A stretch of 31,495 nt of DNA from a virus (lineage: Duplodnaviria; Heunggongvirae; Uroviricota; Caudoviricetes), in IMG/VR virus record IMGVR_UViG_2778261428_000002. One strand, written 5' to 3'. This document shows, in pieces, positions 1 through 31,495 of this stretch (its first letter is position 1; every line of letters starts with the position of its first letter). Both the position numbers and the translations under genes were made by a program. The notes beneath the pieces were generated by a model. It searched no databases. It saw nothing but the letters and a program-made list of their open reading frames with translations, and was not told the origin of the DNA.

Positions 1-1200
1 ATGCTGACCGATACCAAGCTGAAAAACCTCAAAGCGCGGGAAAAACTTTATAAAGTTGCAGACCGTGATGGGCTGTATGTAACCGTATCTCCCAATGGAT
101 TGGTGACGTTTCGCTATGACTATCGAATCAATGGTCGTCGTGAAACGTTAACGATTGGTCGCTATGGTGACGGTATTTCTCTGGCGCAGGCGCGCGAAAA
201 ATTAGTGGAAGCTAAAAAACGCGTAAATGCAGGAATATCGCCCGCTGGAGAGAAGCGTGACGGTAAAACAAAGCGAAAAGAAGAAAAGACACTCCACGAT
301 TTTACCGTCAGCTACATGAAACACACCCGGCTGGCGGACAGCACAAGGGCGATGAAGCAAAGCATTATCGACAGAGACATCACCCCAGTATGGGGGCGCA
401 AGCTGCTGTCAGAGATAACCCCCTCTCTCCTACGTGAGTATTGCGACAAGATAAAAGCGCGTGGTGCGCCAGCGACGGCGATTCAGGTTCGCAATATCGT
501 TAGTGCGGTATTTAAGTTCGCCGCGCTTCACGGCGACTATTACCCCAATCCTGCCGAAGAGGTTTTACCGGCTTCAATTGCGACATTCGAAGCGCGCGAC
601 AGGGCGCTCAAGCCAGAGGAGATAGGCTGGTTTTTCAATCAGCTTGAACAAACGGGTACATTACCCACCATCAAGCTGGCCATTAAATTGGTTTTATTAA
701 CGATGGTGCGTAAAAGTGAACTGCTGAACGCGCCGTGGGGTGAGGTTAATTTTAATGCCTGCCTTTGGACGATTGACGCCAGCCGGATGAAGGGATCACG
801 GGATCATAATGTTTATCTGTCCCGGCAGGCACAGGACATTCTGATTGCCCTGAAAATGTGCGCAGGAAGCAGTGATTGGGTTTTGCCTTCATGCAATCAG
901 TCGTCGCATAAGACCATGTCGGCGGCGACCTTAAACCGGGTCATTAATCTTACGGTTAAGCAGGCGCAGGAACGGGGGATCAGGCTGGCGTCGTTTTCCG
1001 TTCACGATATGCGCCGAACGGCCTCGACGTTATTGCATGAGGCGGGGTTTAATTCCGACTGGATAGAAAAATGCCTCGCGCACGAGGAAAGAAGCGTCAG
1101 AGCCGTTTATAACAAAGCGGAATACGCAGAGCAGCGCCGTGATATGTTGCAGCAGTGGGCGGATATGGTTGATGGGTGGATCAAGCAATACCGCCCGTAA
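1..1200 (+). CDS. int: Tyrosine integrase, P4/CP4-57 family
   Basis: 399-aa ORF. N-terminal arm-binding region typical of P4-type integrases (LTDTKLKNLK...YKVADRDGLYVTVSPNG). C-terminal catalytic residues present: HDMRRT (HxxR), LAHEE, VYNKAEY (Tyr). Family assignment is from memory of the fold, not a search. Confidence 0.9.
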   Translation: MLTDTKLKNLKAREKLYKVADRDGLYVTVSPNGLVTFRYDYRINGRRETLTIGRYGDGISLAQAREKLVEAKKRVNAGISPAGEKRDGKTKRKEEKTLHDFTVSYMKHTRLADSTRAMKQSIIDRDITPVWGRKLLSEITPSLLREYCDKIKARGAPATAIQVRNIVSAVFKFAALHGDYYPNPAEEVLPASIATFEARDRALKPEEIGWFFNQLEQTGTLPTIKLAIKLVLLTMVRKSELLNAPWGEVNFNACLWTIDASRMKGSRDHNVYLSRQAQDILIALKMCAGSSDWVLPSCNQSSHKTMSAATLNRVINLTVKQAQERGIRLASFSVHDMRRTASTLLHEAGFNSDWIEKCLAHEERSVRAVYNKAEYAEQRRDMLQQWADMVDGWIKQYRP

Positions 1201-1440
1201 GTACTATGCGGGGATCTTGGTACCAGAGCGCTTTGGTGCTTTGGCCAGATTCTTCTGTACCGCACTGTCAATATGGTGATGGTTATTTTCCTGCCGAGTC
1301 TTGAGCCAGCGTTCCACTTCCTCTTTGTCCCACGCGACGGCGCGCTTCGTTAGCGCAAAACGTTGGGAAACAGGCCTTTTTGCTCCAACGCATAAATCGT
1401 ACTTTCAGAGAGTGGCACCATCTGTAAAAGCACGTTTTTT

Positions 1441-1818
1441 CTAATGGCAATTTTCATTGTTTTCCCCATGCCGTTCGGCGTTCAGGTGTTGCCACTGCGC
1501 TGCAATCCGCTTCATCACCGCATTCCCCTCCGGGATCACCTCCTGCGGCTCTTTCATCAACATTATCCGCCCCCGGATAACGATCAGCGCCTGTTCCAGC
1601 AGGTCATAGTCCAGATAACAGAGGTCGGGAATATCCAGTTGCCACACGTAGCCATTCCATGCAGAAAGCAGTACCTGCGCAGCCGCGCGTCCGCCGGTGG
1701 TTTCTGTGAGAGCAACGTCGACAAGGGTATTGACAGCAAGGCGGTATTCCTCTGGCGTTACGCAAAGTCTTTGTCGTTGGGTTTCTTGCGTTGCCAGAGC
1801 CTTAAATATTTCGTTCAT
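1441..1818 (-). CDS. Hypothetical protein, 125 aa, last gene of the early operon downstream of the primase
   Basis: Complete ORF on the same strand 10 bp downstream of the primase stop. No motif I can recognise. Confidence 0.55.
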   Translation of the reverse strand: MNEIFKALATQETQRQRLCVTPEEYRLAVNTLVDVALTETTGGRAAAQVLLSAWNGYVWQLDIPDLCYLDYDLLEQALIVIRGRIMLMKEPQEVIPEGNAVMKRIAAQWQHLNAERHGENNENCH

Positions 1819-1827
1819 AACATTTCC

Positions 1828-4482
1828 TTATCGTTGAAAAACCCAACACTTCACCGTCGCCGGGTGGCGCGATGCGGCTGGGTAACGGCGGTTAAATTCA
1901 GCGTTGATGCCGCTGTTAACCGTTCTGACTTCAATAAACTTGTGGGTACGGCTGGTTTTCAGTACCCGCTTTAAATCGCTGACTGGTGGGATCTGCTGGC
2001 GACGTTCGGTGGCCAGTTGAATAAAGTGGTTAAGGTTGACGGCGATAAGCTGTTCATCGCGCGAGTGGTTGAGCTGTGGTTCGTCGTCGCCATCGAGGAA
2101 GTCGAAAATATCCCAGAACTCCTGCACCAGAGGGTGGTCGGCGCTGATGGCCTGCTGGCGCTCCAGACTGAGGCGGATAAACATTTCTCTGGTTGCCTGT
2201 AGCTGCTCCTTCGTGACCGGAATAACCAGCGCCAGCGCGTCGAGCAGCGCCATAAGCTGGGCGTGGTTTTTAATGATGCGGATATGGCGAATATCGGGGT
2301 GGGCGTGAAGCTGCTGCTCGTATAGCGGGATCTGCCGGTTGACGCACTCCAGCACGGCCTGTTCCGCCAGCGCTGCTTTCAGCATAAAGCCGGAAAGCTG
2401 TTCCACCGGCAGGCGTTCGAGCTGCTCGGCAGCGACCTTGGTCTGAGTATTCTGGCCGCTGCGGTCGGTGTACAGGTGAATAATACGTTCCAGCACCGGG
2501 TTAGAGGCGCTAACGTCGGCGTTTTGCGCAATCACAATCGAGCCCCGGAACGGAGGTTCATAGGTCTCGTTACCGCTGTTACGCAGACCGCGAGACCGCA
2601 CTGACCGCCCGTTATAGGCGGTTTTTAGCTCTTCCCAATCAAAGCCGCGTTGCTTTGCACCCTCCTGATTACGGTCACCCTCGATCAGCACCACCGGCAT
2701 GTTCGCCACCTGCGCAAAGTTGCGCGCGCGGGCGGCCAGCGTTGATTTAGACGGATCGAAACCTTCATAGTCGCGTCGGCCTAACAGCTTCCAGAGAAAC
2801 TCTATCAGCGTGGTTTTGCCGCTGCCGGGTTCGCCAACGATTTCCAGAAACGGAAAGCTCTTGTGCTTGTCGCGGATCTGTTCGGCAAACATCGTCCCAA
2901 GCCAGAACGCCAGCGCCACAAAGCCCTTTGCGCCAAACGCCTGCCAGAGTAGCTGGGGCCACTGGCTGTCCATCTGTTTTAAATTGTCGTTCAGCGTCAG
3001 GCTGACCGACTGGTTCAGGCTTTTAAGGCTGAGTTTGCCCATGTCGAAGAAGTCTTCTTCGTTGAGTGTGTACAGCCGACCATCGCGAACGGCCAGATCG
3101 TTGAACACGTAAGCGCGGTATTCTTTGCTGTAGCCGATAAAATCAGTGGTCTGGACAGTTTTGATTTTGGGAAGCTGCTTGAGCAGCAACTTATCTAACT
3201 GCTGACTGGTGCCGGTGAAGATGCCGCCCTGCGCGATATGCAGCAGGCGCTTTTTGAATTCTGAGCCGCTGGAAAGTTGGGAGCCGGTGAAGGTGTTTTT
3301 TATCGGCGGCGTGTCGTCCGGGAAGTTAATGCGAAAGTAATACCAGCTTTCGTCGGTGATGGTGTTGGCCTGATAGTAGAGGGCGGTCGGGTAGCAGTTG
3401 GCGATCTCCACCACGGCGGACGACTCTTTCAGCGCCTTCTGTTTCAGCTCTTCTTCGCTCAGGTCGTCATTGGAGAATGAGATACTTTCATGCACCCGCA
3501 TATAGCGGTCAATATCCAGCTTGAACCAGAACAGGCGGCTGTCAAACTCGAAGTGGAACTCTTTACGCTCTGTCTGTTCGTGCATCAGCAGGGCTTTGGC
3601 GGCGGGAGAGGTGGCGATCAGCAGAGAGCCGTAGTAGCGGTATTTCTTCACTAGCTCTGGGTTAAGCCGGTCGCGTTGGTGCAAATCGTTCCAGTCCAGC
3701 TTGCTGCGGGAATGCGGCGTCTGTGCGGCGGCTGCGCTCCAGCCTTCGTCCCGGCTGCGCTTTACCCATCGCCGGGTATAGCTCATGCCCGCCTTGTCGT
3801 TATCCAGCGCCCAGACCAGTAAAGGGCGCTTTTTATCCACGAACAGCGCGGCCAGTTGGCTTAACGCCTGCGCCGGATAGTTGTTACAGGTCATCAGGGA
3901 AACGGCGGCAATGCCGTGGTGGTGCAGGGCGATAGCGTCAAAAATGCCCTCAACCAGCCAGATCTCCTGCTGTTCTTCCAGCTTCAGCGTTGGCAATAGC
4001 CACCATAGCCCGCTGTAAGCGCCGTGAAAGTTGGCTTTGCGATCGCCGAAACGCTGTGGGCGGTCAACGATCCGCTCCCACCACACGCCGTCAGCCAGCG
4101 GGAAACGTACCGTCGCTGAACCGATATCACGCCGTGGGTCGTAGTAGTTCTCTTGAGTGTAACAGTCACGGATCAGCGAAAGGTCAAAGCCGCGCATCTC
4201 GCGCAGGTAGGCATCGGCGGCGGCCTGTGGGTTTTCCGGGGTTGGGGGATATCTGTCTGACCAGCTTTCAAACAGATCCGGGTACATATCTTTGATGTGG
4301 ATTTCGGCATTGCATTTATTCAGGCGACCGCAGCGCAATACCCACGGGCTGATGGCATTGGTGTACAGCTCTTTTTTCTGGCAGTCCGGGCAGATGCCCT
4401 GCCGCAGCCAGTCGCCCTGTTCTTTAAAGGAAAAGTCGGCCAGTAGTCGCCGCGTAATTTCCTGATGAAGTTGTGGTTGCAT
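1828..4482 (-). CDS. P4 alpha-like primase-helicase (zinc-finger primase plus D5-type NTPase)
   Basis: 884-aa ORF. N-terminal Cys cluster (CPDCQKK...CGRLNKC), acidic TOPRIM-like segment (LVEGIFDAIALHHHG...LDNDKAG), Walker A (GEPGSGKTT) and downstream hhhhEGD Walker B-like motif (VVLIEGD). Confidence 0.85.
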   Translation of the reverse strand: MQPQLHQEITRRLLADFSFKEQGDWLRQGICPDCQKKELYTNAISPWVLRCGRLNKCNAEIHIKDMYPDLFESWSDRYPPTPENPQAAADAYLREMRGFDLSLIRDCYTQENYYDPRRDIGSATVRFPLADGVWWERIVDRPQRFGDRKANFHGAYSGLWWLLPTLKLEEQQEIWLVEGIFDAIALHHHGIAAVSLMTCNNYPAQALSQLAALFVDKKRPLLVWALDNDKAGMSYTRRWVKRSRDEGWSAAAAQTPHSRSKLDWNDLHQRDRLNPELVKKYRYYGSLLIATSPAAKALLMHEQTERKEFHFEFDSRLFWFKLDIDRYMRVHESISFSNDDLSEEELKQKALKESSAVVEIANCYPTALYYQANTITDESWYYFRINFPDDTPPIKNTFTGSQLSSGSEFKKRLLHIAQGGIFTGTSQQLDKLLLKQLPKIKTVQTTDFIGYSKEYRAYVFNDLAVRDGRLYTLNEEDFFDMGKLSLKSLNQSVSLTLNDNLKQMDSQWPQLLWQAFGAKGFVALAFWLGTMFAEQIRDKHKSFPFLEIVGEPGSGKTTLIEFLWKLLGRRDYEGFDPSKSTLAARARNFAQVANMPVVLIEGDRNQEGAKQRGFDWEELKTAYNGRSVRSRGLRNSGNETYEPPFRGSIVIAQNADVSASNPVLERIIHLYTDRSGQNTQTKVAAEQLERLPVEQLSGFMLKAALAEQAVLECVNRQIPLYEQQLHAHPDIRHIRIIKNHAQLMALLDALALVIPVTKEQLQATREMFIRLSLERQQAISADHPLVQEFWDIFDFLDGDDEPQLNHSRDEQLIAVNLNHFIQLATERRQQIPPVSDLKRVLKTSRTHKFIEVRTVNSGINAEFNRRYPAASRHPATVKCWVFQR

Positions 4483-4570
4483 TGCCAGTACCTTTATTCA
4501 GGTAATACTTACCCGTCGCATAGACACGTTGTTTATGCGTTGTGGTTGTGAGTCTTTTATTTACTGAGCG

Positions 4571-4801
4571 TTACGCGATTTTCTGTTTTTGCAGAAATTG
4601 CCCGCGTGTGGATAGTGGTATGTGTATCTTAGGATTCGGGCAACCGCTCGGTACCACCGTTCCCATCACGGTTTCCATTGCGATAAATGAAAACGAACAG
4701 TTAACGTTTTTGCACTGGTAATAGAGCTTACGTACCAGCGGTGACATATATTCGCTGCTGCGAATTATCGCCTTACCGTCGCAGTGTGGGCATTTCATCA
4801 T
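4571..4801 (-). CDS. ogr: Ogr/Delta-family zinc-finger late transcription activator
   Basis: CPHCDGKA...YYQCKNVNCSFSF matches the Cys4 motif of P2 Ogr / P4 Delta. I moved the start to the ATG-ATG at 4801 (MMKCPHC), which has GGAGA 6 nt upstream; the ORF track start at 4819 has no RBS. Confidence 0.85.
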   Translation of the reverse strand: MMKCPHCDGKAIIRSSEYMSPLVRKLYYQCKNVNCSFSFIAMETVMGTVVPSGCPNPKIHIPLSTRGQFLQKQKIA

Positions 4802-4837
4802 GTCCTGTCTCCTTACCACTTTTAACTAACTGAAACA

Positions 4838-5044
4838 CTAACGCTTTTCGTTAACGGACTGACGAAATAGTGTGATGCCGTTCAAAAAAATGATTCTTGC
4901 CATGCTGGACATCGAACGGTTCTGATCCAGCGCTAATGCTTCCAGTTCCGCGATTTCAGCGGGGAGCAGGCGCATTGCCACCGGTTTGTTCGACATCACC
5001 CCGCGAGGCGCTCTTGAGCGTAAGACGTTCTCATTTGTTTTCAT
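4838..5044 (-). CDS. Small putative DNA-binding regulator, first gene of the early lytic operon (Cox/Apl-like position)
   Basis: 68-aa ORF divergent from the HTH repressor gene and immediately upstream of ogr-like and primase genes. Start uncertain (Met 1, 17 or 24). Confidence 0.45.
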   Translation of the reverse strand: MKTNENVLRSRAPRGVMSNKPVAMRLLPAEIAELEALALDQNRSMSSMARIIFLNGITLFRQSVNEKR

Positions 5045-5124
5045 GGTGGTATATTGTGGTTATTAACATTACACAATCTATAATTCCCTCAATTGAGTGA
5101 ATTGTCAATGGTAATTATATCCAA
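5045..5124. promoter_or_regulatory. Divergent switch region between early-operon regulator and HTH repressor gene
   Basis: 80-bp AT-rich gap between divergent starts. Contains TTGTG-N13-CACAA and repeated CAATTG/GAATTG motifs that could be operators. Promoter elements not resolved. Confidence 0.4.
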
Positions 5125-5460
5125 ATGAAAGAATTTGGCATCCGTTTGAAGGAAGAACGTATCCGACTTGGACTTGATCAAGACGGCTTTGGACAACTTG
5201 GGGGCGTGAAGAAAAACGCACAAAGCAACTATGAGAATGGGTTGCGCAAGCCGGACAGTGACTATCTTGCTGGCATAGCGGCAGCGGGAGTTGATGTTCT
5301 GTATGTTCTAACAGGCAACCGCACGCCTGTGGTTACGTTGTCCAATAAAGAGAGTGTGTTGGTGGAAAACTATCGTTCTGCTACGCCAGAACACCAGTCC
5401 ACCCTTGACACGGTTAGCGCTGCGCTTGCGCAACCGATGAATTGTCGAAAAGTACAATGA
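5125..5460 (+). CDS. XRE-family helix-turn-helix repressor (prophage C/CI-like, or cassette regulator)
   Basis: 111 aa. N-terminal HTH_XRE pattern (IRLKEERIRLGLDQDGFGQLGGVKKNAQSNYENGLRKPDSDYLAGIAAAGVDVLYVLTG). Divergent from the early operon. Confidence 0.75.
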   Translation: MKEFGIRLKEERIRLGLDQDGFGQLGGVKKNAQSNYENGLRKPDSDYLAGIAAAGVDVLYVLTGNRTPVVTLSNKESVLVENYRSATPEHQSTLDTVSAALAQPMNCRKVQ

Positions 5461-5491
5461 TTTATTAATTTCAGCTTATTAGGGAGTAATT

Positions 5492-6580
5492 ATGGCAAAT
5501 GTCGGCTTTTCTTTTGAGGGGGTGATGATTGAAAGAATTATTGCTCATCGAATCTTCCCAAGGTCTCCCGATAAGCAAATGGTTCCACCTAAGTTAAGTA
5601 ATCAGTTAATAACGTTAGAACAAGATGCTTTGGATGCACTACAGGTTCGTATAACAGAAGCCTTAGGTAATAAATCTCATGGCATTGAAATGTCTATCAC
5701 TGATACCGGTGATGATAGTTTTTTTGCACTGACAACGTCTGTACTACATGTTGAAGGCGAATCATTTATTAACGTATCTAAGCGATTGGCGCATAAGTTA
5801 ACAGAAGCTCAATATAGTGCGGGGAAGGTTTCCGGTGGTGTGTTAGTAATCATTACGGGAAAAATTGGTGAACAAGCCTGCCCATTCTTTGCTGTACTGC
5901 GTGCTGAAATGCAAAACGGATTTCGGACCAATGATACCCCAGAGAAAATAGCGATGGAGTATATTGCTGACTTATTACTTACACCAACTCAGCGGCTTTA
6001 TAAAATAGGAGTGTTGATTGAGTGTGAGTCAGGCCATGAATTGATTGATGGTCGTTGTGATACGCAATATTATCGTTCATTTTTATTTGATCACTTGATG
6101 ACATCGACGGAAACTAAAAATGCTGCGGGGTATTTTTACAGTGTTTTTCTTGGAATGGGGATCGAAAAATCCTCCAAGAAATTGACGCAGGATTTTTTTG
6201 AACATACTCGAAATTTCATTAATCAGGCTCCAGTTGATGAAGAAACTAAGTTTGATTTACACGAGTCATTACGTTCTGAACTGAGAAGTCAGAAAGCAAC
6301 TTTGAGTACCGCTTCGTTTGCTACGGAACATCTTCCTCAAGAATTACAGACGAGCTATCAGTCATTTATGGCTCAAAAAGGTTTTCCGCAGAATGCAGTG
6401 TCTAAAGATACTGATTATATTAAGAAAAAGCTTCGTCGTAGAAGTAAATTAGTGTTTACAAGCGATGTATGGATATCCATACCACCAGATCAAGTAAAAG
6501 AACTGGTACAGATTGAACAAACAGATGATGATGAGTCAACTACACTTAAAGTCAAAGGGCGGTTGAAAAGTCAAGAATGA
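5492..6580 (+). CDS. Hypothetical 362-aa protein, partner of the RSH-domain protein; function unknown
   Basis: AGGGAG RBS 8 nt upstream. AT-rich relative to the phage backbone. Stop overlaps the next start (ATGA). No catalytic motif recognised. A weak, memory-based resemblance to NA37/YejK nucleoid-associated proteins is unverified. Confidence 0.7.
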   Translation: MANVGFSFEGVMIERIIAHRIFPRSPDKQMVPPKLSNQLITLEQDALDALQVRITEALGNKSHGIEMSITDTGDDSFFALTTSVLHVEGESFINVSKRLAHKLTEAQYSAGKVSGGVLVIITGKIGEQACPFFAVLRAEMQNGFRTNDTPEKIAMEYIADLLLTPTQRLYKIGVLIECESGHELIDGRCDTQYYRSFLFDHLMTSTETKNAAGYFYSVFLGMGIEKSSKKLTQDFFEHTRNFINQAPVDEETKFDLHESLRSELRSQKATLSTASFATEHLPQELQTSYQSFMAQKGFPQNAVSKDTDYIKKKLRRRSKLVFTSDVWISIPPDQVKELVQIEQTDDDESTTLKVKGRLKSQE

Positions 6581-7578
6581 TGAGTATAGAGGATTTTAGA
6601 CGTTATCTGGTTGAAAACCATGCTGCTTATGAAGCATGGGGTAAACATATTGCGTCTGAAATCAATGCGGCTTTGATTGAACAACTTGGTGAAGGGGCCG
6701 CCCAGCTCTTCATCAAGGTACCACCCACTCCGAGAGTTAAAGGTATCGAGTCCGCATTAGGGAAGGTTGGTCGTAAAGGTTATAACAACCCTGTTCAGCA
6801 GATGACGGATCTCGTTGGCGTTCGTTTTGTCGTTTTACTTTCTGAAGATATTGAGACAATCTGTAAAATCATTCAGAATAATGAACAATGGATAGCTGTT
6901 GTTTCTAAAGATTATCAGGATGAAATAGAGGTAAACCCTAAACTATTTGATTATCAATCAAAGCATTTTGAAATAAGGCCAAAGATAAATAGCGTTATAT
7001 CGGGAGTTAATATTACAACTGATATGTGCTGTGAAGTACAAATTAGAACATTATTGCAGCATGCGTATGCAGAATTAGTTCATGATAGCGTTTATAAACC
7101 TGTTGGCCCAGTACCGAAAAAAGCGGAGCGCCAAATTGCGCGTAGTATGGCTTTGATGGAAACAACAGATGAATTATTTTGTAATACAATGCGGCTTTTA
7201 TGTGATACTAATAAACCAAGAAATGATTTTTTAAAGGAGTTAAAAGATTTTTATATAAATAAAATTGGGAGACAGTATTTAAATCAGGAAGATAAAATAA
7301 ATTATTGTTTTTTAGATGAGTATAGGTCGTTTATACAAGAAGATCTTTTGACTAATCTAATCGACCTTCTTGATAAGAAAAAATATATATCATATAAAAT
7401 CCAACAAAGGGCTACTGCCAATCTTTTTTTTGCGCAGCCAGTGGTCATTTTTACTTACTGGCTGGCAATAAATGAAGACAGTAATAAATTACAGCAAGAA
7501 TGGCCGTTACCTGGATATTTGAACGAATTGAGAATGATTTTAAGTGATGTTGGTGTAAGTAGCGGTATTGGATATTAA
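6577..7578 (+). CDS. RelA/SpoT-homologue (RSH) nucleotidyltransferase-domain protein, small alarmone synthetase / toxSAS-like
   Basis: 333 aa. Synthetase motifs in order: PRVKGIESALGKVGRKG, MTDLVGVRFVV (DxxGxR), DYQ...FDYQSKHFEI, CCEVQIRTLLQHAYAELVH (ExQxRT...H.aE). C-terminal ~140 aa is Lys-rich and very AT-rich. Stop converges on gene D with a 4-bp overlap. Confidence 0.75.
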   Translation: MMSIEDFRRYLVENHAAYEAWGKHIASEINAALIEQLGEGAAQLFIKVPPTPRVKGIESALGKVGRKGYNNPVQQMTDLVGVRFVVLLSEDIETICKIIQNNEQWIAVVSKDYQDEIEVNPKLFDYQSKHFEIRPKINSVISGVNITTDMCCEVQIRTLLQHAYAELVHDSVYKPVGPVPKKAERQIARSMALMETTDELFCNTMRLLCDTNKPRNDFLKELKDFYINKIGRQYLNQEDKINYCFLDEYRSFIQEDLLTNLIDLLDKKKYISYKIQQRATANLFFAQPVVIFTYWLAINEDSNKLQQEWPLPGYLNELRMILSDVGVSSGIGY

Positions 7579-8681
7579 TCTTCCAGCCCCAACTCACACT
7601 CCACCGCCGTCCCATACCCACTGCTGTTATCCAACGTATGCACGCACCGCGTAATCACCCACGCGGTGCCGTCAATCTCCGCCTTAAACCCCTTCACCTG
7701 CACCGACAGTTCCGGGAACAAATCGGGCCGTCCGCGCGCAAGATTCAGGCTGAACGTTGCCGCGCCTCGCTGTAATAGCTCCCACGCGCTTTTTGCCGCT
7801 CTGTAGGCGTTATTTTTGTTGGCATAGGTGTGGCGCAGCACCTTGATATTTCCCTCTTCGCCGACCATCACGTTATCGGCGTTGAATGAGGTGTCTGACG
7901 TCGGCGATTCTGTTGGTTGCGTTTGCGGAAGATTTTTCCGTGTCTTGCGCTTCACGTCAGTTGACTGCTTTTTAGCCTGCCGCGTATCCAGCCAGTAGGC
8001 CGTTACGCCGGTATAGGCTTCCCTGTCCGCGATGCTGAACCGGTGGCTGTCGCCGTCCTCGCGGTTAATGGTTGCGACCGGCAGCGGCTTGCCGCTGGCG
8101 CTTTTACCGGAACCTGTCGGCATCAGCAGCAGAGCATCATTTTTCACGCAGGCGATAGCGCCGTGCATTTGCGCCAGCCGGGTTAGGAAGGACGCATCAG
8201 ACTCGTTAGTCTGGTCAACGTGCTCAATGGCGATCCCAGCCAGCTCGCCGCTGACGGTTGATTCCAGCTTATGACGTGCCGCCACGGTTTGCACAATCGC
8301 GCCCAGCGTCACATCATGGTAGCTCTGTTCCCGTTTAACGTTCAGCGAATCGCGGAAATCGGCGCTGCGGGCGCGGAGACTGAGTACGTCCGGTGCGCCG
8401 CTGTGCTCCAGTTCGTCCACGGTGAAGACATTCTGGTGCATCACGCCGTCACCCTTCCAGCCCAGAGAAACCGTTATTTTTTCGCCCTTTGCCGGAAACG
8501 CCAGCAGGCCGTCGCTGTCGTCCAGTTCGAGCTGCAGTTCGTCGGCCTCAAAGCCCCGGTTGTCGGTGATACGCAGGCTGATTAAGCGGTTGTCCAGATT
8601 CCGCGTAATGTCCTTACCGTTCAGCACCACGCTGTACTCCGGCTGCGGCTGGGCGTTTAAGAGTGCGTTTAACATCGTCAT
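7575..8681 (-). CDS. D: Tail protein D (P2 gpD-like)
   Basis: 368 aa in the conserved position after U. Start overlaps the U stop (ATGA). Confidence 0.85.
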   Translation of the reverse strand: MTMLNALLNAQPQPEYSVVLNGKDITRNLDNRLISLRITDNRGFEADELQLELDDSDGLLAFPAKGEKITVSLGWKGDGVMHQNVFTVDELEHSGAPDVLSLRARSADFRDSLNVKREQSYHDVTLGAIVQTVAARHKLESTVSGELAGIAIEHVDQTNESDASFLTRLAQMHGAIACVKNDALLLMPTGSGKSASGKPLPVATINREDGDSHRFSIADREAYTGVTAYWLDTRQAKKQSTDVKRKTRKNLPQTQPTESPTSDTSFNADNVMVGEEGNIKVLRHTYANKNNAYRAAKSAWELLQRGAATFSLNLARGRPDLFPELSVQVKGFKAEIDGTAWVITRCVHTLDNSSGYGTAVECELGLED

Positions 8682-9106
8682 AGTCCGTCTACCATCGTGA
8701 TGATGTCGCCCAGCAAGCCACCTAGCTTCGGCGGATCGACACGTTTTAACGCCAGCGTAAACTCAATGCGCCGGGCCGCACCATCGCGAAAAAAGACGCT
8801 GCGGGTGACGTTCAGGCTCTCAATCACAAACCAGCCATGCAGCGAGCCGGTGCCTTCAATCAGCGGCCACGCCATCCCCTGATCGGCCATCTTACGCAGG
8901 AAAAACAGAGTAAAGCGCCCGCCGGTCAGTTCCGGCAACAGCACGCCGTTTAGCGTAATGGTTTCGTCACCCACGCCGATAAACTGGCTGGCCGGACGTA
9001 GCCCCACGCGGGAACTGGCAGGATGCCGCCACGCTACGGCGTGCTGCATATCCTGATAGGGCAGGGTTTTCAGGCTGAAGACGAACAGCCCCAGTACCAT
9101 CATCAT
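8678..9106 (-). CDS. U: Tail protein U (P2 gpU-like)
   Basis: Start moved to MMMVLGLFVF (GGAGG RBS 5 nt upstream). Product of about 142 aa resembles P2 gpU as I recall it (TLPYQDMQ, LPELTGG, FTLALKRVD). Confidence 0.85.
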   Translation of the reverse strand: MMMVLGLFVFSLKTLPYQDMQHAVAWRHPASSRVGLRPASQFIGVGDETITLNGVLLPELTGGRFTLFFLRKMADQGMAWPLIEGTGSLHGWFVIESLNVTRSVFFRDGAARRIEFTLALKRVDPPKLGGLLGDIITMVDGL

Positions 9107-9116
9107 AAGAGCCTCC

Positions 9117-11966
9117 TTAATCAATATCGCGCAGGCTGCTGCGGGTTCTGGCGGCATTCTGCCGTTCGCGCTTGTCCAGTTCCTGCGCCACCAGTTTCGC
9201 CAGTTGTTGTTCATTCATGCCGGGAGCAGCGTGGATGTGAATAGTGACTGGCCCGCCGCTGGTTGCTGGTGCGGAAAGGGATGCTGGCGCGAGCGGGGCG
9301 CGATTATCCGGCAGGGCGGCGAGAGGGGGCATGGCGACAGCGGCGGCGCTGAGCGTCAGCCCGGCACCGGCGGCGATTAACTGCTTCGAGAGTTGCCCTA
9401 CGCTGGCCAGCGCCGTTTGCGTGTTGCCCTCAATCCCGACCGCCAGCCCGTCCACGGTATAGCGGCCCATTTCGGCGAATACCCGCGACGGTGAGTGAAT
9501 ACCGAGCTTGTCCTTGAACCAGTTGGAAATATTGCTGCCCAGATCCAGCACACCCTGCTTAATCGCTTCCCATTTGGCGAAGATCCCCTGTTTCAGCCCT
9601 TCCATGATATTGCCGCCGATCTCGGTAAAGCGGGTGGACAGGTTACTGAAACTGTTCAGAACGTTATCCCAGACTGTGGTAAACACCGTGGACAGGTTCC
9701 AGTTGGTGAAAAAAGCAATGATGGCATTCAGGGCAGTGCTGACGGTGGTTTTAATTCCCTCCCAGATACCGGTGGCGGTAGTGGTAATGCCCGTCCATAT
9801 TTGCCCCAGAAATGCCACCACGCTGTTCCACGCTTCAACGGTCGTTGCTTTGATAGTATCCCAGTGCTGGTAAACCAGACCGGGCAGCGTCCAGTTCAGC
9901 AGGATATTCACCAGCCCGTCCCAGCAGCCGAAGAGAAACGTTTTAATCCCTTCCCAGACGGCGCTGGTTGTGGTTTTTACACTGTTCCACGCATCGCTGC
10001 ATACCTGCTTAAAACTATTCCAAAGCGCGGCGAACTTCGGCCCCAGCCAGTCCCAGTTACTCCAGATCCAGATGGCGGCACCGGCGATCAGCGCAATCAC
10101 CGCCAGAACCGGGTTAGCCATCATTGCGCGACCCAGCCAAATTACCGCTTTTCCCGCGCCTTTAAAGGCATTCGCCAGCAGCCCTAGCGCGCTGCCGCCC
10201 TTAATACCGAGCACCGACAGGCTGAGTTTTAGCGCCGCCATCGGGCCGAGGATACCGGCCAGCGTCAGGGATATGCCACCGAGCGCTACGGCGAACGCGC
10301 CGATCGCCATGCCGATTTTCACCAGTGTGGCGGTTAGCTGCGGGTTGGCCTTCATCCATGCGCCGATGGACTGTAAAACGCCGGTCATACGTTGGGTAAT
10401 GCTGCGCAACGGGCTGTCTACCGATTCGAACATCTCAATACCGAGATCTTCCCACGCTGAGTCAAGATTCTGGAGATCCCCCTTCATATTATCGGCCATC
10501 GTTTTGGCAACTTTGCCAGCGGTACCGAGGGAGGCTTTCACCTGTTCGGCATAGGCTTCAATGCGCTGCGACGGATCGAGTGACGCCTGTTTGTCGAGCA
10601 GTTCCATCATGGCGGAGGAGGCTTCCACGCCGAAAATATCCTTGATGTAGGACATTTTCTTCACGTTACCGACGCCGCCGATCCCTTTCTTCTCAAATGC
10701 GGCGGATATTTCTGCCAGTAGTTGCGGCATCTCTTTCATTTTCCCGGTACTGTCCGCCACCGAGACTTTCAGATCCTCCAGCGCCTCCGCCGCGCGTTTG
10801 GGCTGGGCTGCCAGCCGTAACAGCGCCATACGCAAAGAGGTACCCGCCTGCGATCCCTGAATCCCCACGTTGCCCAGCATCCCGACCATTGCCGACATGG
10901 TTTCAAAATCCTGCCCTGCCGCCTGCGCCGCCGGGCCAACGTATTTCATCGTTTCGCCCAACATTTGCAGGTCGGTATTAGACGTGGTGAATGTGAAAGT
11001 CAGCGCGTCGGCCATGCGTTGCATCTGGTCAGCCGGGATTTTATAGGCGCTCTGAATATTGGATGCGATATCAGAAACCTGCGCCAGTTGCGTATCCATT
11101 CCCGCCGCTTTCGCCAGATCCAGCATGTGCGGCATCGCCTTTTCGATTTTATCCGGCGTGTAGCCCGCCATTGCCAGAAAACCCTGCCCCTGCGCCACAT
11201 CGTTGGCGGTAAAGCTGGTTGATGCGCCCAAATCCCGCGATTGCGTTCGCAGCCGTTTCAGTTCATCAGAATTTTTATCGGTGCGTGTTAACGCCTGTAC
11301 GCGCGACATGCCCACGTCGAAATCGTAGCCGGGCATCATTACCCGCGCACCGCCGTAGAGCATACCCACGCCGGTGGCCGTCGCGGTTGCGCCAAATCCG
11401 GCCAGTTTGTTGCGGGTGTCCATGGCTCCGGCGTAGCTGTTTTTTGCTGCGTTCATCCGCTGTTGCTGCCGGTTTAGCCGTTCCAGTCGCCTGCGCTGTT
11501 CCTCCACGCTACGGTTAGCACTCTCCAGTCGTTGCCGTAGTTCACTCTGGCGCTGGCTAAGATTACGGGTATCGATACCAGCGTTGCACAGTGCGGTGCG
11601 GCTACGCTGCTGGGCCTGAGTAAGTTGACCATGCCGTTCTTTAAGTCGCCGCGCCTCCTGCTGGGCACGTTCAAACTCCCGACGCATCGCTGCCGTGGGC
11701 GCAGTGCTGCTTTGCATTGCCGTGGCCAGCGCCCGGACGTGATCCTGCGCGCTTTTAAGCTGGTTGCCGGTGACGGCGACATCGCGCGCCAGCTTGCGAT
11801 AGCCATCGATTTGTCCGGCCTGTTTGTTCAGGTCTTTGACCTGCTGCTGCGCCGCTTTCAGCGCTCTGGCGGTTTCGCTGCTTTGATGTGAAACAGAACG
11901 CAGCGGGCGGGTGATTTTGTCCACTGCGTTGAGGAGTACCTGCAGGCGTAGGTTCTGTGTGCTCAT
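9117..11966 (-). CDS. T: Tail tape-measure protein (gpT-like)
   Basis: 949 aa. N-terminal coiled-coil-rich region, central Gly/Ala-rich hydrophobic segments, position between E/E' and U. Confidence 0.9.
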   Translation of the reverse strand: MSTQNLRLQVLLNAVDKITRPLRSVSHQSSETARALKAAQQQVKDLNKQAGQIDGYRKLARDVAVTGNQLKSAQDHVRALATAMQSSTAPTAAMRREFERAQQEARRLKERHGQLTQAQQRSRTALCNAGIDTRNLSQRQSELRQRLESANRSVEEQRRRLERLNRQQQRMNAAKNSYAGAMDTRNKLAGFGATATATGVGMLYGGARVMMPGYDFDVGMSRVQALTRTDKNSDELKRLRTQSRDLGASTSFTANDVAQGQGFLAMAGYTPDKIEKAMPHMLDLAKAAGMDTQLAQVSDIASNIQSAYKIPADQMQRMADALTFTFTTSNTDLQMLGETMKYVGPAAQAAGQDFETMSAMVGMLGNVGIQGSQAGTSLRMALLRLAAQPKRAAEALEDLKVSVADSTGKMKEMPQLLAEISAAFEKKGIGGVGNVKKMSYIKDIFGVEASSAMMELLDKQASLDPSQRIEAYAEQVKASLGTAGKVAKTMADNMKGDLQNLDSAWEDLGIEMFESVDSPLRSITQRMTGVLQSIGAWMKANPQLTATLVKIGMAIGAFAVALGGISLTLAGILGPMAALKLSLSVLGIKGGSALGLLANAFKGAGKAVIWLGRAMMANPVLAVIALIAGAAIWIWSNWDWLGPKFAALWNSFKQVCSDAWNSVKTTTSAVWEGIKTFLFGCWDGLVNILLNWTLPGLVYQHWDTIKATTVEAWNSVVAFLGQIWTGITTTATGIWEGIKTTVSTALNAIIAFFTNWNLSTVFTTVWDNVLNSFSNLSTRFTEIGGNIMEGLKQGIFAKWEAIKQGVLDLGSNISNWFKDKLGIHSPSRVFAEMGRYTVDGLAVGIEGNTQTALASVGQLSKQLIAAGAGLTLSAAAVAMPPLAALPDNRAPLAPASLSAPATSGGPVTIHIHAAPGMNEQQLAKLVAQELDKRERQNAARTRSSLRDID

Positions 11967-12087
11967 TTATCGGCCCCGCTGCGCTGGCGGGCCTGTTCCC
12001 GCCAGTAAAGGGTTTCGCTTAGTGTGAGAGCGTCCATTGCCGACAGCGGCCAGTGAAAAATAACGGCGATATCGGCCTGCGCCTCTT

Positions 12088-12384
12088 CTATGCGTCCGGG
12101 GTATCCGCTGCTTCCGGCGAGGTCTGCGGCAAAAAACCGACAAGCGCCGTACCGAAGGCCGTCAGGTCGATAAAATCCAGTTGCGCCACCTCATGCTTAT
12201 TCAGCGCCGGTGCGGTGATGCGGGGCAGAACGGTGGTCAGTGCGTCGACGTTGAGGCTCAGCAGCTCCACCAGACTGACACCGCGCAGGTCGCCGCCCAG
12301 CGGTTTACGGATCTGGAACTCGACAAATTCGGTTTCGCCGCGTTTCAGGGGAGTATTCAGGGTCACGGTTTTACGTTCGTTCAT
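12088..12384 (-). CDS. E: Tail assembly chaperone E (gpE-like); E+E' frameshift product extends to about 11963
   Basis: 98-aa ORF directly upstream of T. A -1 frame stays open from the slippery site to a TGA overlapping the T start, giving an E+E' product of roughly 140 aa as in P2. Confidence 0.8.
   Translation of the reverse strand: MNERKTVTLNTPLKRGETEFVEFQIRKPLGGDLRGVSLVELLSLNVDALTTVLPRITAPALNKHEVAQLDFIDLTAFGTALVGFLPQTSPEAADTPDA
12130..12136 (-). other. Programmed -1 ribosomal frameshift slippery heptamer (T TTT TTG) for E/E'
   Basis: Minus-strand GGT TTT TTG in the E frame, 14 codons before the E stop. The -1 frame is open for about 55 codons beyond. Confidence 0.7.
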
Positions 12385-12393
12385 GGTTCATCC

Positions 12394-12909
12394 TTACAGG
12401 CCAATGGCCCGGCGTGCGCCAGCCAGACGGTCTTTGCCGTCAATATTTTCAATAAAGTTCACGGTGTCGATTTCAACGATGGTTTCACCGTTAACGCTCT
12501 CTTTGTAATAGGTACAAAGGGTGCTGATTTTGGTCGCGGAGTTCTCGCCTTGCTTGTATTCGCCGCGATCCAGCTCTTTGTGGCGACCACGCACCACGAT
12601 TTCCACTGCGTCGTACTCTTCGCTGTCTTCACGCTGGATAGCGCCGGAGAATCGCAGCATCACGCCGCTGATCTTCGTCCAGCCGATCTGCCGCAGCGCC
12701 AGCAGCTCATAGCCGCCGATTGACCATTCCACGCTGAGCGCCTCGTCATCCAGCCCCAGATCGACATGCGCTGCGCCGTTCATGCCGCCGCCACGATAGG
12801 CTTCCAGCTTGCGCGTCAGCTTTGCCGGAGTGAAGGACTCCACCTGCGCCAGATAGATATCGCCCTCGTTAAACAGGTTGAGGTATTTCAGTTTGCTGGG
12901 TAGTGCCAT
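12394..12909 (-). CDS. FII: Tail tube protein (gpFII-like)
   Basis: 171 aa between sheath and E, conserved P2 order. Confidence 0.85.
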   Translation of the reverse strand: MALPSKLKYLNLFNEGDIYLAQVESFTPAKLTRKLEAYRGGGMNGAAHVDLGLDDEALSVEWSIGGYELLALRQIGWTKISGVMLRFSGAIQREDSEEYDAVEIVVRGRHKELDRGEYKQGENSATKISTLCTYYKESVNGETIVEIDTVNFIENIDGKDRLAGARRAIGL

Positions 12910-12923
12910 GGTGCGTTCTCCTG

Positions 12924-14102
12924 TTACACGGTGGTGGCGATGGATTCAGCCAGATTGACCAGATAGCGGTCAGTGATGCGCTGGCGGAACATCAGGTTTT
13001 CCAGCGGCGGCACCGGGGTGTAGTCGTAGTCGATATACGCTTTACCCGCTTTCAGGATGTCCGGCGTGTTGGCGGCGGGATCGAACCATGCGGAACCATC
13101 GACGATGTAGCCGTTGCCTTTCAGTTCGCGGAATTTGGCGTTCACGCCTTCGATAATGTCGCGGAACAGAGAAGCGTGTTGCGGTTTATCTACCGCCCAG
13201 AAGTGGGCGTCGGCGATGGTATCCGCCAGCACCTGCGCGGTGCGGGTGTAGTTCTCAAAGGCAAACAGCGGATCGGTGCTGCAGGTGCGCGATCCCCAGA
13301 AGCGATAGCCGCCGTTGCAAATCAGCGTGGTGACGTCGTGGCTGTTGAGGTAATCCGAATCGGTGGCGGTGGACTGCAGATCCCAGAATACGCTGCGGGA
13401 AATGCCAGTCACGCCGTTGACGTCAACGTTGGACAGCGTTTTATGCCAGCCGATTTCTTCATCAATTTTTGCACGCAGGCCCACGGCATGGGCGGTGGCG
13501 TACAGCGTGCGTTCGGCAGCAGCCTGCGTATCAAAGCCGACAAAATCCGGCCAGATAATCATCGCCTCCCGTGCGCCGAGCTGATCGCGATACAGCACCA
13601 CCTCTTCTTTGGTCTGCGCGCCGAACGCCGACAGATAGCTGAAGGCGCGAAGCTGCTGTGAAATGCTGACCAGTTCGGTGACGACAGGCAGAGAATCCAG
13701 CCCCGGTACCGCCAGAATGCGCGGTTTTATTTTCAGTTTGGTTTGCGAGTCCAGCAGCGCCTTCATGCCGGTGTATTTCCCGGCTGGCGTGCTGCCGCCG
13801 ATGATATTGGCGGTGGTTTCGGCGGCGGAGTCGCCTTCGGCTACGCGCACGGCGACTACCACCGGCTGCGTCTGGTCGGCGATGGCATCCAGAGAGTGCG
13901 CCAGCGTACCGCTATCACCGGCTTTACCCAGCGCAGATCGCACGTCGGTTAACAGTACCGGGGTATCAAGGGGAAAGGTTTTTTCATCGGCGTCTGATCC
14001 GGTGCAGACGATGCCGATCACGGCGGTGGAGAGGGTACGGATTGGGCGCACGCCTTCATTGATTTCAATAACGCGCGCGCCGTGGTGGTAGTCGGTTGCC
14101 AT
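12924..14102 (-). CDS. FI: Contractile tail sheath protein (gpFI-like)
   Basis: Start moved to MATDYHHGARVIEINEG (GGAGG RBS 8 nt upstream). Strong similarity to P2 FI as I recall it (YTPVPPLENL, GWHKTLSNV). Confidence 0.9.
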   Translation of the reverse strand: MATDYHHGARVIEINEGVRPIRTLSTAVIGIVCTGSDADEKTFPLDTPVLLTDVRSALGKAGDSGTLAHSLDAIADQTQPVVVAVRVAEGDSAAETTANIIGGSTPAGKYTGMKALLDSQTKLKIKPRILAVPGLDSLPVVTELVSISQQLRAFSYLSAFGAQTKEEVVLYRDQLGAREAMIIWPDFVGFDTQAAAERTLYATAHAVGLRAKIDEEIGWHKTLSNVDVNGVTGISRSVFWDLQSTATDSDYLNSHDVTTLICNGGYRFWGSRTCSTDPLFAFENYTRTAQVLADTIADAHFWAVDKPQHASLFRDIIEGVNAKFRELKGNGYIVDGSAWFDPAANTPDILKAGKAYIDYDYTPVPPLENLMFRQRITDRYLVNLAESIATTV

Positions 14103-14173
14103 AGGGCGAGCCTCCATCAGGTCAATAAATGACGATGGTGGCACGATGGCGGGGGGATGTAAGATCGCTTCCA

Positions 14174-14196
14174 CTTGTAACCACAGGCACTACAAG
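14174..14196 (-). promoter_or_regulatory. Late-promoter dyad CTTGTAA-N10-TACAAG upstream of FI
   Basis: Near-perfect 23-bp inverted repeat, centre about 83 nt upstream of the FI start. Same motif occurs three more times. Confidence 0.6.
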
Positions 14197-14208
14197 CAGA
14201 AGCGGTTT

Positions 14209-14967
14209 TTAATTCAGGATAATCAGTTCTGATGTAGCGCTGGCTGGCTTTCCGCCTACGGTATAGCGAATCCCTACCGTTGAGAATGTCAGGCCGTGGA
14301 AGATATCGCGCATTTCCGGGATGTCGTTAACCGAGATAATCATCCGGCCCTGCATGGTGCGCGCCAGCTCTGCCATACGCTGGTACTGCTCAAGGCCAAA
14401 CGGTACGCCGTAGCCTTCGGTTTTCCAGTATGGCGGGTCGCAGTAGAACAGGGTATGCGGGCGGTCATAGCGGCGAATACAGTCGGCCCAGTCCAGATTT
14501 TCAATACAGACGCGCGCCAGCCGCAGATGGGCGGCGGATAAATCTTCCTCCATACGCAGCAGGTTCAGGCGTGGCGGTGAGGTGGTGGCGGTACCGAACG
14601 TGCGGCTTTCCACCTTGCCGCCGAACGCCAGCTTTTGCAGATAGTAGAAGCGCGCCGCGCGCTGGATGTCGGTCAGCGTTTCTTCCGGGGTGATCTGGAG
14701 CCAGCGGTACATTTCGCGGCTGACCAGCGACCATTTAAACTGGCGGACAAACTCTTCTAAATGGTGCTGGAGTACCCGGTAGAGGTTGGTAACGTCACCG
14801 TTGATATCATTCAGCACCTCGGCCTGAGCGGGGCGTTTCATAAAGAACAGCGCCGCCGCTCCGCAAAATGGCTCGACGTAACAGCGGTGTTCAGGAAACA
14901 GCGGCAGGATGTGTTTCGCCAGTCGGCGTTTGCCGCCGATCCACGGAATAACGGGTAACGTATTCAT
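14209..14967 (-). CDS. dam: DNA adenine methyltransferase (Dam-like, N6-adenine)
   Basis: 252 aa. SAM-binding FCGAAALFF and catalytic DPPY (YCDPPYWKTEGY). Sits between tail-fibre genes and FI. Confidence 0.85.
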   Translation of the reverse strand: MNTLPVIPWIGGKRRLAKHILPLFPEHRCYVEPFCGAAALFFMKRPAQAEVLNDINGDVTNLYRVLQHHLEEFVRQFKWSLVSREMYRWLQITPEETLTDIQRAARFYYLQKLAFGGKVESRTFGTATTSPPRLNLLRMEEDLSAAHLRLARVCIENLDWADCIRRYDRPHTLFYCDPPYWKTEGYGVPFGLEQYQRMAELARTMQGRMIISVNDIPEMRDIFHGLTFSTVGIRYTVGGKPASATSELIILN

Positions 14968-15431
14968 ATTGTCAATTTTCCAGACCGACTGCTGACCAAC
15001 GCATACAGCAGATTAGGCGACCAGCGCCAGCTATCGCGCAGGTGCAGAAATTCGGCGCAGAACTCGCTGCAAAACAGGCGTTCCTGTTTGCCCTGACTGA
15101 GTAACACAAAACCCATGGCGCCCAGCCAGTCGTAACCTTTATCGTCATGCTGACGAAAAAAGGTTTCCAGTGCCAGCGGATCGGCGTTGATCGGGAGTAA
15201 ATCCCATTTCTCAATCGGCAGCGGCATTCGTTTGCTGCGCACGCCTTTATCCCGTACCGATGATGAGTAACAGATAAACAGGCCATCCGGCTGGCGTTCG
15301 ACCAGTTCGCAGTGAGAGTAAGGGCCGCGCGTGACCTGTCGAGTCAGCCAGTCGGAGAGCCGGGCAAGGCTGAAAAAGCGTTCAGCCCGGCCACGGTAGA
15401 ACGCCGCGTAAACCTGACTCATGGTTGCCAT
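14964..15431 (-). CDS. Hypothetical Cys/His-containing protein co-transcribed with dam; possible permuted papain-like hydrolase
   Basis: 155 aa. Stop overlaps the dam start. YSHCE and FCSEFC motifs (His before Cys). Fold assignment is speculative. Confidence 0.55.
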   Translation of the reverse strand: MATMSQVYAAFYRGRAERFFSLARLSDWLTRQVTRGPYSHCELVERQPDGLFICYSSSVRDKGVRSKRMPLPIEKWDLLPINADPLALETFFRQHDDKGYDWLGAMGFVLLSQGKQERLFCSEFCAEFLHLRDSWRWSPNLLYALVSSRSGKLTI

Positions 15432-16126
15432 CCTGACGAGTAGTCGTAACCCATAACCGCCTGCACCTCCGTCAATGCTTCAATGGCGGCAATATGCTGC
15501 TGGGCAGCGGCGAACAGGCGCATATCGTGCGCCATTGTTTCGGTTTCAAACCGGGCGGCGATTTCGTTGGTCAGTTCAATCAGGTTGTGATTTTTGGTCT
15601 GCCACATTAAGCCTGCCGGTATTTGTTTAGCCACGCCCATTTTGGTGAGCGAGAGCTGCTGGATGCGGCTGTTAGCGTCGCTGTGGAAATGGTGATTATC
15701 GATGATGATGTAGTCGGCGGTGATTCGATCTCGATACTGCTTTATTTCTGCCACCTTTGCCTGTCGGGCTTTTTCGATATCGGGCCGCCAGCGTTTGCCG
15801 TCCCAACGGACAAAGGCGTTATCGGGCTTCAGCAGAGTGACGTTATCCGGCAATGGCCCCAGATGATGAAGCTGTACCTCACTGCCCGCATCGGTATCAA
15901 ACGCGGTTTTACCGCGATGATCTTCTACCGCAAGCCATGTTTCTCCGTTGAATGTCAGGGCAAAGCCGCTCTGGCATTCGGGAGGCTCGATAGTGGTACA
16001 GCATTCCGGTAAGCCGGTGTTGGGGGCGATATAGGCGTCGCTGACGCCGATAAATTCCTGAGTGTCTGCCGCGTAGTTAAAGATGCGCAGGGTTTGCGGT
16101 TCGTCGGAAAATGCGAATGTGCTCAT
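15419..16126 (-). CDS. G: Tail fibre assembly protein (gpG/Tfa-like)
   Basis: 235 aa immediately downstream of the tail fibre gene. N-terminal region typical of Tfa chaperones ([11 protein letters not shown]). Confidence 0.8.
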
Positions 16127-17634
16127 GCCAGCCTCACGATATAGTTGAAAGCGATATTTTTAACGGTGTTTTCGGCGTTCCCGGCGGCATTCACCGTAAT
16201 AGTGTGGCTGTGGGAACCTAAGACGACGGTGTGGTTATGTGCGCCGATAGCCAGCGAATGGGTATGTGCGCCGATAGCAACGGTGTGGGCGTGGTTGCCA
16301 TTGGTACTTGTCACGTCCCTGAAATCTTCATCGCTATTATCAGAACCCACCACTGACGCCATATTCTTCCCTGTTTTTATGCCGTCAGTCGGAATTTGGT
16401 GGTTGTGCGCGCCGGTGGTATTGGTCGATTTTGTCCCGTAGTCAAACGCGCTGGTATTTTTGGTACCCAAATCGGTGGAACTGGCGGTTTTAGTACCTAA
16501 ATCCGTGTTAGTGGCGCTGGCGGTGTGACCATGCGATTTAATGCCATCCTGCTCCTGAGACAGTATCGTGCGTCCGCTGGCGGGTTTCCCCTTGATTGTC
16601 CAGCCGCGCATATCCGGGATTACACCGGAGGGGTAAGCGATTGCCAGCTTAGGGTAGGAGGTTTTATTGAAGGACTGACCGACCATCAGGGCGTAGCCGC
16701 TGGGGATGGCATCGGATGACCACGGTATCGGCGCGCCGACCGGACAGGTTTCCGCCGCCAGCGCTTTGTCTACTGCCGCTTTTACCGCTTTAGGCGTGGC
16801 GGCCAGCGTTTCGCTGGTGCTGTCGATGGCGCTACTAAGCTGGGCAACCCCTTTGCGCGTCGTGGTGGCATCCTGCTCGGTATATTTTCCATTAGCCAGA
16901 TCGTAGGCCGCTTTCACCGCTTTGGGCGTGGCGGCGAGCGTTTCGCTGGTGCTGTTGGTTTCGCTGCTAAGCTGGACAACCCCTTTGCGCGCTGTGGTGG
17001 CATCCTGTTCGGTATATTTTCCATTAGCCAGATCGTAGGCTGCTTTCATCGCTTTGGGCGTGGCGGCCAGTGTTTCGCTGATGCTGTTGGTCGCGCTGCT
17101 TAATTGGGCAAATCCTTTGGCGGTTAAGGTGGCGTCAGGATGGTTACGGGACTGCGCGTGGCGGGATAGGCCTTCATCCACATACTGTCTTGTTGCCAGC
17201 ACCACGGCAGGGTCGATTTTCAGTTCCACGTTTTCCGTATGGGAGACAATCAGCACCATGCGGATAATCTGTGTGCGGCCCGAACCTTCGATTAACTGCG
17301 GCTTGTAGGTTGGCGGGCAGTTGCCGACGGCAATCAGCCGGTCGTGCTCGTCGTACAGGCCAATTTCCCTGATCCACCATCCGCCTACGTCCTCCGGCAA
17401 TACCTGTTCGGCAATAATCTGGTTGGGGTTGTTAGGGTCAATACTGAGCGTATTCAGCGGCGCACGTCGGCGTTCGTTGACTAACCGGGTTTGGCCGGTA
17501 TCCGGCGTTGGCAGGTTACCATTTCCGTCACCAACGGCCATTTGCGTCAGATGAAGAGGCGAACCCTGTGCGGTGGCGGTCGCCAGCGCGGATTCGCCGG
17601 TAGTGGTTAATAGCGTGAAATAGGTAGCGCTCAT
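16123..17634 (-). CDS. H: Tail fibre protein (gpH-like)
   Basis: 503 aa. Conserved N-terminal baseplate-attachment region, three tandem ~44-aa repeats, C-terminal HxH repeats ([24 protein letters not shown]). Confidence 0.85.
16787..17182. repeat. Three tandem ~132-bp direct repeats inside the tail fibre gene
   Basis: Units begin near 16787, 16919 and 17051 and are near-identical. They encode the repeated segment [29 protein letters not shown]. Third unit diverges at its end. Confidence 0.8.
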
Positions 17635-18245
17635 GGGGCGATCCTTAGCGTATCAATCAGATGCAGCGCAGCCCCACGGTAGTTACGGCCCACGCTGTAT
17701 ACATGTTCAGGAATAAAGGGATAAACGGTGAGCGTATCGCCGGTATAGTTCGTCGCGGTGAACCAGACGTATCCGTTGCTCTGCAGGCTGATCGCCAGTC
17801 CGATTAAGTGGCGTGAACAGGGTTTTGCATCATCGATCAGGCGCTCCAGCTCTACATACATCTGCTCGGTGATGCCCTGTTCGCGCACGCCGACTTCCAG
17901 CGCGAAGGTGCCGGGAATACCTTCCGGGCGCAGTTGCCACCATTCGGTTACCCGGATAAGGAAACCGAGCGGCTCCACCGCACGCTGTAGTGCGCCGATG
18001 GTGCCTTTGTGTTGATGGATGTAGAAAGAAGCGGCAATCACCTGCCGCTTGGTATCGGCTGGCCAGTTTTCATCCCAGCGGTCAACGGAAAACGCCCATG
18101 CCAGATAAGGCAACAGCGCGGCGGGGCAGTTATCCGGTTGCCACAGGCTACGCAGCGGAACCGGCACTCGTTCAGTCAGGCTACCTGTTTGCGCCAGATT
18201 CTGCTCCAGCGAGCTGGCATTGTTGGGGAGCAGGGAGCTATTCAT
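17631..18245 (-). CDS. I: Baseplate protein I (gpI-like)
   Basis: Start moved to [14 protein letters not shown] (ATG at 18245), overlapping the J stop by 8 nt. P2 order. Confidence 0.8.
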
Positions 18246-19149
18246 CGCTTCCCCCGATGGCAATTTGCCATCCGGTACAGTAACTGGCCTGCGTTTTGCT
18301 GATGATGACGTCAACGGCAGGGGAGAGCAGTTCTACGCGCTGAACGCCGGTGACATGCAGCGCGGCGTAAATCGCGCTACGGCGAATATCGCGCCCGATT
18401 CGATGCTGGTCATTGACGTAGCTTTTTAGCCGCTGCTCGGCGGCCTGCCGAATGGGTTCCTGCTCCGGGCCGGGATAGCAATAAAGTACGGCATCAATCT
18501 GATACGGGATCACTTCAGCGGACTGAATGGTTGGGCGATCGCCTACCGGACGAATATCAATATCGTTCAGGGCGGTATCGACGATCGCCAGCAACTCTGC
18601 GCTGGCCAGCCCGTTGCCTTCGCGGGAGAGTACCGACACGGTGACGTAACAGGGATAGGGGCTGATAGCGGAGACGTCGGCGATACGCCCGTCTGCGCTG
18701 CGGGCGTGATATTCGTAGGCGGCGGTCGGGCCTGCGACGGACAGTCCTTCAAACGCCTGCTGTGCGCGCATTCGTAAATCGCTGTCGGATTCATAAACCG
18801 GATCAACGGGCGGTATCGCCGTACTGTCTCCGGGCGAGATTTGCAGGCGAAAAACCTTAAAGTTAGCGACCAGATTATCCAGATCGTGCCTGACGGCATG
18901 GGCCAGCATATTGGCGACGGCGGCTTCATTGATGCGTACCCGCAGCGCCATCTCTAAGTAAGTATTTTCCTGCAACAGCTTGACGAAGGGTTCTGATTCA
19001 TAGCCCAGCGTGCGGGTAACTTCTGCTTGCTGTTCGGCAGGATACAGGCTGATAAAGCGCTGCTTGCGGGCGGTGAATAGGGTTTCAAAATCGAGCGTTT
19101 CCACCACATTGGGGATGGGTAACTGGCTTAAATCGGTCAGCGCGCTCAT
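18238..19149 (-). CDS. J: Baseplate assembly protein J (gpJ-like)
   Basis: Start moved to MSALTDLSQ (ATG at 19149), overlapping the W stop (ATGA). About 303 aa. Confidence 0.85.
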   Translation of the reverse strand: MSALTDLSQLPIPNVVETLDFETLFTARKQRFISLYPAEQQAEVTRTLGYESEPFVKLLQENTYLEMALRVRINEAAVANMLAHAVRHDLDNLVANFKVFRLQISPGDSTAIPPVDPVYESDSDLRMRAQQAFEGLSVAGPTAAYEYHARSADGRIADVSAISPYPCYVTVSVLSREGNGLASAELLAIVDTALNDIDIRPVGDRPTIQSAEVIPYQIDAVLYCYPGPEQEPIRQAAEQRLKSYVNDQHRIGRDIRRSAIYAALHVTGVQRVELLSPAVDVIISKTQASYCTGWQIAIGGSDE

Positions 19150-19496
19150 GAACGTCTCCTGTCGATCGGAATGGAGAATGTCCACGGCTGGCCGGGGATA
19201 TCGGTACGTTCGGCTTCAATGGTGACGCTGAGATCGGCATTATCCGCAGCAAAGTCCACGCCGATAATCTCGATGCGAGGTTCCCAGCGCGTCAGCGCCA
19301 TGACCACCGCCGACATCACCCGTAGCCGGGTAGCGCCATCGTTGGGCTGGTCGATCAGGTTGCCGACCAGTGAGCCATAATCGCGGCGCATCACGCGCGT
19401 ACCTACTGGTGTGGTCAGAATGTCTTTTACGGATTGCTTAATGTGCAACTCATCGCTTAATGCTCTGCCGGTTTCGGCGTTCATACCGAGGTACAT
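19146..19496 (-). CDS. W: Baseplate protein W (gpW/GPW-gp25 family)
   Basis: 116 aa in the conserved V-W-J-I order. Confidence 0.85.
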   Translation of the reverse strand: MYLGMNAETGRALSDELHIKQSVKDILTTPVGTRVMRRDYGSLVGNLIDQPNDGATRLRVMSAVVMALTRWEPRIEIIGVDFAADNADLSVTIEAERTDIPGQPWTFSIPIDRRRS

Positions 19497-20095
19497 TACT
19501 GCGGTCCTCCGGTATTGCTACCCCCGCGCTCCACGCCTGTATGCGTATGGGTATGGACGGTGACGCCGTTAGAGGTAAAGCTGCCGCCGCTGTGGGTGTA
19601 AGCGCCTTTAAGCGTGCCGCCTTTTTTAACCGACAGCGTGGCGGTTTCCAGATGCTGAGTGCAGACGACGAGCGGTGTATCCAGCGTGACGCGGGTGCTG
19701 GCTTCGACCAGTGCGGTTTTGATGCCGGTCGCTTTTAACGCGCTGGAGCGCGGATCGTATTCAATCACCGCACCATCGGGGTAAACGCTATGGTGAACCT
19801 GTTCATCCAGCAGCGGGGCGGGGCTGGCGTCAGAGTAAATGGCCGGAAGCGCCACGGCGGTGGTTAACTCTCCGCTTAAACAGAGCAGTAACACCTGCTC
19901 GCCTGTTGATGGCCGCCACCACGTCCGGGCATCATCGGCGCGTAGCGTCAGCCATGGTATCCAGTTGGTGGTCAGTTCACCAGTGTGAATGCGTACTCGA
20001 TCGCCCTTCACCTCTTCAACGGTGCCGGTACGGATCAGGTTCTCTATGCGCCGGTGCAGTTCGGCGAGGTTGGCTGGGTGGTTTGCGTCGCTCAT
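19496..20095 (-). CDS. V: Baseplate central spike/assembly protein V (gpV-like)
   Basis: Start set at ATG MSDANHPANLAEL; the ORF track start at 20125 is a TTG. C-terminal region resembles P2 V as I recall it (RVTLDTP.VVCT, KGGT). Confidence 0.85.
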   Translation of the reverse strand: MSDANHPANLAELHRRIENLIRTGTVEEVKGDRVRIHTGELTTNWIPWLTLRADDARTWWRPSTGEQVLLLCLSGELTTAVALPAIYSDASPAPLLDEQVHHSVYPDGAVIEYDPRSSALKATGIKTALVEASTRVTLDTPLVVCTQHLETATLSVKKGGTLKGAYTHSGGSFTSNGVTVHTHTHTGVERGGSNTGGPQ

Positions 20096-20139
20096 GCCGG
20101 AATCATTGGTATTCTGGCATGACAATGGTAGCTTTAACG

Positions 20140-20162
20140 CTTGTATTGTGGATTTTTACAAG
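20140..20162 (-). promoter_or_regulatory. Late-promoter dyad CTTGTAT-N10-TACAAG upstream of V
   Basis: 23-bp inverted repeat between the moron stop (20166) and the V start. Spacing to V is shorter than at the other three sites. Confidence 0.55.
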
Positions 20163-20165
20163 CGG

Positions 20166-20621
20166 TTAAATCCAGTGGATTTCGGTAACTTCAGGGTTCG
20201 CACAGCCTGTTTTAAGAGACACAAAAACGGCATATTTATAACCCAATTGTTCTTTAAACGCCTGCAGCTTGAGGAGGTCTTTTTCTCTGCCATTTCTTTG
20301 GTTGTTGGTCGATTTTTTCAGTTCGAACGCAATCAGGTTTTCATCGGTTCCTCGGTGGTGAACGATAATATCCGGGATAACATCACGTTCGCTTGCATTT
20401 CCGTTAGGTTCAACTGCGTAAATTAATCTTTTAACTGCATCCCCATTTCTATTGTATTCACAGTCTACATCCCATTCCGGGAAGTTATTTTCCAGATATC
20501 TACCCAAGCGGTTGGCGATAGCCCGTTCACTATTATCTGTAATCAGCAAATGAGCATCGTTACGCAAAAGTTCATTGATAGCGGCTCGCGTTGATTCTTC
20601 AACAGTATGTTGATTAGGCAT
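20166..20621 (-). CDS. Moron: hypothetical 151-aa protein with possible PD-(D/E)xK nuclease-like motif
   Basis: AT-rich ORF between S and V (P2 orf30 position). AAGGA RBS. Residues VIPDIIVHH...IAFELKK give a D-x19-ExK pattern. Confidence 0.65.
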   Translation of the reverse strand: MPNQHTVEESTRAAINELLRNDAHLLITDNSERAIANRLGRYLENNFPEWDVDCEYNRNGDAVKRLIYAVEPNGNASERDVIPDIIVHHRGTDENLIAFELKKSTNNQRNGREKDLLKLQAFKEQLGYKYAVFVSLKTGCANPEVTEIHWI

Positions 20622-20660
20622 GGCAGGTAGTAATCCTTTTGAATATGAGAAAGTTTGTTA

Positions 20661-21110
20661 TTACACCGCTAAATATTGCATGATAATAGATTGAATTTGT
20701 AAATAATCTTGCTGAGAAAATCCCAGCAACTGCCTTTGTGCGTAATCCACCTCCAACCCGTAGCGATTTACCCGATCGCGCAGGCCATACTGATGAACGG
20801 CGGCCATATGTCGAACGCTGCTGAGAAACGAAATGGTTGCTCCCTGCCCATCGCCTTTCCCTTTCATATAGCGTGCGGTACGCAGCTTACGGAACATCTG
20901 GCGGCGGATCTTTCCTTTTTTACTGCGTAGCTGAGGCTTACGGGGGGCGAACGGTGAGCCATCCGGGTTTTTCTGTGCGGTTATCCGCTGGCTTTGCGAC
21001 TGACGCAGGCTGTGGGCGATTTCCCGCGCCAGTTGGGTTCGGCTTGCCGGGGAGAGCTTTGCAAGCAGGCCATCGGCCCAGCGGTGGAGTTGTTGCAGGT
21101 CGTCGCTCAT
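20661..21110 (-). CDS. S: Tail completion protein S (gpS-like)
   Basis: 149 aa in conserved order. 3' end is AT-rich. Confidence 0.8.
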   Translation of the reverse strand: MSDDLQQLHRWADGLLAKLSPASRTQLAREIAHSLRQSQSQRITAQKNPDGSPFAPRKPQLRSKKGKIRRQMFRKLRTARYMKGKGDGQGATISFLSSVRHMAAVHQYGLRDRVNRYGLEVDYAQRQLLGFSQQDYLQIQSIIMQYLAV

Positions 21111-21568
21111 CAGGTACTCACTATCGTTTCACCGCGACAGGCGATTTCCCAGCCATTGTAACCGCTTTCTGGCTGCTGGTCGTTACAGTGCTTTGCTTCC
21201 AGCCCGCCGTCGCGCGGGCGCACAATGACGCGCTCGGTCAGCGCCAGCTTGATGCTGATATCGTAACTTTGGTGGTCGATGGCTTCGGCTTCAAACTGAA
21301 ATGCCTGCTGGCGCAGATCGCTGTTGGCGAAGGCTTCCTGCTGGTGAAGCGACATCCAGCCGACCAGCGGCACCATCAGCGTATCGGGATCGGCGGCGTA
21401 GTCGGTGATCAACAGTTCCAGCGTGTACTGGTATTCAAAACTGGTGCTGCGCCCTGCGGTGGCGACGATCCGGCCCTTATTGATAAAGACCCGCAGCGCG
21501 TCCGGGTTGTGTTGTAAGTGCGGGATACTGGCGGTCAGTAGTTCACGGATGAGCTGCGCTTTGTGCAT
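21110..21568 (-). CDS. R: Tail completion protein R (gpR-like)
   Basis: 152 aa, conserved position upstream of S. Confidence 0.8.
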   Translation of the reverse strand: MHKAQLIRELLTASIPHLQHNPDALRVFINKGRIVATAGRSTSFEYQYTLELLITDYAADPDTLMVPLVGWMSLHQQEAFANSDLRQQAFQFEAEAIDHQSYDISIKLALTERVIVRPRDGGLEAKHCNDQQPESGYNGWEIACRGETIVST

Positions 21569-21818
21569 CGATACGCTCCTGACAACTAATCGTCATATCC
21601 ACCTGCGCAGCGCACTGGTGCCACGCGTTTTCAGTTTCCAGCAGCGCGCGGCTTAAATCTTCATTACTCTGCGGTTGAAGCGCCGGAAGCTGGCAGGGGA
21701 TCAGCTTCGGGCAATTGGCGGTAAGCCGCACTGCCGGTAATGGTGGCGTGCTGGTGCAGGCGGATAATATCAGCGGGCAAAGCAGTATCAGCCCATTCAC
21801 GAAGCTGTTGATTTTCAC
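21543..21818 (-). CDS. lysC: Outer-membrane spanin lipoprotein (LysC/Rz1-like)
   Basis: 91 aa. Signal peptide with lipobox LSAC. Starts inside lysB in another frame, the usual spanin arrangement. Confidence 0.75.
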   Translation of the reverse strand: MKINSFVNGLILLCPLILSACTSTPPLPAVRLTANCPKLIPCQLPALQPQSNEDLSRALLETENAWHQCAAQVDMTISCQERIDAQSAAHP

Positions 21819-22113
21819 GTTTCAGTTTCTCCAGTTGCTGGTTGCGCTGCTTTAGCTGGTCATGGGCGGCGGCGGTTTGCTGTTGCAGCGTCAGGTATGC
21901 CTGCTGGTTGGCGTCGGCCTGTTGCTGGAGTTCGTCCAGTTCCTGCACCTTCGTCATCAGGGATTCGGTCAGGCTGGCAATCTCAGTGTCGGCCAGCCTG
22001 ATGCGCTGCTGTTGTTCAATAAGCTGTTCCTGCTGCGTCATACGCTGCCAGTTCGTCCAGAGCAGCATCACGACGAGCAACAGCAGTGGCGCGGTTTTCA
22101 TCCAGCTCATCAT
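21664..22113 (-). CDS. lysB: Inner-membrane spanin (LysB/Rz-like)
   Basis: 149 aa. N-terminal transmembrane segment followed by Gln/Glu-rich coiled coil. Confidence 0.75.
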   Translation of the reverse strand: MMSWMKTAPLLLLVVMLLWTNWQRMTQQEQLIEQQQRIRLADTEIASLTESLMTKVQELDELQQQADANQQAYLTLQQQTAAAHDQLKQRNQQLEKLKRENQQLREWADTALPADIIRLHQHATITGSAAYRQLPEADPLPASGASTAE

Positions 22114-22700
22114 GCTGCCGCCTGACTGAATTTTTCGAAGGCGACCGCCAGCTTCGTATCGTACTGGTTGCGTTTGTACTGCGGCCCGTTGTAGCGGCGG
22201 GCGAACTCTGGCCAGTTCTGCGCCTTTATTGCGTCGTGGATCTTTGGGTTGGCCTCAACGAAGCGCACGAAGGTGTCAAGCTGCATCTGCTCGCTGTCGT
22301 TCATCTGCTTTTCAAAGTCGGCGGCAGAGGCGTAGCCCAGCGCTTTCCAGTGAAAGCCCATAATCTGGAACAGTCCCCAGCTTGCGCTCTCAATAGCGGC
22401 GGCGCTGTGGATCTGTTTCGCCAGATTCAGGCGGTAGTGCTCACGGCTTCCGCCCTGATAGCCGCCTGCGCTCTTGTTCACCAAATCCGGGTAATTCTGC
22501 GCCAGCCGGTCGGCGTCCAGTCCGTGGCTTCTTAACTGGCGGTACATGATATGGCGTTCAAATAGAAGGGCCGGACGGCCATCGGGCAGGAAGCCGCGAG
22601 AACGGGCTTCAACCTCCTGCACCGCCTGTAACGCCGCCAGCGGGATACCCAGATACAACGCGGCGGCCTGCTGTTGATCATGGGTGAGTGTACGAGTCAT
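22110..22700 (-). CDS. Endolysin (putative muramidase-family lysozyme)
   Basis: 196 aa between the holin-like genes and spanins. WGLFQIMGFHW motif. Family assigned from memory. Confidence 0.7.
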   Translation of the reverse strand: MTRTLTHDQQQAAALYLGIPLAALQAVQEVEARSRGFLPDGRPALLFERHIMYRQLRSHGLDADRLAQNYPDLVNKSAGGYQGGSREHYRLNLAKQIHSAAAIESASWGLFQIMGFHWKALGYASAADFEKQMNDSEQMQLDTFVRFVEANPKIHDAIKAQNWPEFARRYNGPQYKRNQYDTKLAVAFEKFSQAAA

Positions 22701-22992
22701 GGCGTGGCTCCTTCGGGTGGTGACGTAAGGGTTTAATCAGACTGGCGACATTGCCGCGTGCAGCGCTCAGGCAAATCAGCAGCACGATGTTGATGGCGGT
22801 TTCGGCGATAAACACGTAGCGGTACAGGCTGAAACAAATCAGTACCGCTACCGATGCGGTGCAGCACATCAGCAGCCACGCCAGCCAGCTATACAGCGGG
22901 CGATAGGTGGTACCGTGAACGCGGCGATAGAGGAACAGACGGATGGTAATCAGCAGGCAAATAATGGCGTTAAGGCTCAGGATCAGTTTCAT
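22678..22992 (-). CDS. Small multi-pass membrane protein, putative holin/antiholin-like
   Basis: 104 aa with three hydrophobic segments, between holin and endolysin. Confidence 0.55.
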   Translation of the reverse strand: MKLILSLNAIICLLITIRLFLYRRVHGTTYRPLYSWLAWLLMCCTASVAVLICFSLYRYVFIAETAINIVLLICLSAARGNVASLIKPLRHHPKEPRHDSYTHP

Positions 22993-23378
22993 TTGCGTCC
23001 CCTTAAAAAGTCGAGCAATTGACCGGGGTTATCCAGTTGTCGGATGGCCCATAGCAGCGCCTTGACGGTCAGCGCCGATGAGAGCAGCGCCCCGATACCA
23101 GGGGAGACTTTTTCCATCAGATGCTGCGGCAGATATCCGGCGACCAGCGCGGTGAACAGGTCGGCGGTCAGCAGGCCGATCACAAACGCCACGCAGAAGA
23201 AAATGATGCGCAGGAACAGGCCGATCTCTTTTTGCGAAATCACCAGCAGCAGCGCGCCACACAATGCGCCTAGCACTACCGGAGCCTGTAGCGTCGGGAA
23301 CAGCGTGGCAATGGAGAATGCGCTTACGGAAGCGGCAACGACGGTGCCGGTTACGGGTTCGTTCATAGTCAGTCCCAC
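22989..23378 (-). CDS. Holin (gpY-like)
   Basis: 129 aa hydrophobic membrane protein immediately downstream of X. Confidence 0.65.
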   Translation of the reverse strand: MGLTMNEPVTGTVVAASVSAFSIATLFPTLQAPVVLGALCGALLLVISQKEIGLFLRIIFFCVAFVIGLLTADLFTALVAGYLPQHLMEKVSPGIGALLSSALTVKALLWAIRQLDNPGQLLDFLRGRK

Positions 23379-23572
23379 AGGTTGATTCGTTGACGCGTGG
23401 CGGCGGAAGCCTGTTCAGGTACGTTCACCGCCGTACCGTGCGGCAGGCGCAGCGGCAGTTCGCACAGGCGCGGGTTGTCGCGGTAAAGCCGTTCGACAAT
23501 CCCGGCAGTGCGCCCGAAGGTGCGCCAGCAGATCTGGTCGAGCGTTTCGTTTTGCAGGCTATAGACGATCAT
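23369..23572 (-). CDS. X: Tail protein X (gpX-like)
   Basis: Start moved to ATG MIVYSLQNETLDQICWRTFG, giving 67 aa. Resembles P2 gpX as I recall it. Confidence 0.8.
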   Translation of the reverse strand: MIVYSLQNETLDQICWRTFGRTAGIVERLYRDNPRLCELPLRLPHGTAVNVPEQASAATRQRINLWD

Positions 23573-23644
23573 GGCGTTTCCCACGCGGCGTCAGGTGATG
23601 CGGGGATGGTGGCACAGGGGCGGGAAGTGAAGGGAAGGCTTCCG

Positions 23645-23667
23645 CTTGTAACTGAGGGCAGTACAAG
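23645..23667 (-). promoter_or_regulatory. Late-promoter dyad CTTGTAA-N10-TACAAG upstream of X
   Basis: 23-bp inverted repeat, centre about 84 nt upstream of the X start, just downstream of the island's small minus-strand genes. Confidence 0.6.
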
Positions 23668-23685
23668 CGGGAGCGATTGGCGGGG

Positions 23686-24006
23686 TTATGCCTCGCCGGT
23701 GTCGGTGTTGATGATTTGCCGTTCTGCGGACTTCTGGATTTGGATCAGCGCCGGGATCAGCAGTGCACTGGCTAGCAGGCCGTGTCCTAACTGGCACAGG
23801 CTTTCCGGTGAGAACTCCAATACGTTGCTGTCGGCGAAGGATACGAAGGTTTTACCCAGAAAGTGCAGGCCGTGGCACAATCCGGCGCAGCACTCCTCGC
23901 TGCTGTTGGCCAGTTGCAGGGTGTCGTCTGCGTTGAGATTCGAAATATCCAGCTTGCGGATCACATCGGCCAGTTCGGAAGAAAGCAGGTTGGTTTCAGG
24001 CACCAT
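23686..24006 (-). CDS. Hypothetical 106-aa protein, second gene of a coupled pair
   Basis: ATG at 24006 with GGAGGTG RBS. Start overlaps the upstream gene's stop by 11 nt. Contains a Cys-rich stretch (EECCAGLCHGLH). Confidence 0.5.
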   Translation of the reverse strand: MVPETNLLSSELADVIRKLDISNLNADDTLQLANSSEECCAGLCHGLHFLGKTFVSFADSNVLEFSPESLCQLGHGLLASALLIPALIQIQKSAERQIINTDTGEA

Positions 24007-24202
24007 GGCGCACCTCCAGCGGCTTGCAGGAGACAAATACCAGCGGGAAACCCGCCAGCAGGTCGCGAGCCTCGATCTCTGTTGTTGCCAGTACGGACAC
24101 CAGACGCAATGGCTGGATCTCGCGCAGCAGGCGGTTGGAACGGGCGTTCAGGAAGGTGTAGAGCTTTGAATGTGCGCGTATGTTACTATTAGCGGTAGCC
24201 AT
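23996..24202 (-). CDS. Hypothetical 68-aa protein, first gene of a coupled pair
   Basis: ATG at 24202 with GAGG RBS. Divergent from the RHH/Doc operon. Confidence 0.5.
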   Translation of the reverse strand: MATANSNIRAHSKLYTFLNARSNRLLREIQPLRLVSVLATTEIEARDLLAGFPLVFVSCKPLEVRHGA

Positions 24203-24273
24203 AGCATTAGCCTCAATAATGTTGTGGTCAGAGGCCCGTTGGTGTTGGTAGCACCTGCGGGCTTCGTTGTTTT

Positions 24274-24293
24274 TGTATGACTGTTGTCATACA
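24274..24293. promoter_or_regulatory. Perfect 8-bp inverted repeat (TGTATGAC-tgtt-GTCATACA), candidate operator in a divergent promoter region
   Basis: Lies in the 134-bp gap between the 68-aa gene and the RHH gene. Followed by a possible sigma70 promoter TTGCTT-17-TATAGC. Confidence 0.5.
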
Positions 24294-24336
24294 CTTGCTT
24301 TACTAACTGTAGGAAAATATAGCAGGAGTATAGCAA

Positions 24337-24516
24337 GTGTCAACCATTTCTATTCAAGGCAAAGGCAGTAAGCAAATCGCGTTACGAGTAGATCCTGCTC
24401 TTGAGGCCGGAATTCAGCAGGCACTTAAAGCTGATGGTGATGCCTCTGTTTCCGCGTGGATTAAGCGAATTATCAGGAAAGAGCTTCAGTCACGAGGCAT
24501 TGAAACAAAAGATTAG
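24337..24516 (+). CDS. Ribbon-helix-helix (Arc/CopG-like) DNA-binding protein, GTG start
   Basis: 59 aa, not in the ORF track because it starts with GTG. AGGAG RBS 7 nt upstream. KQIALRVDPALEAGIQQALKADG...WIKRIIRKEL fits a strand-helix-helix pattern. Confidence 0.6.
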   Translation: MSTISIQGKGSKQIALRVDPALEAGIQQALKADGDASVSAWIKRIIRKELQSRGIETKD

Positions 24517-24562
24517 CAGATAGGTATATACTTTTAATAAAGAGTATTAGAGGTAAAAAATA

Positions 24563-24751
24563 ATGGCGAAGAATAGCAGTCCTGCCAGCCGATACGGTAT
24601 CAAGGTCGTAAAAAGAGACAGTATGAGTGGGCAGTTCGTACCCGTCGAAATGAAACTGGACGGCCCGGAAGGTGAGCGTGTGATTAAAAAGTCGGCAGAA
24701 CGTATTTATGCCAGACACAACAAAGTCATTAAGGCGCTGGCTAACCGATGA
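24563..24751 (+). CDS. Putative antitoxin partner of Doc (family not recognised)
   Basis: 62 aa with GAGGT RBS. Stop overlaps the doc start (ATGA). Confidence 0.55.
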   Translation: MAKNSSPASRYGIKVVKRDSMSGQFVPVEMKLDGPEGERVIKKSAERIYARHNKVIKALANR

Positions 24752-25125
24752 TTGATGCACATTTGGTGATTGGAATTCACGATTTTATTCTTGCTCATGA
24801 GCCGGGATTGGTTGGTTATCAGGATGCTGGCCGGGTCGAGGCAACACTGGCGCGGGTGGATAACCGTATTCTGTATGAGCAGATGAATGATATTTTCCAG
24901 ATCGCCGCATCTTATGCGGTTGCCATCGCCAGAGGGCACGTTTTTGCTGATGCCAACAAGCGAACGGCACTGGTGACGGCGTTGACATACCTTGATATGC
25001 AGGGTGTGAACCTCAAGCGAACACAAAAGCTGGAAGATATTATGGTGGATGTGGCTGAGGGAACGCTGAATCTGGATGATTTAGCCGATATTTTCTATAC
25101 CCTTAGTGATGTAAATGCTTCCTGA
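24748..25125 (+). CDS. doc: Doc (death-on-curing) / Fic-family toxin
   Basis: 125 aa. Fic/Doc active-site motif HVFADANKRT (HxFx(D/N)(A/G)NKR). Confidence 0.85.
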   Translation: MIDAHLVIGIHDFILAHEPGLVGYQDAGRVEATLARVDNRILYEQMNDIFQIAASYAVAIARGHVFADANKRTALVTALTYLDMQGVNLKRTQKLEDIMVDVAEGTLNLDDLADIFYTLSDVNAS

Positions 25126-25130
25126 CGTTA

Positions 25131-25155
25131 CAGCCCGACAGATCGGGCTGTTTTT
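25131..25155. terminator. Rho-independent terminator hairpin after doc
   Basis: CAGCCCGA-caga-TCGGGCTG followed by TTTTT. Lies between the convergent doc and 91-aa gene stops. Confidence 0.7.
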
Positions 25156-25157
25156 AA

Positions 25158-25394
25158 TTATGCCGCCTCAATACCCGCGCTGGTTAACATATAGTGGCCC
25201 CAGTGGGTTTTCTTCAGGTAACCGGCCAGTTCCATCTGCGTCACAATAAATTCAGCGTTAACCATTTCTATACCTGCGTAGTCGGCCAGATCGCTCAGCG
25301 GCCATGTGCTGCGAACGCCGACGCTAACTATGGTGTCTCTGATGCGGCGGGCGGTATCGGTCATTGGGCGGGTTCTGGCGGCCTGAATAGTCAT
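25158..25394 (-). CDS. Small hypothetical protein, possible winged-helix DNA-binding protein
   Basis: ORF track start (25433) is a GTG. I prefer the internal ATG (MTIQAAR) with AGGGGA RBS, giving about 78 aa. Fold call is a guess. Confidence 0.5.
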   Translation of the reverse strand: MTIQAARTRPMTDTARRIRDTIVSVGVRSTWPLSDLADYAGIEMVNAEFIVTQMELAGYLKKTHWGHYMLTSAGIEAA

Positions 25395-25509
25395 GGTATT
25401 TTCCCCTGTAGGTTCTTTCGTTGGGTCAGACACTAACTCTGGTGGGGAAGGGGCATCCAGCGTTCAGATGAGGCGATACGGTGATGCGCATCGCATATCC
25501 GTACTCTTT

Positions 25510-25977
25510 TTATACCAGAACAAACGTACTGCGCGGCTTGCCCAGAATATCCCGCACGGCGAAGCGGGCATCGCGCGCCAGATCGTCAGCGATGCTTTCC
25601 TTCTGTTCCGCCAGTTTGCTGCCGTGGGTGGTGGCATCAAAGTTACGATAGTGTTCCAACAGGTTCGCGTGCGTCAGGCTGTACACCGCGCGGCGGTAGC
25701 GGTGCTGGTTAACGCTTTCGCCGTCCAGCCGTTCGGTCGTGGTTTCCGCAATGTAAGTTGTGCCACGGTTTTCCTGTTCCAGCCGCCATTCCCGCAGGTC
25801 GTCGTTTACGCTGGCCAGCGCAATCAGCAGTGCCTCGCGCAGACGTTCGTTGGTAATGGTGCTGTCCAGCCGTTGGGTTGCACGCAGATGTTGCGTATCA
25901 ATATCGGGAAAGAAAGGGTGGTTGCTGATAACCAACCCCGGCAGACTGGCGGCGGGGGCAACCTGAATAAAGCTCAT
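25510..25977 (-). CDS. L: Head completion/stabilisation protein L (gpL-like)
   Basis: Start moved to ATG MSFIQVAPAASLPG (GGGAGA RBS). Conserved order after M. Confidence 0.8.
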   Translation of the reverse strand: MSFIQVAPAASLPGLVISNHPFFPDIDTQHLRATQRLDSTITNERLREALLIALASVNDDLREWRLEQENRGTTYIAETTTERLDGESVNQHRYRRAVYSLTHANLLEHYRNFDATTHGSKLAEQKESIADDLARDARFAVRDILGKPRSTFVLV

Positions 25978-26062
25978 TATATTCTCCCTGTTCGGCGGTG
26001 GACGGCGGGCGTTGCAGTGGTATAACCACGCGCGGCCAGCCGTGCCGCCGGTCGTGAGGGTC

Positions 26063-26725
26063 TCACTCTGTGGACTGGTCGGGCGGGTTATTGCGAATTT
26101 GCCGCTCCAGTTGCTCAATCAGCTTTTTCACGCCGACGTTCTCATCCAGTTGTAGTGCGCGCAGGAACTGCGCCAGCGCCTCCTGCGGCTGGCTTTCGCT
26201 TTGTGCCAGCCCCAATGCCTTGTGCAGGCGAGCGCGAACCTGATCCGGCATGTCCTGATCGGCTAACAGCCCGGCAAAGGCCAGCAGGCTGTCCAGCGCC
26301 GCAAAGGTACCGGCGGTAAGCTGTTTCAGGGCGGTGTCGGCGACTTCTTCAGCCACCATGCAGGCGGTCTGCCGCTGGTACTGATCCGGCGTTACCCAGC
26401 CGTGTTTCAGGGCGTGTTCCGCCATGGGGTAGGCAGCGGGAAAGTCGCCGGTATCCAGCGTCCAGAGCAGCACCGTCATAAACACATCGTCCTGCTGTTG
26501 GCTGTCGGCAGCCAGAACGCCGCTTACCCACGGCTGGTAATCGGGCAGCAGTTCACCCTTAACCTCGATTTTGCGTTCAATGGACTGGATCGCTTTCAAG
26601 CGGCGTTTATCGGTTGCCAGCTTTGCCAGCATTAGTTCATAGCCGTTGGCGTAGGTCTGGTTTTCCTGTTGATTTGCGGCCTGCGCCTGATGGCGCAGCA
26701 GGTGGCGGCGGGCAGGCGTCATCAT
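26063..26725 (-). CDS. M: Terminase small (endonuclease) subunit M (gpM-like)
   Basis: 220 aa. Resembles P2 gpM as I recall it (DDVFMTVLLWTLDTGDF, ENVGVKKLIEQLERQ). Confidence 0.85.
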   Translation of the reverse strand: MMTPARRHLLRHQAQAANQQENQTYANGYELMLAKLATDKRRLKAIQSIERKIEVKGELLPDYQPWVSGVLAADSQQQDDVFMTVLLWTLDTGDFPAAYPMAEHALKHGWVTPDQYQRQTACMVAEEVADTALKQLTAGTFAALDSLLAFAGLLADQDMPDQVRARLHKALGLAQSESQPQEALAQFLRALQLDENVGVKKLIEQLERQIRNNPPDQSTE

Positions 26726-27741
26726 ACGTCTTTATCCTCAAACTTGATATTCTCAAACAGGCAACCGCAGCCGAAGTCTTCCACCACAAAGGCATCGTTG
26801 GAGGACTCGAAGTTCTTTACCCGGTCACGTTTGGGGTTATCAATAATGGCGCGGCGGCGAGTGCCTTTCTGGACATAGATAGACAGGTTACTGAAGGCGG
26901 TGACCAGAATGGTGTTGCGCGGGAAACCCGGCACGCGCACGGCAGGGCGACCGCCGATGGTTTTCTGGCTGACCAGAATCTGCCCCGCCAGTTTTTCGCT
27001 GTTCTCATTGTGCTGGTTGAGTATCGGGAAGTATTTGTCGTGCAGGACGCCACGGCCACAAATGGCGACCAGATCTGCGCCGTCGACATGCCATTCGTCA
27101 ATCAGGTTTTCTTCGCCGTCATTGACCATGACGTCCAGATTCTCATAGTCGCCGCCTTTGCCAATGATGATTTTGCCGGAACCTTCCACACCTTCGTTCA
27201 TGACGCGTTCCGGGGCGTGGTCGCGATACTGCTGCAGCCAGCCTTTGTTAACGTCCTGCAGAAGGGGGTAACGCTGGAAGTCGGTCTGGGCTGCAACGAG
27301 GATACCGTTGAAGCCAATCAGGATGCGGTCTAATCCCTGTCGCCGGGTGATGCTGTCGCGCACGCGGATCTGAAAATCCGGGTGGGCGGCCCATGCGTCC
27401 AGTTTGGCGTATTTCAGCGCGGTGTCGTAGTTGGTTTTTTCGCAGCGGTAGCGGTTAGTCGTCATCGACGTGGGGTCGACGGGTTCACGCTCACGCTGGC
27501 TGGTATCGGTGCGGCTGGCCGTGGGGCGATCAATGCCGATGCCGACTTTTTCTCCTTCCTGATCCACCACTTCATGGACGTTGATTTTGGTCAGGAATTC
27601 TACGGACGCCTGAATTTTGGTTTCCAGCGTCTGCTGTACGGAAGGTTCTACCGTGAATTCGACGGCGGCGCTCTGGACACCGGACAGCCCGGCGACGGTT
27701 TCAACGTAAGCGTTGTATTTTAAGCGGGTTTCGTTACGCAT
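26722..27741 (-). CDS. N: Major capsid protein N (gpN-like)
   Basis: 339 aa. Resembles P2 gpN as I recall it (TRLKYNAY, FTVEPSVQQTL, GKGGDYENLD). Confidence 0.9.
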   Translation of the reverse strand: MRNETRLKYNAYVETVAGLSGVQSAAVEFTVEPSVQQTLETKIQASVEFLTKINVHEVVDQEGEKVGIGIDRPTASRTDTSQREREPVDPTSMTTNRYRCEKTNYDTALKYAKLDAWAAHPDFQIRVRDSITRRQGLDRILIGFNGILVAAQTDFQRYPLLQDVNKGWLQQYRDHAPERVMNEGVEGSGKIIIGKGGDYENLDVMVNDGEENLIDEWHVDGADLVAICGRGVLHDKYFPILNQHNENSEKLAGQILVSQKTIGGRPAVRVPGFPRNTILVTAFSNLSIYVQKGTRRRAIIDNPKRDRVKNFESSNDAFVVEDFGCGCLFENIKFEDKDV

Positions 27742-27751
27742 CGGGGGTTCC

Positions 27752-28579
27752 TTAACAGTCGGTTTTCAGGTCGGTGTTGCCACCGGTGGCAGGCTGGCGC
27801 GATGGTGTGGCCGGTTGCTTTGCAAGCTGAGTTTTCAGCGTGGAATAATCGGCCTGTAGCTGCTGATGCTGCGTTTGCAGTTCAGACAGCTCAGCGCGAA
27901 TTTGGTCGACCTGTTCGCTACAGAACGTCGCTACTTCCTCCACCGCCAGATGCACGTCGTCCCGTTGCTGGTCGTCGTGGTTCTGCTTTTTACTTAACAG
28001 CGCCTTGATGCGGGTAAACAGCGATTCGCCGCTGCTTTCCTCCACTTCTTCAAACTCCAGTTCAATCTCTTCTGCCACGCTGAAAATGTTCTCCGGCGAG
28101 CGCTTACGCGCCGCCAGCGGGTTGCTCTGCGCGCTGGCGCAGAAGGAGAGCATTTCGGTGCCGAGACTGGCCGGATCGTCGGTGACTGCCAGCCCGACCA
28201 GATAGGCTTTGCCTGTATCGGCAAATTTCGGATCGACTTCCACCGAGGTATAAACCTTCTGCCCTTTGCGGTTCATTTCGACCAATGAATCCGTTGGGGC
28301 CAGACGTGCCAGCAGCGCCAGTTTGCCTTTCAGGGGGCCGTCTTCGGCGATCTCTTCTTTCTTCACCATCGCCACGTCGCCGTAGCGTTGGAACGGGCCG
28401 TCCGGCAGGATGCCTTTCAGGTGCTCCAGATTAATGCGCGCGCCGTACACTTTTGGGCTGTATGTATCGGCCATTTGCTCGATCCACTGGCGTTCAATAG
28501 TGCGCTTGTCGCAGGTTGCGCCTTCTACGGCGATACGCACCCATTTAGAGAGCAGTTTTTTCTTTGGCTTTTTGTCCAT
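27752..28579 (-). CDS. O: Capsid scaffolding protein O (gpO-like)
   Basis: 275 aa, acidic coiled-coil C-terminal half, first gene of the head operon. Confidence 0.85.
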   Translation of the reverse strand: MDKKPKKKLLSKWVRIAVEGATCDKRTIERQWIEQMADTYSPKVYGARINLEHLKGILPDGPFQRYGDVAMVKKEEIAEDGPLKGKLALLARLAPTDSLVEMNRKGQKVYTSVEVDPKFADTGKAYLVGLAVTDDPASLGTEMLSFCASAQSNPLAARKRSPENIFSVAEEIELEFEEVEESSGESLFTRIKALLSKKQNHDDQQRDDVHLAVEEVATFCSEQVDQIRAELSELQTQHQQLQADYSTLKTQLAKQPATPSRQPATGGNTDLKTDC

Positions 28580-28651
28580 AACGTTCAGTCCCGGCGTTGG
28601 CTAAATAAGCGAATGGTCGGGTAGTCCTCCGCTATCAGGCAACGGGCTTCG

Positions 28652-28674
28652 CTTGTAATCATCCGGGTTACAAG
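28652..28674. promoter_or_regulatory. Late-promoter dyad CTTGTAA-N10-TACAAG in the O/P divergent intergenic region
   Basis: Perfect 23-bp inverted repeat, centre about 84 nt from the O start and 72 nt from the P start. A degenerate half-site lies nearer P. Confidence 0.6.
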
Positions 28675-28734
28675 CGGCATTGCTACGCGCAGGCAGCGGC
28701 TTGTTTACGCTGACGGCAGAAACGAGAGGACGTT

Positions 28735-30518
28735 ATGCCGCCAGACATCGAAAAACATCTGCTTGCCCTTCAGGATGAAGATCCACGCCGCAAAGCCCGC
28801 TATCTGTACTGGCAGGGTTTTCGCATCGCGCGGATCGCCGAACTGTTGGGGGTGAAAGTTACCACGCTGCATAGCTGGAAGCGGCGCGACGGCTGGGATG
28901 AATCCGCCCCGCTGGAGCGGGTGACGGCGGTGACCGAGGCGCGTCTGATCCAGCTCACGGTGAAGGAAAATAAAGAGGGGAAGGATTTTAAGGAGATCGA
29001 CCTGCTCTGGCGGCAGATGGAGCGCGGGGCAAGGGTTGAACGCTATCAGCAGGGAGGCAATGAGGTCGACCTGAATCCTGCTCTTGCGAAGCGTAACGCC
29101 GGGCCGCGCAGACAGCCGGAAACCAACCATATCAGCGAGGAGCAGGCGGAGAAGCTGAAACAGCTATTTCTGGACGGGCTGTATCCGCACCAGAAACACT
29201 GGTACCGCGCCGGACTGGAACACCGTATCCGCGATATCAACAAGTCGCGCCAGATTGGGGCGACGATGTTCTTCGGGCGGGAAGGGTTTATGGATGCGGT
29301 GGAAAGTGGGCGCAACCAGATCTTTCTCTCTGCTTCCAAAGCGCAGGCGCACCAGTCCGCCAGTACATTGTCGATTTTGCTCGTGAGGCGGATGTTGAGC
29401 TGAAAGGCGAAGTCATTCACCTGCCGCATAATGATAGCCGGATGTATTTTCTCGGCACTAATGCCCGCACCGCCCAGACCTATCATGGCAACCTGTATCT
29501 GGATGAATACTTCTGGATACACCGCTTTCTGGAACTGCGCCGTAACGCGGCGGGGATGGCCAGCCAGAAGCGCTGGCGGCAAACCTACTTCTCCACGCCG
29601 TCCAGCATCACCCATGAAGCCTATAAGTTCTGGACAGGGCAACTGTTCAACAAGGGCAGGCCGAAGAGCGAACAGATTCGACTGGATATCAGCCATCGGG
29701 CGCTGTCGGCAGGGCGGTTGTGTGAAGACGGCCAGTGGCGGCAAATCGTCACCGTTGAGGATGCCATCAATCAGGGTTATGACCTGTTCGACCTTGAGCA
29801 ACTCAGGCTGGAGAACTCGCCGGAAGAGTTCGCCAACCTGTTTATGTGCCAGTTTATTGACGATACCGCATCGGTATTCCCGCTCAGCATGTTGCAGGGT
29901 TGCATGGTCGATAGCTGGGAAGTCTGGGACGACTACAAGCCGTTTGCCCTGCGTCCGCTCGGCGAACGCTCGGTATGGGTGGGCTACGATCCGGCGTTAA
30001 GCGGCGACAGCGCCGGATGCGTGGTGGTCGCGCCGCCGGTCATTGAGGGCGGCAAGTTTCGGGTAATTGAAAAGCACCAGTGGCACGGGATGGACTTCGC
30101 GGCGCAGGCGGAAAATATCCGCAAAATTACCGAGCGCTATAACGTGACTTACATCGGTATTGACGTGACCGGCATCGGCCACGGCGTGCATCAACTGGTG
30201 AAACAGTTCTTCCCGGCAGTGCAGGCATTCTCTTATTCCCCAGAAGTGAAACAGCGTCTGGTGCTGAAAACGCTGGACGTTGTCCGTAAACGCCGACTGG
30301 AGTTTGACGCCGGATGGACGGATCTGGCGCAGGCATTTATGGCGATCCGCAAAACCCTGACTCCGTCCGGGCGTCAGGTAACCTTCGAGGCCAGCCGTTC
30401 GGAAGAAGTCTCCCACGCGGATCTGGCATGGGCGTGTATGCACGCCATTATCAATGAACCACTGGAAAGCTCCGGCGGCGCGAACAGCGGGCGGGGCTTA
30501 ATTAAGGTGTACGGATGA
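28735..30518 (+). pseudogene. P: Terminase large (ATPase) subunit P (gpP-like), interrupted by a frameshift
   Basis: Two adjacent ORFs in different frames (28735-29403 and 29442-30518) together cover a full terminase. The second frame reads [21 protein letters not shown] through the first ORF's stop. Total length is 3n-1, so a 1-nt loss near 29350-29362. Confidence 0.7.
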
Positions 30519-31495
30519 ATAACACAATGGCTTTCACCTTCGGTGAACCCGAAGCTCTGCTGGACAGGCGGGAAATACTGAACTATCTGGAGTGCGTAGA
30601 CTTTGGCAAATGGTATGCGCCGCCGGTGGATTTTAATTCGCTGGCGCTGTCGTTCCGCGCTTCGGCACATCATACCAGCCCGATCTGCGTGAAGCGCAAT
30701 GTGCTGGTTGGTACCTTCATACCTCATACGTTGTTGACCCGGCAGGCGTTCAGCCGCCTTGCGCTGGACTATCTGGTGTTCGGCAATGCCTATCTGGAGC
30801 GGCAGGATAACCGGCTGGGCCAGCCGTTAACGCTGGTGCCTGCGCTGGCGAAGTATGTCCGGCGCGGCAAGGCGCTGGACAGCTATTTCTTTGTTCAGCC
30901 CGGTAAAGTGGATCATGAGTTTGCGTCGGGCAGTATCGGCCACCTACTGGAGCCGGATATCAATCAGGAAATCTACGGCCTGCCTGAATACCTCTCTGCG
31001 CTGAACGCGGCATGGCTGGATAACTCCGCCACGCTGTTTCGCCGTCGCTACTACAAGAACGGCAGTCATGCCGGTTTCATCCTCTACCTGAGCGACCCAG
31101 CCCATAACGAGGCGGATATTGGGGCGTTACAGGAGGCGCTGGCGAATAGCCGTGGCCCCGGCAACTTCCGCAATCTGCTGATGTATCTGCCGAACGGCAA
31201 ACCGGACAGCGTAAAGGTGATCCCGATTGGCGAGGTGGCGGCGAAAGATAACTTCTCCGATATTAAAAGCGTCAGCCGTGACGACCAGTTAGCCGCGCAC
31301 CGGGTACCGCCCGCGCTCATGGGCGTGGTACCGAGTAACGCCGGTGGCTTTGGTGATGCCATCAAAGCGGCGAAGGTATTCAACTGCAATGAGATCGAGC
31401 CGCTGCAGGAACGCTTTAAGGAACTGAACGACTGGTTGGGGCTGGAGGTTATTCGCTTCAAAAAGTACCGCCTTGCCGACGACGATTCAGAGTAA
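30515..31495 (+). CDS. Q: Portal protein Q (gpQ-like)
   Basis: 326 aa. Start overlaps the P stop (ATGA). Ends at the window edge with TAA. Confidence 0.85.
   Translation: MNNTMAFTFGEPEALLDRREILNYLECVDFGKWYAPPVDFNSLALSFRASAHHTSPICVKRNVLVGTFIPHTLLTRQAFSRLALDYLVFGNAYLERQDNRLGQPLTLVPALAKYVRRGKALDSYFFVQPGKVDHEFASGSIGHLLEPDINQEIYGLPEYLSALNAAWLDNSATLFRRRYYKNGSHAGFILYLSDPAHNEADIGALQEALANSRGPGNFRNLLMYLPNGKPDSVKVIPIGEVAAKDNFSDIKSVSRDDQLAAHRVPPALMGVVPSNAGGFGDAIKAAKVFNCNEIEPLQERFKELNDWLGLEVIRFKKYRLADDDSE

Follow-up and report, generated by a model that had tools for sequence, protein, structure and literature searches.

The gpP-type large terminase gene at positions 28735-30518 of the window (the whole 31,495-nucleotide stretch of DNA that was analysed) is divided into a 222-aa open reading frame, ORF1, and a 358-aa open reading frame, ORF2, whose frames lie one base apart. 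We put at about 90% the probability that this frameshift is a genuine heritable one-base deletion in a recently inactivated P2-like prophage undergoing ordinary decay, a reading drawn from the comparison of sequences. On this evidence the window gene is a pseudogene of the P2 gpP-type large terminase family. Full-length gpP homologues measure 583-600 aa, and the window gene lacks the continuous open reading frame of about 590 aa that they possess.

Position of the lesion and organisation of the prophage

The two fragments of the gene and the lesion between them are arranged as follows.

28735-29403, + strand: ORF1, the 5' gpP fragment; native residues M1-Q207, followed by 15 out-of-frame residues and a TGA stop
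29356..29357, + strand: lesion; codon TTC (Phe208) minus one T, CAG TTC CGC becoming CAG TC CGC
29358..30518, + strand: remaining 3' portion of gpP, read in the shifted frame; residues R209-G594 of the native protein
29442-30518, + strand: ORF2, 358 aa; the ATG at 29442 corresponds to native Met237

The site of the lesion was fixed by base-by-base DNA comparison with seven intact alleles (L001, L013, L014, L016, L018, L019 and L021), each of which carries the additional T at 29356/29357. When the two frames are spliced at 29353-29358, leaving a single residue at the junction unspecified, the result is a 594-aa protein identical to P0001 of E. coli wherever a residue is specified; P0001 reads ...AQAHQFRQYIV... 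at the junction. The window gene corresponds exactly to this intact 594-aa allele apart from the missing T, and it measures 1784 nt versus 1785 nt in all four of the RefSeq complete E. coli genomes that carry the gene. An earlier note on this DNA had proposed that a single-nucleotide loss near 29350-29362 splits the large terminase, and the lost T lies inside that interval. Alignment with intact gpP homologues, named there as a check on the proposal, returned a one-base deficit relative to the seven intact alleles.

The window opens with the first codon of a tyrosine integrase gene (1-1200) and closes with the stop codon of a P2-type portal gene, which occupies 30515-31495. The set of P2-like late genes is complete, comprising the tail genes D, U, T, E/E', FII and FI, the fibre and baseplate genes, the lysis genes, X and L, and the genes M, N, O, P and Q. 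The head genes other than P and L are listed here.

26063..26725, - strand: small terminase subunit gpM, intact, 663 nt as in relatives
26722-27741, - strand: major capsid protein gpN, intact, 1020 nt; divergent from P
27752-28579, - strand: scaffold protein gpO, intact, 828 nt; divergent from P
30515..31495, + strand: portal protein gpQ, intact, 981 nt; 4-nt overlap between its start and the P stop

The lengths of these genes, and that of L (468 nt), equal those in the related E. coli GMF054 and L725, and the tail and lysis genes of the window agree with the gene calls in the relative L023. The earlier statement that every other structural gene is intact thus holds for the structural genes, while a non-structural gene of the AlpA family is broken. 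The gpP product is a core hallmark of P2-like viruses (PMC13100340), and the synteny of the window P is that of the gpP family, the gene adjoining the portal gene Q and diverging from O-N-M-L. Bacteriophage P2 gpP has the same domain order (Terminase_5, Terminase_6N and Terminase_6C), an intact length of about 590 aa and the same divergence of Q-P from O-N-M-L; unlike P2 gpP, the window gene is interrupted at codon 208 by the loss of one base.

In GMF054 and L725 the insertion site lies between guaA and yfgI. The intact E. coli allele (P0001; GMF054, L725, CEC15 and 24A16CRGN010) shares this guaA/yfgI site and the gene order, with 97-99.9% DNA identity; in contrast to the window, these four copies have a P gene of 1785 nt with a single 594-aa open reading frame, and an intact 84-aa AlpA gene. 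The element is rare, the P gene occurring at 97% identity or more in only 4 of the 5426 complete E. coli genomes in RefSeq. A near-identity search of the phage collection returned no match, and in a distant search of deposited phages the closest sequences, from P2-like phages of Ralstonia and Burkholderia, reached only about 68% DNA identity. The early or replication module (1441-4482, - strand) encodes an 884-aa toprim-domain protein and a DUF7673 protein together with the AlpA-family protein. Because this early region presumably differs from the A/B/cox set of P2, it marks, to our knowledge, a distinct P2-like lineage whose nearest relatives in DNA are the Ralstonia and Burkholderia phages at that level of identity.

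Recurrence and age of the deleted allele

The same T deletion at 29356/29357 is common to L002, L003, L004, L005, L015 and L017, and was verified at the DNA level in each of these separate datasets.

L002: SRR18104980, deletion seen in DNA
L003: ERZ28627991, deletion seen in DNA
L004: ERZ27316940, deletion seen in DNA
L005: SRR30896179, deletion seen in DNA
L015: GCA_004380805.1, deletion seen in DNA
L017: ERZ918213, human gut metagenome, deletion seen in DNA

At the protein level the exact 222-aa product was found on 42 contigs from NCBI, ENA, JGI and Logan (68 index blocks); these contigs may share one clonal ancestor, and they show that the mutation is real rather than that it is frequent across lineages. 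The 358-aa product was found on 25 contigs. Intact copies are commoner, the identical intact protein being present on 126 contigs and a 99% variant on 373. An exact-pattern scan across the lesion matched intact P on one contig of IMG/VR and on two from JGI metagenomes, and had no match in the GTDB species representatives.

Further changes have accumulated on the frameshifted background. In a sub-lineage represented by L004 an IS150 element is inserted at window position 30491, at the 3' end of the already frameshifted P (junction at 4758-4897 of L004); IS150 copies in 2848 E. coli genomes match the sequence at this junction, and the 362-aa product that results from the insertion, P0148, occurs on 3 contigs. 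In L005 another single base of P is missing, at window position 30471, and the 222-aa product also occurs as a K7N variant. Some members of the protein cluster are partial P proteins (280-317 aa); these were considered as additional lesions and rejected, as they correspond to contig ends.

These observations bear on whether the frameshift could be a sequencing or assembly artefact, the source genome having an intact P. The lost base does fall within a run of two T, the other indel of the window falls within a run of three, and a homopolymer error is probable at the E/E' slip site of the close relative GMF054, which indicates that such errors do occur in data of this kind. However, the context of the lesion is only a TT dinucleotide that is assembled as TT in most other contigs, the identical deletion was confirmed base by base in six independently produced datasets, the truncated product is distributed over four repositories, and descendant alleles bear extra changes on the broken background. 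Recurrence in the six datasets and the 42 contigs, together with the later changes, excludes a one-off sequencing error, and an artefact of any sort is in our view extremely unlikely. The suggestion in the earlier note that a sequencing or assembly error is equally possible therefore does not stand.

The heritable deletion is young. L013 and L021, in which P is intact, differ from the window by the missing T alone over 4.5-5 kb. Comparison with L023 over 21 kb of tail, lysis and cargo DNA shows a single SNP; this SNP is a missense change private to the window, Gly54Asp in the baseplate spike protein V (gpV, - strand, codon 54, position 19935). Since intact and broken alleles differ by a single base over about 5 kb, the P lesion is very recent and the prophage population nearly clonal, in keeping with the recent inactivation that had been proposed earlier. 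The lesion arose within this population beside guaA, and the broken prophage has since been passed on vertically with its host, with decay going on in some of the descendants.

Lesions at other sites are present among the relatives. L016 has a deletion of about 1.4 kb in which window positions 26276-27683 are missing and most of M and N is lost, and L003 a 10-bp deletion in the capsid gene N (window 27600-27609 missing). P0133, from one contig, represents an independent P frameshift near codon 335, and in L007 a G to A change at window position 4464 creates the nonsense codon Q7* in the toprim replication gene. Across the family the lesions conform to the usual picture of random inactivating hits in a vertically inherited prophage. 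Cryptic and defective prophages of E. coli, such as the cryptic prophages of K-12, decay by frameshifts, insertions of IS elements and deletions. The family studied here shares with them point frameshifts, IS150, internal deletions and a nonsense codon in lytic-cycle genes; it is unlike them in being at a very early stage, the window having two lesions only, with all structural genes besides P at full length.

A real frameshift in an ordinary, recently inactivated prophage is an already known kind of event and involves no new mechanism. For annotation, the split terminase is to be treated as a true pseudogene and not as an assembly error, and the prophage is to be scored as packaging-defective and probably excision-defective, though it looks complete to prophage finders. 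The near-identical copies with different single lesions (in P, AlpA, the toprim nonsense codon, IS150 and the M/N deletion) form a natural series for the first steps of prophage decay.

Predicted effect on the terminase

The deletion separates conserved parts of the protein. ORF1 contains the N-terminal gpP-like helix-turn-helix domain (PF06056, Terminase_5, residues 16-73, E=2e-23), and ORF2 contains the complete C-terminal RNaseH-like nuclease domain (PF17289, Terminase_6C, residues 180-338, E=2e-42; 416-574 in native numbering). The Pfam Terminase_6N profile (PF03237), which matches the intact protein over profile positions 2-214, is covered from 2-42 in ORF1 and from 80-214 in ORF2. In P0001 the motifs are a Walker A-like SRQIGAT at 171-177, a Walker B with catalytic glutamate, LYLDE, at 254-258, and STPS at 287-290. 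These positions are based on Pfam, on invariant alignment columns and on the motifs of T4 gp17 (SRQLGKT, DE and TTS), which we take to be the counterparts from which the P0001 motifs may be named. No variation is seen at residues K170-T177, D257-E258 and S287-S290 among 18 homologues (64-97% identity), in which F208 is at least 90% conserved. Neither the single protein nor a profile built from 18 sequences had a significant match among PDB sequences.

The Walker A-like motif is located on ORF1 and Walker B on ORF2, and no single chain holds a complete ATPase domain. A Shine-Dalgarno-like GAGAGGA is present upstream of the ORF1 ATG. In the downstream frame, on the other hand, native Met237 is the first position at which an ATG, GTG or TTG occurs, and its ATG at 29442 is not preceded by a Shine-Dalgarno-like sequence. 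The 29 core residues 208-236 are absent from any pair of ORF1 and ORF2 products.

Translation from the normal start gives 207 native residues that include the helix-turn-helix domain and the Walker A-like loop, after which come 15 junk residues. The Walker B motif with its catalytic glutamate, the STPS motif and the whole nuclease domain are left in the other frame, which has neither a start before Met237 nor a ribosome-binding site, and the ATPase core is cut between its two nucleotide-binding motifs. With the core cut in two, cos cleavage and DNA translocation are predicted to be lost; the broken terminase should neither cleave cos nor translocate DNA, and the prophage by itself should form no infectious particles. 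The division of the ATPase core between the reading frames is consistent with the earlier suggestion that packaging fails unless complemented, and a co-resident P2-like phage could supply the function in trans. Weak re-initiation at Met237 with association of the two fragments is a formally conceivable residual route.

Packaging would be kept if the two frames were used by design, through a programmed -1 ribosomal frameshift, transcriptional slippage or a functional terminase of two chains. A -1 shift at any point between 29356 and 29403 would bring translation back into frame, the downstream frame being open from 29097, and P2-like phages do employ a programmed -1 shift elsewhere, at the TTTTTTG site of E/E', which is present and normal in the window. 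However, the overlap of the frames (29097-29403) contains no X_XXY_YYZ heptamer and no homopolymer of 5 bases or more, and a continuous open reading frame of about 590 aa is found in all listed full-length relatives, at 64% to 100% identity. The allele is simply the intact one minus one base, with no recoding signal evolved, and a two-chain enzyme would depend on an ORF2 that lacks a Shine-Dalgarno sequence and would miss the 29 core residues. Programmed frameshifting of P was rejected for want of a slip signal and of a two-frame architecture conserved among homologues, and we regard retention of packaging by any of these means as barely conceivable. The likeness to the P2 gpE/E' tail assembly chaperones consists of two overlapping frames in one phage gene; gpE/E' has a slippery TTTTTTG and two frames conserved in relatives, whereas the window P has no slip signal and its relatives are single-frame.

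The gpE/E' site of the window lies at about 12125-12131 within the gene region 12088-12384 (- strand), with TTTTTTG on the coding strand. In the complete genome of GMF054 one extra base in this run fuses E and E' into a 140-aa open reading frame, probably through an assembly error.

AlpA-family gene, cargo and the question of domestication

The window carries a second lesion, in the gene beside the integrase.

1204..1457, - strand: AlpA-family helix-turn-helix gene; one base missing at 1363-1365 (+ strand TTT reduced to TT)

The product is reduced to about 35 residues (...EQKGLFPNVLR*) instead of 84, and the C-terminal half of the PF05930 match is gone. Look-up of the 39-aa AlpA fragment gave no match, since no such gene is called, and the neighbouring DUF7673 gene was used for the look-up in its place. 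The deletion is also present in L007 (ERZ27237790) and in L012 (CP181872.1), the latter being 100% identical to window positions 1-5818; the gene is intact in L001 and in L008-L011. L007 and L013 are parts of one contig, which combines the AlpA frameshift and the toprim nonsense codon with an intact P. Occurrence of the AlpA frameshift on a contig with intact P shows that this lesion is older or more widespread than that in P. The AlpA-family product may be an excision directionality factor or an early activator, by an analogy with P4 Vis that we assume to apply, and its frameshift would probably impair excision or early regulation.

The loss of both functions could conceivably have been adaptive, selection for the loss of packaging (and of AlpA) having disarmed the prophage while its cargo or a tailocin-like tail and lysis module was kept. 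The cargo concerned would be the RelA_SpoT/NA37 genes, the GmrSD-like genes, the Doc toxin-antitoxin and Dam. In agreement with such selection, the frameshifted allele has persisted across many samples, the element holds candidate defence cargo, the lesions seen in relatives are all in head, packaging, replication or regulatory genes, and the 21-kb block of tail, lysis and cargo genes shows no change of gene content among 24 contigs. However, the contrast between head and tail is an unfair one, as the sampling focused on the head module while the look-up collapsed places that are mostly the same. Moreover, the capsid, scaffold, portal and small terminase genes (N, O, Q and M) and L are still intact in the window, copies with the identical intact P allele are commoner, and there have been no substitutions since the event, hence no time-depth in which selection could show.

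We consider adaptive domestication very unlikely. The same low weight is given to its more specific form, in which loss of the terminase and AlpA was selected in a successful human-gut E. coli clone that retains a non-spreading, non-excising prophage for its cargo or tailocin-like module; if true, this would allow the first step of prophage domestication to be observed. The fit to a domesticated element claimed in the earlier note is without support, for a one-base allele difference over about 5 kb leaves no signature of selection. Recent inactivation by ordinary decay remains the preferred reading.

Candidate defence or accessory cargo could favour keeping the element. A variable cargo pair is located between a repressor-like helix-turn-helix gene (5125-5460) and gpD.

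5492-7578, + strand: NA37 nucleoid-associated-family protein (362 aa) and RelA_SpoT-domain protein (333 aa)

The RelA_SpoT-domain protein matches PADLOC PDC-S33 (E=1e-13) and is possibly a defence candidate of the toxic alarmone-synthetase type. P2-like phages have known hotspots of anti-phage genes, including a cos-proximal one (PMC9122126), and the cargo of the element fits these.

Gene content at the cargo positions varies between relatives. At the position of the NA37/RelA_SpoT pair, GMF054 has DUF6037, a nucleoid-associated protein and a hypothetical gene instead. A Dam-type adenine methylase gene (14209-14967, - strand) lies between the sheath and tail-fibre genes of the window, and the intergenic cargo region between X and L holds a Doc/Fic-type toxin gene (24748-25125, + strand). 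In L725 the Doc/Fic position is taken by a RelE/ParE toxin-antitoxin pair, and an abortive-infection gene adjoins gpV. Beyond the right end of the window, two DUF262/GmrSD-like genes are situated between the portal gene and yfgI (35290-38519 in L001; 6215-8981 in L013-L019), in keeping with the cos-proximal hotspot of P2-like phages. The pair is present in most relatives and absent in L725, and one of the two genes is split in L018.
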